DNA of 64,000 nt from a virus. The stretch lies in the IMG/VR virus record IMGVR_UViG_3300050343_000163; one strand, 5' to 3'. Below, piece after piece: positions 1 through 64,000 of this stretch; the first letter of the stretch is position 1, and every line of letters starts with the position of its first letter. Under the pieces are notes generated by a model. It was not told the origin of the DNA, did no database searches, and was given only the letters and a program-made list of their open reading frames with translations. The position numbers were made by a program, and so were the translations under genes.

Positions 1-492
1 TCCACCTGTGGTTCCAGCACTAGTGTTTGTTTTCAACAAAGAAGATCCTTGATAACTTTGGATCTCTACATCACCAGCAGCACGTAAAAGGATTGCACCT
101 CCAGTAAATGTATTCTGGAATGTTATGTCATTTGTTCCACTAGGAAGGATGGTTTGAGATGTACCACCAATATCAAGTCGTCCAACCTGAACTGTATTTG
201 TTGTAGTAGCACCTCTACCAGTTACAGTATCAAGAGTGTCTGCTTCTGCTGTTAGGTAACCAGAAAGATTAGGAGGAGTGTAAGTAAATACACCATTACT
301 ATTGTTATATGAAAGAGATGTGCTACCTGCAGATGCATTGGTAACACTAAACAAAGTTCTGTCAGTTGCACTAGCACCAGCTCCTGCTGCTTCCCACGAC
401 GATCCATTCCATACGTAAATAATACCCGCTACGTTATAGGTGTATGAACCGTCAGTTGCCTGCCCTGCTGTTGAGGGAAAATTGATTGCCAT
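1..492 (-). CDS. Fibre/virion structural protein, N-terminal part (runs off window start)
   Basis: ATG at 492 reads MAINFPSTAGQATDGSYTYNVAGIIYVWNGSSWEAAG. Contains the AEADTLDTVTGRGATT repeat shared with the neighbouring fibre. Late-promoter-like CTAAATA at 516-522. Not in the ORF track because it is partial. Confidence 0.75.
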   Translation of the reverse strand, partial: MAINFPSTAGQATDGSYTYNVAGIIYVWNGSSWEAAGAGASATDRTLFSVTNASAGSTSLSYNNSNGVFTYTPPNLSGYLTAEADTLDTVTGRGATTTNTVQVGRLDIGGTSQTILPSGTNDITFQNTFTGGAILLRAAGDVEIQSYQGSSLLKTNTSAGTTGG

Positions 493-524
493 TTCTTATG
501 ATGCTCCTTCCGTATTATTTAGAA

Positions 525-2681
525 TTACCATGTTGTAAGTGCTGCTCTCTTCCAAGTATTATTAGAGATGCAGATGTAAACATAACCAGAATCATATCTA
601 ATGTCACCAGGAGTTCCAGTATCTGTAGCAGAAGATGGAGCAGATGAAGATGCAATTCTATCTTGAGTTAGTGGTGGATTAGTGTCAACCCATTGCGTCG
701 TATCAGTATCCTGATAATAAATCTTGAGGCGACCAGTATCACTCTCCCACCATAAATCACCAGCGGTTGCAGCAGGTGGTGTGTCAGAGATAGTAACACT
801 AGCTCCACTTCCTCCACCACCAGTAGTGACAGATCCATCTGCCATCAAATACTCAGATGATGTACCACCACTCTTGACAAAAGAACCTGAAGTGAGAGCA
901 CCAGTGACTGTTACGCCAGTGGAACTAGTCTCTAATTTTTTCAAGGATTGATAATATAATCCCGCAGTTCCAGTTGAACTACCTACGAAAGTAATATGCG
1001 AACCACCCGTACCACCAGAATACAATCCAAGTGTAGTGCGAGCAGCAATGTTTAGACCACCACCACCAGTGCCACCGTTGTTGTCAATATTTCTAATATA
1101 TGCTTCATTACCTGAAGCAAAAATTTTGAGGTAATTGTCATTCCCAGCAGAAATATTTAAATCTCCACCGTTGGAAACATCACCTATCGTGATCGCATTA
1201 TTAGTTTGAGCACCTCTACCTGTTACAGTAGCAAGTGTATCAGTTTCAGAACTGATGTAGTTAGGTGTCCAGTTTACCCAGTTAGTACCATTGTATTGTA
1301 GTAGTTGACCATTAGATGCACCAGTGATGTTGACATCAGTGTGATTAGAAACTGCACCATATCCAACTAGGTAACCTTGCGATCCATGATTACCCCATGC
1401 ATATGCAGAGTTCCAATTAGTAATTTGTGCAGAAGTTACTGCTGCTGCATCAGAAGCAAGGAATACAGGGTCAGTTTCTGTTGTTAGATAGCTAGAGAGA
1501 TCAGGTGGTGTGAAAGTAAATGCACCACTACCAGAGTTATAAGAAAGAGATCCACCACCAGATGCAGTTGCAGTTGAAGCAGAAAGATCTGTTAGTGCAA
1601 GACCACCTCCACCACCACCAGTGAGATCATTAGCTGCTTTCCATGAACCAGAAGATTGTTCCCACTTAAGAACTTGACCATCAGTAGGTGCAACAGTAAG
1701 GTCTACATCACCAAGATCTGCCATGGAAGAATTGACATCTAGCAATTCAGTCCAAGCACCAGCATGTGCAAAGTATCCTTTACCTGTACCATGTACATGT
1801 GCAAACATACCATGATAAGTAGATGCACCAGGAAGATCTCCTAGGGTATCATAGTTGTTAGCATATAATATTTTGCCAGTAGTAGTTAAATTACCACTAC
1901 CCATTTCAATAGAACCATTAATGGTTACACCACCAGCGGTAGTTTGAAGTCTTACAACTGCATTGTCTCCTGCATTTGTAGTGTGAGAAAGATTTACACC
2001 ACCACCTTCAGTTATTCCACCAATAATGTTGACATCAGTAACGCTCTTAATATCAAAATCACTGAACGTATTGAGATGTTGTAATGTAGATTTGTGTGTA
2101 GCATTAGTGTGGAAGAGTTGAACATCATTAGAAGATCCAGAAGAAAGAGTTCCACCTCTTACACCACCATTAGCAATAATTTTAGTAGAAGTAGTAGCAC
2201 CTCTACCAATTACAGTATCAAGAGTGTCTGCTTCTGCTGTTATATATCCAGCATTAGCATGATTACCCCACCCATATGCTGTGTCCCAGTTAGGAGAAAT
2301 AGATGCTGGAGTAAATGTAAACTCACCATTCGCACCATTATATGAAAGACTACCACCACCAGAAGCAGCTGCTGTGGTTACACTAGGCAGTGGAGGAACA
2401 GAGGGTTTGTTAAGAATAACTGCAACACCACCACTAGCATTCCAATCTGAGTTTACCTGTGCTGCAGGAATACTAGGTCTGTTAGTTAGACTATTATAAC
2501 TTCCATCAAAAGGTGTTACCCAAGCGATAGAAGATCCAGTTGTGCTGAGGATTTGTCCCGAACTTCCTGCACTACCTGCTGCTTGAATGGGTTTACCAGC
2601 AGGAATATTAAGACCTTCCTTAAGATCTATAGGCGCATTATCACCATAATTGGCGATTTCATTTGCAAGAATTTTTGACAT
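525..2681 (-). CDS. Tail-fibre-like Gly/Ser/Thr-rich protein (718 aa)
   Basis: Repeated modules (ETDTLATVTGRGA, W.TAYGWGNHA..GY, ASGGGSLSYN..G.FTFTP), a YHGMFAHVH domain and C-terminal GDLWWESDTGRLKIYY and GDIRYDSGYVYIC motifs typical of cyanomyovirus fibres. Confidence 0.75.
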   Translation of the reverse strand: MSKILANEIANYGDNAPIDLKEGLNIPAGKPIQAAGSAGSSGQILSTTGSSIAWVTPFDGSYNSLTNRPSIPAAQVNSDWNASGGVAVILNKPSVPPLPSVTTAAASGGGSLSYNGANGEFTFTPASISPNWDTAYGWGNHANAGYITAEADTLDTVIGRGATTSTKIIANGGVRGGTLSSGSSNDVQLFHTNATHKSTLQHLNTFSDFDIKSVTDVNIIGGITEGGGVNLSHTTNAGDNAVVRLQTTAGGVTINGSIEMGSGNLTTTGKILYANNYDTLGDLPGASTYHGMFAHVHGTGKGYFAHAGAWTELLDVNSSMADLGDVDLTVAPTDGQVLKWEQSSGSWKAANDLTGGGGGGLALTDLSASTATASGGGSLSYNSGSGAFTFTPPDLSSYLTTETDPVFLASDAAAVTSAQITNWNSAYAWGNHGSQGYLVGYGAVSNHTDVNITGASNGQLLQYNGTNWVNWTPNYISSETDTLATVTGRGAQTNNAITIGDVSNGGDLNISAGNDNYLKIFASGNEAYIRNIDNNGGTGGGGLNIAARTTLGLYSGGTGGSHITFVGSSTGTAGLYYQSLKKLETSSTGVTVTGALTSGSFVKSGGTSSEYLMADGSVTTGGGGSGASVTISDTPPAATAGDLWWESDTGRLKIYYQDTDTTQWVDTNPPLTQDRIASSSAPSSATDTGTPGDIRYDSGYVYICISNNTWKRAALTTW

Positions 2682-2718
2682 ACTTCCAGTCCTGAAGACA
2701 GTTACACTAAGCTAGAAG

Positions 2719-2726
2719 TATTTATC
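2719..2726 (-). promoter_or_regulatory. T4-type late promoter (GATAAATA) for the fibre gene
   Basis: TAAATA core 38 nt upstream of ATG 2681. gp55 is encoded in this window. Confidence 0.7.
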
Positions 2727-3297
2727 TAAATGGAGGACCGCCGTACCACCCAACTAATGATTTTCTACTGCCAGAGTTAATCCGTCTAACTCTATGCATA
2801 CAATCTGAGGGAAATATAATAGCATCGCCACAATCCATTTTAAAACTAAACATTTTTCTACCAACATACAGTTCAAACTCTCCACCTTCATACTCTTCTT
2901 TAGGAGAGAGACACATGCTGATACTTAATTTTCTTATATGATTAATTGGTTGCTCATAGAGTGCTGGAGAAATGTCAGTGTGCCAATGATAATGTGATTC
3001 TTTTGTATCATACACACATAGGTGAATAAAATCCGCCCAGTTATGAAGATCGAAATGAAACAAATTTGTATTGGCACAATTGACAAAATGCGAGAGCATT
3101 CCTGATACCCAATGATCTGAAGGGATGCCTTGGGTCAGGCAGTTCCTAATAGTCTTATTACTTTCTCCTGAATCTTTACCAGATTCAGTAACTCTAGCTT
3201 CCTCTAGTTTTAGTTTAGATAATTGATTAACAATAACTTCACTAACAGAACTATCGACTGCTGTAGGTAAGTAATAATAATTAAGAACTTTGCTCAT
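2722..3297 (-). CDS. 2OG-Fe(II) oxygenase (PKHD/prolyl-hydroxylase-like)
   Basis: HWHTD, EYEGGEF, HRV and RKSLVGW motifs. Start taken at MSKVLN (3297). Confidence 0.85.
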   Translation of the reverse strand: MSKVLNYYYLPTAVDSSVSEVIVNQLSKLKLEEARVTESGKDSGESNKTIRNCLTQGIPSDHWVSGMLSHFVNCANTNLFHFDLHNWADFIHLCVYDTKESHYHWHTDISPALYEQPINHIRKLSISMCLSPKEEYEGGEFELYVGRKMFSFKMDCGDAIIFPSDCMHRVRRINSGSRKSLVGWYGGPPFR

Positions 3298-3388
3298 AGG
3301 TCTACCATGCACGCCACCTGTTTTAGTTTAGATGCAAAACAGGAAATCATCCACACGGAAGGGGTCTTTGGATCCACCAGAATAAGTT
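3298..3388 (-). ncRNA. Probable wcaG-type structured RNA (cis-regulatory candidate)
   Basis: Intergenic leader with two UGGYG motifs (3375-3379, 3312-3316) flanking a CCUGUUUU/AAAACAGG stem (3317-3343). This matches my recollection of the cyanophage wcaG RNA motif; not verified by a covariance search. Confidence 0.5.
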
Positions 3389-3757
3389 TTAAGTCGTTTC
3401 GGGACTATCAATATCACCAAAAGTAACAACATCACCACTATAATTTCCAATCTTAATCGGGAAATCAAGAACATTATCAATACGATCCAGATCTTTTCCT
3501 GGTTTTACATTAGTAATGTATGGTGATGTAAGATCAAACATGGATGACGAATAGTTAGGATCGTTTAAACGATCATAATAACTATCACTGTCATCAGTAA
3601 AGCGAATAGTATTACTCACTTTCTTTTGCAAACCACGAACCGAATTGAGTTGTTCAAACAGTTCTGTAAGGTATGCATCTTCACCCTCTGCGAGAGCGTT
3701 GATCAATGCCTGACGAATAGCTTCTTCTGCTTTTTCTAATTGTGATGTAACGCTCAT
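3389..3757 (-). CDS. Hypothetical protein
   Basis: 122 aa ORF with GAGG SD, on the coding strand of the region. Confidence 0.7.
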   Translation of the reverse strand: MSVTSQLEKAEEAIRQALINALAEGEDAYLTELFEQLNSVRGLQKKVSNTIRFTDDSDSYYDRLNDPNYSSSMFDLTSPYITNVKPGKDLDRIDNVLDFPIKIGNYSGDVVTFGDIDSPETT

Positions 3758-3766
3758 AGTAACCTC

Positions 3767-4009
3767 TTAAGTAGTAACACGATCTCTGACATAACAAGGT
3801 ACACCTTCTGGATCTAACCATTTGGTGTACTCAAAATCTTCCAAAACATAATCCAGTTGAATGGAGTTATCAAGCAAGTACATATCAAAGTACCGCTTTT
3901 TCCACTCATGATATTTTTGGATACGGTAGTCAGGTTTACCGTTGATCTCTAGCGTACCGCACTGGACATAGCGGTAGGGATATCGCTCAAGAATAACAGT
4001 TGGTTTCAT
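3767..4009 (-). CDS. Conserved cyanophage hypothetical protein
   Basis: MKPTVILERYPYRYVQCG...; start 4009 overlaps the upstream TGA (ATGA coupling). Confidence 0.7.
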   Translation of the reverse strand: MKPTVILERYPYRYVQCGTLEINGKPDYRIQKYHEWKKRYFDMYLLDNSIQLDYVLEDFEYTKWLDPEGVPCYVRDRVTT

Positions 4010-5046
4010 AGGACGAAAGTGACGAGTGCTGCGTATGCAATAAGTATAGCACACAATCGAGACAAGACAACGTAGTATTTCCGAATTGGTGTACCGAAAT
4101 ACTGCTGTCCAATCATGAGACACTTGTGTGCAGGTGAGATCAGGTAACCAGAATACTCAGTGCAGAGGAACCACACGAGATACTGAGGACCGAAGATCGA
4201 TACTAGCACAGAAGTCATGCCAGCATACTTGCCAGATGAACCCATGATGTAAGCAGCAACCATAGCTACTAGAGAAGCAGGAATAAGCATTCCAGGAGTT
4301 GCTGCATTGAGATAGTCCATGACAGGTCCTTTGACCAGTCCAACCACACCACCAAGAGCAAGGACAATAGTTGCAATAATAGCAAACTTACCATCCAACC
4401 ATCTACCCCACTTCCAATCCTTATATACAATCGAATAATAAATTGACATACCAAGGAACCAAGGGAAGAAGAATGGTGCTCCTGCTTTTCCTGTATTGAG
4501 TAGCAAGATAACAGTAGCAATCAGTGGTGCCCAACCAGTTAATGCACGACGCCAGTTAAAGTCTCGTACATATTCTAGGTTAGGAACAACAGACGAAGCT
4601 GGAACCTTAGTAAAGATATACCACCATGTGTATGTCAAGGTGATAATCAAAGGAACGATAGTATATCCTAGGAATGTTCCATAAGATACACCCATCACTG
4701 CCATTGGCAAGACAACCGTCTTCTCTAATGGCGACCACCAATAGTAATGGTGAACAGATAGATAATCAATCACACCAAAGTCAGAACGCCTCTGTTTATC
4801 AGGTGGTGCAATAGCATCTAGGAGTGGTGCTGATAGAGCAACACGTCCTGGAATAGGAAGTATACCACCTAACAGTGAGGTTATAATAACAAGGACACGA
4901 TTGTCCTTGATGTATTTCTTAGCTAACGAATAAACATCTTCTAGAGCACTATGTTCTCGGATGAATCCACCCAAGATCATGATGCCAAAGATGTACCCCA
5001 TGTAGAGTTCATTCGTAGCAATAGATTCTAATGTTTTAACTAGCAT
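4006..5046 (-). CDS. Multi-pass membrane protein, DUF401 / ion-transporter (IT) superfamily-like
   Basis: Many hydrophobic segments. GILPIPGRVALSAPLL, HHYYWWSPL and GYLISPAHKCL...YF resemble DUF401 signature segments. Confidence 0.6.
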   Translation of the reverse strand: MLVKTLESIATNELYMGYIFGIMILGGFIREHSALEDVYSLAKKYIKDNRVLVIITSLLGGILPIPGRVALSAPLLDAIAPPDKQRRSDFGVIDYLSVHHYYWWSPLEKTVVLPMAVMGVSYGTFLGYTIVPLIITLTYTWWYIFTKVPASSVVPNLEYVRDFNWRRALTGWAPLIATVILLLNTGKAGAPFFFPWFLGMSIYYSIVYKDWKWGRWLDGKFAIIATIVLALGGVVGLVKGPVMDYLNAATPGMLIPASLVAMVAAYIMGSSGKYAGMTSVLVSIFGPQYLVWFLCTEYSGYLISPAHKCLMIGQQYFGTPIRKYYVVLSRLCAILIAYAALVTFVL

Positions 5047-5251
5047 CGTCGTGTGTTGTCATCATGTTTTCCCAATCTTTATCAGTAACCTGATCTGTTA
5101 GTTCTTTGTATTCATCAGCAGGGACTGCCATGACAGCAGTTCCATCTGGTTTACGAACTATAAAGGATTCACCTGCTTCAATGCGATCCATATATGCATC
5201 GAATTCTTTTTCAAATTCAGCAAACGGAACTTCAATTATATTTGACAACAA
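5036..5251 (-). CDS. Phd/YefM-like antitoxin-fold small protein
   Basis: EFEKEFDAYMDRIEAGESFIVRKPDGTAVMAVPADEY follows the Phd pattern, with an acidic C-terminal tail. Confidence 0.55.
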   Translation of the reverse strand: MLSNIIEVPFAEFEKEFDAYMDRIEAGESFIVRKPDGTAVMAVPADEYKELTDQVTDKDWENMMTTHDDAS

Positions 5252-5478
5252 ATTTTCTCCTTTTGCATATGTTTAATAGATTCCTGACACCCACCTAGAT
5301 GAAGATCATCTAGAGTGACTTGTGGAAAGGTTGATCCCTCACCAAATTTAGCATAGAATTCTTCTTTTGTAAAGTCACGATTAAGTTCATATGATACGTG
5401 TTGGAGTTCTTCAATCTCCATCACTTTTTTCATCTTTACGCAATATGGACAACCAGATTTTGAATAGATTATAATCAT
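5236..5478 (-). CDS. grx: Glutaredoxin
   Basis: IYSKSGCPYC active site and TFPQV motif. Confidence 0.9.
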   Translation of the reverse strand: MIIIYSKSGCPYCVKMKKVMEIEELQHVSYELNRDFTKEEFYAKFGEGSTFPQVTLDDLHLGGCQESIKHMQKEKICCQI

Positions 5479-6122
5479 TTTTGTAGTTGTTTAAAGTCTT
5501 CTTCAAAAATTGCTAGACCAGAATCGGTCAACACATGGTTATACATTTTATCAAACACAGCTGGTGGCAACGTACATACGTTAGCGCCATACAGGAAGCA
5601 ACGAGAGACATGGTGAACATCTCTCAAACTAGCAGCAAGGATCTCAGTCTTTACGCCATGAGTAGAATACAGACCAGAGATAGCACGAACAAGTTCAACC
5701 CCACTGATAGAGTTATCATTCAAACGACCCACAAATGGAGAAACATATGAGGCACCTGCTTTTGCTGCCATGATTGCTTGAGCAACACTGAAGCACAAGG
5801 TAACGTTAGTTCCAATACCATCATCACTAAGAACTTTACATGCAGATAACCCATCTTTAGTGAGGGGCAATTTGATAGTAACATTTTCTCCAACCTCAAT
5901 ATATTGTTGGGCATTACGAATCATTTCCAGATCAGTATCACCCTCAACTTCAGCAGAAATACTTTCAAACTTAAATTCAGAAACAAGTGTCCTGATAAAA
6001 TCAAGGTAGTTTACACCAGACTTACGAACTAGTGTAGGATTTGTAGTGATACCATCGACTAGACCAGTCTCATAGCGTTCAGCAATAGCATTATAATCAG
6101 CAGTGTCTAGAAAAATTTGCAT
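5475..6122 (-). CDS. talC: Transaldolase (TalC/FSA family)
   Basis: FLDTAD, GITTNPTL, IKLP (Schiff-base Lys), NVTLCFS and SPFVGRL motifs. Confidence 0.95.
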   Translation of the reverse strand: MQIFLDTADYNAIAERYETGLVDGITTNPTLVRKSGVNYLDFIRTLVSEFKFESISAEVEGDTDLEMIRNAQQYIEVGENVTIKLPLTKDGLSACKVLSDDGIGTNVTLCFSVAQAIMAAKAGASYVSPFVGRLNDNSISGVELVRAISGLYSTHGVKTEILAASLRDVHHVSRCFLYGANVCTLPPAVFDKMYNHVLTDSGLAIFEEDFKQLQK

Positions 6123-6140
6123 AATAATCAAAAATGTTTT

Positions 6141-6353
6141 TTATATAGTAACTGTAGGAAGAAGCTCTTTACGAAGAAATTTTTCCTCCAGATTGTAGAA
6201 TAATTTATGTTTTGTAGTGAGTACATAATAACCAATAATGTCGGTACTGTCACAATTGTAACCATAACCTTTAACTTTCTCACAAACACCATCAATATAG
6301 AAGCATTTGTTTGTCATTAGGTATGAATGATACCGTTCATCAAGATTGATCAT
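6141..6353 (-). CDS. Hypothetical protein
   Basis: 70 aa ORF coupled to the upstream stop. Confidence 0.6.
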   Translation of the reverse strand: MINLDERYHSYLMTNKCFYIDGVCEKVKGYGYNCDSTDIIGYYVLTTKHKLFYNLEEKFLRKELLPTVTI

Positions 6354-6601
6354 TAACGTTCCTCGAATTTAATACGACGCACTTTTCTTTTACGTCGTTC
6401 CTCTTGATATTTTAGGTCATCAGATGTAAGAATCCCGTTATATTTAATACTTTCTTTATGTTTTGTAAGAACTACTTGATTTAAATCAATAGCTCCAATA
6501 TGATCATCCAAAACTCTCATCTGATTTGGACAACCACAGAACTGAATCCTGCTAGTGCTTGTCAGTTCTTTGTTGCATAGTTTGCATCTTGCCGTTAACA
6601 T
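6353..6601 (-). CDS. Hypothetical Zn-binding protein
   Basis: CKLC...CGCPN motif, GAGG SD. Confidence 0.7.
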   Translation of the reverse strand: MLTARCKLCNKELTSTSRIQFCGCPNQMRVLDDHIGAIDLNQVVLTKHKESIKYNGILTSDDLKYQEERRKRKVRRIKFEER

Positions 6602-6631
6602 TGTTAAGCATTTAACCTCTCTGTGAAGTGA

Positions 6632-6703
6632 TGGGTGAAGAGGGGATCGAACCCCCGACCGCCTCCGTGTAAAGGAGATGCTCTACCGCTGAGCTATTCA
6701 CCC
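6632..6703 (-). tRNA. tRNA-Val(TAC)
   Basis: GGGTGAATAGCTCAGCGGTAGAGC...CTCCT-TTACACG-GAGG...GGTTCGATCC...TTCACCCA cloverleaf, anticodon TAC. CCA is not encoded. Confidence 0.95.
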
Positions 6704-6706
6704 TAA

Positions 6707-6788
6707 TGTCGGTAAGAGGACTTGAACCTCCACGTCATAAGACACTAGAACCTAAACCTAGCGCGTCTACCAATTCCGCCATACCGAC
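6707..6788 (-). tRNA. tRNA-Leu(TAG)
   Basis: GTCGGTATGGCGGAATTGGTAGACGC-CTAGG-TTTAGGT-TCTAG, long variable arm, GGTTCAAGTCC. Confidence 0.95.
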
Positions 6789-6791
6789 TAA

Positions 6792-6864
6792 CGACTCAGG
6801 TTGGGGTCGAACCAACGACCGACTGCTTAGAAGGCAGTTGCTCTATCCACTGAGCTACTGAGTC
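6792..6864 (-). tRNA. tRNA-Arg(TCT)
   Basis: GACTCAGTAGCTCAGTGGATAGAGC-CTGC-CTTCTAA-GCAG...GGTTCGACCC...CTGAGTCG. Confidence 0.95.
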
Positions 6865-7405
6865 ATTTGATTATTATATCACATGAAAACGTTTTTCTCA
6901 ACGTATCACTCTTATGTTTAGAAACTCCATGAAGAACATTGGAAGGAAAAAATAATATATCTCCTGCTTTAATTTGTGGAGTCCATAGATCTGTAAAACC
7001 TAATGTTTGTCTCAATTTAAATGAGACATCTGAACTATACCTATCCCTAAAATAAAATTCCGAAAAGTTTTTTCCGTGATTTAAGAATAATACACATGAT
7101 ATATCTGAAGGGACATGATCATGTATCTCTTGGTAAGAACCTTCTTGATAACTATTTAACCATGCTTCATCAATTACAAAATTTAATTTTCTTTGAAGAG
7201 TATCTGCAAATTTATTGATGCTTGGTTGTAGTAATTCAGTATACTTATCTGTATCTAATCTTTTTGTAGATACATCACACTTAGCAGACCATGCATAATC
7301 ATTAACACCAAGTACAACTTCTCTATTTAATTCTGCTATTAATTTTTCATGATTAACTGCTTGAAATTGAGCAAAGAAGTTGTAATTAAATATCGAGTAT
7401 ATCAC
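6863..7405 (-). CDS. 2OG-Fe(II) oxygenase (TIGR02466-like)
   Basis: AWLNSY...HDH..., GDILFFPS...HGV...RKTFS pattern. Likely GTG start at 7405 coupled to the upstream TGA. Confidence 0.8.
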   Translation of the reverse strand: MIYSIFNYNFFAQFQAVNHEKLIAELNREVVLGVNDYAWSAKCDVSTKRLDTDKYTELLQPSINKFADTLQRKLNFVIDEAWLNSYQEGSYQEIHDHVPSDISCVLFLNHGKNFSEFYFRDRYSSDVSFKLRQTLGFTDLWTPQIKAGDILFFPSNVLHGVSKHKSDTLRKTFSCDIIIK

Positions 7406-7791
7406 GATTGCCAATGATAATGAAAGAAGTTACCTTTAGGATCACACATAGGATCTTCTGCAGCTACACGATAAGGCAACATACGTTGTCCTTTAAAATT
7501 AGTTCTATCTCCAATGATATTATATGCCGTAAGCATCTTATTTGTATCCAACAAACGAGTGATGGTAGAAGTCTTAGCAGATGGACGACGGTATAAGAAA
7601 CCTTCGTATTGTCCAGGAGCATATACTACATCAGCAACAGTATTAGGATACCTAGGTGATTTGACTCTATTTAGAATAGAGACTGCAACACAGTATTCAT
7701 CCATTGTATTAGTCGCTGCCTCAACTTGCACTGCTCTCGCAAGGTGGTCGTAGTCAGCAGGCGTCAACGCCAGAATCATTTCCAAAATCAA
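7402..7791 (-). CDS. Cell wall hydrolase, SleB/Hydrolase_2 family
   Basis: LARAVQVEA (catalytic Glu), VAVSILNRVKSPRYPNTVADVVYAPGQY. Confidence 0.85.
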   Translation of the reverse strand: MILEMILALTPADYDHLARAVQVEAATNTMDEYCVAVSILNRVKSPRYPNTVADVVYAPGQYEGFLYRRPSAKTSTITRLLDTNKMLTAYNIIGDRTNFKGQRMLPYRVAAEDPMCDPKGNFFHYHWQS

Positions 7792-8233
7792 AATAGTCTT
7801 TCCTGTAGTAACGTCCGAGTATGTTTGAATTATAGTAGGCAGGGGTGCCGTCTGTCAAGGCTTTTGTCAAAACGTCACAGAGGAAGAGCTGACGAGTTTC
7901 CTCATAGTTGACCCTTCCAGGTGTCCTGTGTAGGGAGAGGATTTCTCTAGCAAAAGACTCCCGTCCATACTGTTTAACATCTTCTTTAAGCTCTGGACAA
8001 CTTCCGTAGTATTTTCTCCAGTCACTTTCACTAGTAACTCTTCGCCGCTTGGTAGTTTGACCCACAGCTCTAGGCTTTCGTTTTTGCCAGAAGTATTTTC
8101 TACCGATGTAGGAACGGTTGGTGGTGCTACAGGTAATCTTGTAAACAAAACCATAGTTGTCCCCAATAAGAGACCCGTCAAAGACGCTGCCATGATAGAT
8201 CCAGGCATTCTCATATTCTTTAAATTTTTCCAC
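7754..8233 (-). CDS. GIY-YIG endonuclease (T4 endonuclease II/DenA-like)
   Basis: GFVYKIT...SYIGRK, YYGS and YNSNILG motifs. Late promoter CTAAATA at 8256-8262. Confidence 0.85.
   Translation of the reverse strand: MEKFKEYENAWIYHGSVFDGSLIGDNYGFVYKITCSTTNRSYIGRKYFWQKRKPRAVGQTTKRRRVTSESDWRKYYGSCPELKEDVKQYGRESFAREILSLHRTPGRVNYEETRQLFLCDVLTKALTDGTPAYYNSNILGRYYRKDYFDFGNDSGVDAC
7829..7858 (-). promoter_or_regulatory. Sigma70-type promoter inside the GIY-YIG gene
   Basis: TTGACA (7853-7858), 18 nt spacer, TATAAT (7829-7834), pointing at the SleB-like gene. Confidence 0.7.
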
Positions 8234-8258
8234 ATGATCATCATATCATCTCCAATAT

Positions 8259-8948
8259 TTAGGGTCCGTCAAACAATACTTTATTAATATATTGGTCTGC
8301 CCAACGAGTACCAAAATAATTTTCTAAAATTTTTCTAGTTTTGTCATTTTTCTTTTGATTATTACAGTAATCTGACTGTGCTACCCATCTTTGTTCTGCT
8401 CCACTGTTATCCATAGTTGATTTCCAAACAGCACCAACAAATGCATCTAGATATTCGTCAACTACATGGCAAAATGTATCAATTTCATGATCATCATCTA
8501 GTCTTGCGAACTTACAGTACGGTGAAAAAATTGTACCCCATGCAGGAATCTCCCTGTTGTGTCTAAAACTATAGTATCTACTGATATCAGCAATATCTTC
8601 ATAGATTGGATGACATAGATCATCAACAGGAGAAATATCTGTGATAGCAGCAGTAACAATATTTTTGTTAGCTATAATATCAGCACCAAAAATAGGCAAA
8701 TCAAATTCAGGATCTGGATACCAAATACAATGTAGGATATCGAGTGGTCCTAGACTAGCAATTTCCATATGTACCTTACGTAATCCAGTACACATGTGCA
8801 TATCATTTTCGATGGTCAATCTACCATCTTGTGTTTCTTTATAGACTTCTTTAAATTCATCATCAACATCTAATTCCTCTATGTTAGGTAGAGTATTTTG
8901 ATGTTTACGAATAATACTAGCTAAGTCATTAATTATTTGTCTTCCCAT
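8259..8948 (-). CDS. pcyA: Phycocyanobilin:ferredoxin oxidoreductase
   Basis: RKVHMEI (Glu76 equivalent), DILHC (His88), FGADI (Asp105), AAITDISP, PAWGTIFSPYCKFAR and QKKNDKTR motifs of PcyA. Confidence 0.85.
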   Translation of the reverse strand: MGRQIINDLASIIRKHQNTLPNIEELDVDDEFKEVYKETQDGRLTIENDMHMCTGLRKVHMEIASLGPLDILHCIWYPDPEFDLPIFGADIIANKNIVTAAITDISPVDDLCHPIYEDIADISRYYSFRHNREIPAWGTIFSPYCKFARLDDDHEIDTFCHVVDEYLDAFVGAVWKSTMDNSGAEQRWVAQSDYCNNQKKNDKTRKILENYFGTRWADQYINKVLFDGP

Positions 8949-8950
8949 TT

Positions 8951-9577
8951 TTAAGCATAACTGAAAAAGAATTCTTTAATCAAGGTTTGAGATTTTTCCT
9001 TGCCAAATCTATTGGACAAATACCCAGATATAGGATCAAGTCTTATCATGTATCTGTCAAAATCAACATACTGTGTAGTATCAGTACCAATTGGTTGATG
9101 CTCATCTAGCATGTTTTTATAATATTGAATATATTTTGTAAACAAAGGAAGATGTTCATCTACCTCATCGGGTTTACAATATCTAACAATAAGATTGTCA
9201 GAAAAATGATTGCCTGCTTCAAAAAATCTATACGTTCCTTCTACTTTAGGTAGATCTGATGTATAAAACAAGTATTTTTCTACAGGGTGTTGAAAATCAA
9301 ACACAATAACAACTCTCTTGTCACTCATTCCCATAAGATCCATACCAAAACAGGGTAAGTTTGATCCTGTTCTGGGATACAATATGTTGTTATAAATGCT
9401 GCAAGATTTATCATCCCAAATTTCAACTTGTCTTGATTTGATTAGATGTTTACCTGAATACAAATCAGCAGTCAAGTTCACATCCTTATCATTAGTCCAT
9501 TCAGCATGTCGCTGAACAAATTTCATATCTGGAAAAACGTTTGCAAGAGATGTTTTGTAATTTTTCCAAAGGTCCAT
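8951..9577 (-). CDS. pebS: Phycoerythrobilin synthase
   Basis: IYNNILYP.TG.NLPCFGMDLM, VIVFDFQHP.EKYLF, YRFFE.GNHFS and LDP motifs match cyanophage PebS, with both catalytic Asp residues present. Confidence 0.92.
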   Translation of the reverse strand: MDLWKNYKTSLANVFPDMKFVQRHAEWTNDKDVNLTADLYSGKHLIKSRQVEIWDDKSCSIYNNILYPRTGSNLPCFGMDLMGMSDKRVVIVFDFQHPVEKYLFYTSDLPKVEGTYRFFEAGNHFSDNLIVRYCKPDEVDEHLPLFTKYIQYYKNMLDEHQPIGTDTTQYVDFDRYMIRLDPISGYLSNRFGKEKSQTLIKEFFFSYA

Positions 9578-9579
9578 AG

Positions 9580-10761
9580 TTATAATTTAAATCCTGCAAA
9601 AGTATCTTTCTTTACGTCTTGTTTAATACTACCAATTAGGTAAGATTCAACCTCTGTCTCCTGTGGAGCTACCTGCATACCCTTAGAGGATAACCAGTGT
9701 GCAGTCCAAGGAAGAGGGTTGTTGGTAATAGGAGTATCAAAGATTGCATTGAGTCCGATAGACTTCAAACGACGATTAGCAGTCCACTCAACGTATTTCT
9801 GTAGTAATTTATCATTCAAACCAATGATAGATCCATCTTTAAACAGATACTCTGCCCACTGCTTCTCTTCTTCTACAGAATCACGGAACATTTGATAAAC
9901 ATTCTCTTCCTCTTCCTTAGCAATTTCCCTCATTTCAGGGTCATCGTCTTTTTTCCAGTTGTTAAGAATGTTTTGAGTAACAGTCATGTGTTGAGATTCA
10001 TCTCTCGCAATAAGACCAATGATCTTAGCTGATCCTTCAAGGAGTTTAAGTTCACCGAAAGCAAAAGAACAAGCGAAAGATACGTAGAATCTAATGCCTT
10101 CAAGAATGTAGACATTAGCGACTGCTCTATATAGATTTCTCTTGAGATCGTTGATTTCCCACTTTGCTGTTGGGGAATCTTTCCAAGTATCCTTCCACAT
10201 GCTACCAGTTCCATATCTCTGAGCAATATTAATAAACTCATCGTATGCTTTAGTAACTGATTGTGCTCGTGAGAGGATCTTCTCGTCGTCTAGAATGTGG
10301 TCAAAGACAACAGAGGGGTCTGGATATACATTTTTAATAATATGTGTGTATGAACGACTATGAATCATCTCCATGGTCTGCCAGATGTTCATACATCCTT
10401 CTAGCTCGGGTAAAGAACAATAAGGCATGAAAGCCATGCCAGGACCACGACCTTGTACAGAGTCCAAGAGGATTTGATATTTGAGATTGCTAGTAAATAT
10501 GTGTTTTTGTGCATTGTTTAATGTTTGATAATCTGCTCTATCTTTCTGCAGAGATACTTCTTCAGGTCTCCAGAAAAAACCAAGTTGATTTTGTGTCAAC
10601 TTATCAAAAATGGGATACCTAAATTTGTCATATCTCTGTACTCCCAGAGGAGGACCAAAGAACATAGTTTGTTTAGTTGTATCTACTTGATCAGTATTGA
10701 ATACTGTCATGCCTTCTACACTACTCATGGGTTCGTTAGTTCTAAATTTTGCAACTGTCAC
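9580..10761 (-). CDS. nrdB: Ribonucleotide reductase class Ia beta subunit
   Basis: FWRPEE, QILLDSVQGR, EMIHSRSY, LEGIRFYVSFAC, ARDESQH, APQETE. The 485 aa track ORF is over-extended; the GTG start at 10761 overlaps the nrdA end (ATG 10728 is an alternative). Confidence 0.95.
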   Translation of the reverse strand: MTVAKFRTNEPMSSVEGMTVFNTDQVDTTKQTMFFGPPLGVQRYDKFRYPIFDKLTQNQLGFFWRPEEVSLQKDRADYQTLNNAQKHIFTSNLKYQILLDSVQGRGPGMAFMPYCSLPELEGCMNIWQTMEMIHSRSYTHIIKNVYPDPSVVFDHILDDEKILSRAQSVTKAYDEFINIAQRYGTGSMWKDTWKDSPTAKWEINDLKRNLYRAVANVYILEGIRFYVSFACSFAFGELKLLEGSAKIIGLIARDESQHMTVTQNILNNWKKDDDPEMREIAKEEEENVYQMFRDSVEEEKQWAEYLFKDGSIIGLNDKLLQKYVEWTANRRLKSIGLNAIFDTPITNNPLPWTAHWLSSKGMQVAPQETEVESYLIGSIKQDVKKDTFAGFKL

Positions 10762-13057
10762 AATCTTCTTCCTCTGTTTCCAAAATGTTTGTAAGTAAAT
10801 CTTCGATACTCTGTTTCTTTTCGTCTGTAAATTCAGGTTCTTCTCCTTTTTGATCGTATGTATTTTGATAGTAGGAAGTCTTCCATCCATACTTATATGT
10901 TTTAAGAAGGTCACCTGCCATAACTGATACAGGTACTTCATTATTGTCATAATTTTCTGGGTTATAGCTCCAGTTGCCAGAAATTGCTTGGTCAAAGAAT
11001 TTTTGCATGGCAGATACAATTTTAATGTACCCATCATTATCCTTCATATCCCACAGCAATGTATAATTGGTTTTTAATGTGCCGTATTGTGGAACAATCT
11101 GCTTAAGAGGTCCTTTCTTTGATTTTTTAGTGGACAAGAATCCTCTAGGTGGTTCGATTCCATTGGTTGCGTTTGACACAACGGAACTACTCTCTGAAGG
11201 CATTTGTGCGGACAGTGTTGAGTGCCTAAGACCGTGGGTGACGATAGATTCTCTAAGATTTTCCCAATCATGACTTAAATCCGCCCCACAGAACTCATCA
11301 ATGTCACGCTTGTAAGTGTCGATTGGGAGGATACCATCTGCATACTTTGTTCTATCGAAATAACCACACTTACCTTTTTCTTTGGCAAGGGTGTTACTTG
11401 ACTTGAGTAGATAGAACTGGAAAGATTCAGACAAGTCGTGGACTGATTTCCATGCTGCAGGGTTGTCATATTTATATCCATGTTTTGCTAGGTAGTGTGA
11501 TAGTCCGATGTAACCAATACCAAGAGAACGACGATTGATAGTGCTACGTTTTGCAGCTTCTACAGGATAGTTCTGATAGTCAATTAATTCCTCTAGACCA
11601 CGGACTGCTAGGTCACAGAGATTTTCCAATTCATCTAACTTGTTGATCTTACCAACGTTGATAGCAGATAGAATGCACAATGCAATCTCTCCTTCACCAT
11701 CAATATGGTTAAGTGGTACAGTAGGTAGGGTAATCTCTTGACAGAGGTTACTCATATTAATCTTGTCTTTGAAAGAAGAATGCTCGTTGCAGTGATCAAT
11801 ATTCATGATATAGATACGACCAGTCTCTGCTCTCTCCTTAAGCAATGAAAGAATTAATTCCTGTGCCCCGATAGTCTTTCTCGGAACAGCATCATTGAGT
11901 TCATGCATCCGATATAGAGTGTCAAAGTCATCAGTACCAAAAGCATCATAGAGACCTGGTACGTCATGCGGTGAGAATAAGCTAACCTCTCCATTCTCAA
12001 TGAAACGTTCGTAGAAAAGTTTTGAAATTTGGATTGAGTAGTCAAGTTTCCTCACTCGATTGTCTTCTGTACCTTTGTTGTTCTTGAGAACAAGGATGTC
12101 TTCTATTTCTTGGTGCCAGATTGGGAAGTGGACTGTTGCCGATCCTCCTCTGATTCCGTTTTGTGTACAGCATCGTACAGTCGATTCAAATTTTTTAAGG
12201 AAAGGAACAACGCCAGTGTGCTGTACTTCTCCGCCTCGGATTTTAGCGTTGATGCCCCTGATACGACCTGCGTTGATACCAATGCCAGCCCTCTGAGCGA
12301 CATAGCGACCGATGGCCATATCACTACTAAAAATACTATCCAAGGTGTCGTCAGCATCAACCAGAACGCAAGACGCAAACTGCCGAAGAGGCGTTCTAAC
12401 ACCTGCCATGATTGGCGTTGGGATGTTGATTTTGTGTTTGCTGATTGCGTTGTAGTATTTTTGGACATATTCAAGACGATTGTCTGTGTAATTTTGGAAT
12501 AGTGTTACTGCAATCATCATGTACATGTACTGGGGTGATTCGTAAACCACACCAGAGCTACGATCCTGAACAAGATATTTATCCACTACCTGACGTAAAC
12601 CAGCATAGGTGAATATCATATCACGTTCATGATCAATCCAAGAATTGATCTTGCTCCACTCTTCCTTTGTATATTTACCTAGGATATCTTTATCATAAAC
12701 TTGTTTGTCAGTGCAGTGACATGCATGATCATAAACACTAGGAAGACCTTGGACCCATTCGGATCCAAAAACCTGTTTGTAGACAGCATAAAGTAGAAGA
12801 CGAGCAGCAACAAACTGATAGTTAGGAGAATCTAAATTAATCAAATCACTTGCCGAACGAATCAAAATTTCTTGAATGTCTTTGGTTTCAATTCCATCAA
12901 AGAATTGTAGACCAGAGTTCATCTCTACCTGAGAGGCACTCACACCGCTCCCTAACCCTTCGCAAGCTTCTTCTACTACCTTGTGAATCTTATCTAGGTT
13001 GAGGGCGGTCTCAGACCCGTCACGCTTGCGAACTTTAATTCCATGTCCGTTTGTCAT
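10742..13057 (-). CDS. nrdA: Ribonucleotide reductase class Ia alpha subunit
   Basis: ATP-cone (VRKRDG), PTPIMAG, QFASC, GGIRGGSA, SNLCQEI, C-terminal CDSC. Confidence 0.97.
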   Translation of the reverse strand: MTNGHGIKVRKRDGSETALNLDKIHKVVEEACEGLGSGVSASQVEMNSGLQFFDGIETKDIQEILIRSASDLINLDSPNYQFVAARLLLYAVYKQVFGSEWVQGLPSVYDHACHCTDKQVYDKDILGKYTKEEWSKINSWIDHERDMIFTYAGLRQVVDKYLVQDRSSGVVYESPQYMYMMIAVTLFQNYTDNRLEYVQKYYNAISKHKINIPTPIMAGVRTPLRQFASCVLVDADDTLDSIFSSDMAIGRYVAQRAGIGINAGRIRGINAKIRGGEVQHTGVVPFLKKFESTVRCCTQNGIRGGSATVHFPIWHQEIEDILVLKNNKGTEDNRVRKLDYSIQISKLFYERFIENGEVSLFSPHDVPGLYDAFGTDDFDTLYRMHELNDAVPRKTIGAQELILSLLKERAETGRIYIMNIDHCNEHSSFKDKINMSNLCQEITLPTVPLNHIDGEGEIALCILSAINVGKINKLDELENLCDLAVRGLEELIDYQNYPVEAAKRSTINRRSLGIGYIGLSHYLAKHGYKYDNPAAWKSVHDLSESFQFYLLKSSNTLAKEKGKCGYFDRTKYADGILPIDTYKRDIDEFCGADLSHDWENLRESIVTHGLRHSTLSAQMPSESSSVVSNATNGIEPPRGFLSTKKSKKGPLKQIVPQYGTLKTNYTLLWDMKDNDGYIKIVSAMQKFFDQAISGNWSYNPENYDNNEVPVSVMAGDLLKTYKYGWKTSYYQNTYDQKGEEPEFTDEKKQSIEDLLTNILETEEEDCDSCKI

Positions 13058-14043
13058 ACTTTTTTCCAATCGTTAAATTTAAGGGTTGCGGTTAATCCCT
13101 GATAGACGTTTGATTCTACCAAAGTTTGAACATCATGTCCAGCTAAGTGCATGTCATTGATGTCTTTTTGTTGTATAGTTTTTGGCCAGATGATTACTTT
13201 ATCTCCTCTGTCAATTGACTTGGAGATTCTGGCGACGATTTCTCGATTGCGTGGTTCGTTATCATAAATCCAAATATGATTGCTCCAACCAAACGTCCTA
13301 ATATCAATATCGGAACCAGCCATGGCAACCGAGTTTTTAATAAACGTTGAGTCAAAGGGTCCTTCTACAATGTAAATTGATTCGTCTGTGTTAATCCTAT
13401 CCTGTCCAAAGATTTTTGGTTTGTCTTCATCGAGCATGATCGTAATGTATCTTAGTTTTGCCTGAGGGGCGAGCGATCTGCCTTGGTATCCAAACAGGTT
13501 ACCTTCTTTGTCTTTAAACGGGATAATAATACGTGGTGAATCTTGTCTTAAGGTATCAAATGTCTTCTTTCTCTTATTTGTCCAATCTTTAAACTTTGGA
13601 CAATAGTAAAAATAATCTAAGTCTTTGATACCACGTTGCTCAAGATAAACTCGTGCTGGGTGAGAATTATTTAGCTCTGAAATCTTCTCAAGATCTATAT
13701 CTTTTTTAACAAATTTTGGTTTGGAAAAAATGAGTTTAGGATTTGGAGTTGCAGTACCCTTGCCAGTGCTACCTTCTTTAAATTTCTCCATGATATATTG
13801 ATCATAGAGATGTGTATCTTGATCTTTTAAAAAATTAGCAAGAGATCTACCTACGCCACAATTGTGACATTTATAAGTAAAATTGTTTTTAATCTTAAAC
13901 AAATACCCCCTCGCTTTGTTGCGTCTCTTTTGCGAGTCACCACAGTAAGGACACCTGAAATTATACAGGTCTGCCTTCTTACGACTGAAAAGAGTCAAGC
14001 GAGGGGATATTAAATTTATGTACTTAACGTCAAGATAACTCAA
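13054..14043 (-). CDS. g61: DNA primase (gp61)
   Basis: FRCPYCGDS, KCHNC zinc finger, VEGPFDS TOPRIM, KDINDM. Confidence 0.95.
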   Translation of the reverse strand: MSYLDVKYINLISPRLTLFSRKKADLYNFRCPYCGDSQKRRNKARGYLFKIKNNFTYKCHNCGVGRSLANFLKDQDTHLYDQYIMEKFKEGSTGKGTATPNPKLIFSKPKFVKKDIDLEKISELNNSHPARVYLEQRGIKDLDYFYYCPKFKDWTNKRKKTFDTLRQDSPRIIIPFKDKEGNLFGYQGRSLAPQAKLRYITIMLDEDKPKIFGQDRINTDESIYIVEGPFDSTFIKNSVAMAGSDIDIRTFGWSNHIWIYDNEPRNREIVARISKSIDRGDKVIIWPKTIQQKDINDMHLAGHDVQTLVESNVYQGLTATLKFNDWKKV

Positions 14044-14428
14044 TGAGAGAGGTTTGCACTGCGCTCATATTAGCAGAAGGTTGAGCAGGTGTCAATGACC
14101 TAAGCAATGCTTGACCTGGCACACTGACCAAGAATGAGATCACAGCGAGTCCACCAAAGATAGACCACATCTTTTTCTCCATCATTCTGAGTCTATCATC
14201 TACAAGACGGATGTCTCTCTCACATCCTTTCTTGATAGCATCAGTTTCTTTGTTAAGATCTGAATGGATTCTATCTATCTTTTCAAATAGAATTCCATCG
14301 ACTTCACCTTGTTTAGCTAGTTTTTCATTATGTACAGCAAGCAATTGACCCATCTTTACAGAATTTTCCTGTAAGGAGTCTACAACTTTTTCTAACCTTT
14401 CTAGGATAGCTGAGTTGATGTCTGACAT
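14030..14428 (-). CDS. Hypothetical coiled-coil protein with C-terminal TM segment
   Basis: Heptad-rich sequence followed by WSIFGGLAVISFLVSV. Confidence 0.7.
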   Translation of the reverse strand: MSDINSAILERLEKVVDSLQENSVKMGQLLAVHNEKLAKQGEVDGILFEKIDRIHSDLNKETDAIKKGCERDIRLVDDRLRMMEKKMWSIFGGLAVISFLVSVPGQALLRSLTPAQPSANMSAVQTSLIELS

Positions 14429-14434
14429 ATCCTT

Positions 14435-15106
14435 TTAGACGTTGCGAACAGCGAAATCTAGAGCGGATTGATAAGAAGCAGCATTTTTATTCAGCATATA
14501 CTGAAACTGTGGCTTATGTGTGTCGTCTAGTTGTGCATAACAAGCAGCAATTCTCTTAGCAGAGAAGTTATCTAGGTTTTGTACTCCACCATCAGAGAAC
14601 TGGATCTTAGCAAATGAACCTTCGCCTGCGGGGTTAAGTTCAGATGTTGCAACATCAAGTGCAACTTGGATTACATCTTGGTTTTCATTCATAGTATTAG
14701 TAGTCACTTCAGTTTGTTCTTTTTTAAGTTTTTTTGTTTGATCAGACGCTTTCTTTTTAAAATCAGAAAGACGTGCTTTCATTAGCGTATCCATTTCTTT
14801 GGTTTTACGCATCATTTTTTCTTTTGCTTCTCCACGTTTCTTCTGGAGATCTTTTTGACGACCCAGTTTCTTACCCTGAGTAATCTGTTTTTGAGCTCTC
14901 TCAGTATCTGTAGACAGAGCTTCGGTTACGTTTGTGTCTTCTTTCATTTTTCTTTTTTGGATACGGTCGAAGAGAGAGCGAGCACCTTTAGAGCGCCCGT
15001 CAATATTTTCATTACCTTTTTTATATGCACGATGTTGTCTAGGATTTACCATGACAAATGCAGGTGGTAACTGGAGACCAGAACCATCCCCTGCGGAATT
15101 AATCAT
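14435..15106 (-). CDS. Conserved T4-like cyanophage hypothetical protein
   Basis: MINSAGDGSGLQLPPAFVMV...; C-terminal LDNFSAKRIAACY domain. Confidence 0.7.
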   Translation of the reverse strand: MINSAGDGSGLQLPPAFVMVNPRQHRAYKKGNENIDGRSKGARSLFDRIQKRKMKEDTNVTEALSTDTERAQKQITQGKKLGRQKDLQKKRGEAKEKMMRKTKEMDTLMKARLSDFKKKASDQTKKLKKEQTEVTTNTMNENQDVIQVALDVATSELNPAGEGSFAKIQFSDGGVQNLDNFSAKRIAACYAQLDDTHKPQFQYMLNKNAASYQSALDFAVRNV

Positions 15107-15111
15107 TTCTT

Positions 15112-15468
15112 CTATATTAGGTTTAGTTCCTTTAGACATTCCTGGTCAACATCCTCATTAAGTTTGGGTGGTAATCTATTTAGAAACAACATGAACGCCT
15201 TGATTACAGACCAATATGTTGCTTCTATTCTGTAAAATAGCAGTGGGGTTGCTGCATCATCAAAAACATTATATAAAACTATCACATGATTAAGTAATAG
15301 GTGAGTCTTTAACTCTCCCGTTGTCTCGTATCTCTTCAGTAGTCTTTTAATATACTTAAATCTCTTTAAGTCTTCTTCAAAATCTGAATAAGTTACGGAC
15401 AACGGGTTGTTATAATTTTGAATTGCAAAGAATAACCAGTTTTCATGGTTCAGTTCACTTATATTCAT
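15112..15468 (-). CDS. Conserved hypothetical protein
   Basis: MNISELNHENWLFFAIQNYNNP...DLKRFKYIKRLL, a common T4-like phage family. Confidence 0.75.
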   Translation of the reverse strand: MNISELNHENWLFFAIQNYNNPLSVTYSDFEEDLKRFKYIKRLLKRYETTGELKTHLLLNHVIVLYNVFDDAATPLLFYRIEATYWSVIKAFMLFLNRLPPKLNEDVDQECLKELNLI

Positions 15469-15471
15469 TCA

Positions 15472-16089
15472 TTAGCTACCGAATGTTAGTGTTGCTGCAC
15501 CATTAGACATTACTTCTTCAGTACCACCCGCAGAGGTGATCTTGACTCTAAACTTGTTACCGTCCAGAGTATCGCCAGCGAGACCACTGTAAGCAAGAGT
15601 TGCTGTCGTGAAGTCTGCATAAGTAATACCTGTGTCTGTGCCAGCAGCGATGTTAACCCAACGCTTACCAGTTGCAGTTTGACGCTGCCACTGATATGCA
15701 AGTGCTCCAGGTGTTCCTGTTGTCGTAGTGGTGAGGGTGTAAGTACCAGCACCCGAAGAAGATGTAGAGTTAGCAGGTTGAACCGTAATGGTTACTGCCG
15801 ATGCTACGTCTGCTGCGATAGTGTCATCAGTTTGTGTCTCGTTAGAATTGAGATCAGGGTTAGCGATATTCACAAGTTGCTCTGCTTTATGGCGAGTGTT
15901 GCCATCCGCATCAGTATATGTGAAATAGGACCACCAACCAGGAGCGGTGATACCACGGGATCTAGTTTCTGCTAGTTGCGCCTCAGTTTTGTCAACAAAG
16001 ACAGTTGTTTTTGCTTGACTTGACGCTGCAATGCCCACACCAGCTTTGGTTTTGTTTGCATTGCTGTCAGTTCTTCCGTAAAGGGACAT
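15472..16089 (-). CDS. Late/virion protein with Ig-like C-terminal domain
   Basis: MSLYGRTD start, YQWQRQ...FRVKITS beta-sandwich pattern. Late promoter TATAAATA at 16126-16133. Confidence 0.7.
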   Translation of the reverse strand: MSLYGRTDSNANKTKAGVGIAASSQAKTTVFVDKTEAQLAETRSRGITAPGWWSYFTYTDADGNTRHKAEQLVNIANPDLNSNETQTDDTIAADVASAVTITVQPANSTSSSGAGTYTLTTTTTGTPGALAYQWQRQTATGKRWVNIAAGTDTGITYADFTTATLAYSGLAGDTLDGNKFRVKITSAGGTEEVMSNGAATLTFGS

Positions 16090-16125
16090 TGACGTGTGCT
16101 CCGAATATTACTATTATCTAATGTT

Positions 16126-16153
16126 TATTTATAAAAAGGGGGATTGCTCCCCC
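16126..16153 (-). terminator. Rho-independent terminator overlapping a late promoter
   Basis: GGGGGAGCAATCCCCC hairpin plus TTTTT, running directly into TATAAATA. Confidence 0.75.
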
Positions 16154-16160
16154 TAGAGTA

Positions 16161-16361
16161 TTACTCTTCTCTTGCTTTAATAGCAGCGGTCACAGTTTCA
16201 AGTAGTTTGTCATCCATATCGGTCTTAGTCAGTTTAACTGCCTTACCGAGAATAACTAAACAGATATCAATCAGTTTTTCTCCAAGTTCCTCGTTTTCAG
16301 GGATCTTGGAAACTGCGTCTGAAATTACTTTTGTTGCGAGTGGTAATAGAAAGGATAGCAT
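16161..16361 (-). CDS. Hypothetical protein
   Basis: 66 aa ORF with AATAAATA late promoter at 16386-16393. Confidence 0.7.
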   Translation of the reverse strand: MLSFLLPLATKVISDAVSKIPENEELGEKLIDICLVILGKAVKLTKTDMDDKLLETVTAAIKAREE

Positions 16362-16388
16362 AATCTTAAATCATATTGCATAGCCTAT

Positions 16389-16751
16389 TTATTTCTCCCA
16401 CTCGTCTAAGATATCAGTAATCTTTGACATGAATTGTTTGAAAGTTAATAAAGTACCAGAACGATAGTCACGGCGTGCTTTTTGAACACCACCCTCAAAT
16501 GATTCTTTTACTTTTCTTTCTTCAATAGGATCAAATCCTCTTCCTTTTACAACAGAAGACCACGGTGCATACAAAGGACCTTGATAGTTCTTTGCTTCAT
16601 TAGTTGCGCGGGTGGTCATCCCTTTCTTACCATCAGGAATATTAGGCATCACTTCTACATTACCAGATTTTTTATTCTTTAGTTTAGATTTTACCTTCTT
16701 TTCCTTTTCATCGCAACCGCACTCTTCACGGAACTTATCAAAGGATTTCAT
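16389..16751 (-). CDS. Hypothetical protein
   Basis: 120 aa ORF, ATGA-coupled. Confidence 0.7.
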   Translation of the reverse strand: MKSFDKFREECGCDEKEKKVKSKLKNKKSGNVEVMPNIPDGKKGMTTRATNEAKNYQGPLYAPWSSVVKGRGFDPIEERKVKESFEGGVQKARRDYRSGTLLTFKQFMSKITDILDEWEK

Positions 16752-17545
16752 TTTTTCTTCTTCGTCATTGAGATGATTTTAGTGACCTTCTTACGACGTG
16801 CATGTAAATACTTGTCAGACTTATCTACATCACCATCGTTATCGATGTCAGCATCTGCCTTACCAACTGGGTCGAGTTTCTTCTCAGTTAGTTCAACCTC
16901 TTCTTTCTTAGCAGTCTTTGCTGCTTTCTTGAATGCATCCTTAGCAGGATAGTCTTCACTACCTGCTTTTGCAGGTGCTTCCCCACGCTTTCTCTTAGCA
17001 TGGATATTAGCATAAAGTCCTTTCTTTGCTTCTTCTAGCTCTTCACCATCATGCTCAATGACCTTACCGTCAGCATCTTTTTGATGATGCTCTGTTACTT
17101 CCTCTTCCTTTACACAGTTAGGAACTTCTTTACCACCTTTCTTCTTAGTTCCCTTTGCCTTATATCCTTTCCAGCATGTAGAAGCACCAACGTTATCACG
17201 AGCTGCTGCCATACCTTCAGTAGCATATCTCCTCTTCTCTAGGACATAAACTTCACCATCAATTTCAACCTCCTCTCTTTCTAAAACTTCGTACTCTTCC
17301 TTAGTAGCTAGTTGTGCTTTAGGTGACTCCTTCTTAGGTCCCTTTTTCTTTGTCGTAATTTTTTCCAGTTCAGCACCATTGGATTGTGGATCCATTCCAT
17401 CAAAAGGAGCTTCGGATAAATGCAAGTCAGGCATCTCAGTGTTCTGGAAGCAATCGCCACCCATCCACTTACCATACTGTTCCATCAGTCCAGATGAAAA
17501 CTCGTCACTGTGTCTTACTTTATTAATAGGATCTGGCTTCTTCAT
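16748..17545 (-). CDS. Highly charged late protein with EF-hand-like DxDxDG loop
   Basis: DADIDNDGDVDKSD near the C-terminus; GLYANIHAKRKRG and CWKGY...VPNCV modules. TATAAATA at 17572-17579. Confidence 0.7.
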   Translation of the reverse strand: MKKPDPINKVRHSDEFSSGLMEQYGKWMGGDCFQNTEMPDLHLSEAPFDGMDPQSNGAELEKITTKKKGPKKESPKAQLATKEEYEVLEREEVEIDGEVYVLEKRRYATEGMAAARDNVGASTCWKGYKAKGTKKKGGKEVPNCVKEEEVTEHHQKDADGKVIEHDGEELEEAKKGLYANIHAKRKRGEAPAKAGSEDYPAKDAFKKAAKTAKKEEVELTEKKLDPVGKADADIDNDGDVDKSDKYLHARRKKVTKIISMTKKKK

Positions 17546-17548
17546 TTC

Positions 17549-17776
17549 TTAAAGGGAGGTTCTTCTCGTATTATTTATAGATCTAATGTTCTTAATCCAT
17601 TCACGAAACATATTTCCTTCTTCAGAAATAATGATAGCGTAGTTGCCACCTGCTCTATGAATGTGTCCTTTGTCTCCTGTACGTGATGACATAACAATAT
17701 CACCTTCTTTGAAAACTTCATCCTGCCGTTGTTGTTGACGGAGTGCTTCTTCACGCAACTTCTTAAAATCTTTCAT
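17549..17776 (-). CDS. Hypothetical protein (SH3-like)
   Basis: 75 aa, FKEGDIV...G.I...GGNY pattern. Confidence 0.65.
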   Translation of the reverse strand: MKDFKKLREEALRQQQRQDEVFKEGDIVMSSRTGDKGHIHRAGGNYAIIISEEGNMFREWIKNIRSINNTRRTSL

Positions 17777-18336
17777 TTAAAATTCTTAGGTAGTGCCATT
17801 GCAATCTCTGCCATAAGAGCACGACAATCACGATCATTTAATGCTCTGGGAATACCCTTTCTGAATGTATCAAAGTCACCAGCATGTGCTGCACGTCTCA
17901 TCTTAGTTCCAGAAATGGCAAAGGTATCGCCATCAGCGTCTCTACTTCCAGAAGATTGGATATCAATTTTACGGAATGAGAAATCTTTACCATTATATTT
18001 ATGGAGGAACTGCATAGCAGCAACTCTGTCAGAACCTACAAGGAATATAACTTCATTGTATCCTGCAAGCATAATGTCCTGTAAAATTTTAACTGGATCT
18101 CTAGGACCACTATAAATTTTACCTTTATGTTCAGGAAACATCTTATCCATATAAAACTTTTTACGATCTGGTGGCAATGGATTGCTACCTTTTGTATCTA
18201 CAGTTTGTGAAATGTAGATACGATAATCATGTAACCCTGCAGCTGCTTTTACGCCAGCAAAGTTATCTTTGTGTCCTGTAGTAGGTGGTTGAAACCTACC
18301 AAATGTAAAATAGCACTTGTTACAATTTAACGCCAT
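17773..18336 (-). CDS. Cytidyltransferase-like / NMNAT-like nucleotidyltransferase
   Basis: FGRFQPPTTGH (HIGH-type), VGSDR and ISGTKMR motifs. Confidence 0.85.
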   Translation of the reverse strand: MALNCNKCYFTFGRFQPPTTGHKDNFAGVKAAAGLHDYRIYISQTVDTKGSNPLPPDRKKFYMDKMFPEHKGKIYSGPRDPVKILQDIMLAGYNEVIFLVGSDRVAAMQFLHKYNGKDFSFRKIDIQSSGSRDADGDTFAISGTKMRRAAHAGDFDTFRKGIPRALNDRDCRALMAEIAMALPKNFK

Positions 18337-19520
18337 TGCTTCTGAAGAGTAAAGTTGTTGTATGCAAACTCCATACGGTTAACAAACTTAATCATACTGC
18401 CATCCTTATGCAGAACATATCCTTCAGGAGTTGTGACCTTATATCCTTTCTCTGTCTGGACAAAAGTCCTGAACTCTTCTAGGTGGTCAAGTTTATCTAT
18501 AACCATTTGCTTCACTGCTTGCAATTCTTTGTACAGTGTTAGCATTGCTTTGAACTTGTCATTATTTTTCTCAACATATAATTGACTGCCATATACAAGT
18601 TCTCTTTTCTTAGTCAGGTTTGCAACTGTTTTGATCTTGGCAAGTTCTTTACTTGTTTTCTCTTCATAGAAATTGAGCATGGAATACATTGTTTCATCAA
18701 TGTTTCCAATAGAACGAGCATTCTTAATTTCATTATTGAAGAACTGTTTTAAGTATGATGCAATATGAAACTTAGCATCTCCAGTAGTTCCTGTTTTAGT
18801 AACCAACTCATCTAAAAAATCTCCACATGTACTACACATGCGTTCAATAGTGGAGATATAACGATCAAACTTACCCATCTCTGCACGAGAAAAACCAACT
18901 CTATGCATTGGTGTATCATTTTGAATTACTAAAGCTTCAGTAGATCCTTTTACTTTTGCACCAGCTCTTGCTTGCATGTCAGCAACTACGTCTCCAGTAT
19001 AATGAGTATGAAATACTACACCAACTTTTGCAGTGCCTGCTGCCTTACCAATAGGATGATCTACTGGAATACCATAAGTAATAGTATTTGGTCTGAATGT
19101 ATACAAATCTTCTCCATTAATTCGTTCCCTTCTAATATCAGAAGTAAATAAAAGATCACCTTGTACCACACCTTCAATACCTAAAGTAGAAAAATAACGA
19201 AGAGAGAATTTTAATTTTTCTGCTAGGTCACCATCATACCACCCATCAATCTGTTCTTCACTATAGCAAAGTTTAGGAGCAGTCTTTGCAAATACAGATT
19301 TGGTGCCAACAAAAAACATTCCTGTCTGAGGATCTGTGCCACAAATAACTGAAGGAGCACCGTCCCATTTTGTTTGCATAAAACCACCACTCTCTTGATG
19401 ACCCAACATTTTCTTAAGTTCTTTTAAAAAAGACACAGCAGCTTTACAACCCTCAACTCCATAGTTGAGCATTTCATCTTCTAGATGTTCTAAATGTTTT
19501 AGCTGTTTAATGTTTGACAT
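18327..19520 (-). CDS. Conserved hypothetical protein (DUF6267-like) with ligase-type nucleotidyltransferase motifs
   Basis: TKWDG (motif I), VQGDLLF (III), GVVFH (IIIa), PEGYVL (IV), IKFVNR (V). Confidence 0.6.
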   Translation of the reverse strand: MSNIKQLKHLEHLEDEMLNYGVEGCKAAVSFLKELKKMLGHQESGGFMQTKWDGAPSVICGTDPQTGMFFVGTKSVFAKTAPKLCYSEEQIDGWYDGDLAEKLKFSLRYFSTLGIEGVVQGDLLFTSDIRRERINGEDLYTFRPNTITYGIPVDHPIGKAAGTAKVGVVFHTHYTGDVVADMQARAGAKVKGSTEALVIQNDTPMHRVGFSRAEMGKFDRYISTIERMCSTCGDFLDELVTKTGTTGDAKFHIASYLKQFFNNEIKNARSIGNIDETMYSMLNFYEEKTSKELAKIKTVANLTKKRELVYGSQLYVEKNNDKFKAMLTLYKELQAVKQMVIDKLDHLEEFRTFVQTEKGYKVTTPEGYVLHKDGSMIKFVNRMEFAYNNFTLQKQWR

Positions 19521-20761
19521 TACTTCTTATAATAATCTCCATTGGTATGTGTAGGATAAACTCCACCTTGTTTGTTTCTAATATTAAATTTGAAATTATA
19601 TGATTTAGTTTCAAATAACATATCAATACGTTTACCTTTACCAGTAGCACCACCATAATTAATCTCAACTGTATTGCTAACAAGAGAAGCAGCTTTGTTC
19701 ATGTAGTCTCGATCGATCTCATAAAATTCTAAATGAGATCCTGTATAATGCGCCATCCAATATCCATAACCAACTCCACTCTTAATCATATCCTGTAATG
19801 CTGTCTTACCAGAAGTTGATAGTTTAGTATCATCAACATGATTTTCTACTGTAGGACCACTTTTAGTTCCGTAGTTAGCAAATACATCTAAAAATTTTTG
19901 TTGATCTATACCAAACATTTCTAGAAATTCTTGACCATCATCAGGCACTTCACCTAGTTTTAATTTTGCTTCTGGAAATAAAGCTAGATTATCTTTACCA
20001 CTACTACGTACACCACAGTTAAAGAAAGATAATGTGCTTCCAAACTTTACTGAGATGTATACTGGTTTGTTAGCAACTGTCAGTGTAATATCTGTGATAG
20101 TCTTTCCAATATCATTTGTAGTTGAACCACCAGCAGAGATAACAATATTACTTCCTTTCTTTTTAAGAGGACGTTTCTGATTCTTTTCACCCTCGCCTTT
20201 TGCGAAGGTAGGTCCTTCTCCAAATTTTTTGACCATGGCATCAATAATCATATTGACATGATCTGGATATTTTTTAGGTTTTTTACCAGAACAATAATCA
20301 ATTAAGGATTGAGTAAGATCATCTTCATAAACATTACCCATATTAATTTTTTTACCACCTTTGATTTGTCCACCAAACTCACTAGTTTTTGTAAAGTCTT
20401 CTAAGTCTAAGTAAATATCAACACTACTTACAGCACGAGACACATTTTTTCCAGCAGGAAAATTGCATGTAAATTCAATATTGTTTTTACCACGAAGACC
20501 TTCTCTACACACAGCATCAAAAAGCATCTTTGCAGAATTTTCTTTACCAGCATTTCCTTTGATACTATGAAAATCTTGAAAGGGTGAAGTTACATACTTA
20601 CCTGCATTTTTACGAGTGACTGTAAATCCTGCTACCTCAACAATACCAATGTCTGTTGAGAAAAGATTTTCTTTTCCATTACGTCTTAAAGCTTTATCAA
20701 ATAAGGTATCCATACGATCAAGATACCTTCCACCATTTCTGAAAAAATCTCCTGCTTTCAT
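19520..20761 (-). CDS. Putative PD-(D/E)xK-fold nuclease
   Basis: GNVYEDDL helix followed by TITDITL...YISVKFG (D...SxK variant). AT-rich. Own late promoter and RBS hairpin. Confidence 0.5.
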   Translation of the reverse strand: MKAGDFFRNGGRYLDRMDTLFDKALRRNGKENLFSTDIGIVEVAGFTVTRKNAGKYVTSPFQDFHSIKGNAGKENSAKMLFDAVCREGLRGKNNIEFTCNFPAGKNVSRAVSSVDIYLDLEDFTKTSEFGGQIKGGKKINMGNVYEDDLTQSLIDYCSGKKPKKYPDHVNMIIDAMVKKFGEGPTFAKGEGEKNQKRPLKKKGSNIVISAGGSTTNDIGKTITDITLTVANKPVYISVKFGSTLSFFNCGVRSSGKDNLALFPEAKLKLGEVPDDGQEFLEMFGIDQQKFLDVFANYGTKSGPTVENHVDDTKLSTSGKTALQDMIKSGVGYGYWMAHYTGSHLEFYEIDRDYMNKAASLVSNTVEINYGGATGKGKRIDMLFETKSYNFKFNIRNKQGGVYPTHTNGDYYKK

Positions 20762-20764
20762 ATG

Positions 20765-20799
20765 AAAAAACCTCCCGTCTAACTATTTAGAGGAGAGGT
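20765..20799 (-). promoter_or_regulatory. RBS-sequestering hairpin containing a late promoter
   Basis: ACCTCTC-C-TCTAA-ATAG-TTAGA-C-GGGAGGT-TTTTT. CTAAATA (20784-20790) lies inside the hairpin, and the SD GGAGG is in the 3' arm 9 nt before ATG 20761. Confidence 0.7.
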
Positions 20800-20980
20800 C
20801 GAGATAATCTTTTTCATTTTGATATGGGTGTGTTTGTCCTGTCCACAATTCATATCCTTCTTTAAGTTCTGGCAAGAGCCACTGGTCCACCCGAACACAT
20901 TGTTCCCAGTTGACAGGATGAGCACAATTCACAACTACCACAGTAAAGAATGCTCGTAAGTGGATCCAGAGACTGAGCAT
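20783..20980 (-). CDS. Conserved hypothetical protein
   Basis: 65 aa, HPVNWEQCVRVDQWL; coupled to mazG. Confidence 0.7.
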   Translation of the reverse strand: MLSLWIHLRAFFTVVVVNCAHPVNWEQCVRVDQWLLPELKEGYELWTGQTHPYQNEKDYLDLSSK

Positions 20981-21384
20981 TATCTATCGTCAACAGCACG
21001 AACTTCTGAGTTGTGAACATTGAACTCACCACCAGGATAACGCTTCTTCAGTTTGTTGACGTTGGTTTCAATTACCTCATCGAAGGATATATCAAGTGCC
21101 ATTGTAGCTTGAGCAACGTACCACATAACATCACCCAACTCAATGATAAGATGCTCACGATTATCTTCGTTCCACGGTTTTCCTTGGAAGACCATCTTCT
21201 TAATGATCTCAAGGAACTCACCACCCTCAGCATTAATTCCAACCCCAGCAGTAAGAAGTCTCTCAATATTGGCACCTTGTCGATCAAGATCACCAATACG
21301 ATCAGCAAAGTCAACAAAGTTTGTAGAAGCGTCTGAAGTAACTGCTGAAACAAATTCTTCATAGCGTTCAAATTTAATAGTCAT
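20980..21384 (-). CDS. mazG: MazG-like nucleoside triphosphate pyrophosphohydrolase
   Basis: GINAEGGEFLEIIKK...ELGDVMWY...NKLKKRYP. Confidence 0.9.
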   Translation of the reverse strand: MTIKFERYEEFVSAVTSDASTNFVDFADRIGDLDRQGANIERLLTAGVGINAEGGEFLEIIKKMVFQGKPWNEDNREHLIIELGDVMWYVAQATMALDISFDEVIETNVNKLKKRYPGGEFNVHNSEVRAVDDR

Positions 21385-22766
21385 ACGTTCCACTCGGCAA
21401 ATTTAGATAGTCTAGATTGTGTGTCAGCAAATTGCTGGAAGTCCTCACCAGGAGCTTCTTCATTGATACCAATAGCTGAGGCATCATCAGCAACATCATA
21501 CAGCCTCATCTTCGATCTGTCAATTCCCACCATGAATTTTCGTGAGGTAACGATGTCTGAGTATCTGTTTTTAAGTTGTTTGACCATGATGCGACCTTGT
21601 TGTTCCAACTCCTCAGTAGAGATAAGGGCAAACATAAAATCAGCAGTGGCAGGAAGACCAAAAGACTCAGAAGTATCGGTAAGATCTGGATCGCTATTGC
21701 CAAAACCAGAACGAGTGGTCTGAGTAGCACTAACAATAGGGACGTTATGTTCCACAGCAAGACCCCGAAGCTCCTCAGCAATCGCCTTAACATAGGTATA
21801 CGAGTTAACAACGGCACCTTTGTACCTCACGCTTGCACATATATTTAAATAATCAATGAATATAAGATCTGGTTTAAAATCTTTTTTTAATCTGAGATCG
21901 CTTAGAAGTCCTTTAAAATGTCCCACATGTGCAGAAGCTGTTGGATACTCCTTGATAATAAGTTTGCCCTGAGTTTTCCTAGCGATCTCATTAACCTTAC
22001 TGGTAAAAAGAACCTCAGGTAATTCTGTAATATCTTTTACAGCAACGTTTAAAAGATTTGCGTCAATTCGTTCAGCAATCTTTTCCTCTGCCATCTCACA
22101 TGTAATGTAGAGAACGTTGTACCCCTGTGAGAGAGCGGCACCAGCTGCATGGCACATGAATAGAGACTTCCCGACACCTGTACCAGCAAGAGCGACATTG
22201 AGAGTCTTGTTAGAGATACCACCTTTCGTGATAAAGTTAAACTTTTCAAGATCAAAGGGAACCTTCTCTTCTTTGCGATGGTAGAATTCATATCTGTCTG
22301 TTGCTTGTTCAATATAATCATGTCCTATGTGTTCGTCGAACGATACCGCCAAGGCTTCTTGGAGTATGGAGGGTATCGCATCTCTCGAAAGTTTTTTATC
22401 GCCTCCATCTGCGATCTTGATCGAGGACATAAGGGCGAGATAGATTGCTCTGTCTTGACACCATTTTTCTGTTGCATCGAGGAGCCACTCTTGGTCAACC
22501 CATTCGTCTGATAAGGAGGATACTGTCTGTACCGAACTTTGAAACGATTCGTCAGTAAGGTCATTACGATTTTGTAAGTTAATCGTAAGAATTTCTTTAG
22601 TAGGAACTTTGTCGTACTTAGAAGAAAACTCGGCAATCTCCTCAAAGATAATCTTCTCATGATAATTCTCGTAGTATTCTGCTTTGAGAAATGGGACTAC
22701 CTTTCGATAATACTCCTCGTTATGTAGGAGGTTTCTGAGGATAGTTTCTTCAATCCGTTCAATCAT
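21381..22766 (-). CDS. g41: Replicative DNA helicase (gp41)
   Basis: AGTGVGKS Walker A, IFIDYLNIC, SESFGLPATAD, QLKNRY. Confidence 0.97.
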   Translation of the reverse strand: MIERIEETILRNLLHNEEYYRKVVPFLKAEYYENYHEKIIFEEIAEFSSKYDKVPTKEILTINLQNRNDLTDESFQSSVQTVSSLSDEWVDQEWLLDATEKWCQDRAIYLALMSSIKIADGGDKKLSRDAIPSILQEALAVSFDEHIGHDYIEQATDRYEFYHRKEEKVPFDLEKFNFITKGGISNKTLNVALAGTGVGKSLFMCHAAGAALSQGYNVLYITCEMAEEKIAERIDANLLNVAVKDITELPEVLFTSKVNEIARKTQGKLIIKEYPTASAHVGHFKGLLSDLRLKKDFKPDLIFIDYLNICASVRYKGAVVNSYTYVKAIAEELRGLAVEHNVPIVSATQTTRSGFGNSDPDLTDTSESFGLPATADFMFALISTEELEQQGRIMVKQLKNRYSDIVTSRKFMVGIDRSKMRLYDVADDASAIGINEEAPGEDFQQFADTQSRLSKFAEWNV

Positions 22767-23616
22767 TAAAATTTAACCTAGCAAAGGATTTTTCACTTAA
22801 CCTTGTTTGAATTAGTTTACCATAGTCTTCATGTAATTCGCAACCCAAATAATGTCTTTGTAATGATTTGGCAACCAAGGCAGTAGTACCAGATCCCATA
22901 AATGGATCTAATACAAGATCACCTTCTTCACTACCAGCTTTGATACATGGTTCAATTAACTCTGGTGGATACACAGCAAAGTGTGCTCCCTTGTATGGTT
23001 TAGTTTTAATTTCCCATACAGTTTTCTTACGCTTCAACCCCTTACCATCCACAGTTGATTCTTTGATAGCATTAACATCAAAATAATAATTTTGACTTTT
23101 ACTAAACAAGAAAATATACTCGTGAGATTTAGTGCATCTATCTCTCACACTCTCTGGCATTGGATTAGGTTTATTCCAAATAATATCTTGTCTTAGATAC
23201 CATCCGTCTGCTCTCATAGCAAAAGCAAACATCCAAGGAATACCAATAAGATCTTTTTCTTTAAGACCTTCTAGTTTGTTACCTCGTCTGGCACATGTGC
23301 TAGGTAAATCTTGGTTAGTTTTAGATACTGATTGTTTATGAATAGCTTGACCTTTACCTGGTCTATAGTTGTAATAACTATCACCAAGATTAACCCAGCA
23401 TGTTCCATCATCAGTAAGACAATTTCTTACCTCACGAAAAACCTTTACAAGATTGTCAACATATTCTTCTGGTGTTTGTTCCAGACCAATCTGATCTTCT
23501 TCACCACCATAGTTACGTAGACCATAGTAAGGTGGTGAGGTAACACACATCCTAGCTTTACTATCAAACTCTTTAAGAGTTTCACGACAGTCACCGTAGA
23601 GAATAGTATCCTTCAA
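22759..23616 (-). CDS. DNA methyltransferase, N4-C/N6-A, beta class
   Basis: VTSPPY (motif IV) N-terminal to LDPFMGSGTT (motif I). SPPY is typical of m4C enzymes. Confidence 0.92.
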   Translation of the reverse strand: MKDTILYGDCRETLKEFDSKARMCVTSPPYYGLRNYGGEEDQIGLEQTPEEYVDNLVKVFREVRNCLTDDGTCWVNLGDSYYNYRPGKGQAIHKQSVSKTNQDLPSTCARRGNKLEGLKEKDLIGIPWMFAFAMRADGWYLRQDIIWNKPNPMPESVRDRCTKSHEYIFLFSKSQNYYFDVNAIKESTVDGKGLKRKKTVWEIKTKPYKGAHFAVYPPELIEPCIKAGSEEGDLVLDPFMGSGTTALVAKSLQRHYLGCELHEDYGKLIQTRLSEKSFARLNFND

Positions 23617-24302
23617 TTGATGCTCTCCTTAACAAATAGTTCTTCCATTTTACCATGATTCATACGGAATGCAGTACCACGATTACGAAGAGATTTGCCA
23701 ATCATCTTCTGTGTACGCATACGAATATCAATAGCAATCATATTATTCTCGATTGCAGTGCGAAACAAGTTCTTGTCAGTACCAATGAAACGGTATGCTT
23801 CATTGTAATGGAAGTATTCTACACCGTCACGTTTCTCAACGTCAGCAAATACTTTCACACATGCAGGAAACTTCTTAGCAAACTGATTAATCAATGTGTC
23901 CCAATCCCACATAACAATAATAACATTGCCATGACAGATAGCACAGTAGTCATCAGTGGTCACGATCTGAAGACCACGCTTATTAACAGTTTTAGTTACA
24001 GTAGATTGTCCACTCAACTCACCAATCTTTGTGGTGTGAGGGAAACCATATGTTTCAATATAATCTCTCTGGGGTACAACCCAATCACCCTCTTTAGCGA
24101 ACAGTGTTTGCTTACCACCAGCACCTTTACGTGCTGTCTTTAACTCATTGCCATCAATATCTGGTCCTGCAATGTTATTCTCTTCCAGTCCCAATTCTTG
24201 CTCGAAGGTGTGACCCACACCAGTGTTACCTGTACGGTGGGTTTTAATGTAACCACGTTCTTTGATCGCATTAAATTTTTGCTTGAACGTTATGAGATCC
24301 AT
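23613..24302 (-). CDS. MvaI/BcnI-family restriction endonuclease-like protein
   Basis: RTGNTGVGHTFEQELGLEENNIAGPDIDGNELKTARK...QTLFAKE matches the MvaI/BcnI PD-ExK signature. C-terminal RNRGTAFR. GAGG SD 7 nt before ATG 24302. Confidence 0.8.
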   Translation of the reverse strand: MDLITFKQKFNAIKERGYIKTHRTGNTGVGHTFEQELGLEENNIAGPDIDGNELKTARKGAGGKQTLFAKEGDWVVPQRDYIETYGFPHTTKIGELSGQSTVTKTVNKRGLQIVTTDDYCAICHGNVIIVMWDWDTLINQFAKKFPACVKVFADVEKRDGVEYFHYNEAYRFIGTDKNLFRTAIENNMIAIDIRMRTQKMIGKSLRNRGTAFRMNHGKMEELFVKESIN

Positions 24303-24331
24303 GGGTAATCCTCGATGGTTGATAGACATAC

Positions 24332-24385
24332 TATACAATGAAAAAGGGGGTCTTGCAACCCCATGTAGACAGCTTGTCAATTGCC
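24332..24385 (-). promoter_or_regulatory. uvsX terminator with embedded sigma70-type promoter and upstream dyad motif
   Basis: GGGGT-TGCAAG-ACCCC-CTTTTT hairpin. -35 TTGCAA (24355-24360), 17 nt spacer, TG-extended -10 TATAGT (24332-24337). Dyad GGCAATT-GACA-AGCTGTC at 24365-24385. Confidence 0.7.
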
Positions 24386-25390
24386 ATAGGTGAATTCTTG
24401 TTTAGCTGCTTCTTCTAGTTTTGCCATCACTTCTTCAGTGAAATACTTCTCAGGACTTGAGAGAATAGATTTAGGATAAACAGAAGATTCACCAACCTTA
24501 ATACGATTACCAACCCGCTGGAAGACCCCGTATTGTTCACCCAACTCCAATAACCCGTAATATTTGTCCAGTCCACGGTCGTCAAAAAATAGACGTGTCT
24601 CAATCTTACTACCCTCCTTAGTTAAACGTGATTTCTTTGCTTCACACTTGATGATGTTACCTACCAATTCAGTACCATCTTTCTCTTTCTTTTTACCAAG
24701 ATAGATGATAGTAGATGCAGCATACTTAAGACCTGTACCACCACCCATTTCTTTCATCGGAACATAGGAACCGATAACATCATATGTATGGTTGGTAACA
24801 ATCATAGGAACTTGTGCTTGACCCAGTTTAAGTGTAAGCACACGAAAGGCACCCTTGATCAACTGACTCTTAGTCATGTCCCTGACCTGCTTATCGTTAG
24901 CAACGTCTTCCATCTCCTTGTTAGTTGAAAGCATACCAAGAGAATCTAACACAAACATCATAGGTTCACGTTTGTCTTTAGGTTCTTTCATATACTTGTC
25001 AACGATACGACAAGCTTGAGTCCTGAACTCTTCAATAGTTGAGACAGGAAACAAAACCATGCGTTGAGAATCAATACCACGCGACTCAATCATGTCACGG
25101 GAAATGGCGGATTCAGTTTCAAAATAAATGACGCCACCTGTAGGATTATCGCGGAGGAAATTACGAACGACACTAAGAGCAAAAAAAGTTTTTCCAGTGC
25201 TTGATTCTCCTGCAAGAGCGGTGACTTTGTTTGAAGGAAGACCTCCATACAACGAACCACTAACCAAGGCGTTAAAGATATAACTGCCAGTATCAACGTA
25301 ATCAGTAATGTCGCCAGCAGCGACTCCTTCACTAACCAAACCAGCAAATTCATTGCCACTATCTTTAATTACAGAATTTAAGAATCCCAT
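24377..25390 (-). CDS. uvsX: RecA-like recombinase UvsX
   Basis: [35 protein letters not shown]. Confidence 0.97.
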
Positions 25391-25554
25391 TGTGTTGCTT
25401 CGTCCTCGTAAAAGTTTACATAATTATAATTTTTGCTCATTAGTCTAGCAAAACCAAGAGCAGTTTTGTAGTCCTCAAAGCACTTAATGTCCTCGGGTCC
25501 TACTTGACCGACAAGATGGTTAGTCCATGTGACTACAAAGACTTTCTTATTCAT
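25378..25554 (-). CDS. Small hypothetical protein (58 aa)
   Basis: [29 protein letters not shown]...; ATGA-coupled to the g43 stop; read by eye. Confidence 0.65.
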
Positions 25555-28040
25555 TCAAAGAAACTCCCAATGCTGATAGTCTTTTGATGCTGCCATCCAA
25601 TGCATTGTAGCACATTCTTCAGAGGTTCCAAGAAACTCTTTTCAAATTGTGTTTGGTAATCCACATACTTCTCAATACCAAACTCTTTTGGTAATTCACC
25701 AAAGAAGCTAATTACATTCTCATGTAATGGGTTTGGTGTTTTGAGATACATGAACTTAACCTTCTCACCTTCCTGTATCAAGGCATGTTTATTTTCTACC
25801 TTATGCTTTTTCACATAATGATTATACAGGAGAGCACCCCTCACATGGATTGGGGTTCCTTTGGAATAGATCTCCGTAGGGTGACGGTACTTGGCAAGGT
25901 TGTTAACTCCTCTGGGAAAGGCAACTTCTTCGTAGGGACGTTCCCTCGTTTCTGTTCGCACAACATTGATGAAAGTGATAAGTTCATCATTTGTGTTGCC
26001 GATAATAATCTTAAACGCTGCATATAACTTGTCTCTAAAATACGCTGGTGTCGATGACCTAGCGGTTTCAAGACCCATGATTTTCATCTTGGGTTCTTTA
26101 TATCTAACACCCTCACTGTCCCATACGTTAAGAATGTAACGCTTCTTTGCAGTCCAGATACCACGATCAGCGATGTTCTCACGCTTCATACTCATCTTTT
26201 GTTCATACGCCGATACATACGACGCAAGTTCTTGATATGAACGTTCGATAAAAGGTTCCAGTTTCTCTTCACAGATCTTGTCAAGTAAACCAACAACTGC
26301 TGCTTTATCACCAGACTTATGACCAAGAAATTTATTAACAAGAGGTCCGAGATTAAGATAGATTGAGTCAGTGTCGGATGCAATGACATAATCCTCCTTT
26401 TCAGTGGAGAGCAGTTTATTTAGGTATTCATTCATGCGGTTTTCAATCCAACGAATTGATACCTGACCTGAAAGAGTAATAGCTTCTGCATTAGCAAGAC
26501 GATAATACCTGAAGTGTTCGTTGCCGATAGCACCATAAGCAGAGTTCAAAGAGATCTTCTTTGCCATCTGAATATTATTACAACGGGCGATCTCTTTCAT
26601 GAGTTCAACAGTAGGAGTCTTCTCGTACTGTTGCTTTGCTTTGATCATCCGCTTCTTGAAGATGACACGAGAGTCATACATCTTCTTCATCATCTGAGGA
26701 AGAAACCCATGCTTCTCTTTTGTGTACTGTGCGCCATTAGCACACACAGCATACTCGCCGTCAATGTTTATCTCCTTACGAAGTATTCTATCAACCGTAG
26801 CTTCTGGATGTCGTTTGTCCTTGAGAGTTTCGGGAGAAATGTTGTACTGCATAATGAGGTGAGGATACAAAGAGTTGAGATCAAAAGACACAACCCAATC
26901 ATAGAATCCAGGCTTCGGTTCTTTGACATATGCCCCCGCATACTTTTCAGATTTATCGTTTTGTGTCTTAGGAGGGATAGCAATCTTACGCCTAAGAAGT
27001 TCACAGTAAATGTAGTTGTCCCACATACGAACCTGTGAGAATACATCCTCATAGTTTACCTTAGCATCATATGCCATGGTGTATGCAAGTTCAATCAACT
27101 TCATCTTGTCATCTAGTTGATCTACCAGACGAACGTCATGGATGTTGTAATCAATAAATTTTTGCCAGTCCTTCTCATAGAACTCTTTGAATGTATCAAA
27201 CTCAGAGTGATCTAGTTTCTTAGATCCAAGTTCAACAAAAGCAATATGATCTAGACGATACGATTCTTGGTTAGTATAAGTAAACTTCTTATACAACTCA
27301 AGATAGTCTAGAGTAGAAATTCCAAGAGTGTCAACTGCTAATTGTTTTCTACCTTTAATATAAATCTCACGCTGAGAAACAAGTTTCCAAGGAGACAATA
27401 GCTTCACAAACTTATCACCAAGAATACGTTCAATACGATTACATATGTAAGGCATATCAAACAACTGCACGTTCCATCCAGTAATTACATCTGGAAAATT
27501 CTCCTGCCAGTATTCAAGGAATGCACCCAACATACCTTCCTCTGATCGGAAATGCAAGTAGTCCACCATGGGGTCTTTGTTATTGTATGGACGTGCCCCA
27601 AACACAATAATTCGACCAGTGAAACTATCCTTGATGGATATAGCAAGGATTTCTTGATCGGCAGTTTCAATATTAGGAAATCCGTTTTCAGCAGCGGTTT
27701 CAATATCGATGGTAAATACACGGATCTTTGTGCTGTCAAACTTAAGTTCCTCTTCAGGATGCTGCTCAGCTATGTATTGATATAAAAATCTAGAGTTACC
27801 ATATATTTTAAATTCCTCTACCTCCTTATACTGTTTTATAAAATCTCTCGCTTCAGTGATAGAACCAAACTTATGTGGTTCCACACAATCTCCTTCTAGT
27901 GTACGCCACTCTGAATAATTTTTACTAGGCAAATACAGCGTAGGGTTGAAAGGAACCCTCACGCTGTAACGATTGCCATTCTCATAACCACGCACAAGCA
28001 GACGATTACCTGCTTGCTCAACACTAGTGTAAAAATTCAT
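25551..28040 (-). CDS. g43: DNA polymerase family B (gp43)
   Basis: DIET exonuclease I, SFDLNSLYPH, KISLNSAYG, ASDTDS. No intein. Confidence 0.98.
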   Translation of the reverse strand: MNFYTSVEQAGNRLLVRGYENGNRYSVRVPFNPTLYLPSKNYSEWRTLEGDCVEPHKFGSITEARDFIKQYKEVEEFKIYGNSRFLYQYIAEQHPEEELKFDSTKIRVFTIDIETAAENGFPNIETADQEILAISIKDSFTGRIIVFGARPYNNKDPMVDYLHFRSEEGMLGAFLEYWQENFPDVITGWNVQLFDMPYICNRIERILGDKFVKLLSPWKLVSQREIYIKGRKQLAVDTLGISTLDYLELYKKFTYTNQESYRLDHIAFVELGSKKLDHSEFDTFKEFYEKDWQKFIDYNIHDVRLVDQLDDKMKLIELAYTMAYDAKVNYEDVFSQVRMWDNYIYCELLRRKIAIPPKTQNDKSEKYAGAYVKEPKPGFYDWVVSFDLNSLYPHLIMQYNISPETLKDKRHPEATVDRILRKEINIDGEYAVCANGAQYTKEKHGFLPQMMKKMYDSRVIFKKRMIKAKQQYEKTPTVELMKEIARCNNIQMAKKISLNSAYGAIGNEHFRYYRLANAEAITLSGQVSIRWIENRMNEYLNKLLSTEKEDYVIASDTDSIYLNLGPLVNKFLGHKSGDKAAVVGLLDKICEEKLEPFIERSYQELASYVSAYEQKMSMKRENIADRGIWTAKKRYILNVWDSEGVRYKEPKMKIMGLETARSSTPAYFRDKLYAAFKIIIGNTNDELITFINVVRTETRERPYEEVAFPRGVNNLAKYRHPTEIYSKGTPIHVRGALLYNHYVKKHKVENKHALIQEGEKVKFMYLKTPNPLHENVISFFGELPKEFGIEKYVDYQTQFEKSFLEPLKNVLQCIGWQHQKTISIGSFFE

Positions 28041-28294
28041 TCAAGACATTCAATATAACGAGCAAGGAGTACCTTGCTTGGATTAGTCACTACAGTAATG
28101 TCAGAAGATCTAACATTAAACTCAGTCTCCGATGAGTGAGATGCCCAAGGAGTTAGTTGACCTTCACAGTCTACCAGATAAGGTTTGATTAACCACACAT
28201 CAGGGTCACCTGATAAAGTGTCCCCCTCAGTAGGTTCTACCTGAGCGATGATCCACTCATTCGCTAGCTTCAGCAGGTTCGCTTTCAGTTCCAT
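28037..28294 (-). CDS. Hypothetical protein (Sm-like fold candidate)
   Basis: LLKLANEWIIAQV...LIKPY...LTPW pattern. Confidence 0.65.
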   Translation of the reverse strand: MELKANLLKLANEWIIAQVEPTEGDTLSGDPDVWLIKPYLVDCEGQLTPWASHSSETEFNVRSSDITVVTNPSKVLLARYIECLE

Positions 28295-28670
28295 CAGTTA
28301 CCTCAAAGAAAATATCTTTTTGTTCAAGTCCGACCTCCTTGAGTTTTTCAGTGTAGTTATCAAGAATATTATTATCTGGATATACAACACTAATAATGTG
28401 TTCCCCACTAATTCTATGTTCTTCTACAGGAGAAAAAGGACACCAACGAGTATAGTTGATAGGGATAGTTCCATTTGTATTAACATCTCCAAGTGACAAA
28501 ACATATGGATATAGCATACGATATCCAACTACTTTTTTATCTTCGTCACGAACATCTCCAAAGAGGCAAAGAACACTCTGACTCGTGGTTAAATTAACAA
28601 TCCTAATATTGTGATTAGTTCTTAGTGGTTGCTGTTCAGTTTGTTCTGTTGATTCAATTTGCTCAGTCAT
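28257..28670 (-). CDS. Hypothetical protein (Sm-like fold candidate)
   Basis: IVNLTTSQSVLC...MLYPY...RWCPFS pattern. Confidence 0.65.
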   Translation of the reverse strand: MTEQIESTEQTEQQPLRTNHNIRIVNLTTSQSVLCLFGDVRDEDKKVVGYRMLYPYVLSLGDVNTNGTIPINYTRWCPFSPVEEHRISGEHIISVVYPDNNILDNYTEKLKEVGLEQKDIFFEVTDGTESEPAEASE

Positions 28671-29014
28671 AATACCTCTGGATTAATAGTTTCACCTTCT
28701 TTCTTTTCTTTAATTTTATTTTCATATGCGTTTTGCAATCCTGGTTCAGGAGTGCTAATTGTCATCACACTATCATATGGAATTTTAAATTGCCAATCTG
28801 GAGTGTAAGGATTCCATTTACTAAACCTGACTTGGTATTCCATACCATGCTGTTCAGTAAGATATTGAGGAGTGCCATCATCAAGGTTTAAGATGTAAGG
28901 TTCTTCCATCAAAAGACAAACACCTTTACGGTCTTCACCTTCTTCATCAAAGATTTCTTTTAACTCAGTAATGATTCGATCTCCCGTTTTCAATGTAACG
29001 ATAGATACTGCCAT
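28667..29014 (-). CDS. Hypothetical protein (Sm-like fold candidate)
   Basis: IVTLKTGDRII...EEPY...KWNPYT pattern. Confidence 0.65.
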   Translation of the reverse strand: MAVSIVTLKTGDRIITELKEIFDEEGEDRKGVCLLMEEPYILNLDDGTPQYLTEQHGMEYQVRFSKWNPYTPDWQFKIPYDSVMTISTPEPGLQNAYENKIKEKKEGETINPEVL

Positions 29015-29034
29015 AGCTATAAGCGTTTAATTTT

Positions 29035-29088
29035 ATTATACCACCAAAAAAAGGAGGAGTCAACCTGTTTGTTGGCAGGTGCTCCTCG
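29035..29088 (-). terminator. hsp20 terminator with embedded sigma70-type promoter
   Basis: GAGGAG-C-ACCTG...CAGGT-TGA-CTCCTC-CTTTTTT. -35 TTGACT (29058-29063), 17 nt spacer, TATAAT (29035-29040). Confidence 0.75.
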
Positions 29089-29107
29089 CGGCGACGATAT
29101 GATTTAT

Positions 29108-29515
29108 TTAGAAGTGTTTTTTACGCTGTTGTTTTTCTGGTAGTTCTTTTTTCAATGTGATTATTAATAGACCATTATTGAATTCTACGGTCTCGACTTC
29201 TACATCGTCTGACATCTGCCAGTTACGTGCAAATGTTCTATATGAAATTCCTTTATGTGCGTAATTTTTTTCTTTATCTGCTGGTGCTTTTTTAGCGGAT
29301 ACTGTTAAGACGTTTCGTTCCGTCTCCACATTTAGATCCTCTTCTGAAAATCCAGCAAGAGCGACCTCCAATATTGTTCTACCACCAGGTCCATTAATGA
29401 CATTGTAAGGAGGGTAGCTTGTTCCTGCTCCAGCAAGAGATTCAAGTCTGTGGAATGTTTCATCGAACCCGAGTGAAAATGGGGAAAGTTGTTGCCATGC
29501 ATAATTGTTAACCAT
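29108..29515 (-). CDS. hsp20: Small heat shock protein
   Basis: YPPYNV, LEVALAGF, HKGISYRTFARNWQM, NGLL. Start at MVNNY after the AAGGA SD. Confidence 0.95.
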   Translation of the reverse strand: MVNNYAWQQLSPFSLGFDETFHRLESLAGAGTSYPPYNVINGPGGRTILEVALAGFSEEDLNVETERNVLTVSAKKAPADKEKNYAHKGISYRTFARNWQMSDDVEVETVEFNNGLLIITLKKELPEKQQRKKHF

Positions 29516-29622
29516 TGTCCTTAAATAAGCGACGTTTATATGTGACCCGTTAGGCATCACACTCCTATTTAACGATAACAGTTTAAACGTTAATAACGGT
29601 TTTCCTTATTAAAAATTGCGGT

Positions 29623-30054
29623 TTACTCTACCTCTTGTTTCTTACGACCGATATTATATTTGGACTCAAGCGTCCATTCACCTTTCTCCTTAAAGGAGAG
29701 AACTTTAATTTGATTGAGTGGTGCTAGGTCAGCAATTTTTTCCTGACTCTCTGTATTAATATTAACCAATCCCCAGTCAACTAAAAGTTGAACGATACGG
29801 TTACGACGTTGTGCATCATTCAAAGAAAAATTTGTGTTCTTGCCATCAAGGGCAAACAACTCTTTGAAGTGTACAATAAAATATCTTCCTTGCTTATGGA
29901 GAATGTGGCAGGATTGATAAATCTTTTTTTCTTTACGTGATGCAACACCAATCCTTGTTAATGTTTCTCTCACTTTTAAAAAATCATCTGGTTCATTTAG
30001 GACGACTTCAACCATATCGGTTTGTCTCCATTGAATCTCAATTTCACCGCTCAT
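29623..30054 (-). CDS. regA: Translational repressor RegA
   Basis: DDFLKVRETLTRIGVAS...CHILHKQGRYFIVHFKELFALDG. Confidence 0.97.
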   Translation of the reverse strand: MSGEIEIQWRQTDMVEVVLNEPDDFLKVRETLTRIGVASRKEKKIYQSCHILHKQGRYFIVHFKELFALDGKNTNFSLNDAQRRNRIVQLLVDWGLVNINTESQEKIADLAPLNQIKVLSFKEKGEWTLESKYNIGRKKQEVE

Positions 30055-30433
30055 GTTTACCACCTTTACTCAATGCTTTTGTAATATGATTTAATTGATC
30101 CTTGGTGAGAATTCTAAGAGCTTGTAGAGCTTTATCGTCATTATAACCATAATACTCTTTTACTAACTCAAGATAGTCAATAGAATCTTTTCGTGCCCAA
30201 GGAGAAAAACGTTTCCTAGGTTTCACACTATTTAGTAAAAAATCATACTGTAACTTCTTTGGTAGATGAGGATTCTTATTCAGTTCATTGACATAAAGAA
30301 TAGTATCAGTAAAAGAAGACAGACATCTGTTAACAATATATGGGGGATACTTTCTCTCAGCATCTATATCGTCATCAAGAATATTCTTTTTGGATTGGTT
30401 GATTGAGTAGAGATAGTCTTTCAGTTGGTACAT
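30044..30433 (-). CDS. g62: Clamp loader small subunit (gp62)
   Basis: YPPYIVNRCLS...QYDFLLN...KEYYGYN. Confidence 0.92.
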   Translation of the reverse strand: MYQLKDYLYSINQSKKNILDDDIDAERKYPPYIVNRCLSSFTDTILYVNELNKNPHLPKKLQYDFLLNSVKPRKRFSPWARKDSIDYLELVKEYYGYNDDKALQALRILTKDQLNHITKALSKGGKHER

Positions 30434-30599
30434 TGTCGTTCCAGTGTCTTACGTTTCCAGCGATGATAAAACAGTTAGTAATTAATAACTGAGTAAAAAT
30501 GATAGTTCTAATGGTGCATATGATATTATCATATCTCTTAGTTTTATTATCATTGAATGATCCTAAGGAGTATTTCCAGATCTTCCAAAGTTCTTTCAT
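30375..30599 (-). CDS. Hypothetical protein
   Basis: MKELWKIWKYSLGSFND...; overlaps the g62 start. Confidence 0.55.
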   Translation of the reverse strand: MKELWKIWKYSLGSFNDNKTKRYDNIICTIRTIIFTQLLITNCFIIAGNVRHWNDNVPTERLSLLNQPIQKEYS

Positions 30600-30602
30600 A
30601 GA

Positions 30603-30746
30603 TCATTTAAATGTTGCAGTGACGCCCACTACAGTACAACCAGGATTACGAGCAAGAGCGACCTTGCGAGCATCTTGATAATCAACAGCGATCACCTCTT
30701 CCTTGAAGACGGTGCCTGCTTTGTATAGGGTGACTTCACACTTCAT
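30603..30746 (-). CDS. Small hypothetical protein (47 aa)
   Basis: MKCEVTLYKAGTVFKEEVIAVDYQDARKVALARNPG...; read by eye. Confidence 0.65.
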   Translation of the reverse strand: MKCEVTLYKAGTVFKEEVIAVDYQDARKVALARNPGCTVVGVTATFK

Positions 30747-31575
30747 AATTAAAAAGGACTAGTTCCTTACGAGCTGCTTGATCTGTATTATAACTCCCCA
30801 CGCTCCTCATGGTGTAAGTGTGTGCAAATTCAGCAGCTGTCCACTCATCGAAACGATCTCTGATAAGTTGTGATGAATTATAAGACACAAGTTGTGGACC
30901 AATAAATCGATCACACTTGACAGCAAAATGATCATGGTTAAAACCACTATGCATATTACCTTTCTTACCATAGAGATTAGAACCAATCTCATAAGGAGGA
31001 TCTAGATAAGTGAAAGCATTCTTATCATCAGTAAGAAGTTGTTCGTAACTGAGGTTAGTGATCTCCCACTTAGAAATCATTCCTGAATATTCAGGGAGTT
31101 TATCAATGCCTCGCATCGAGAAATTGCTATCTGACGCTTGCTTGCTGAAGGAACTGGATTCAGTGAGACCAGAGAAAGAGCACTTATTAACAATATAAAA
31201 ACACACAGCAGCAGATAGGTTGGATGTTGAATCATCGTTTAGTTTCTCCTTAGCTTCTAGAAATAATAGTTTTGCTGATACTGGTTCTGGGTGACGATTC
31301 TTGAGTTGGACTAACTGGTCACGAAGTTCTTGTCCTTGATCTTGAAGCACTCGCCAAAAGTTATAGAGTGGTCCATACAAATCGTTTACCCAGATGTTTA
31401 GGTGTGGATACCTTTTGCCAATTTCTAATGCTACAGATCCACCACCAACAAATGGTTCACGATACTCAGTGTAATCTTTCAGGTTAGGAATGTACTGAAA
31501 GAGTTTACTCAGGGCACGACTCTTCCCGCCTGGATACCTGAGGGGTGTCTTCAATGACTTCAATGTCTGGGGCAT
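30736..31575 (-). CDS. dam: DNA adenine methyltransferase (Dam, D12 class)
   Basis: LRYPGGKS, EPFVGGGSV, YLDPPY. Confidence 0.92.
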   Translation of the reverse strand: MPQTLKSLKTPLRYPGGKSRALSKLFQYIPNLKDYTEYREPFVGGGSVALEIGKRYPHLNIWVNDLYGPLYNFWRVLQDQGQELRDQLVQLKNRHPEPVSAKLLFLEAKEKLNDDSTSNLSAAVCFYIVNKCSFSGLTESSSFSKQASDSNFSMRGIDKLPEYSGMISKWEITNLSYEQLLTDDKNAFTYLDPPYEIGSNLYGKKGNMHSGFNHDHFAVKCDRFIGPQLVSYNSSQLIRDRFDEWTAAEFAHTYTMRSVGSYNTDQAARKELVLFNYEV

Positions 31576-31762
31576 GGTATTTAAGGTATTCGCGAAAGAT
31601 CATTTTCATTTCACGCTCTGTCATTCCACAATGAGCAGCAGCGTGGGGTAGGTTCATTGTAGCATGAAACAATGCTTCATTTGCTTCCTGAACATTTTCT
31701 GGTGTTGTTTTGACTTTGGATGTATGCCCAGTGTCTTGCTGATTCGTTTTCAAGTCTTTCAA
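31505..31762 (-). CDS. Hypothetical protein (HTH-like)
   Basis: MNLPHAAAHCGMTEREMK helix-turn-helix-like segment. Confidence 0.55.
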   Translation of the reverse strand: MKDLKTNQQDTGHTSKVKTTPENVQEANEALFHATMNLPHAAAHCGMTEREMKMIFREYLKYHAPDIEVIEDTPQVSRREESCPE

Positions 31763-31820
31763 TCATTTCCTCCATCATTAATTGTTTAGGTTCTTTTTCA
31801 ATAAATTTGAGTAGTGTCAT
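31677..31820 (-). CDS. Small hypothetical protein (47 aa)
   Basis: ATGA-coupled to the g44 stop; read by eye. Confidence 0.45.
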   Translation of the reverse strand: MTLLKFIEKEPKQLMMEEMIERLENESARHWAYIQSQNNTRKCSGSK

Positions 31821-32761
31821 TTGAATTCACAACCCATCATGATCTCTGTTAAACATGCTAACAGGTTGATCTCTTGATCAGGAACAATAGGAATACTGTT
31901 CATGTATTTGGCGATGATAAGAACTGCTTCAGGAATAGAAGCAGGTTTCAATACAACATACAAGCTATCGTAAACTTTACGCATCACCATTGTAGGATCG
32001 TTGTCCATATTCTGAACAACCCAATTCTTAACATCAGTAAACTTTTTCTTCTTCAAGGACGAAAGTAAAGTGTCAAGATTGACATCAGCAACATCCACAA
32101 GAATAGCAGACGTAATAGCACCAGTAGCGGCATAGCGTTGGCACTCATTAATAAGACGCCTCCAGTCAGGATAATAACGCTTAGTAATTTTAGCGAGAAC
32201 TTTGTCTTCATACTCTACATTCTCGTTAGTAAGAATAGTTTTCAAACGGGTAAAGAACTGACCCTGCAAAGCTACTGCTTGTTCAGGTTTGATTCTAAAA
32301 TCAACAACAGTGCATCGAGAATGCAACGGTTCAATAATCTTGTTAATGAAGTTGCATGTGAAGATGAAACGACAGTTTCCATGAAACTCCTCTACAGCGG
32401 TCCTCAAGGACAACTGAACATCGTTAGTTGTGTTGTCTGCCTCATCGATGATAACGACCTTATGAGACGCTCCAGAGGTCAGAGAGACAGTAGTAGCAAA
32501 CTGACGGACTCTGTTCCTCACAGTGTCTAGGAAGCGTCCCTCATCAGATCCATTGATCACGATGTAAGAAGCACCAATCTCTTCACACAGCGCCTTAGCA
32601 ATGGTTGTCTTGCCCACGCCAGCAGTGCCATTCAACAGCAGGTTAGGAAGCTCTCCTTGATTGACGAAACCCTGAAACACTTCTTTGGTGTTAGCAGGAA
32701 GGATACAATCTTCAACAATGTTTGGGCGGTATTTCTCCACCCACAAAAACTCTTTGCTCAT
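31817..32761 (-). CDS. g44: Clamp loader large subunit (gp44)
   Basis: WVEKYRP, GTAGVGKTT, IIDEAD, LHSRC. Confidence 0.97.
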   Translation of the reverse strand: MSKEFLWVEKYRPNIVEDCILPANTKEVFQGFVNQGELPNLLLNGTAGVGKTTIAKALCEEIGASYIVINGSDEGRFLDTVRNRVRQFATTVSLTSGASHKVVIIDEADNTTNDVQLSLRTAVEEFHGNCRFIFTCNFINKIIEPLHSRCTVVDFRIKPEQAVALQGQFFTRLKTILTNENVEYEDKVLAKITKRYYPDWRRLINECQRYAATGAITSAILVDVADVNLDTLLSSLKKKKFTDVKNWVVQNMDNDPTMVMRKVYDSLYVVLKPASIPEAVLIIAKYMNSIPIVPDQEINLLACLTEIMMGCEFK

Positions 32762-32767
32762 AATAAA

Positions 32768-32971
32768 TTATTCAAAAATAGGAAGGATGCGTTGTCTCAT
32801 TTCTTTGAGTTGTTCTAAGTCATTCCCATACTCACCCATGTTCATGTAAACACAATCAATATAGCGTAAATCGTTACGCTGTGCATCTAGAGTAAAGGAA
32901 TCGCAATACTCAAGAATCTCATATGGTACATCAACTTGCCTGTCATAATCAATAGTCACAATCAAATCCAA
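32768..32971 (-). CDS. Hypothetical protein
   Basis: 67 aa ORF in the operon. Confidence 0.6.
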   Translation of the reverse strand: MDLIVTIDYDRQVDVPYEILEYCDSFTLDAQRNDLRYIDCVYMNMGEYGNDLEQLKEMRQRILPIFE

Positions 32972-33471
32972 TCAGGTTTACGTTCTGGAGCACGAAGATA
33001 GTTGGTAGCTACCCAAGGTTTAGATGCAATATACATTTTGTACTTGCTGTAGATGTCAACAGTATCATACTTGAATTCATCAGGACCTGCAAAGACAAAA
33101 GGTGTATGCATAGTATTGTCTGCTGATGGTAAGAGATGTGTTATCTCTAGTAGTGGTTTAGAACAAGAATGAACTTTACCGTATCTGTGTGTGTACTCAG
33201 CACATAGAGAAAGACCATGTGTAAGTAACCACCATGCATTTGCTAGAGAATCATTTGCCCAGATAGTGCAAGGATGATTACGGAATGCACCTTTCTCTGT
33301 CTTGTATGGTTGACCATCGTTACGATGTATTTTACCGTAGCTATGACCCCACTCTTCAGAGCAAACAATAGAAAGCATTTGACATGTTTCTAATGGCATC
33401 TTGACAACGTGTTTGTCAGGCAAGCACTGTGCTGAGATAGTGGGATCAGGGTCTGTTACAAATATGTTCAT
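32962..33471 (-). CDS. Pyrimidine-dimer DNA glycosylase-like protein
   Basis: MNIFV.D.DP..SA..L.DKHVVKM.LE.CQMLS, NHPCTIWA, YGKVH.C signature. Confidence 0.75.
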   Translation of the reverse strand: MNIFVTDPDPTISAQCLPDKHVVKMPLETCQMLSIVCSEEWGHSYGKIHRNDGQPYKTEKGAFRNHPCTIWANDSLANAWWLLTHGLSLCAEYTHRYGKVHSCSKPLLEITHLLPSADNTMHTPFVFAGPDEFKYDTVDIYSKYKMYIASKPWVATNYLRAPERKPDWI

Positions 33472-33677
33472 AGCAAATGTGATATAGAAATCACTAGGAG
33501 GAATGTAATCATAATAACTACATCCCAAGATTTTGTCCTTACGAAGTAAGGAATTGAAATACTATCACCCACTAGTTGTAATGCAACACCAAATGTTGTA
33601 TTGATATGAAGGATAGTAAAGTAAGCAATAATCACAAGACCACTGCCCAACACTCTCATTGGAACAGTAACGTTCAA
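33468..33677 (-). CDS. Small membrane protein
   Basis: Three short hydrophobic segments, ATGA-coupled. Confidence 0.65.
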   Translation of the reverse strand: MNVTVPMRVLGSGLVIIAYFTILHINTTFGVALQLVGDSISIPYFVRTKSWDVVIMITFLLVISISHLL

Positions 33678-34348
33678 TTGGGTTCAAGAGCAATGTAGTA
33701 TGTAAGGTCAACATCATTATTAATCCACTCGGAAATTAGATGCTGAGATACCTTAACAGTATAGTCACCTGGTAGAACACGAATGTTTTCAATCTTGAGA
33801 TCAAGACTAAAGGTGCCAGTAGCACAACCTGCCACAGTGATATCGTAAGTATTACTGGTATCATTTTCTTTGTCCCTGAGGATAAGTTTGATTTCTTCAG
33901 ACTCCTTCTCAGAATAGAAAGTAAGATCTGGCAAACTGTAAACAGCAGATGCTTTTTGCAAAGCTACAAGATCATCAGAAGAAAGATTAAACTCTACATC
34001 AGAACCAGGAAACTTTACATTTTTTTCTGGAGCAGACTTGAGCGTAATTTCAGGATCCGAAAAATAATACTTAGCAGACTGACGACCGCCACGGATAGAA
34101 ACAAAATCGCTAGATGTGAATTCCAGTTGAGGATCGTTAAACAGAGAAATACCGCTAAGGAACTGACTGAGATCATAAATTGCGAAGTCACTAGGAAATA
34201 CTTCTTCGCCAGTGAATTTTGCCAGAATGTTTTCTGCATTGCTAATGGTTCGTACTGTGCTCCCTTGACGAAATACGATTGACGAATTGATCGTAGAAAA
34301 ATTCTTAAGGACATCTAGAGTTTTTCTGGAAAGGATAACTTTGCTCAT
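33674..34348 (-). CDS. g45: Sliding clamp (gp45)
   Basis: LKNFSTINSSI, FAIYDLSQFLS, YYFSDP, YYIALEP. Confidence 0.97.
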   Translation of the reverse strand: MSKVILSRKTLDVLKNFSTINSSIVFRQGSTVRTISNAENILAKFTGEEVFPSDFAIYDLSQFLSGISLFNDPQLEFTSSDFVSIRGGRQSAKYYFSDPEITLKSAPEKNVKFPGSDVEFNLSSDDLVALQKASAVYSLPDLTFYSEKESEEIKLILRDKENDTSNTYDITVAGCATGTFSLDLKIENIRVLPGDYTVKVSQHLISEWINNDVDLTYYIALEPN

Positions 34349-34641
34349 TGAGGATAGGATTCAGTAATGTTTGATTTGTCAGAGAAGTGAAGAAGGAGTA
34401 GACCGTAGTGTAAGATCTTAATGATATCACGACGGGCAGTGCCTTTCTTGTCATAGCGTGAAGCGTACTTGAGGATGTTGCAACGGCAGAATGCCTCAGC
34501 GTCTCCACATGCTTCAATCAAGTCTAACGTTTGAATGGCATCGTTGCCAGCAGAATAGTGTTGTCCATAGGTTCCTGTAATGTAATCACGTAGCTCTGCT
34601 AACAGAGCTTCTTCATTATATTTTAAACTCATCGTTCCCAA
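34345..34641 (-). CDS. DUF3310-like protein
   Basis: HYS...QTLDLI...FCRCNILKYASRYDKKG...DIIKILHY. Confidence 0.7.
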   Translation of the reverse strand: MGTMSLKYNEEALLAELRDYITGTYGQHYSAGNDAIQTLDLIEACGDAEAFCRCNILKYASRYDKKGTARRDIIKILHYGLLLLHFSDKSNITESYPQ

Positions 34642-34811
34642 ATATATTCAATATTATCATGGTAGCATTTAAATACGCTGCCGTCAATCCCCTGCATATA
34701 GAGTTCTATACCTTTGCCACCTACAATTTTAGCGGTACGGCACTGGGTGCCTCGCAAAATTACGAGACGACCCATGTAACCATGGAATTTATCAGAAAGA
34801 GACATCGCCAT
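34629..34811 (-). CDS. Small hypothetical protein
   Basis: MAMSLSDKFHGY...; GAGGAGG SD. Confidence 0.6.
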   Translation of the reverse strand: MAMSLSDKFHGYMGRLVILRGTQCRTAKIVGGKGIELYMQGIDGSVFKCYHDNIEYIWER

Positions 34812-35895
34812 CTTGTTCCTCCTCTTCAGTTTGAATGTCAGCATCAATCTTATCATACAATTCGATGAATGACTGTTTAGTCTCATCATCAAAACGGTTC
34901 ACGCAAACTTTGATAGCTTTCATACGGTTCTGCCAGATAGCAAATGCACGAATGATGTGAACGAGTCTACGAGTAGAGATTACCTCATCAATACCACCGT
35001 CTTTGAAAGTCTTACGGATAATGTCTGCCCAGTTGGCAAGGTTAGTACAGAACTCTTCATCAAGAACACCTAGGTTACCTGCTGCTTTCTGAAGAATTTT
35101 AGTTTCAGTAACAGGAGAAGGATACTCTTGCTCAAAAGTCAAAGCAAATCTCTCAAGGAATGCTTCATTCAATACGTTAGTACCGATGAACCTACCGTCT
35201 TCAGATCCCTTACCCTTAGTATTAGCAGTAGCAATGATGTTAAATCCTGATGTTGGTTTTACATAACGACCAGTCTTCTTAAGGAATACACCTTTGCCTT
35301 CTAGAACAGATTGCAAGCAGAGGATTTTGTTAGACGCAAGGTCAACTTCATCTAGAAGCAACACAGCTCCACGTTCCAAAGCTTCGATGACAGGACCATT
35401 ATGCCAAGCAGTTTCGCCGTTAACAAGACGGAACCCACCAATAAGATCGTCCTCGTCAGTTTCAATGGTAATGTTTACCCGAATCAGTTCCCTATTTAGA
35501 GCAGCACATGCTTGCTCAACAGAGAAAGTCTTACCGTTTCCTGACAATCCAGTAATGAATGTAGGGTAGAACAATTTAGATTGGATAATTTTCTTTACAT
35601 CAGTAAAGTTACCAAAAGGAATAAAATTAGGATCCTTATCAGGAATAAGGTTTTGCTCTAGAGCAGGAATAGCTGCAGGTGCTTGATAAGTTTGCTCAAG
35701 TTTTTCTTGAACCGTCAGGTTCCACTTACCAATACCTTGCTTATAAGTTTTGAGTCTCTTTTTAACAGTAGCGAGAGAGCAGTTGAAATGCTCAGATGCT
35801 TCAAACAATTGCTTGGTGTTTACCTCAGTACCAACTTTATCAGAAAGGTAAGTAACGAGGTCTTCAGTTGAAACTGGAACAGGAGCGAAAGGCAT
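34792..35895 (-). CDS. cobS: MoxR/CobS-like AAA+ ATPase
   Basis: GLSGNGKT, ETDEDDLIGG, LLDEVD, ATAN, NEAFLERF, ISTRRL. Confidence 0.9.
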   Translation of the reverse strand: MPFAPVPVSTEDLVTYLSDKVGTEVNTKQLFEASEHFNCSLATVKKRLKTYKQGIGKWNLTVQEKLEQTYQAPAAIPALEQNLIPDKDPNFIPFGNFTDVKKIIQSKLFYPTFITGLSGNGKTFSVEQACAALNRELIRVNITIETDEDDLIGGFRLVNGETAWHNGPVIEALERGAVLLLDEVDLASNKILCLQSVLEGKGVFLKKTGRYVKPTSGFNIIATANTKGKGSEDGRFIGTNVLNEAFLERFALTFEQEYPSPVTETKILQKAAGNLGVLDEEFCTNLANWADIIRKTFKDGGIDEVISTRRLVHIIRAFAIWQNRMKAIKVCVNRFDDETKQSFIELYDKIDADIQTEEEEQDGDVSF

Positions 35896-35920
35896 GATGT
35901 GTTTTGTTGTCTATGAATAT

Positions 35921-35979
35921 AGTATAGGGTATGGAGGGGTCACTGACGACCCCATGTGTACCAGTTTGTCAACTGACAT
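35921..35979 (-). promoter_or_regulatory. Promoter with GGGGTC/GACCCC hairpin and upstream dyad motif
   Basis: -10 TATACT (35921-35926). Hairpin 35936-35953 with a TCGTCA -35 candidate at 17 nt spacing. Dyad GTCAGTT-GACA-AACTGGTAC at 35956-35979. Confidence 0.6.
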
Positions 35980-38149
35980 ACTCTACGAAAGAATTGAGTA
36001 GTTTTTTGTTGGTGGACTTACTAGCAAGCATCTTTTTAAATGCACGAGAGATCTCATTTTTCTTAGCACCAGACTCAACGTTCAACTCTGTATTTTGATT
36101 TAGAGAATTACTACTAATAGCATACAGAGCAGAGAATGCTGCAGGATTAGGAATGATTGCCGATTTTTCTTTCTTCCACTGCTTTTGGATTTCAGTGTAT
36201 TTTGCAAAATCAGCATAGCGTCCAACGAAACTAGACAACTGACTGCCCTGTAGAATACGGAAACCAATTACATTTACATCAGGGTTACGATCACGAACCT
36301 GCTGGATGAAGATGTTAGTGATAGTGTCATATTCAAACTCAGGATAGACACGACCAGTCTGACGATCACGAAGGCAATTGCCCCAGTCAATACGAGAAGG
36401 ACGGATGATGTTCTCATCTTTATGTTCAAGATACTGCTCTCTACCATAAGCAGATTGACATCCTTCACCGTCAGTCAAGATACAAACATTAACTTTCTGA
36501 AGATCATTTTGTTTTTTGAATTCAGGAATAATGTAGTTAAGCAAAACAATAGCTTCGTTCAAAGGAGTTCCTGAAAGAGTAACACCAATTGTATTTTGGT
36601 AACCATTATAATTTGCATAATAGTTTGCTTCTCTATACAAGTTCTTACACATACGCTCATAGTTGCGAGAGTTAGAACGAGAAGAAATAAAGTTCATCAA
36701 ATGAAAACATTGAGGATCAATAAAAAACTCATTCTTTTTTAATCCTTCCCAACTACGATAGTAAGAATCATAACTAACATGCTCTGGAGTTTCGCCTGCT
36801 ATATTTGCTATGGCACGTTTTGCTGCAATCCACTCATTAGTAAATGCATAGACTTCAAATGGAATCTGTACTTTCTTACAGAATGCAGTGAGGTTAAGAA
36901 GTTGTTTGACAGTTGGCAATAGCTCATGCTGCATAGAACCAGACCAGTCAAGAATGAAGATCAGTCCATGGTTCTTACCATCAGGAACAACAGTTACTTT
37001 TTTGAAAATGTCTTCGTTATAAAGATAAGTATGTAACTTTGAAGTATCAAGCACACCAGTCTTAGATTGACCAGCACGAGCATAAGCGTCAGCAGACTTA
37101 CGACATTCAAATTCCTTAACAAGATAGTTTACCTCTTTCTGTGACTGCTTGCGAAAATCTTGATACTGACTATCAACCTGAGAGTAAACATCATCGATAT
37201 CAGATGCTTGACTATCAATCCAATCATGAAGGACAGTCCAATCTACAAGGTGGTTTTCTAGATCAACGTTTTTAGGGATCTCAATATATGTAGTGCTACG
37301 ACCATAATTACGAGAGGAAAGATTTTCTGCTTTCTCATTGAAAGAACGTTGAGTTGAAGAAGTATCTCCTCCTCCAGAACCATCATCCTCTTCATCTTCA
37401 TCCTCTTCATCTTCAAAAGAATCTGCATTAGATGTAGATCCTGCACCACCAAAGTTAGGTTGGATATCAGGTTGATCTTTATCTGAAGATTCTCCAGATG
37501 CTTCCTCAGCAGATTCTACTCCTTCTGCATTTTCATCTTCTTCAGTTTCTTCCTCATCAGATTGTTCAGGAGAAGCTTGAGGAATATTAGCAACCGTTTC
37601 TTCAAACTGCTTACTGAACTCATGTACGTCAACCGCAATCTGTAGAACTTCTTCAAAAGTTTCTGCGAGATCAGTACGAGCAACAAATAATTTTTCTTCA
37701 GTAGAGAAAGGAATAAGTGCATTAGCACCAATCTTAAAGTGTAGATTGATACGGTCAATCAAACTGAGTTTAGTAAGATCTTCTCCCTGAATATTAAAGA
37801 AGTCACGATCGTTTAATTCTTTGTAACCACCAGCAAAAGACTTACGAAGACCTGGATACTTACGCTTCATTAGTTTCTCGATACGAGCGTCTTCAATTAC
37901 ATTGACAAAATCCATAGGACAGTCAGCAATGTCTCTCCAGTCTTTGTTAGGAGTGAATAGTGCATGACCCACTTCGTGACCGACAAGCATATCATATACA
38001 ATGTCTGATGCTTTGTCCCAGTTAGGGAGAGTCAAAATACGACGGTCAACGTCGAAGGAAGCTGTGTAGCACTGCTTATGCTCTACAACAAGATTCTCTG
38101 TAGCGAGAAGACGGGCAAGGTTACCTTTGATTTCTTTGTTGTTTGACAT
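35969..38149 (-). CDS. Metallopeptidase-like / vWA domain protein (MoxR partner)
   Basis: N-terminal GHEVGH (HExxH), acidic linker, MIDAS DWSGS, SGTPL and ILTDGE. Confidence 0.85.
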   Translation of the reverse strand: MSNNKEIKGNLARLLATENLVVEHKQCYTASFDVDRRILTLPNWDKASDIVYDMLVGHEVGHALFTPNKDWRDIADCPMDFVNVIEDARIEKLMKRKYPGLRKSFAGGYKELNDRDFFNIQGEDLTKLSLIDRINLHFKIGANALIPFSTEEKLFVARTDLAETFEEVLQIAVDVHEFSKQFEETVANIPQASPEQSDEEETEEDENAEGVESAEEASGESSDKDQPDIQPNFGGAGSTSNADSFEDEEDEDEEDDGSGGGDTSSTQRSFNEKAENLSSRNYGRSTTYIEIPKNVDLENHLVDWTVLHDWIDSQASDIDDVYSQVDSQYQDFRKQSQKEVNYLVKEFECRKSADAYARAGQSKTGVLDTSKLHTYLYNEDIFKKVTVVPDGKNHGLIFILDWSGSMQHELLPTVKQLLNLTAFCKKVQIPFEVYAFTNEWIAAKRAIANIAGETPEHVSYDSYYRSWEGLKKNEFFIDPQCFHLMNFISSRSNSRNYERMCKNLYREANYYANYNGYQNTIGVTLSGTPLNEAIVLLNYIIPEFKKQNDLQKVNVCILTDGEGCQSAYGREQYLEHKDENIIRPSRIDWGNCLRDRQTGRVYPEFEYDTITNIFIQQVRDRNPDVNVIGFRILQGSQLSSFVGRYADFAKYTEIQKQWKKEKSAIIPNPAAFSALYAISSNSLNQNTELNVESGAKKNEISRAFKKMLASKSTNKKLLNSFVEYVS

Positions 38150-38172
38150 GTGTCTCTGTTGCTGATGTATAC

Positions 38173-38230
38173 ATCATAACAAATAAACAACCTAGCCAAC
38201 CAGTCCGTGTGTCACTTCGTTAACTGTCAC
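38173..38230 (-). promoter_or_regulatory. Promoter with upstream dyad motif encoded in the g46 3' end
   Basis: -10 TATGAT (38173-38178). Dyad GTGACAGTT-AACG-AAGTGACAC at 38207-38230. Confidence 0.55.
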
Positions 38231-39937
38231 GTTGAGGGTAGAGTAGTTCTTTACCTTCTCCACAGAGATAGTACGGTCGAACTTATCGTCCATACCCTGC
38301 TTGTGACTGATTACAAACACCTTGGTGCTGTCATCAAAATTTCTTAGGATCCATCCTAGATCAGACGTACCCGATGTGTCAAGTGATCCATCAAAGATCT
38401 CATCTAAAATAAGGAGGTTAGTATCCACGCTATTCTTAAGCTTAGCAATACTACGCCAAGTGAGCAGAAGAGCGATATCAATACGAGCTTTTTCGCCTTC
38501 ACTGAAACTATCGTAAGAGAACACATCACGGTATCTAGATTTGATTTGCTCCTCAAAGTTCTCGTCTAGGGTAAAATTGACATAAAACTCCATACGTTGT
38601 AAGAAATCGTTAATCAACTTATTCATAGTAGGAAGATAGGTTTTGATGATCCTAGTCTTGATACCATTATCTTTAAGGAGTTGACCCGCTGTTGTAAGAA
38701 CATCACGATCAGATTTCAAACTAGCTTGTTGTTTATTCAAACTCTTTTTGTTTTCAACCAAAAGTTCTAGTTTGTTATACTCCGATTTCTTATCAACATT
38801 ATCACTGTTTAATTCTACAATTTCTTCTTCAAGTGATTCCACTTGTTTACGAATTGTCATCAGTTGAAAATTGGTTTGTGAAATTGTAGTGTTGATATCA
38901 TTTACTGTAGTAGAAAGTTCAGTAAATTTATTAAACCTAGTTTCTTCTTCTCCTATAGCAGAGAGGATATCATTATATCCTACAAGCATTTCATCAACTT
39001 TACCCCGACCTTCGTCCAGTTTTAGATTACGAAAATCTTCACGTAGGTCTTGTGTACACGTAGGACACACATGGTTGTTCTCAAAGAACTCAAGTTCTTT
39101 CTTACATGTGTTCAGTTTATGTGTTACCTTGATCAAGTATGTGTTCAACTTTCGCAATTTCCCGTTTGATTGCTGGTACTCATGCATTTCTTCATTAAGA
39201 TTACAGATTTGTTGTGTCAAAAGAGAAACATCTTCCACACCTTGTAGCTCAGTTTTCTTATATACATCTATCTTTTCTTTCTTGCGATCAATCTCTTCTT
39301 GATTTCTCTTTTCTAAAGTAAGCATAGTTTGCTTTTGCAATTCAATCTTATCCTTTAGAAGATCTAGTTGATAATTGATGTCGCGAACTTCATCATTGTT
39401 CTCACGCATCTTATCTTTCAAAAGAACATTCATAGTAGAGAATACTTGGATATCCAAGATGTCCTCAATAATATCGCGACGTTGACCACCAGGCAGTTTC
39501 ATGAATGGGATAAACGTAGAGGATCCCAACACAACAATCTGTGTAAATGATTTGTAGTTCATCTTGAGCACGTTCTGCTCAAAGTTTTTCTGCTGATCGT
39601 TTACTGAACTTTCTTGATTCCATAACTGTCCATTACAATAGATCTCAAACTTGTTAGGTTTGATACCACGAATAACTTTGTAGTCTAGCTTACCAATACG
39701 AAACTCAATCTCGACTACGCAATTTTTTTCATTAATACTATTAACTAGAGACCCTTTACTAATCTTGCGAAATGGTTTTGCAAACAGCGAAAAAGTAAGA
39801 GCATCTAAAATGGTGCTCTTACCTGCTCCGTTGTCTCCAACAATTAAATTTGTTCTACCTTCTTCTAAATTAATTTCACTAAACACATTACCCGTGGATA
39901 AAAAGTTCTTCCAACGGATTTTTTCAAAAATAATCAT
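38192..39937 (-). CDS. g46: Recombination endonuclease subunit gp46 (SbcC/Rad50-like)
   Basis: GDNGAGKST, CPTC hook, FSEGEKARID signature, LDEIFD. Confidence 0.97.
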   Translation of the reverse strand: MIIFEKIRWKNFLSTGNVFSEINLEEGRTNLIVGDNGAGKSTILDALTFSLFAKPFRKISKGSLVNSINEKNCVVEIEFRIGKLDYKVIRGIKPNKFEIYCNGQLWNQESSVNDQQKNFEQNVLKMNYKSFTQIVVLGSSTFIPFMKLPGGQRRDIIEDILDIQVFSTMNVLLKDKMRENNDEVRDINYQLDLLKDKIELQKQTMLTLEKRNQEEIDRKKEKIDVYKKTELQGVEDVSLLTQQICNLNEEMHEYQQSNGKLRKLNTYLIKVTHKLNTCKKELEFFENNHVCPTCTQDLREDFRNLKLDEGRGKVDEMLVGYNDILSAIGEEETRFNKFTELSTTVNDINTTISQTNFQLMTIRKQVESLEEEIVELNSDNVDKKSEYNKLELLVENKKSLNKQQASLKSDRDVLTTAGQLLKDNGIKTRIIKTYLPTMNKLINDFLQRMEFYVNFTLDENFEEQIKSRYRDVFSYDSFSEGEKARIDIALLLTWRSIAKLKNSVDTNLLILDEIFDGSLDTSGTSDLGWILRNFDDSTKVFVISHKQGMDDKFDRTISVEKVKNYSTLNVTVNEVTHGLVG

Positions 39938-40200
39938 TCTGCAGAATCTTCAGGTGGTATCAAAAAATCGTCAGGCGTGATAATGGAAAACTTTTGACCA
40001 CGGTCTTGACATGCTGCTATTATAACATGATCTTCCATTTCCACAACCTGCATTGGAGGATATTCAATGTCCTCCTCCATCATCATCAAGTATCTTGATG
40101 CATCGTCATTATCAATAAAGATAGGTATAACCCTATCCTTTGCCGTGTCAAACACAGAGTATACACCGTCTGGATGATTTTCTAATGTTAGAACAAACAT
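39934..40200 (-). CDS. Conserved hypothetical protein
   Basis: 88 aa between g47 and g46, TPDDFLIPP tail. Confidence 0.7.
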   Translation of the reverse strand: MFVLTLENHPDGVYSVFDTAKDRVIPIFIDNDDASRYLMMMEEDIEYPPMQVVEMEDHVIIAACQDRGQKFSIITPDDFLIPPEDSAE

Positions 40201-41240
40201 TATGCAACATTACAGCTTTCAATATATAGTGTTCTCATTAAAGACTTAAGTTCACTTTTGTCTACGGCAATCTCTACTTCATCAATGTACTCATTAAGAA
40301 GAGTCATTGTGTCTTTAGTTTCAAGATCTGCATCCTCTATGTTATCTGCATCAACTAAGGTCTCAACAATTTTTACATCATGAGCACCTACGTTGTAAAG
40401 ACGATCAACCAATGTTTCAAACATTTGGTAGTCACGTTTTTCTTCAACGATGAGTTTGATGAACTTGTCTTTATAATCAGATACATCTGATTTGTTGTAG
40501 TCGGTAGCTGCGTCATCGTAGAAGATCTTCTCAAAGATTTCATACGGATTTCTGATAAACTTAAGTCTATCACTTTCAGTATCGTAGATATGGAAACCGC
40601 GAGAGTCTTTATAATCATTCCAGAACATCTGATAGGGGTTGCCAAGATACTGGACATTACCATGCTTTGACTTATGATGAAAATGTCCTGACCATACTCG
40701 TTTAAAGTTTTTAAAATCAGAAACTCTAAATCCACCATCAAATTTCATGCCAGGTGTAACTTCAAATCCATCACACTCTAGATGACCACACATGATATCA
40801 GCGTCAGAGTTTGTCATAACATCTACGCTACTAGCTTTGTTTTCTGAATTGATCCACGGCATCATCAGAAACTTTTTACTACCAAGTTTAATATGCTTTG
40901 GTTCAGCATAGATATTGATATTGCTATACTTCTCTAAAAGAAGTTCGGGTGAATTAATTTTGTTTGTATTTTTATAATACGTACAATGGTTACCCAAAAT
41001 CATATGAACTTTATAATCTACCAGTCGTTTGAAATAATTAGTATCAACACGATTAAAAGTATTATAGTCCATTGACTTTCGGTTATCAAAAGTGTCACCT
41101 AGATCAATGATAGTATCGATACCTTCTTTTTCAAGAGTTGGAAAGAATACATTGTCATAGAATTTCTGGAAGTAATTCCAAAAGGGTAAAGAACCCTTTC
41201 GTCCATCAAGATGTTGATCCGTTATTAGTGCTATCTTCAT
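40200..41240 (-). CDS. g47: Recombination endonuclease subunit gp47 (SbcD/Mre11-like)
   Basis: ITDQH, LGDTFD, LGNH, SGHFH. Start at MKIALI (41240). Confidence 0.97.
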   Translation of the reverse strand: MKIALITDQHLDGRKGSLPFWNYFQKFYDNVFFPTLEKEGIDTIIDLGDTFDNRKSMDYNTFNRVDTNYFKRLVDYKVHMILGNHCTYYKNTNKINSPELLLEKYSNINIYAEPKHIKLGSKKFLMMPWINSENKASSVDVMTNSDADIMCGHLECDGFEVTPGMKFDGGFRVSDFKNFKRVWSGHFHHKSKHGNVQYLGNPYQMFWNDYKDSRGFHIYDTESDRLKFIRNPYEIFEKIFYDDAATDYNKSDVSDYKDKFIKLIVEEKRDYQMFETLVDRLYNVGAHDVKIVETLVDADNIEDADLETKDTMTLLNEYIDEVEIAVDKSELKSLMRTLYIESCNVA

Positions 41241-41463
41241 CTTTAATAAATTCTCCTTTTTCGTAATCAAATCTAGGATGTGGGGCAGACGGCACCCAAG
41301 GGTTTTTTGATGTGTTGTGTATAACAATAAACTTATCAGCAGCAAATGTACCTGCAATACTGACTCGAATTTCATCATCATCTTTCCAATTAAATGAACC
41401 ATCTTTTTTAGTATGGTTCATTGCTTCTTGGATCTGGTCAATAACTTCTTGTGTTAGTTTCAT
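41206..41463 (-). CDS. Hypothetical protein
   Basis: MKLTQEVIDQIQEAM...; ATGA-coupled. Confidence 0.65.
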   Translation of the reverse strand: MKLTQEVIDQIQEAMNHTKKDGSFNWKDDDEIRVSIAGTFAADKFIVIHNTSKNPWVPSAPHPRFDYEKGEFIKDEDSTNNGSTS

Positions 41464-41582
41464 TGCAAATACTCCACTATCTTTAGTATACCATATGCTG
41501 TAAATACTTGAGGAATTATAAAAGCAACCATTGCTACAATCCAAAAGACATAGTAATAATTTTCTTTATTCTGTGTTCTCAT
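41460..41582 (-). CDS. Small membrane peptide (40 aa)
   Basis: MRTQNKENYYYVFWIVAMVAFIIPQVFTAYG...; ATGA overlaps at both ends. Confidence 0.55.
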   Translation of the reverse strand: MRTQNKENYYYVFWIVAMVAFIIPQVFTAYGILKIVEYLQ

Positions 41583-41812
41583 TGAGGGGAATGATCTTTA
41601 AACTTATCATGGTTGCCATCACCTGGCATTTTACCAAAAGCAATATATTCAACAGCTTGTAGAGAACCTTCCAGTCTAGTCAAGTCTCTCTCAATTTTAA
41701 TGTATTCATCATACGCTTCTTGTAGTAATTCTTTTTTCTCAGTTAACTGAGCAGTTCTCTTTGTGAAACGCTCAATTAATTGTTCATTGTTTTCTACAGG
41801 TTTAATTTTCAT
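41579..41812 (-). CDS. Hypothetical coiled-coil protein
   Basis: 77 aa ORF. Confidence 0.6.
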   Translation of the reverse strand: MKIKPVENNEQLIERFTKRTAQLTEKKELLQEAYDEYIKIERDLTRLEGSLQAVEYIAFGKMPGDGNHDKFKDHSPQ

Positions 41813-41969
41813 TGTATCTAATTGTTAGTGATTGCAAAAATTCTCCCGTTGGTTTAGAAACTTTCCAAGTTGAATCTTTCGATGCAAAGGATAGTTTACA
41901 ACGTATCTTGTTTGATGAGAGACGAATCATTCTCACCATAGCTAGATTACGTTCCAATTCATTGAGCAT
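41802..41969 (-). CDS. Small hypothetical protein (55 aa)
   Basis: MLNELERNLAMVRMIRL...; read by eye. Confidence 0.45.
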   Translation of the reverse strand: MLNELERNLAMVRMIRLSSNKIRCKLSFASKDSTWKVSKPTGEFLQSLTIRYNEN

Positions 41970-42108
41970 CTTCTTGTGTTTTATTGTATACTATAATTCG
42001 ATTGCCATCATGTGTAAACATGAGTTCATCATCATGACCCCAACAAAGTTCTTCGTAAAGATCATTAAGTTTTTCCATGTCATCATATAAGGTGTTGGGG
42101 TTTGGCAT
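41959..42108 (-). CDS. Small conserved hypothetical protein (49 aa)
   Basis: MPNPNTLYDDMEKLNDLYEELCWGHDDEL...; TAATG-coupled to g55. Confidence 0.6.
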   Translation of the reverse strand: MPNPNTLYDDMEKLNDLYEELCWGHDDELMFTHDGNRIIVYNKTQEDAQ

Positions 42109-42614
42109 TATCGATTCATTTTAGTTTCAATGTTTTCTTTGATGCTACCCATGTCAGAATAAGAAGCATTCATACCAGACATACTACCATCATATGTGTC
42201 TGTGTGCATGACTTCATCATATCCTGACCGTTCTAGGATCTTACCTTTGATCTCTAGCTGCTTCTTTTCTTTTTGGATCCTACGCAAGAATGCATAGTAA
42301 ATGATCTGAGTAAAATAAGCGAATGGGTTCTTAGATTTTTCAGGGTCAAAGTTGTCAATATACTGGAGGCAATTTTCAATGCCGTCACAGATCATGTCCT
42401 CACGGAACATGTAGTTAACAAAGTTAGGTTTATAAGATAGGTGTGTTGCGATCTTTAAAAAGCAAGAACCAATATAATTGGTAACTCGTGGGCGAGGTTT
42501 GCCTGTTTCTTTAGCAGCATGAACGTTTTGCCGAAAGTCAGTGATCGCAGCAAGGAACTCTTTATTATTGACGTAGTATTCTGTCTTTTTTCGGGTCATT
42601 ACTGCATATGCCAT
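42108..42614 (-). CDS. g55: Late-transcription sigma factor (gp55)
   Basis: YYVNNKEFL, FVNYMFREDMICDGIENCLQYIDNFDPEKSKNPFAYFTQI. Confidence 0.97.
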   Translation of the reverse strand: MAYAVMTRKKTEYYVNNKEFLAAITDFRQNVHAAKETGKPRPRVTNYIGSCFLKIATHLSYKPNFVNYMFREDMICDGIENCLQYIDNFDPEKSKNPFAYFTQIIYYAFLRRIQKEKKQLEIKGKILERSGYDEVMHTDTYDGSMSGMNASYSDMGSIKENIETKMNR

Positions 42615-42639
42615 GGTTTGTTACCATTATCATGTACTA

Positions 42640-42668
42640 AGGATAGCACAATGAATTGGATTTGTAAA
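42640..42668 (-). promoter_or_regulatory. Sigma70-type promoter for g55
   Basis: TTTACA (42663-42668), 17 nt spacer, TG-extended TATCCT (42640-42645). Confidence 0.6.
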
Positions 42669-42674
42669 GGGGGC

Positions 42675-42703
42675 TTGACAGAACCTCATAAACTGAGTAC
42701 AAT
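42675..42703 (+). promoter_or_regulatory. Divergent (antisense) sigma70-type promoter
   Basis: TTGACA (42675-42680), 17 nt spacer, TACAAT (42698-42703) on the + strand. Confidence 0.6.
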
Positions 42704-42731
42704 TAACCTTGTAGAGGTTCAGGTCAAGGTA

Positions 42732-43130
42732 TTAGCTTTTATTAAAGATATCTTCTAAAGACTTTTTCATTTCTTTTACTGATCCTAGATATCCAGAATC
42801 ACGAGTTAATTTCCCTGCTCTTCCAGTTAGACTCTTTCCATTTTCTAACCTCTCTAAAGTTTTTTCGTAGAAGTCTTGAATCATGGGATCAATTTCAGTC
42901 ATAGTCATGATATGATCACGCTTAATAATAAACATGTTATCAAACGAGGCGCTGATCCATTCACTAAAAGAAAAACCAGATACTTCTAATTGACCTTTCT
43001 TTTGTTTTGCAGCTAGAACTTGGAGAGGGTTTTCTAATAATACTTTGTCTTCATCTTCTAAGTAGCAGACTTTAGATACTATCTCCTCTCCAGTTGTTAA
43101 TTTTATTGTTGCATAGAATTCTTCTTCCAT
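42732..43130 (-). CDS. Conserved hypothetical protein (Sm-like fold candidate)
   Basis: ATIKLTTGEEIVSKV...LENPL...WI pattern. Confidence 0.7.
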   Translation of the reverse strand: MEEEFYATIKLTTGEEIVSKVCYLEDEDKVLLENPLQVLAAKQKKGQLEVSGFSFSEWISASFDNMFIIKRDHIMTMTEIDPMIQDFYEKTLERLENGKSLTGRAGKLTRDSGYLGSVKEMKKSLEDIFNKS

Positions 43131-43132
43131 AT

Positions 43133-44605
43133 TTAACTTGCTCTAAGGTTTACTTTTATTACCTCATACTTAAAATTTTCATCATTATAAATGTTGACTC
43201 TTTCATTCAAGTGCCGAAGCGTATAATTCTGACCGCCAATGTCATCAGCGATATCGTATAAAGTTGCAATATCTTTACCTTCACCTTTCCTAAGTACACG
43301 ACCAATTGATTGGAGGTTACGAATGCGTGACTTACTTGGGGAAGCAAATATAATATTGTGTAATCGTTTAATATTAATTCCTGTAGAAAAGGTTCCGTAA
43401 GAAGCAACAATAACAGCGTTATTTTCCGTCTCGGTAATTTGACGAACAGCTTCTCTATCTTCTACATCAGTACCACCATGAACAAAAAATAATTTTCGTT
43501 CTGGGTCTATGGTATTATTTATCAACTCATAAAGTGGTTCCCCATGCTTTTCAATATAGTTAAATAGCACTAGGGTGTTACCCTCAATGTCTTTAACTAG
43601 GTTTTTAATAATATTATTTCTTCCTTTATGTTCTACGAGATATTCCATCTCATCATGATATGATTCAAAGTGTTGCGGAGCATGTTTACACAAAAGTATT
43701 TTTATTCTAAACTTAGAGAGATAACCAGATTTGATTAAATCATCTGTTTTAGTTACACGTTCACAATCACCAAACAATCCTTCCAACACCCACTTGTGAG
43801 TTTTACTCCCGTCTAGGGTTCCAGTAAAACCAAACCTATACTTGGCATTGTGTAGCTTAGTCATGATTCCTGTGAGGGACTTCGACTTAAATAGGTGTGC
43901 CTCATCTCCGATAACACAATCAATATCATCAAAGTATCTTTTTGGAAACTTGTAGATGGATTGCCAGGTTGAAATAATGATTGGTTTGTCAGTATTCTTA
44001 TCTTTGCCTGAATATATCTTATGCACATGATCGTCAGCATTCCACCCGTAATCGTTAAAGTCATTGACCATCTGTTCTACCAAGGACGTAGTAGGGACGA
44101 TGATCAGCGTCTTCTTGTTGGTAGCAGTATAGTATCGGACGAGGGAATAAATCATAAGAGACTTCCCAGATCCCGTAGGAGAAAGAAGTAACTTTCTATT
44201 ATTTTTTATAGCTTCGTAGACTGCACGATATTGATAGTCGCGAGGTTGAATATCACCACGGACAATTTTATCCATGAATGTCTTTACACCAGCAGGAGAA
44301 ACAAAACCGTTTAGGTCTTCAACATCTCCATACCAATCATTCCTTTCATACTCAACTTTATATTGTCTTTCGTATGCCCATGTCTCTAAGTGTTTTCTTA
44401 GACCATGATATAATTCACCTGTACCTGGTGAATACAAACGAATAGTTCCGTCCCAGTATTTGTATCTGGGATTCTTTTTTAAGAACTTAGCTTCAGGAAC
44501 TTCAAAGGTAAAGTAGTCTGACAGTTCTTGATGAACATGTGGTTCCTTTGAATTAATTGTAATGTAAACTTCGTTCTTTTTTTTAATACTGAGAGTTGTC
44601 ATCAT
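43133..44605 (-). CDS. uvsW: UvsW helicase
   Basis: SPTGSGKS, GDEAH, GFTGT, QSIGRVLR. Confidence 0.97.
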   Translation of the reverse strand: MMTTLSIKKKNEVYITINSKEPHVHQELSDYFTFEVPEAKFLKKNPRYKYWDGTIRLYSPGTGELYHGLRKHLETWAYERQYKVEYERNDWYGDVEDLNGFVSPAGVKTFMDKIVRGDIQPRDYQYRAVYEAIKNNRKLLLSPTGSGKSLMIYSLVRYYTATNKKTLIIVPTTSLVEQMVNDFNDYGWNADDHVHKIYSGKDKNTDKPIIISTWQSIYKFPKRYFDDIDCVIGDEAHLFKSKSLTGIMTKLHNAKYRFGFTGTLDGSKTHKWVLEGLFGDCERVTKTDDLIKSGYLSKFRIKILLCKHAPQHFESYHDEMEYLVEHKGRNNIIKNLVKDIEGNTLVLFNYIEKHGEPLYELINNTIDPERKLFFVHGGTDVEDREAVRQITETENNAVIVASYGTFSTGINIKRLHNIIFASPSKSRIRNLQSIGRVLRKGEGKDIATLYDIADDIGGQNYTLRHLNERVNIYNDENFKYEVIKVNLRAS

Positions 44606-45075
44606 TGTCCGTTAACAAATTTCTCCCACTCAATAGCACTCTTGACCTGAAACCCTCTATTAGAAATTTGACGCATGACTTGATCTAACCAGTACAACAT
44701 CTGATCTAGATACTTGATTTTTGCCTCAAGGTTAATGATCTCATCATCACTCTCAAGGTATGTTTTCATTTTCTCGGAAGTCTTAATGCTTGATCCAAAT
44801 GGTTTAGCGGCGTAAACTTTAGCGTCTGCCTCTCCAGAGTAATACTCACGCTTTTCCCTAACCAATTTACGGATCTCAAATTCAAGTGAAGCTTTGATCT
44901 GAGAGATGTCAGTGTAATGGTTTAAGTATTTATTATGTTGAAATGGGATGTTAAGAGCTAATTGTCCTAAGTCTGTGGTATACTGTTTACTCTTGAACTG
45001 AAAATCAACTGCAGAATCTTCCGCCCAATCTGCTCTTAACTGTTCAAATTTATTACGAAGAGAATCAAAATTCAT
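44602..45075 (-). CDS. uvsY: Recombination mediator UvsY
   Basis: HNKYL...EYYSG...YLESD...SNRGFQVKSAIEWEKF. Confidence 0.9.
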   Translation of the reverse strand: MNFDSLRNKFEQLRADWAEDSAVDFQFKSKQYTTDLGQLALNIPFQHNKYLNHYTDISQIKASLEFEIRKLVREKREYYSGEADAKVYAAKPFGSSIKTSEKMKTYLESDDEIINLEAKIKYLDQMLYWLDQVMRQISNRGFQVKSAIEWEKFVNGQ

Positions 45076-45593
45076 AAAAGTTTCATTGTTTTATCACGAA
45101 GGAAGAACTGCTGGTGCTTGAATGTCACCTCCGCAGTAATATATTCCACATCAGTTATTGTAGCATCAAATTGTAGGTTACTTAAAGATACAGGAAATAT
45201 ATCCCTAAACTCTACAACAAATGCTGGGTTGTATTGTGAAGTAGTGATATGTAATTGTGCGTTAGTATAGATATCTAATTCATTTGTTGTTCGTTGCATC
45301 TGATCTGCATTGCCATTATCTCTCATCCATTTATGAATAGAGTTATAATTAACTAGATCTTCGTCAACAATAAAACGCACGACAAAATCCCCGAAGTTAA
45401 CACCACCGCCAGGTACGATAGGCAAATTCCTAAAAGGACTTGCTACATCAATGGTAGGCATGTTAACATCGGGGACATTTGCTGATTGGCAAAAGAAATC
45501 TACTCCATCAAACTTCTCTAGTTTAAGGAGATAACCAATAGGGTTTAAGAAGTTCCTATTTCTAGGTTGTTCTTTATACCATTCAGCAGACAT
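45072..45593 (-). CDS. g3: Tail tube terminator / head-proximal tip protein (gp3)
   Basis: NFLNPIGY, FFCQSANVP, FPVSLS. Late promoter CATAAATA at 45615-45622. Confidence 0.85.
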   Translation of the reverse strand: MSAEWYKEQPRNRNFLNPIGYLLKLEKFDGVDFFCQSANVPDVNMPTIDVASPFRNLPIVPGGGVNFGDFVVRFIVDEDLVNYNSIHKWMRDNGNADQMQRTTNELDIYTNAQLHITTSQYNPAFVVEFRDIFPVSLSNLQFDATITDVEYITAEVTFKHQQFFLRDKTMKLL

Positions 45594-45632
45594 ATCAACT
45601 TCCCAAGCTATAACTATTTATGGGTTGTTAAA

Positions 45633-45953
45633 TTAACGTTGAAATACTCTTTGAATAGGAACTTGTTTTAATTTATCGATAACATCAGACTCGACTCTAC
45701 TAACAATTTTATCTAACAAGTCTACATCTATGTGCATGAAAGGTGGGATAATACCAAGCAGACGAAGTAAACCATCCACAAATAATGCAAGAGTTGTGAA
45801 TCCTAAGATCATACTAATAACAGTAGCGTCCCGATTATGTTTCGCCATTGAATCTTCGTCTATCTTTCTAGCTTCACTAACTGCTTTCTCTACTGCTTGT
45901 TCAATCAGTATGTCAATTTCTTCTTTTGTGTAGCTAGTCTGGTTGGTCTTCAT
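45633..45953 (-). CDS. Conserved cyanophage/cyanobacterial membrane protein
   Basis: KHNRDATVISMILGFTTLALFVDGLLRLLGIIPPF. Confidence 0.7.
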   Translation of the reverse strand: MKTNQTSYTKEEIDILIEQAVEKAVSEARKIDEDSMAKHNRDATVISMILGFTTLALFVDGLLRLLGIIPPFMHIDVDLLDKIVSRVESDVIDKLKQVPIQRVFQR

Positions 45954-46125
45954 TGTTCCAAAAGTCTTCCCAGTCTGTGTCTGAGTTTGTAACATCCTTA
46001 ATATTTTTATTATCTAAGTAAGCTAATTTAATTCCTCTTGATTCTAAAACAATTTTTTTAGCTTCGGTCATTTGTTTATGATAAAAAACAATTGGTTGTT
46101 CATGTAATCCAATATCACCACTCAT
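45934..46125 (-). CDS. Hypothetical protein
   Basis: 63 aa ORF. Confidence 0.6.
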   Translation of the reverse strand: MSGDIGLHEQPIVFYHKQMTEAKKIVLESRGIKLAYLDNKNIKDVTNSDTDWEDFWNNEDQPD

Positions 46126-46297
46126 CTAATTCCTCCTCTTCGTCCCATACTTCATACGGTCCATATTGCATACGTTTTAATTTTTCAGTCTCTGATCTAA
46201 ATGATTTTGTTTCTGATATCCAAACAACAAATTTCATTACAATAAAAATTGTTGCTAGTGGAGACAAACATAATAATAATATTAATGATTGATTCAT
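46115..46297 (-). CDS. Small membrane protein
   Basis: N-terminal TM segment, acidic tail. Confidence 0.6.
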   Translation of the reverse strand: MNQSLILLLCLSPLATIFIVMKFVVWISETKSFRSETEKLKRMQYGPYEVWDEEEELDEW

Positions 46298-46470
46298 TGA
46301 CTATATTCGTTTATGATATCTAATACCTTATCTAGGGAATTATGAGCACCGTCATACCACTGACCTGTCTGACCTGTTAGACTAGAACTAGTATCTTTAT
46401 CATACAATTCAGTTTTTAATTTATATACCTTTGCAAGCATGTCTGTTTTACGTAAGCTACCACGAGGCAT
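46294..46470 (-). CDS. Small hypothetical protein (58 aa)
   Basis: MPRGSLRKTDMLAKVYKLK...; TTAAATA late promoter at 46493-46499; read by eye. Confidence 0.6.
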   Translation of the reverse strand: MPRGSLRKTDMLAKVYKLKTELYDKDTSSSLTGQTGQWYDGAHNSLDKVLDIINEYSQ

Positions 46471-46503
46471 AATAATTAATCGATACTACTCCTATTTAAG
46501 CAT

Positions 46504-46529
46504 AAAAAAAGGGACCCCGTAGGGTCCCT
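46504..46529 (-). terminator. g23 rho-independent terminator
   Basis: AGGGACCC-loop-GGGTCCCT stem followed by a T7 tract. Confidence 0.9.
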
Positions 46530-46549
46530 GTGTTGATTTCGTAACCGTA

Positions 46550-47974
46550 TCAGGTGAGGTTCGCAACGCGAACACGTCTGTAATACTGGTTGCGGTTGTG
46601 TGTAAGTGCCTCGGCATCAGGTGTGCCGTTGCTCTGTACAACGAATGGGTTAGCAACCATACCGTAGCGTGTCTTGAAGCCAATCTTGGGCTGGAAGGTG
46701 CTAGGGTCAATGCTTCTGAGCATTTGTAGGGGAACGTATGGGCAGTAGAACAGTCCACTGTCATAAGGTGAAGAACCCTTATAACCAACTACGTAGTAGT
46801 GGGTGTTAGAAACGTTAGCAGAGTAAGGATCAACAAAGACCTTAATGCGTCCGTTCATTGTACCTACAAGTAGGTTACCTGTGTCATCAACTTCACCGAT
46901 GGAAGGACCACCAGCGCCGCTTAGACCTGAGGAATAGTCGAGTGTGCCAGACATGGCAAGAGCAGAAGCTACATCAGCAGAAGTGATGATGAAGTTGCCC
47001 TTTCCTCTACGAGTTTGCTGCGCGATAGCGTTAGCATCTCTTTCAATCTGGAACATAAGTCCCTTGAATTTCTCAACAGACCATCTGCCGTTGCTGTCAA
47101 CGTCGAGGTCAAATACGCCAGCGTTAGCAACGTTGTTCTGTGCGCCAGACTTAGCGACAGTGTAAACGGTTCTAACAACTTCACGGTTGATTTCAGCAAG
47201 GATCTCACTAGACAGTAAGTTAGCAAGTTCCTGCTCAGCATCAAGACCATGAATTGCTTTCAAGTCTTGAGCAAGTTCTAGAGTGTATTCTGCTTTCAAA
47301 GCACGAGTCTTTGCAGTAACAGAAGTCTTCTCGATGCTGAAGCTCATCTCGTTGAATAGGGTTGAACCCGATCCTAGTGCTTCTGCATCTTCTCTAGCGA
47401 TGTTGCCTGCTTGGCGCTCGTAGTTAGCAGCAGTTGTGCCGCCGCCTGTAGCGTCGTTAAGCAGTGCAGGGTTAGCATCAGTTGCACCACCGTCTCCAAG
47501 AGGAGAAACGGGGTCGTTGTATGCTGCAGGACCCTGTGAGTTACCAGAGAAGTTGGTGTCAGGCTCGTTGTAGAGTGCTTCTGAACCAGCGCGTAGTGCA
47601 GCGCCATTCTCTTGATAATGTGACTTCATAGCAAAGATTAGTCCAGTAGGACCGCTCATTGGTTGAACGCCACAGATGTCGTATGCTACCAAGTTAGGCA
47701 TGGCACGACGGATTAGGGAGATCATTACAGGATCGAAACCTGCAAGTCCACCAGTTTGAGTACCGAGACCGCTACCAGATAGTGCGTTTGTACCGATAGC
47801 ACCAACAGTGTTGGATGCTTCGTTGATCATACCACGCTCTTCACGTAGTTGTGATTCTGTGTTTTCTAACAGAACAGCGGTAACAGCCTTTCTATAATTG
47901 TCTTTGATGGCAACAGAGCCTTCATGACCTAGAACAGGTGCCCACTTTTCGGTTAGAGCTTTTGAGTTAAACAT
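46550..47974 (-). CDS. g23: Major capsid protein (gp23)
   Basis: DPVMISLIRRAMP, GVQPMSGPTGLIFAM, LKAEYT, FYCPYVPL, GFKTRYG. Confidence 0.99.
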   Translation of the reverse strand: MFNSKALTEKWAPVLGHEGSVAIKDNYRKAVTAVLLENTESQLREERGMINEASNTVGAIGTNALSGSGLGTQTGGLAGFDPVMISLIRRAMPNLVAYDICGVQPMSGPTGLIFAMKSHYQENGAALRAGSEALYNEPDTNFSGNSQGPAAYNDPVSPLGDGGATDANPALLNDATGGGTTAANYERQAGNIAREDAEALGSGSTLFNEMSFSIEKTSVTAKTRALKAEYTLELAQDLKAIHGLDAEQELANLLSSEILAEINREVVRTVYTVAKSGAQNNVANAGVFDLDVDSNGRWSVEKFKGLMFQIERDANAIAQQTRRGKGNFIITSADVASALAMSGTLDYSSGLSGAGGPSIGEVDDTGNLLVGTMNGRIKVFVDPYSANVSNTHYYVVGYKGSSPYDSGLFYCPYVPLQMLRSIDPSTFQPKIGFKTRYGMVANPFVVQSNGTPDAEALTHNRNQYYRRVRVANLT

Positions 47975-48018
47975 TTTGTTTAATTGCTCCGAATTAAAAA
48001 TTTATGGGTTAGTTATTA

Positions 48019-49176
48019 TCAGGATTTCCAGTGGTTGAGTGCGGTAAGGTATTGTGCCATTGCTGGTGTTACCTCTGCGTTCTCTCCTTCTACTGGAGTT
48101 TCGTCTGCAACTTCACTTTGAGTTACAGTTGCTTCCTTGAAATAGGACTCCTTAATGGTTTTCACCTTCTTGGAGAACTCTTCCTCGGTAGTAAACTCAA
48201 CACCCTCAGAGAGTGCAGCGAGTTTGTCCTTCTGAGTATCTGCAAGTCCTTCTGAAACAGTGTTCAGAATATTGAGTTTGGCAGTCTCGTTAAGACGTTT
48301 TTGTAATTTCACATTAGCTTTGACCTGTTCGTCAAGGCGCTCTTCCATTTCACGAATAGAGTCAGCCATACCTTCTACCACGTCAACTTTCTCGTCGGGG
48401 ATAGCGATATAGTGCTCTTCAAAGAGACCCTTCAGACCTGCGATGAAGTCTTCAGTAATCTCATTTCTGATTCCACGGTCCACAGCAACTTGGTTTTGCT
48501 CCATCCATGTACCGATGGCGTAGTTCACAGTGCCGTTAACTTCTTCGGATAGTTCTGCCTTAGCGGCATCTACTTGCTTATCCAATTCAGTGGCAAAGTG
48601 TTCTACAAGCTTGTCATACTCTTCAGAAATTTTTGCTTTAACGGCAGCTTCAAAGATTGTCTTTGCCTTTTCAGCAAACTCTTCTGAGAGTTCTGTGCCC
48701 TCTACTAGGGCAGCAACGTCAGCGGAAACATCAAGTTCCTCAAACGAAGGTTTGATAGGATAACCAACAGGACCACCTACCTTGGTTCCATATGCAACTT
48801 CAGCACCAACTGAAGGGGCAGCATCAGGAGAGTCGCCTGCACGCTGTTGAGGATCACCCGATACTTGAGAGATGGGTGCAGCGGCTTTAGCGCCAGGATT
48901 TTCTTCGCCGTCATCGTCGTCTTCGTTAGGAGCAGTCGATGTACCACCAAGATCAGTTACTGACTGACCTGCTGGAGCAGCAGAAGGGTCTACTTTTGGT
49001 TGGGGATCTTTGCCGCTACCAGAACTAGTCTGTGCGTCAGAGACCTGAGTGGGTTCACTACCAGTGCCAGGGATAACAGTTGCAGAAACAGTAGGCATTG
49101 GATCTGCCGCGTTCTCTACGATCACCTTTTGCTCGGTAACGAATTCCTCAAACTTTTCGTTAAGCTTGTCTGACAT
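48019..49176 (-). CDS. g22: Prohead core scaffold (gp22)
   Basis: KAKTIFEAAV, LFEEHYI; acidic. TATAAATA at 49217-49224. Confidence 0.92.
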   Translation of the reverse strand: MSDKLNEKFEEFVTEQKVIVENAADPMPTVSATVIPGTGSEPTQVSDAQTSSGSGKDPQPKVDPSAAPAGQSVTDLGGTSTAPNEDDDDGEENPGAKAAAPISQVSGDPQQRAGDSPDAAPSVGAEVAYGTKVGGPVGYPIKPSFEELDVSADVAALVEGTELSEEFAEKAKTIFEAAVKAKISEEYDKLVEHFATELDKQVDAAKAELSEEVNGTVNYAIGTWMEQNQVAVDRGIRNEITEDFIAGLKGLFEEHYIAIPDEKVDVVEGMADSIREMEERLDEQVKANVKLQKRLNETAKLNILNTVSEGLADTQKDKLAALSEGVEFTTEEEFSKKVKTIKESYFKEATVTQSEVADETPVEGENAEVTPAMAQYLTALNHWKS

Positions 49177-49227
49177 TTGAGTTTACCTCGTAATTTCCGT
49201 ATTATTAATCTAAGTTTATTTATAGAA

Positions 49228-49872
49228 TCAAAGATTTGAGAGGAAATGCTCAAACACTTTGAGCGTTTTCTCTTCCATGGAGCGGCGGTTAGCACCTTCC
49301 ATGTATCTCTGGTATTTAGCAACTTCTCTTTCTTTTAAAAGACCGTTGTCCCATACCCATTCTTTACCTTCCATGATTCCATTTACAAAAGCATCAGGTG
49401 CGGAAGGATCTGCTACAATATCTGCAGCAGTTGTAAGCATGAAGTCATCTGCAACAACGTTGCAGTCTTCACTTCTTTGAATGCTTCCCATACCACGAGA
49501 GGAAACACCTAACTGAACTCCTTCGCCAAGTAGATTCTTAGCGATGTTACCCATTGGGGTATCTAAAATTTGTGCCTTTCCAATAAAGTTATTACCCTCT
49601 GCTTTGAGAGAAATAATTCTATGCGACACTCTATCGAGATTGATGGTAGGACCATCTGGATGACCGAGTTCACCTAAAGCACGCTTAGATTGTACGTACT
49701 CTTCATTGTATCTCTTGACCTCTCGCTCAAGAACACTATAAGGATACATACGACCATTGCGGTTCTTTAGTTCTGATTGAAGGAAGACACCTTCAATATA
49801 CAGAAGTTTTTTTCCGTTTTTCTCCTCAGTAAGGAGTTTAACGTTTTCAATCGTTTCCGTTATCAGTTTCAT
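49228..49872 (-). CDS. g21: Prohead protease (gp21)
   Basis: NRNGRMY, GELGHP, VSSRGMGS, DIVADPSAPDA. Confidence 0.97.
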   Translation of the reverse strand: MKLITETIENVKLLTEEKNGKKLLYIEGVFLQSELKNRNGRMYPYSVLEREVKRYNEEYVQSKRALGELGHPDGPTINLDRVSHRIISLKAEGNNFIGKAQILDTPMGNIAKNLLGEGVQLGVSSRGMGSIQRSEDCNVVADDFMLTTAADIVADPSAPDAFVNGIMEGKEWVWDNGLLKEREVAKYQRYMEGANRRSMEEKTLKVFEHFLSNL

Positions 49873-50068
49873 CGGGTTCTTCCGTTTCGGTAGGTTCGTC
49901 AAAGAATGTATTTGCTACCACTTTTTTGTAACCTGCCATAGCTTCGGAAGCTTTGGAAAATAACATGTCATGGATAGCATCGATCGCAGATGCTCTTTGA
50001 TTATCATTGATTTTTCCAACGATATCTACAGCACCTACTTCGTTATTAACTTCAGTGTTTTCAGGCAT
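49847..50068 (-). CDS. Small prohead core protein candidate (gp67/68 position)
   Basis: 73 aa acidic ORF between g20 and g21, with its own AATAAATA. Confidence 0.6.
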   Translation of the reverse strand: MPENTEVNNEVGAVDIVGKINDNQRASAIDAIHDMLFSKASEAMAGYKKVVANTFFDEPTETEEPDETDNGND

Positions 50069-50087
50069 AATAATGATTCAGTATATT

Positions 50088-51791
50088 TTATTTATTATTT
50101 GGAGAAGGTTTAGGTGCGGATTTTGCTCTTTTTAAATCTCTTTCGAGCGCAGCATCAGCTGAGGCAGCATCTCTTTCTGCAGCATCATCTGCTTGCATAC
50201 CCTGAATTTCAGGGGCGAGTGCCTGATTTGTTTGCTGCATGTTATCAAGAACATTGACTTCCACAGGATCGATAGCAAGACCAGTATCAATATCTGATCT
50301 CATCTGTTTATCAATCTCACGCATATCCTTAGCAGTTTGTCCAAGAATTTCTTTACGAATATATTCTGTAGAAAAATATTTTCCAACAAAAGGATCCATT
50401 TGACTAACAGTCATCATACGTTGGTTCATCATTTCAATGTTTTTTAATTCATTAAAATGATTATCAAATAAGAAGTCATATTGAATATGCTCTTTCATTT
50501 CATCCCAATCTTCAGGAGCAATTACTCCTTTAAGGATGAGCTGAGTCTTGAGCATGTCTTGGAACATCTCAGAGAATCTCTTGCGGAGACGACCAATGAA
50601 CTTCGTGAACTTAAGTTCGTCACGGAGGACTTCAGTGGTCTTACCGAGATTGAATCCTTTATTGTCGTCTGTGAGACGGGAAGGAGGAAGATTGAGAGAG
50701 TTATAAAGTTTCTTTTTAAAATACTCAACGTCCTTAAGTTCTCCAAGGTTCTGTCCTCCAGGCAACGTAGTAATTTCAGTACCACGTCCACCCTCTCTAC
50801 GAGGCAACCAGAAATCCTCAAGCATACTCATGTGCTTTTTGTCGTCACGCATTTCACCAGTGTTTGCGTCATACACTAGCTTATTACGATAGCGACTCAT
50901 AACATCACGAAGATATTGTTCCGCTTTTACCTTAGGTAGATTACCAACATCAATGTAGAAAATTCTACGTTCAGGAGCACGGGACAATCTGTAGATAACA
51001 ATTGAATCTTCAATCATTCTAAGTTGATTGAGTGTCTTGATTGACTTGTGAAGGAAACCAAGAGTCATTCTTTTGTTTAAATCTTGTAGTCCAGAAGGAC
51101 AGAATGTAATTGAATCAGTTGCCATCTTGACACCCTGAGACAAAGACATATCGCCAACTGGTCCTAATACACCACCCTTATAAAAACCTTTTGGGTTATA
51201 AAGATAGTAGTCAACAAACGTACCGTATTCAAACTCAAGCGCAGTGCCCTTGATTGCCTCACGAGCTAGAGAGTCTTTCGGTTTGTTTTCAAGTTTTTGA
51301 CGAACCTTCTTGATCTTCATGGGATCAATGTACCGAAGTTCCGTAATACCTTTCTTTGGATTATCTAAATCGATAACCTTGTGATAATAAAGTCTTCCGT
51401 CAATATACCAAGATCTGACAATCTCATGTGCGCGATGGTCAAAGTTTAAAAGTTTTTTGAGGTATTCAAATTCGTCACGAATTTTTCTTTTAATTCCCAT
51501 GCCAGCATCTAGATTGTCTAGATTAACTTCAACGGGGGTATCGTGAGCATCGCTCACAATAAATTCATTAACGACTTCATCAACAGCACTATCAACCTCA
51601 GGATGTAGTGCCATGTCACGATAACGACGGATCATTTCAAACTCATTACGAGCTTGATTATCCGTGTCTACATATGTTCCATAATATCCACCTGCTGCTA
51701 CGGCAATTGCCTCATCAGCATTAGGAGGGACAGGGGACTGACCCTTCTGACCCTCCTTGCGATTAATTTGGAAGCCAAATAACTGACTCAT
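50088..51791 (-). CDS. g20: Portal protein (gp20)
   Basis: IYRLSRAPERRIFYIDVGNLP, EDFWLPRREGGRGTEI. Confidence 0.99.
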   Translation of the reverse strand: MSQLFGFQINRKEGQKGQSPVPPNADEAIAVAAGGYYGTYVDTDNQARNEFEMIRRYRDMALHPEVDSAVDEVVNEFIVSDAHDTPVEVNLDNLDAGMGIKRKIRDEFEYLKKLLNFDHRAHEIVRSWYIDGRLYYHKVIDLDNPKKGITELRYIDPMKIKKVRQKLENKPKDSLAREAIKGTALEFEYGTFVDYYLYNPKGFYKGGVLGPVGDMSLSQGVKMATDSITFCPSGLQDLNKRMTLGFLHKSIKTLNQLRMIEDSIVIYRLSRAPERRIFYIDVGNLPKVKAEQYLRDVMSRYRNKLVYDANTGEMRDDKKHMSMLEDFWLPRREGGRGTEITTLPGGQNLGELKDVEYFKKKLYNSLNLPPSRLTDDNKGFNLGKTTEVLRDELKFTKFIGRLRKRFSEMFQDMLKTQLILKGVIAPEDWDEMKEHIQYDFLFDNHFNELKNIEMMNQRMMTVSQMDPFVGKYFSTEYIRKEILGQTAKDMREIDKQMRSDIDTGLAIDPVEVNVLDNMQQTNQALAPEIQGMQADDAAERDAASADAALERDLKRAKSAPKPSPNNK

Positions 51792-51828
51792 GATTACCTA
51801 TTCAAATAAGTATGCTTCCAACTATTTA

Positions 51829-52416
51829 TCAGACCACGCCGATGGTACTTACGCCTTCGCGTGAACCACCTTGTGCAGTGAAATAAGAATACTGCCACTC
51901 AACTGTGAATTCTTCAATCTGGTCATTGCTATCATAAGCAAGATCGATTGGAGAAACGTTAGTTGGGAAACAATGCAGTAGTGTATACTGTCTTAAGACA
52001 GCTCCACCTGCAGAAGCATCCTTTTCAAGTTGCTTAACAATTAGTTCACCCATGTAACCATCACTCTTGTTAGGTTTGAACAGAGGAGCAGAGTTATCAT
52101 CATGAGTATTGATGGTATTTGCCCACTGCTCAAAGAAGGAGCGTAGTTTAAGATCCTTATCGTTGAAGAATGTTGCAGTCCATGTATCGAAGGTACGATC
52201 ACCTGCGATTTTAACTGTTCTTCCTCTGAAAGGAACTTCGATCACACCCAAGTTAGAACCTGGAAGTGCTGCAGACTTGCACATTACGTTGATCAAGTCT
52301 TGCGAATCGTTTTTATCTAGAACATCAGGAAACTTGATGTCAACCATAAACATGTTAGGTTTGACGCCTTGCCCGATATTCTGTAAAAACGAACTTACGT
52401 TATTGACTGTTGCCAT
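51829..52416 (-). CDS. g19: Tail tube protein (gp19)
   Basis: LPGSNLGVIEVPFRGR...AGDRTFDTW, FPTNVS. Confidence 0.97.
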   Translation of the reverse strand: MATVNNVSSFLQNIGQGVKPNMFMVDIKFPDVLDKNDSQDLINVMCKSAALPGSNLGVIEVPFRGRTVKIAGDRTFDTWTATFFNDKDLKLRSFFEQWANTINTHDDNSAPLFKPNKSDGYMGELIVKQLEKDASAGGAVLRQYTLLHCFPTNVSPIDLAYDSNDQIEEFTVEWQYSYFTAQGGSREGVSTIGVV

Positions 52417-52454
52417 TGTTTTTTACCTCGTGTTTTTTCTCGTTATATTTTAGA

Positions 52455-54365
52455 TTATCTACCGACGACTTCAGCGAACGAGACACCCGTTCTTGTAGCA
52501 GTTACAGTAACTGTTACGTAATTAATCGAGCGTGTAGGCTTGAGGTAGAGTTCAGCAACAAACTCATTTCTGTCAATGACTTCAGGAGTATTGTTGGTAT
52601 CATCGCAAACAACTAGGAAATCAGTTACACCTCTACGTGCCTGAACCTCAGCAAGGTAAGAACCAATAGAGGAAGCAAACCCTGAACGAGTTGTTTCATC
52701 ATTCTGTTCAAATAGAACTGCTTCTGCAAGTCCTCTAGCTCTCTTCTCAACATTGAGGAAGAGACGACGAACGTTAATACGATCGAAAGAAGAAGGTGAT
52801 GCAAGTGCAGTTTTGTCTCCAAATAGGATAGGACCTGAGCCAGGGAAGGCAACGATTGGGTTCACTGCACTGGTGTAAAGATCATCTCTCTGTGCCTTGT
52901 TAGGGTTGAAAGCAAGTTTTACAACATTTTGTAGACCACCACGACTAGTTCCTGCGGGAGAGAACCAATCATCTAGAATTGCGGAAGTAGAAACACAAAG
53001 ACCAGCAACGTCACCGTTACAACCAATGTAACGATACTTGTCGTTGAATCTATCGTATGTGTACTTAAGTCCACTGTCTTTTACAACGTAAGAACTAGAA
53101 GCAATGTTATCCATGAAGGATAGTGTGTTAGCTAATTGAGTTGCAGGTGTAAGTGCAGCACCACCAGAGGTAGCTATTTGAGCACCAGACCAAGGAGAAA
53201 CGAATGCAATGCAATCCTTTCTGCTATTTGCAACAGCAGCAACTGCTTGTGCTTTAGAAATTGTGTCTGCTTCGGTAGCAGCGTCACCACCCATTAGAAC
53301 GAAGTCTACAGTGGTTTCTTCAGTGTCTAGGAATAGATCGTATCCTGCTTGTACTTCACCAGCAGTGTATGCATAGTCATCAGTACCACCAGATAGAGAT
53401 CCACCAGCAGTAGACTTGATATATGCAATAACCAATGGAGATGCAGCAGTAGCACCGTAAGATGCAGCTGCAGCGCCAGGATCTTCACCAAGTGTACTAA
53501 ACTCAGCAGAACTTAATCCTTGACCTGCATAAACAAATCTAGAAAATTCATTAACAGTATTTTTCCAATAAGAAGAAGCACCTTCAGGTGACTTAGCATC
53601 AGAAAGTTTTGAAAGATATGTCAATCTTTCGACAATGGTGTTTGATGTTTCATCAATAACAGCAACGTGTACTTCGTCAGCAGATAGATAACGCTCGGAA
53701 GCGAAAGCAGAAGTGCCAGGACGAGGAGCAATAGATTTATATGTTAAACCAGTTGATCCGATTGGAAGTGCGTTCCAGTCAGAGTTGGTGAAAGCAGACT
53801 TAGTGAAACTGTTACCAGTTACTGCAGGAGCAGCACCTTCTTTAATACCAACAGTGTTAGCATCAATAACAACAGTAACTTCGTGATCGTTAGCACCGTC
53901 ATTAACTGTGCCACCAACAGCAAGACCGTGACCAGCTTTGGTCATCTTTGCATCTGCCACTTTATCTACAATAACAACACGAAGGTTGTTACCATCTGCG
54001 CCAGCATCTCTAGCAGCAAATTTTTCAGTAGTTACGCCTGCATCGAAGTCGTCCTTACTACCAACAAGAACTCCCGAACCAGAAACTGTTGCGTTTAGAA
54101 CTCCAGTAGCTGCACGAACAACAGCTAACGTTCCACCATAACGAAGGAATTCGGATGCTATTAACCAATCAGAAGCGTTTGCCTCATCTGGTGCTCCAAA
54201 TACATCAATAAGTTCTCTTTCAGAACCAATTTGTACAATTTTGCCTACTGGTCCTTTGCGGAATGAAGAGGACATAGCACCACGAAGGGCACTAGAACCA
54301 ACTACAACTGCATTGGACAAATCACGTTCTCTAATAACAACACCAGGCGAGACTTGACTTGCCAT
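52455..54365 (-). CDS. g18: Tail sheath protein (gp18)
   Basis: SPGVVIRERDL, WFSPAG, RINVRRLF. CTAAATA at 54402-54408. Confidence 0.98.
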   Translation of the reverse strand: MASQVSPGVVIRERDLSNAVVVGSSALRGAMSSSFRKGPVGKIVQIGSERELIDVFGAPDEANASDWLIASEFLRYGGTLAVVRAATGVLNATVSGSGVLVGSKDDFDAGVTTEKFAARDAGADGNNLRVVIVDKVADAKMTKAGHGLAVGGTVNDGANDHEVTVVIDANTVGIKEGAAPAVTGNSFTKSAFTNSDWNALPIGSTGLTYKSIAPRPGTSAFASERYLSADEVHVAVIDETSNTIVERLTYLSKLSDAKSPEGASSYWKNTVNEFSRFVYAGQGLSSAEFSTLGEDPGAAAASYGATAASPLVIAYIKSTAGGSLSGGTDDYAYTAGEVQAGYDLFLDTEETTVDFVLMGGDAATEADTISKAQAVAAVANSRKDCIAFVSPWSGAQIATSGGAALTPATQLANTLSFMDNIASSSYVVKDSGLKYTYDRFNDKYRYIGCNGDVAGLCVSTSAILDDWFSPAGTSRGGLQNVVKLAFNPNKAQRDDLYTSAVNPIVAFPGSGPILFGDKTALASPSSFDRINVRRLFLNVEKRARGLAEAVLFEQNDETTRSGFASSIGSYLAEVQARRGVTDFLVVCDDTNNTPEVIDRNEFVAELYLKPTRSINYVTVTVTATRTGVSFAEVVGR

Positions 54366-54449
54366 GTTTTTTTACCTCTAGATATCAAATTTATCTAAAT
54401 GTATTTAGAAATTCTTACTGCTCTAGAGGGGAAACAATGCATGAACAAC

Positions 54450-54680
54450 CTACCAGTCTGGATATATCCAATCAGACAAAGATTGTTTTATTTTTCTAGA
54501 ATTTAAAATTCTGTTGATCGTACAATCTTTACATTCATACGAATATGCTGATGGTAATCCTCTCTTAGATCTTCTAGTCATATAAAAATCTTCAATGAGA
54601 TTCTTGTTTTTATTGCAAGACCTACATCGTCTTTCTTTAAAAAGAAGGTGTTCTAAACTGAACTGCTCCCCAATATCCAT
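54450..54680 (-). CDS. Small Zn-finger protein
   Basis: CRSC...ECKDC; TGATG-coupled to g17. Confidence 0.7.
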   Translation of the reverse strand: MDIGEQFSLEHLLFKERRCRSCNKNKNLIEDFYMTRRSKRGLPSAYSYECKDCTINRILNSRKIKQSLSDWIYPDW

Positions 54681-56329
54681 CAGTAGTTCCACATATATCC
54701 AACTTCTTCTTGCTTGTCTCCGTATGCCCACAGATCGCCTTCTGCATCCAGGAAGGTATCGTCACCCATGCCATCATCAATAAAACCAAAAGGAGACATA
54801 TCCTGTTCAATTTGATTTCTTTGTTCATCGTAGATTCTCCTTCTAATATCTTGGTCAGTCATATCTTTAAAATATTCTTGCATGACTAACCATGCAAACA
54901 ATACCATACACATTACAAGGTCATCATGATAACCTTCATCTGCTTCCCATGCTTGTTTCTTTTGTACAAACGTAGTTAGCTCTTGGAAAATTTGGAAGTC
55001 ATTAAACAATAACTTATCTTCTTCAATAATAGCTTTGAGATTAGAGCAACCGATCTTCTTGACAGTTACACTCATCTTGACACCTAGTTGTGTTTTCGAT
55101 CCTGAGAACCCTTGCCCTACGACTTGACCTGCTCTACCACGCATCGCACACATAAGTACGTTGGGATATTCAAGATCGTAATTAAGAGTAGCAGCGATAG
55201 AATCTCCAATGTCATTTACCTCTACTAGAATATACGGGTTGTTATATTCTTTTGCTACTTGAAAGATTACCGAGGGAAACAGTACAGGTTTAATCTCATT
55301 ATTTCTGTACTTCGCAACGATCTGATACGGGACACTGGTGATATCAAACACGAGGAAAGCAGAATAGTCGCCACCAATTCCTCTGGCAACATCGACAGTA
55401 ATAATATATTCGTGATCTTTTTCTGCTCTCTTATAAACGTCAAGTCCTGCATTGCTAGCTATGGGGTCATGGAATGGTATAGTTTGTAATTTGGATGGAC
55501 TGATTAAAGTATCAGCAGATCCAAGGAAGTCACACTCAAACTCTTGTGCAAACTGTCTGGGTGAAGTATTTTTAATTGTCTCTTCTTTCCACTTAGCATC
55601 TCTGCCAGGTACTTGAGACCAGTGAACTTCATTTGTAGTATAATCATTTCTACCTCTACTAGCATCCTCCCACATCTTGTAGAAGTGATTCATGCCATTA
55701 GGCGTAGAGATAATAATTACTTTTGTTGATTTACCAGAAGTAATAGTAGGATATACTGATGCAAAGAATTGTTCTGCGACATGGTTAGGGACGAATGCAA
55801 ACTCGTCAAGGAATAGAATGTTGAAGGACATACCTCTAACCGCACTAGCAGAGGTAGAAGCAGCCAATATTTTAGATCCATTTTCGAGTTCGACATTACC
55901 TTTGTTCCATACTAATATTCCATGTTGCATCCATTTAGGTAGATTCTCGTAGGCAAGTTGTAATCTTCCTAGCAGTTCCCTAGCGGTAGATGCCTTGTTT
56001 GCAAGAATACCAATGTTGACACTATCATAAAAAATTGCGTAATAAAGAAGATAGGCAACCACAGTGGTACTTTTACCTGTCTGTCTAGGTAGCTTTGCGA
56101 TGTTGAATCTGTTTTCATGAAAATCATTTAGAATCTTTTTTTGAAAATCATACATGCTGAAAGGAACCAAACCTTCATCCAGCGAGATGATCTTGATATA
56201 GTTCATTGCAAAATAGATGGGATCACTCTTACACTTGATCCACTCATCAATTTGCTTTTTTGTAAACTGTATTGGGGTCCCAGCCTTTTTCAGGTTGGGA
56301 TTACCCAAATATACATCATTACTTGCCAC
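54680..56329 (-). CDS. g17: Terminase large subunit (gp17)
   Basis: PRQTGKST, LFLDEFAF, ISTPNG, DVARG, HDDLVM. CTAAATA at 56354-56360. Confidence 0.99.
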   Translation of the reverse strand: MASNDVYLGNPNLKKAGTPIQFTKKQIDEWIKCKSDPIYFAMNYIKIISLDEGLVPFSMYDFQKKILNDFHENRFNIAKLPRQTGKSTTVVAYLLYYAIFYDSVNIGILANKASTARELLGRLQLAYENLPKWMQHGILVWNKGNVELENGSKILAASTSASAVRGMSFNILFLDEFAFVPNHVAEQFFASVYPTITSGKSTKVIIISTPNGMNHFYKMWEDASRGRNDYTTNEVHWSQVPGRDAKWKEETIKNTSPRQFAQEFECDFLGSADTLISPSKLQTIPFHDPIASNAGLDVYKRAEKDHEYIITVDVARGIGGDYSAFLVFDITSVPYQIVAKYRNNEIKPVLFPSVIFQVAKEYNNPYILVEVNDIGDSIAATLNYDLEYPNVLMCAMRGRAGQVVGQGFSGSKTQLGVKMSVTVKKIGCSNLKAIIEEDKLLFNDFQIFQELTTFVQKKQAWEADEGYHDDLVMCMVLFAWLVMQEYFKDMTDQDIRRRIYDEQRNQIEQDMSPFGFIDDGMGDDTFLDAEGDLWAYGDKQEEVGYMWNY

Positions 56330-56356
56330 GACAAAAAATTAGTTCACTATTAATAT

Positions 56357-56641
56357 TTAGAAATCAAAATTCTTATTAAGTTCTTCCATAGCATCTTTCT
56401 TTCCTTTGAGCATACCGTCAATAAAACCAGAACGATATTCCCAAGTTTGTCCACCCTCTTTCCCTTTCATGGGATTGATGCACTGATCGTTTCCATGCTT
56501 ATTACAAACAAGACCAGCAAGATCAAGCTCACTAGAGTCAGATGAAGCTCCAGTGCCACGCCAGACATGTGTACCATTGATCCAAGTTGCTCCACATTTT
56601 TCACATTCTTTTCTTTCCAGTTTTAAATTTGAAAATTCCAT
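56357..56641 (-). CDS. Hypothetical Cys-rich protein
   Basis: CEKC...GLVCN...CINP. Confidence 0.7.
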   Translation of the reverse strand: MEFSNLKLERKECEKCGATWINGTHVWRGTGASSDSSELDLAGLVCNKHGNDQCINPMKGKEGGQTWEYRSGFIDGMLKGKKDAMEELNKNFDF

Positions 56642-56643
56642 AA

Positions 56644-56874
56644 TTACTCCTGTGCTTCAATATGAGTGAAAGTATAATCAGCAAGCATAGCAAATAATTG
56701 TTGCTTGATCATATGTAAATATTCTTGCTCTTCAGCGGGACGTGCAGGGGAGCCTGGCCACATTTCCAAAGAATAGCAGACTACAGAGTATAATGACTTA
56801 ACGTCATGTATACCCATTCTAAATTCGCAATACCAATCCTCATCATAATCATAATTAGGATTTGTATTATTCAT
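56644..56874 (-). CDS. Hypothetical protein
   Basis: 76 aa, ATGA-coupled. Confidence 0.65.
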   Translation of the reverse strand: MNNTNPNYDYDEDWYCEFRMGIHDVKSLYSVVCYSLEMWPGSPARPAEEQEYLHMIKQQLFAMLADYTFTHIEAQE

Positions 56875-57071
56875 TCGATGTACTTTTCGATAACCTCTAG
56901 TTGATCATGCCAGTGTGAAATAGCACTGACTTCAGCTTCTAATGCAGACATAACATCTGGATGTTCTCCAATTCCTACAGGATTTTGAAGATAAACTTCA
57001 ACATTAATTTTATGTTTTTCAATTTGACCTAAGGCATGTTGCTTAAGTGCGCTAATCATTTTGTCTCTCAT
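56871..57071 (-). CDS. Hypothetical protein
   Basis: NPVGIGEHPD motif; GTAAATA upstream. Confidence 0.7.
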   Translation of the reverse strand: MRDKMISALKQHALGQIEKHKINVEVYLQNPVGIGEHPDVMSALEAEVSAISHWHDQLEVIEKYIE

Positions 57072-57076
57072 ATTAT

Positions 57077-57538
57077 TTACTCTGTTAAAGTACCATGTTG
57101 TCTACGAATTTCGCGAAGTGCTTCTAAGTTCATATCTTTAGTGCCTCCGTCGTATGCATGAGCGAAACCTTCTGTAATCATTTGCTCGTTAAGGGACACA
57201 CTGTCGTCCCCAATGTAAAGCCAACCCAGAAGACGCCCGTATTTGCCAGTGCCACCAACAAGTTCAGTCCTAACAGACAACTCATCATCACCAGCCAACG
57301 TGCCTTCGAGTTTCTCTTTGAGCCAGTTGGTTGCGTCGATTCCAAGTGCTTTCTCCTCTAGATTTCTCGTCCTTTTCTCTGGCGTATCAACTCCTGCAAC
57401 TCTAACTCTTTCTTTCTTGTATAAATCAAACCCGAGGTCAATAGTGACATCGATAGTATCACCGTCAAGAACACGATTGATCTCCGTCACTCGGAAGTTG
57501 TAGCAGGACTTCCTGCTCGGTGGTGTCATTGCTCCCAT
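57077..57538 (-). CDS. Thermonuclease (SNase-like) nuclease
   Basis: VLDGDTI, RVAGVDTPE, KYGRLLG motifs. Confidence 0.88.
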   Translation of the reverse strand: MGAMTPPSRKSCYNFRVTEINRVLDGDTIDVTIDLGFDLYKKERVRVAGVDTPEKRTRNLEEKALGIDATNWLKEKLEGTLAGDDELSVRTELVGGTGKYGRLLGWLYIGDDSVSLNEQMITEGFAHAYDGGTKDMNLEALREIRRQHGTLTE

Positions 57539-57674
57539 CTTTTAATTCTGCAAAAGCTTGTCTTAGTATGTATATGACATAACCTAGTGCCATTCCAACA
57601 GCAATGATTACCATGATAATCACTGACCATACAGGATTATTGGCGTTCTCAAGTGGTCGTAGTAATAAATTCAT
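57465..57674 (-). CDS. Small membrane protein
   Basis: Single TM segment, ATGA-coupled. Confidence 0.6.
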   Translation of the reverse strand: MNLLLRPLENANNPVWSVIIMVIIAVGMALGYVIYILRQAFAELKDGSNDTTEQEVLLQLPSDGDQSCS

Positions 57675-57751
57675 TTCTTAACAGGCCAAGTAATTTCCAT
57701 TCCTATCGTGAGTAATAACACAAAAGAGAATACGAATATACCACTTATCAT
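57671..57751 (-). CDS. Micro-ORF membrane peptide (26 aa)
   Basis: MISGIFVFSFVLLLTIGMEITWPVKK; ATGA overlaps at both ends. Confidence 0.45.
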   Translation of the reverse strand: MISGIFVFSFVLLLTIGMEITWPVKK

Positions 57752-57909
57752 TTGTGTCCCTTTGCAAAAGGTTCCCAATGTTCCCATCCATGTTTATGGA
57801 CGAGATCCATTCCTATAATAGGAATTACTACTAATGACAAAGATAGAAATCCAAGTGACCATGAATTATCCATGGTGTGTCTAACAAATAATAAAATATG
57901 ATGTGTCAT
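57748..57909 (-). CDS. Small membrane peptide (53 aa)
   Basis: MTHHILLFVRHTMDNSWSLGFLSLSLVVIPIIG...HGWEHWEPF; ATGA-coupled. Confidence 0.55.
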   Translation of the reverse strand: MTHHILLFVRHTMDNSWSLGFLSLSLVVIPIIGMDLVHKHGWEHWEPFAKGHK

Positions 57910-58013
57910 CCTGCATATGCCATCGAAGGTACGTAAGCAATCATTGCTACAATTAATATCAACCACCATCCTTGTAGTAGATATTTAAATTTGAATGTTT
58001 TTGATTTATCCAT
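57906..58013 (-). CDS. Micro-ORF membrane peptide (35 aa)
   Basis: MDKSKTFKFKYLLQGWWLILIVAMIAYVPSMAYAG. Confidence 0.5.
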   Translation of the reverse strand: MDKSKTFKFKYLLQGWWLILIVAMIAYVPSMAYAG

Positions 58014-58023
58014 TATCAATATC

Positions 58024-58194
58024 CTATGGTTTGCAGTAGTCAATAAAATGAGGATGCGCTCTTAGGAGAGCTACATCCTCTTTTAAATTCTCTATGGCTT
58101 CATGTACGTCCATCGCATACCCACACATTTCGTGGTGAATATGTTGCTTGTCGTAATAACCAATTGTGTAATGCTTTTGTTGAGTCGGGGGCAT
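58024..58194 (-). CDS. Small His-rich protein (56 aa)
   Basis: MPPTQQKHYTIGYYDKQHIHHEMCGYA...HPHFIDYC; read by eye. Confidence 0.6.
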   Translation of the reverse strand: MPPTQQKHYTIGYYDKQHIHHEMCGYAMDVHEAIENLKEDVALLRAHPHFIDYCKP

Positions 58195-58275
58195 GATCTT
58201 TCAATCCCATACTAAATTTATATAGTATATCACATAAGTATTAATACGCAATTGTGTGTTGACTTACAAACACTA

Positions 58276-58782
58276 TTATAATGTTCCCCAGATAGCTACT
58301 TCATCCCATTTAGAATTAGGTGCAAGAGATCTAAAAATAGTAGAGCATACTCCCATAGCAACCTTTGATCCACTAACAACAATACTGTCATTAGAGGTAT
58401 CATAATCTATTAGTTGAATACCTAACTTAGATAACTCCTTGCTTCTTTTTGTGTAGTTTTTAAAATTAAAATTACAGTGGTTGATAATGATATCACCGTT
58501 CTCACAATGCTCTACCAAATCATTAATTGTTTTATCAATATTTTCTGGTGGTAGATTAATCATAAAAACAGCAGGAATTTTTCCAGCACCAGTATGTACT
58601 TTTCCATCATGATGGATTACTTGTGAAAGATATTCTAGTGTAGTAGTACATCCACTAAGATCTCCTTTCTCATAATATTCTTGGGTCTTATCATAATCAT
58701 TTGTATAACCCCATACTTCAATATCTTGTTTCATTATATCAGAGGATATTCCTCCAATAATTCCTATAAGTCCTACTTTCAT
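58276..58782 (-). pseudogene. gnd: Truncated, degenerate 6-phosphogluconate dehydrogenase (N-terminal domain only)
   Basis: MKVGLIG...IEVWGY..DY.K.QE.YEKG...GDIIINH.N.NFK...KLGIQ.ID..TS...VCS.IFR.LAP aligns with cyanophage Gnd. GxGxxG, DHGN and DCGTSGG are altered and the C-terminal domain is absent. The reading frame is intact. Confidence 0.7.
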
Positions 58783-59108
58783 GCACCCTTTACGTGAACA
58801 ACACCAGTCATACCTGCGCCCTGATGAGGACCACAGAAGAAGTTATAATCTCCTGCGTCAGCAAATACAACGTCCTGTGATTCTCCAGGAGCAAACAATA
58901 GTGCTTCTCTAGAAAGATCAGGGCGAGCTTCTACAATAATATTGTGAGGAGGTAGTGATTCATTGATAAAATGAACTGTGTCACCAGCAGAGATTGTGAT
59001 CTCATTTGGTGAGAATGCTAGGTTTCCATTAGCACCCATTGCTACATCTACTGCCCATACTGGCGCAGCAAAAAATAACACAACCAGAAACGTGATTAAA
59101 GCTTTCAT
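58779..59108 (-). CDS. petE: Plastocyanin
   Basis: Signal peptide, PPHN and CGPHQGAGM copper ligands. Confidence 0.95.
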   Translation of the reverse strand: MKALITFLVVLFFAAPVWAVDVAMGANGNLAFSPNEITISAGDTVHFINESLPPHNIIVEARPDLSREALLFAPGESQDVVFADAGDYNFFCGPHQGAGMTGVVHVKGA

Positions 59109-59272
59109 TTTGATACAGAATATTGTTCTTTATAAGTGTTAAGTTTCTGAATTAAGTCGTTATATTCATCCCACATGTATTCAGAACCTGTCTTCTCTTG
59201 ATAGAGTTGGCAGGCTTTAACTAAACGTGTGATGTCGCTATCGTTTAAACGCATTGTCATATCAGAACTCAT
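59105..59272 (-). CDS. Small hypothetical protein (55 aa)
   Basis: MSSDMTMRLNDSDITRLVKACQLYQEKTGSEYMWDEY...; ATGA-coupled to petE. Confidence 0.6.
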   Translation of the reverse strand: MSSDMTMRLNDSDITRLVKACQLYQEKTGSEYMWDEYNDLIQKLNTYKEQYSVSK

Positions 59273-59333
59273 AATGTAATTATAGATTGTGTGGGTAAAA
59301 TTGCTTTATTTTAACATACTTTTAATAAGTATG

Positions 59334-59648
59334 TCAGCAATTCCACGCACGTAATGATTTGTTGATCCTACTATCAGGATCACTGGCAGTTTTCTTTGAA
59401 GTTAATTTCTTTTTCATTCCTTTCATTCGAGCGCAAAACGATGCCCTACGGGGATTTCCAGCCTTCTTGCTTGGTGCCTTGAGGTCAGATCCTGGATTTT
59501 CCTTCTCGTAAGACTTTCGTCCTTTCTCGTTAAGTCCACCTTCTTTTGATTTGCCAGCCTTTTTTGTCCAGGCTGCACTTTCTAAAATCTCGTTCTCCTG
59601 AGCTTTGGCAGACTCAGCGAGTCTTTTAAATTCTTCGTATTTTTTCAT
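59334..59648 (-). CDS. Conserved basic late protein
   Basis: AAWTKK.GK..EGGLN.KGR.SY...RRASFCARM...SLRAWNC; CTAAATA at 59673-59679. Confidence 0.75.
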   Translation of the reverse strand: MKKYEEFKRLAESAKAQENEILESAAWTKKAGKSKEGGLNEKGRKSYEKENPGSDLKAPSKKAGNPRRASFCARMKGMKKKLTSKKTASDPDSRINKSLRAWNC

Positions 59649-59675
59649 ACCAAGTATCAGGGTTAACTGGATTAT

Positions 59676-60083
59676 TTAGCGTTTTCCACCACTCATATCT
59701 TTTAACATCTTCTGTAGTTCTGATGTAGAACCTACAAACATAGCATTATTAGTAACCTTAGATGGACCTTTCTTTTCTTCGTCTAAGTCTTTCATATTCT
59801 TATGCAACGCTTGAAGTTTCTCTGTCATGTCTGCGACGTGCTTCATTGCCGCTACAGCGACTTCATACGCTCTTGGGTGCCCTGACTCCTGAGCAACCTC
59901 TAAAGCGCCTCTGACCGCCTCCTGACCCTGATCTATGAGTGAGTACAATTCTCCGCGAGTATATTCATAGTCTTTTGTTTGATCATCCTTGTCATTTTTA
60001 TGACCCGCAGGTTTGATAGGTTGCGACTCAACATCAACACTGATGTTTAGCATCTCCTCCATGTTATCTTCTAAGCTACTCAT
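59676..60083 (-). CDS. g16: Terminase small subunit (gp16)
   Basis: DYEYTRG.LY, HPRAYEV, NNAMFVGSTSELQK. Confidence 0.95.
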   Translation of the reverse strand: MSSLEDNMEEMLNISVDVESQPIKPAGHKNDKDDQTKDYEYTRGELYSLIDQGQEAVRGALEVAQESGHPRAYEVAVAAMKHVADMTEKLQALHKNMKDLDEEKKGPSKVTNNAMFVGSTSELQKMLKDMSGGKR

Positions 60084-60880
60084 AATATCTGAATCCCTTC
60101 ATTAAATCCAAAGTCATCACCAGAGTCTAACAATGCAGTATCTGCTGCATCAATATTACCATCAGTATTAATATCTGTTTTGGCAACTGGTGTATATGTT
60201 CGTGTAATTGCTCTACGATTAACTGCAGCATCACCAAGTGTTTCATGAATGATTGCTTTCTTAATAACGTCAGCAGTATTGTAAGGACCGTACAGATAAG
60301 ACTTCATTGTAAAGTTGAGAGTATAGATGATATATCTACGCTCATAAAAACTGTCATCCCATTCATCTTCGTAGCTAACATTGTTCAGAACAATAGCAAT
60401 ATCTCTTTTCTCATCCATATCAGGAATCATATTGAGAGTTATAGAAAATGATGGTTGAAAGTATGGTAAGATTTGTTCAGTAATTTGTAATGCATCATCT
60501 TGAGATTTTGCCATTACTCCTAATTCAAAACTTAAATTATAAGGAACAGGCACATACTGCACTCTTACTTCACCACCATTACCATCAATGATAGTTTTGT
60601 ATTTTTGAATTGGAGATGTCTTACGAGTTGAATCATAGTCAATACTAGTCATCTCAAAATACAATCTTGGTAAAGTGATTGCTACTTTTCTATTAGATGC
60701 GTTCTCTTCTAGTCTAACAATAAACTTTTGTTTAGGACCATATGCCAATGGTACTTTTAATTCTTCTAAAACAGAACCATCGCTAGGATCTGTACTCTTC
60801 ATAGTAATATTATTGAAGAGCGTACCAAACGCTACAATGTTCTTGCGAACAATTTGATTATAAAAATGTGATCCTAACAT
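60080..60880 (-). CDS. g15: Tail sheath stabiliser (gp15)
   Basis: AFGTLFN, VPLAYGP, LPRLYFE, EQILPYFQP. Confidence 0.95.
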   Translation of the reverse strand: MLGSHFYNQIVRKNIVAFGTLFNNITMKSTDPSDGSVLEELKVPLAYGPKQKFIVRLEENASNRKVAITLPRLYFEMTSIDYDSTRKTSPIQKYKTIIDGNGGEVRVQYVPVPYNLSFELGVMAKSQDDALQITEQILPYFQPSFSITLNMIPDMDEKRDIAIVLNNVSYEDEWDDSFYERRYIIYTLNFTMKSYLYGPYNTADVIKKAIIHETLGDAAVNRRAITRTYTPVAKTDINTDGNIDAADTALLDSGDDFGFNEGIQIL

Positions 60881-62004
60881 TAGATACTACCTGTAAAATT
60901 ACCAAATTCACCAAATGGGTTTCCTTCACTCCAATCTACGATATTGTCAGCATCATTTTCGATCTGTCTATTTTGATCGTAGTTGCTGTTGACGTTATTT
61001 AGAGTGTCGAAAGTTTCTGGACTCCACTTAGCACCTGAAGTTAAACCAGTGATTACTTCAGCAGTGGTGAATGTTCCAGTTCTATTGATGACTGACAGAG
61101 CTCTGGTTGTGCTATCCCAAGACTTGACTTCTGCTCTATTGTCTTTAGGTGAGTAATCAATAGTAATAGTAGGAGCGGAGGTATAACCACTACCTGCACT
61201 AGTGATAGTAATACCATTGACGATACCAGTGCTACTAACTGTTGCAGTCGCTGTTGCACCTGTACCTCCTCCTCCAGTGATAGTTACTGATGGTGGCGTA
61301 GCAACTTTGTAATGTGCTCCACCATCTGAAATTGTAATACTTGTTACAGCATCTCCTGTGATAGCAGATGTTGCTTTTGCTAAGAACTCATCACCAACAA
61401 CTTCCTCACCTACTGTGAAGTCTCCTGAACCACCAGGATCCATTACCAGTTTGATTGCATTGTCAAAGAGTTGTTCTATTGCATCAATCTCAGTAATTCC
61501 AGTATCAAAGTCATCACTACCAACCTCATAGATCTCAGCAGTGATAGCATAGAATTGGATCTTACCAAATTGGAAGAATGGTTCTTCCTTACCAACAAAT
61601 TTAATTTCGTAAATGTCTTGTGTTAATGGGAAGTACAGTAAGTCCCCTTCATTAGGTCTAGAACTTACTGTGAGATTGGGATTATGATCTGCTACCTCTT
61701 CATCCCAACGTCTTGTAGACACACGGAAGATAATTTCGTCTGTAATTCTTAAACCGAACTTGGAGATGAACTCAGAGTTGTCACCAAAACCCATGACGTT
61801 CTGTAACAACATCTCAATTTGGAATTGTTCTTGATACTTAGTGTATCTAACTTCATCCAGAGTGCTGTCTTGTAGAACTATCTTGGGGATATAGTAAATA
61901 TCTGTACCAAACAGTTTGATTTGCTCATCCACAAGATCCTGAACGAGACCTTGTTCGCCACTGTGACCTTGATAGTATGTTGGAAAATAGGAACTGGTAG
62001 GCAT
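60880..62004 (-). CDS. g14: Neck protein (gp14)
   Basis: EQIKLFG...SKFGL...RPNEGDLLYFP, NPFGEF. Confidence 0.93.
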   Translation of the reverse strand: MPTSSYFPTYYQGHSGEQGLVQDLVDEQIKLFGTDIYYIPKIVLQDSTLDEVRYTKYQEQFQIEMLLQNVMGFGDNSEFISKFGLRITDEIIFRVSTRRWDEEVADHNPNLTVSSRPNEGDLLYFPLTQDIYEIKFVGKEEPFFQFGKIQFYAITAEIYEVGSDDFDTGITEIDAIEQLFDNAIKLVMDPGGSGDFTVGEEVVGDEFLAKATSAITGDAVTSITISDGGAHYKVATPPSVTITGGGGTGATATATVSSTGIVNGITITSAGSGYTSAPTITIDYSPKDNRAEVKSWDSTTRALSVINRTGTFTTAEVITGLTSGAKWSPETFDTLNNVNSNYDQNRQIENDADNIVDWSEGNPFGEFGNFTGSI

Positions 62005-62005
62005 T

Positions 62006-62818
62006 TTATCCGATCATATCCATAGGGGGAATTGCATACTTACTGAGAACTTCGCTTTCGATTTTCTCAATTTCTGCTAGTGCGTCTGTATATAACTCTC
62101 TACCGTTAAGCGTGATGCCGCCAGGTAACTGAACGTTGTTGTACTTAATTAAGTTCTGACCCCACTGCTTCTTTAACAAAGCTGTGGCATACCGTTTAAC
62201 AAACAAATCATTGTACATCTCAGTAGCATCATTGGGGTCAATCATGCGATGACATTCAATAAGGATATTAGATTCTTTTTTCAAGAAATCCTTATCTAGA
62301 TCCATATAAAGACGATCACGACGTGCTGTGAATCTAAACTGCTGGAAACTTCCATTGTTTAGAACCATATCTAGAGTTTCTAGATATTGCTTAGTCATAT
62401 AATAGTTGAGGATATCAAGTGATCCAAATGCATAGAGATCATTCAGGAACATTTGATACTCAATACCAAATAGATTTGAACGGATTGAGTTACTGACAAG
62501 ACCAAATACTTTACTAATACCAGTTACATGGGATGGTATAGGTATATAATTTGTAGTCTCTTTCCAAGTTACAGTATCGGCCCCATCTGTTTTGGTTGTG
62601 GATACACTAGCTGCAAACCTAGTTTTATCGTCTTCAGTTAATTCGTGATATAAAAAAGCACGCTCCATACCGTTGTAACAGTTCTCTTGAAAAAACTGAA
62701 CGGTATCATCAATTACATTATTTACCTGTTCGTCATCAACATTAACCTGCAATACAGGTTCACCCAATTGCCTCTTGCAATATGTGATGAGATCAGCTCT
62801 TGAGTTTGGAGATGCCAT
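62006..62818 (-). CDS. g13: Neck protein (gp13)
   Basis: YCKRQLGEPV, KQWGQNLIKY, LPGGITLNG. CTAAATA at 62844-62850. Confidence 0.95.
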   Translation of the reverse strand: MASPNSRADLITYCKRQLGEPVLQVNVDDEQVNNVIDDTVQFFQENCYNGMERAFLYHELTEDDKTRFAASVSTTKTDGADTVTWKETTNYIPIPSHVTGISKVFGLVSNSIRSNLFGIEYQMFLNDLYAFGSLDILNYYMTKQYLETLDMVLNNGSFQQFRFTARRDRLYMDLDKDFLKKESNILIECHRMIDPNDATEMYNDLFVKRYATALLKKQWGQNLIKYNNVQLPGGITLNGRELYTDALAEIEKIESEVLSKYAIPPMDMIG

Positions 62819-62846
62819 TACACACAAAAAATCCCTTCGTTCCTAT

Positions 62847-63068
62847 TTAGGAAGGTTCGATGCTTGCAGGTGATGCTTCAGTAGGAGGTTCTGTAGGTTC
62901 TTCCTGTCCCTCTCCAGAAAGTAATCCAATAGTCTCTAGACCACCTTCTAGTTTAATTTTATATTCTTTTGCTTTCGCTAAGTTTGTTTCCAGTTCGCCA
63001 ATTTGCTTTACAGTAGTAGCAATTTGTTCTTCAAAATTCTTTTTGAGTTGTTCGGGATCCATGGTCAT
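62847..63068 (-). CDS. Small coiled-coil late protein
   Basis: GATAAATA at 63096-63103. Confidence 0.65.
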   Translation of the reverse strand: MTMDPEQLKKNFEEQIATTVKQIGELETNLAKAKEYKIKLEGGLETIGLLSGEGQEEPTEPPTEASPASIEPS

Positions 63069-63101
63069 TATTATCAAATATGATATTGTATACTGTATTT
63101 A

Positions 63102-63743
63102 TCATGTTGGAGAAACCCTATATGAATACTTATCATCAACAATTAATGAAGGCATGAAATTCATAGAGATAGAAACTCTACCATCTTTTCTGTTATCAGA
63201 ATAACCATGGGTAAGATTAGATTGCCATAGCATCACCTCTCCTTCAGAAGGGTGCATGATAACATCACAGTTATATTTCCCTAGCTTATTCATGTCTGGT
63301 AGCAATGAAATTGATGGTGCTTGTGAATGAGTAGAACCATCTGGATGTCTGAAAAATAATGGTGCATGTCCTTCTTCATGACAAACATAATATGTTCCAG
63401 ATATAAATGCATTAGTATGAAAATGTGGATACTGACTTCCACCAGTATCACATAAATTTAACCAGCTATCAGTAATAATCATTCTCTCAGGAAGATCATA
63501 TCCCAAATCATCAGCAACAAAAGAAGTACATTGATCTTCTAACCACTGTTTAAATTCTGACATTTCTTTTCTGTGTAGAAATGATCTACCAGATGTATTG
63601 TCGTAATGATGTAGGTTGTTATCCATTGCATTAGTGATCATATTTTCACCTGTCATCATGTCGATAATTTCTTTCTTTACAACATCACTATTTGGGTAAA
63701 GTTCTCTACCAATAACTTTAGGAAAAATATCAATTAAATTCAT
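63102..63743 (-). CDS. 2OG-Fe(II) oxygenase (TIGR02466-like)
   Basis: DSWLN...HFH.NAFISG.YY...GEVMLWQS.L.HG...RVSISMN. Confidence 0.85.
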   Translation of the reverse strand: MNLIDIFPKVIGRELYPNSDVVKKEIIDMMTGENMITNAMDNNLHHYDNTSGRSFLHRKEMSEFKQWLEDQCTSFVADDLGYDLPERMIITDSWLNLCDTGGSQYPHFHTNAFISGTYYVCHEEGHAPLFFRHPDGSTHSQAPSISLLPDMNKLGKYNCDVIMHPSEGEVMLWQSNLTHGYSDNRKDGRVSISMNFMPSLIVDDKYSYRVSPT

Positions 63744-64000
63744 TATTTTTTTAATACAAAAATGTTTATTCCATTCCACCAAGAATTTGTATCTTCAATT
63801 TCACCAGTAAGAATACTTCTTTCATACAAAACTGTAATCTTATTCTCTTCAATAAAATCTTTTGTCGATGTCAATACACCATCAAGGTTTGCATCATCAA
63901 CCACTAATATAAATTCATTCTCTGTATATTGAAGAATGTGATTTAAACAACTTCTCTGTACATTCAATTCATGATCTGCGTCATAAAAAATAGTATTTAC
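63743..64000 (-). CDS. Class I SAM-dependent methyltransferase-like protein, C-terminal part (runs off window end)
   Basis: The frame is open to 64000: IFYDADH...ILVVDDAN...WWNG. Confidence 0.6.
   Translation of the reverse strand, partial: VNTIFYDADHELNVQRSCLNHILQYTENEFILVVDDANLDGVLTSTKDFIEENKITVLYERSILTGEIEDTNSWWNGINIFVLKK

Follow-up and report, generated by a model that had tools for sequence, protein, structure and literature searches.

The gene pair between uvsX and g41 in this virus raises the question of whether a lytic cyanophage carries a complete restriction-modification system, and against which DNA such a system would act. Marine myoviruses encode many N4-methylcytosine (m4C) methyltransferases under strong selection; meta-epigenomics found restriction systems to match them in few hosts and left their role open (PMC8919816). 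The m4C mark at CCWGG/CCNGG has been reported as characteristic of myovirus-like viral MAGs from the sea, or even as unique to them (PMC8919816, PMC9516812). The window, that is, the whole stretch of 64,000 nucleotides analysed here, belongs to a lytic T4-like myovirus of Synechococcus, placed in the Kyanoviridae near Sedonavirus. As argued below, its cassette is best read, with a probability of about 0.6, as an MvaI-like type IIP restriction-modification module that is both functional and mobile and whose role would be to cut unmethylated DNA of co-infecting phages or of the host.

All genes of the region lie on the minus strand, in the order uvsX, leader, nuclease, methyltransferase and g41 (Table 1). 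The window UvsX is 90% identical to that of S-MbCM7, the closest isolate. In both S-MbCM7 and S-RSM4, uvsX runs straight into g41 with an overlap, which makes the cassette a clean insertion of approximately 1.6 kb. The original prediction of an MvaI/BcnI nuclease and methylase pair interrupting two normally neighbouring core genes was borne out. Alignment of the junctions placed the left end of the insertion at the uvsX stop codon, and the pentamer ATTGA is common to both junctions. At the right end, the ATG of g41 overlaps the stop codon of the methylase gene (ATGATTGA); g41 therefore takes its start codon from the last bases of the insert.

Table 1. Features of the uvsX-g41 region and related elements in the window
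Feature	Coordinates	Strand	Evidence or remark
uvsX (RecA-like recombinase), core gene upstream of cassette	24377..25390	-	Pfam RecA, E 2e-12
Leader, 74 nt, arrived with cassette	24303..24376	-	Absent from S-MbCM7
MvaI/BcnI-family type IIP restriction endonuclease, 229 aa	23613..24302	-	PF15515 (MvaI_BcnI), E 3.8e-38
Beta-class SPPY DNA methyltransferase, 285 aa	22759..23616	-	PF01555 (N6_N4_Mtase), E 9.4e-57
g41 (DnaB-like primase-helicase), core gene downstream of cassette	21381..22766	-	Pfam DnaB_C, E 5e-18
CCWGG site, the sole one within the cassette	23357..23361		
Sibling of cassette leader	35925..35985 (about)	-	TTGACAA-CTG-ACATGGGGT, loop, GACCCC, then TATACT

The match of the nuclease ORF to PF15515 spans the full length, with residues 8-223 aligned to profile positions 2-227, and its score of 132 bits is far above the curated threshold of 25. 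Its sequence matches in the PDB were MvaI (E 4e-17) and BcnI (3e-6). The catalytic residues Glu36, Asp50, Glu55 and Lys57 of MvaI correspond to E34, D48, E53 and K55, which are invariant in a 36-sequence alignment and in all phage copies. An AF2 model (pLDDT 91) was compared with known structures by Foldseek: the top match was the MvaI-DNA complex (2oaa; E 1e-17, TM 0.72), BcnI (2odi) gave a TM of 0.68, and the match to MutH was weaker (TM about 0.42). The modelled fold is the two-lobed MvaI/BcnI/MutH-like fold. The Ka/Ks of the nuclease (0.09-0.19) ruled out its being a pseudogene. A longer ORF starting from a TTG at 24380 was also considered, which is probably not the true start because homologues are 228-231 aa long.

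Nucleases of this type have hardly been recorded in phages. No PHROG family was found for the window nuclease, and it matched no nuclease family in NCBIfam. A search of 50,697 phage records returned a homologue in just one, which is itself unannotated, and no annotated cognate nuclease among isolate cyanophages; this agrees with the earlier statement that a characterised cognate restriction partner is not known in these phages. Our literature search likewise found no cyanophage described as having an MvaI-like nuclease or both halves of a type II system. A scan of genome contigs gave only two marine 'MAG' contigs, which seem to be misbinned phage DNA, and no cellular donor was found.

The methyltransferase ORF matched PF01555 with 193 bits. 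Its motif IV (TSPPYY) lies in the N-terminal part, near residue 26, and motif I (DPFMGSGTT) in the C-terminal part, near residue 237; because motif IV precedes motif I, the enzyme belongs to the beta class, as predicted. SPPY is typical of m4C enzymes, and the target base is probably N4-cytosine. PADLOC matched the protein to MTase_II PDLC03387 (E 3e-110), a profile that is unnamed and so gives no specificity. The best NCBIfam match was CcrM, far below the cut-off, and the PDB matches were a mix of m6A (CcrM) and m4C enzymes. With a Ka/Ks of 0.05-0.10, the methylase is the more conserved gene of the pair; purifying selection acts on both.

The two genes are joined by a short overlap, which had been described as ATGA and is actually TTGA, a TTG start of the methylase gene over the TGA stop of the nuclease gene, with an AAGGAG Shine-Dalgarno sequence within the nuclease 3' end. 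The AAGGAGG...TTGA junction is kept in 14 loci, and through it the methylase is translationally coupled to the nuclease. Adjacency and co-inheritance of the two genes are as expected of a type II restriction-modification system. The nuclease-first gene order, once taken as a sign of an offensive role, is not diagnostic: the bacterial system Eco29kI has the same order (PMC3113576).

The leader contains a terminator-like hairpin at 24362-24347 (GGGGTTGCAAGACCCC) followed by a T-run, a sigma70-like sequence TTGCAA-N17-TATAGT at 24358-24330, and a GAGGA ribosome-binding site at 24313-24309. The TTGCAA hexamer (-35) forms the loop of the hairpin, and the leader is a putative PeSL-like composite element, after the concept of PMC4122927. 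The predicted promoter is thus present at the sequence level, but it is no better than chance, since the region held 8 promoter-like matches against 6.0 +/- 2.2 in shuffles. The same dyad had been noted before other phage genes, which is only partly confirmed: there is one clear sibling (Table 1), but no second good match of the exact 16-mer was found. Elsewhere, the nuclease gene of L023 is bracketed by 47-nt promoter repeats, and the sister cassettes L054 and L071 lack a separate promoter for the nuclease, whose translation is coupled to that of uvsX.

The pair was found in more than 20 uncultured cyanomyovirus contigs (25 IMG/VR loci), and wherever the sequence reaches past the nuclease, the methylase lies next to it, with the exceptions of L023 and L027. 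One contig of 127 kb (G003) carries an intact nuclease with no PF01555 methylase, which does not fit simple self-protection. The cassette occupies at least five genomic contexts, including uvsX-g41, positions beside Trp-halogenase/2OG oxygenase genes or a photosystem II reaction-centre gene, and one after a helicase. In a synteny survey of 77 uvsX-g41 junctions, 54 were empty, 4 held the pair, 17 held an orphan methylase only, and one each held an HNH-like and an oxygenase-like gene.

Orphan genes annotated as 'dam/cytosine methyltransferase' in P-SSM2, P-SSM4, P-SSM7, S-SSM5, S-SSM4, P-HM2 and MED4-213 encode proteins 65-73% identical to the window methylase, and in metagenomic relatives such genes sit at exactly this position between uvsX and g41, sharing the right-hand junction of the cassette. 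They differ from it in lacking an adjacent nuclease, in their greater length (312-364 aa) and in forming a separate clade. The methylase tree set the nuclease-linked clade apart from the orphan clade (99/98 support), and the paired methylase of L002 falls inside the orphan clade. The window and L054/L071 have methylases that are 94-95% identical and nucleases that share just 54-58% identity, whereas the window and L009 have nucleases 86% identical and methylases just 72% identical. These discordant identities indicate that the nuclease and methylase genes reassort between phages, with neither of them being lost, so the modules appear to be interchangeable and hence of common specificity.

Several observations bear on that specificity, which is likely to be CC(W/N)GG. 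Of the relatives with a solved structure, MvaI is the nearest, and the viral m4C marks at CCWGG/CCNGG mentioned above are a further hint. Aligned to MvaI, the window nuclease retains most of the base-contact residues (Arg25, Asn28, Thr29, Thr68, Asp207, Arg209 and Arg230). However, where MvaI reads the two guanines with an HDH triplet, the window nuclease has RNR, so the recognised site could differ from that of MvaI. The pooled Markov observed/expected ratio (O/E) of CCWGG was 0.56 in 14 cassette contigs, compared with 0.75 in 39 contigs without the insert (one-sided MWU p 0.0016), and 1.0 and 0.84 in two cassette-less isolates. The depletion is moderate and occurs too in the insert-less contigs (0.75), whose genomes may carry the pair elsewhere. 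CCWGG was the most depleted word against two isolates, but in an 80-locus comparison other words discriminated better and it ranked only fifth against 57 metagenomic loci; because of the latter rank, we treat the depletion as no more than supportive. There is no CCWGG site in uvsX and one in g41, at 21448. Counted from the junction, empty alleles carry CCWGG at +390/+410 and at about -836, sites that are missing from cassette alleles. CCSGG and CCGG have zero occurrences in the lineage of the window. Avoidance of CCGG was rejected as evidence for the cassette, being common to the cassette-less S-MbCM7 and S-RSM4. Because CCSGG is absent, a CCSGG methylase would be without substrate, yet the methylase is strongly conserved.

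The cutting of unmethylated phage or host DNA has to be weighed against three other explanations. The nuclease could be mainly a host-takeover enzyme that breaks up the chromosome of Synechococcus, which is unmethylated, so as to recycle its nucleotides and shut the host off, as chlorovirus enzymes do, or T4 EndoII/EndoIV on unmodified cytosine DNA, with phage exclusion as a side effect. Marine Synechococcus genomes are GC-rich, and such a host genome would hold many CC(N)GG sites. Phage DNA would be protected beforehand, hemimethylation being enough (PMC1874612), and the nuclease could therefore act at once; chloroviruses use packaged restriction enzymes in this way (PMC7253447). However, with 54 of 77 junctions empty and 17 holding the methylase only, host degradation does not require the nuclease, the numerous orphan methylases are left unexplained, and a comparable Marseilleviridae system did not degrade host DNA (PMC7253447). 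We regard this explanation as unlikely, although it deserves consideration. Somewhat more doubtful is that the cassette is a selfish drive or addiction module of little benefit to the phage, in which the nuclease cuts cassette-less genomes during co-infection and T4-type recombinational repair copies in the cassette with its flanks, a homing-like marker exclusion. T4 free-standing homing endonucleases are located between essential, translationally coupled genes, as is this cassette; the slot is a hot spot that in L116 holds the HNH-like gene; the CCWGG sites of empty alleles nearest the junction are gone from cassette alleles; and the R and M modules and their contexts are shuffled. Against this, the recognition site would be short and frequent with no unique homing site, the contexts are unrelated and do not share one cognate site, and the strong purifying selection on both genes fits phage benefit as well as selfishness. 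The original prediction had allowed for a homing element; the HNH-like gene of the slot and the lost sites give that part some indirect support, but being so strictly linked to a methylase is a mark of restriction-modification. A homing endonuclease proper would have a long, rare target at the empty cognate site and need no methylase, which disagrees with this linkage (save L023 and L027), the multiple contexts and the short-site enzyme family.

It is also conceivable that the methylase is armour against host restriction, with the nuclease a non-cognate or decaying passenger, or a CCSGG/CCCGGG enzyme irrelevant to phage DNA. Orphan methylases of the same family are indeed common in isolates, a CCSGG enzyme would be harmless to a lineage without any CCGG, and the change from HDH to RNR falls within the recognition loop. 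However, the low Ka/Ks and invariant catalytic residues of the nuclease, its strict and conserved translational coupling to the methylase and its co-inheritance with one methylase clade all argue against a passenger; a CCSGG methylase without substrate is difficult to reconcile with the methylase being the more conserved gene; and matching host systems are scarce (PMC8919816). We consider this explanation very improbable.

In the favoured reading, a restriction-modification module directed at unmethylated phage or host DNA, the nuclease would be a monomer that cuts the two strands of CC(W or N)GG in succession, and the methylase would place N4-methylcytosine on the inner C. For MvaI, methylation of one strand suffices to block cleavage of both strands (PMC1874612), so phage DNA would be safe both during replication and in the capsid, and the nuclease would not have to be expressed later than the methylase. 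Within the infected cell, the DNA open to cutting would be whatever is unmethylated, namely the host chromosome and the genomes of co-infecting cyanophages that lack the methylase. The orphan methylases of the same family, found in the uvsX-g41 slot and in many isolates, may be antidotes to the nuclease or remnants of the pair, and the cassette may move by recombination at the hot spot, aided by the PeSL-like terminator/promoter element.

An intact pair here and a methylase alone in many relatives suggest that these phages use DNA restriction against each other or the host. The new elements are the pair itself in uncultured cyanomyoviruses and its several genomic contexts, the reassortment of R and M, the orphan methylases in the same slot, and the stronger depletion of CCWGG in cassette-bearing contigs. 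A probable cognate nuclease lies on the phages themselves, linked to one methylase clade and sharing a slot with the orphan clade; it offers a concrete explanation for the methylases, namely phage-versus-phage exclusion or attack on host DNA, and suggests which enzyme is likely to make the m4C marks at CCWGG/CCNGG that have been seen in viral genomes only. The locus would also exemplify how T4-like phages pass around a small toxin-like module by way of a recombination hot spot. More tentatively, and as a possibility we would not yet favour, cyanomyoviruses may wage restriction warfare, in which MvaI-like phage nucleases select for the widespread and otherwise unexplained m4C (CCWGG-type) orphan methyltransferases of Prochlorococcus and Synechococcus myoviruses as antidotes, and the pair spreads by cutting rivals in co-infected cells, being copied in during recombinational repair.

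Among known systems, R.MvaI (CC^WGG) and R.BcnI (CC^SGG) share the Pfam family and fold of the window nuclease, and the active site, E-x13-D-x4-E-x-K, is the same in R.MvaI; SPPY is present in the partner methylase, in likeness to M.MvaI (C-m4C-WGG). Enzymes of this nuclease family are monomers that cut CC^WGG or CC^SGG to leave a 5' overhang of 1 nt. Unlike these, the window nuclease is about 26% identical to R.MvaI, with a middle third that does not align in sequence, and the MvaI system belongs to the bacterium Kocuria varians (type IIP), whereas here the carrier is a lytic phage and the specificity is predicted. The PeSL cassettes of T4-type phages (PMC2839356, PMC4122927) resemble the leader in combining a G-run/loop/C-run hairpin with a putative sigma70-like promoter before a variable gene, and in recurring in the genome. 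The leader differs in having just two clear copies within the 64-kb window and its -35 in the hairpin loop, and its role in recombination is putative. The free-standing homing endonucleases Seg/Mob of T4 are likewise nuclease genes between conserved core genes, patchy among close relatives, but they are GIY-YIG/HNH enzymes with long targets, whereas here a short-site restriction enzyme is accompanied by its probable cognate methylase. The restriction-modification systems of chloroviruses (e.g., CviAI) and the GATC system of Marseilleviridae are analogues with demonstrated roles (PMC7253447). These, too, are complete virus-encoded type II pairs of adjacent genes, intact in one clade and absent in its sisters; they have been proposed to degrade host DNA or to exclude viruses that co-infect the cell, and orphan methylases have been proposed to be a shield against the nucleases of rivals. 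They differ in belonging to eukaryotic giant viruses and in using m6A and unrelated nuclease families, whereas the present pair is that of a bacteriophage, MvaI-like and predicted to be of the m4C type.

Every gene of this region is encoded on the minus strand, and two of them, a nuclease gene and a methyltransferase gene, separate uvsX from g41. The original prediction of an insertion between two core genes was borne out, as uvsX and g41 overlap directly, by 11 nt, in the cassette-less isolates S-MbCM7 and S-RSM4. The nearest isolates, S-MbCM7 (ACG-2014h, Sedonavirus), ACG-2014j/e/i and S-CAM4, share 83–85% DNA identity in uvsX and g41 and lack the central 1.6 kb. Junction alignment showed an insert of about 1.6 kb with clean edges, the pentamer ATTGA at both, and a g41 start codon that comes from the insert's end. 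Downstream of mazG (window 18327-19520 and 19520-20761, minus strand), a 413-aa ORF without a Pfam match adjoins a DUF6267 protein (E 2e-122).

Gene order around the nuclease-methylase cassette in the window
Feature	Position	Strand	Remark
gp43 DNA polymerase	25551-28040	-	
58-aa ORF	between gp43 and uvsX	-	
uvsX	24377-25390	-	RecA-like by Pfam
Leader, 74 nt	24303-24376	-	
Nuclease ORF, 229 aa	ATG 24302 to stop 23613	-	Pfam MvaI_BcnI PF15515
Methyltransferase ORF, 285 aa	23616-22759	-	Pfam N6_N4_Mtase PF01555
g41	22766-21381	-	DnaB-like by Pfam
mazG	after g41	-	

The profile search matched the nuclease to PF15515 over the whole profile (E 3.8e-38), in agreement with the predicted MvaI/BcnI signature, and its closest solved relatives by sequence were MvaI (E 4e-17) and BcnI (E 3e-6). 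Residues E34, D48, E53 and K55 align to the MvaI active site, Glu36, Asp50, Glu55 and Lys57 (PMC1874612), and are invariant in a 36-sequence alignment (identity down to 30%) and across all phage copies. The window nuclease keeps Arg25, Asn28, Thr29, Thr68, Asp207, Arg209 and Arg230, which contact DNA in MvaI (PMC1874612). MvaI reads two guanines with His223-Asp224-His225, whereas the whole phage clade has Arg-Asn-Arg there. The AlphaFold2 model (pLDDT 91) matched the MvaI-DNA complex best (E 1e-17, TM 0.72), followed by BcnI (TM 0.68), with no further notable structural match. Pairwise Ka/Ks was 0.09–0.19 for the nuclease and 0.05–0.10 for the methylase. Because of the relatedness to MvaI, the conserved catalytic residues, the model fold and the low Ka/Ks, the pair is intact and kept by selection.

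The claimed beta-class SPPY methyltransferase was likewise supported by the profile search (PF01555, E 9.4e-57) and by the motif order, with TSPPYY near the N-terminus and DPFMGSGTT near the C-terminus. ATGA coupling had been claimed as well; the genes do overlap, but the overlap is TTGA (AAT TGA / TTG AAG). This junction and an AAGGAGG-like Shine-Dalgarno sequence just upstream are conserved in 14 related cassettes, and the methylase starts with TTG in 12 of the 14. Two related loci (L016:1317-2186 and L024:2253-3158) have a second, distant N6_N4 methyltransferase (27–29% identity) 1–2 kb upstream of the pair. The window itself encodes a second, Dam-like methyltransferase (30739-31575, minus strand; 78% identity to the S-MbCM7 'DNA adenine methylase'), and GATC is over-represented there (318 observed vs 225 expected from base composition).

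The predicted TTGCAA-N17-TATAGT promoter is present in the leader as a sequence (9/12 matches), but promoter-like matches in the region were no more frequent than in shuffles, and a terminator-like hairpin with a T-run after it has the -35 hexamer as its loop. The same dyad had also been claimed to precede other phage genes. One sibling element upstream of another gene (window ~35925-35985, minus strand) has the layout of the leader, TTGACAA...ACATGGGGT-loop-GACCCC...TATAnT; the exact 16-mer had no other good match. This composite hairpin/promoter element resembles a member of a PeSL-like repeat family (PeSL, promoter-early stem-loop). Similar leaders with a hairpin, T-run and TATAAT precede the nuclease in L017, L018, L021 and L026, and in L023 a copy of a 47-nt direct repeat (91% identity between the copies), containing TTGACA-N17-TATATT, lies on each side of the nuclease gene.

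Among 50,697 phage records, a collection that may leave out records of the window's own genome, a nuclease homologue was detected in one other, the Kyanoviridae single-cell contig MH319755 (56% identity), in which nuclease and then methylase (70% identity) follow a helicase gene. A PHROG family was not found for the nuclease. In a large protein collection, ~90 clusters reached at least 50% identity, each of them metagenomic and on contigs up to 195–199 kb; the nearest named cellular proteins had only 37–38% identity. IMG/VR contained 25 nuclease loci, and the two genes were adjacent and overlapping in every locus reaching past the nuclease, except L023 and L027. The cassette lies at uvsX-g41 in L003-L008 and L022. 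Its neighbours in L009 and L017 are Trp-halogenase and 2OG-Fe(II) oxygenase genes, in L020 it adjoins a photosystem II reaction-centre gene, and further contexts occur. At L023:3898-4732 (contig G003, 126,920 bp), an MvaI-like nuclease with 65% identity and all catalytic residues stands alone between regA and hsp20/gp43, and a PF01555 methylase was not found anywhere in this contig, which has 70% of the genome present. The scan of 185,579 species genomes matched only two marine 'MAG' contigs, L131 (NHGE01000052.1) and L132 (NZVD01000053.1), which are assigned to a Euryarchaeota and a Rhodopirellula MAG and carry the cyanophage nuclease at 82–86% identity. Because one of them matches an IMG/VR viral contig in length (14,985 bp), both are probably misbinned viral contigs.

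We surveyed 80 uvsX loci at 83–99% identity, 77 of which contained both uvsX and g41. The two genes were adjacent in 54 junctions; 17 held only a same-family methylase (61–75% identity, 312–364 aa) and 4 held nuclease and methylase. One junction contained an HNH-like ORF (L116:2156-2641, 161 aa; Pfam HNH 21.3 bits, borderline at the cut-off), a candidate free-standing homing endonuclease, and another a 2OG-Fe(II)-oxygenase-like ORF (L121:3023-3532, 169 aa, weak Pfam matches). The slot is a hot spot. Its orphan methylases begin at the site of the g41 ATG in empty alleles, and the right-hand junction into g41 is common to all occupied alleles. Members of the same methylase family carry the annotation 'dam' or 'cytosine methyltransferase' in P-SSM2, P-SSM4, P-SSM7, S-SSM5, S-SSM4, P-HM2, MED4-213 and others. 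In a maximum-likelihood tree, the nuclease-linked methylases (16 rows, 99/98 support) were apart from the orphan clade, in which MH319755 (L002) was the sole paired methylase.

At the same slot in L054 and L071, the methylases are 94–95% identical to that of the window and the nucleases only 54–58%; these nucleases have 77–79% identity to the MH319755 type, no leader, and TAATG coupling to uvsX. Conversely, L009 and the window share 86% identity in the nuclease and 72% in the methylase. Such swapping of partners without loss of either gene would imply one specificity for the whole family.

CCGG was absent from the window, L028 and L029 (0 observed vs 28–89 expected), GGCC was nearly absent (5), and TGCA, GTAC and AGCT were strongly depleted. 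The same absence, near-absence and 4-bp palindrome depletion occur in S-MbCM7 and S-RSM4; the avoidance is therefore lineage-wide and independent of the cassette, and CCGG/GGCC avoidance was ruled out as cassette evidence. As CCGG is absent, CCSGG does not exist in the window, S-MbCM7 or S-RSM4. CCWGG has 47 copies in the window, with a maximal-order Markov O/E of 0.59; the values were 0.55–0.58 and 0.20 in five further cassette contigs, and 1.0 and 0.84 in two cassette-less isolates. The difference narrowed against broader controls: pooled O/E was 0.56 in 14 cassette contigs vs 0.75 in 39 without an insert at the slot (one-sided MWU p 0.0016), and CCWGG ranked no higher than fifth among discriminating words. 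The cassette contig G004 contains CCGG, and CCSGG was also low there (7 observed vs 15 expected), so CCNGG is possible as the site. Two independent marine meta-epigenomic studies describe m4C at CCWGG/CCNGG either as a typical mark of myovirus-like viral MAGs or as one confined to viral MAGs (PMC8919816; PMC9516812). From the site statistics, these published motifs and the kinship to MvaI together, we predict CC(W/N)GG with m4C at a probability of roughly 60–65%.

In summary, the observation holds. A lytic cyanophage carries a type IIP restriction-modification system of the MvaI family, and the analysis shows an intact MvaI-type nuclease, coupled to a methylase and mobile within cyanomyoviruses. 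In MvaI, a single methylated inner cytosine is enough to stop the enzyme from cutting either strand (PMC1874612). By analogy, inner-cytosine methylation on one strand would block cutting of both here; phage DNA, packaged or replicating semi-conservatively, would stay protected, and unmethylated DNA in the cell would be cut. A control protein or delay would not be required, which is consistent with the two-gene, nuclease-first, TTG-coupled design. This setting is biologically interesting and offers a testable idea on why marine myoviruses methylate their own DNA.

The targets could be rival phages or the host chromosome. An offensive role had been read from the nuclease-first order; the order alone proves nothing, since the bacterial system Eco29kI is described as sharing it (PMC3113576). 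Cassette alleles lack the CCWGG sites that lie nearest the junction when the slot is empty (g41 +390/+410, uvsX about -836), which hints at homing-like behaviour. We favour rival phages, together with selfish spread, because most relatives do without the nuclease, a sister clade keeps the methylase alone in the same slot, and matching host systems appear scarce (PMC8919816). Rival viruses are likewise the target proposed for a Marseilleviridae system, and the less favoured host chromosome could be attacked as described for chlorovirus restriction enzymes (PMC7253447).
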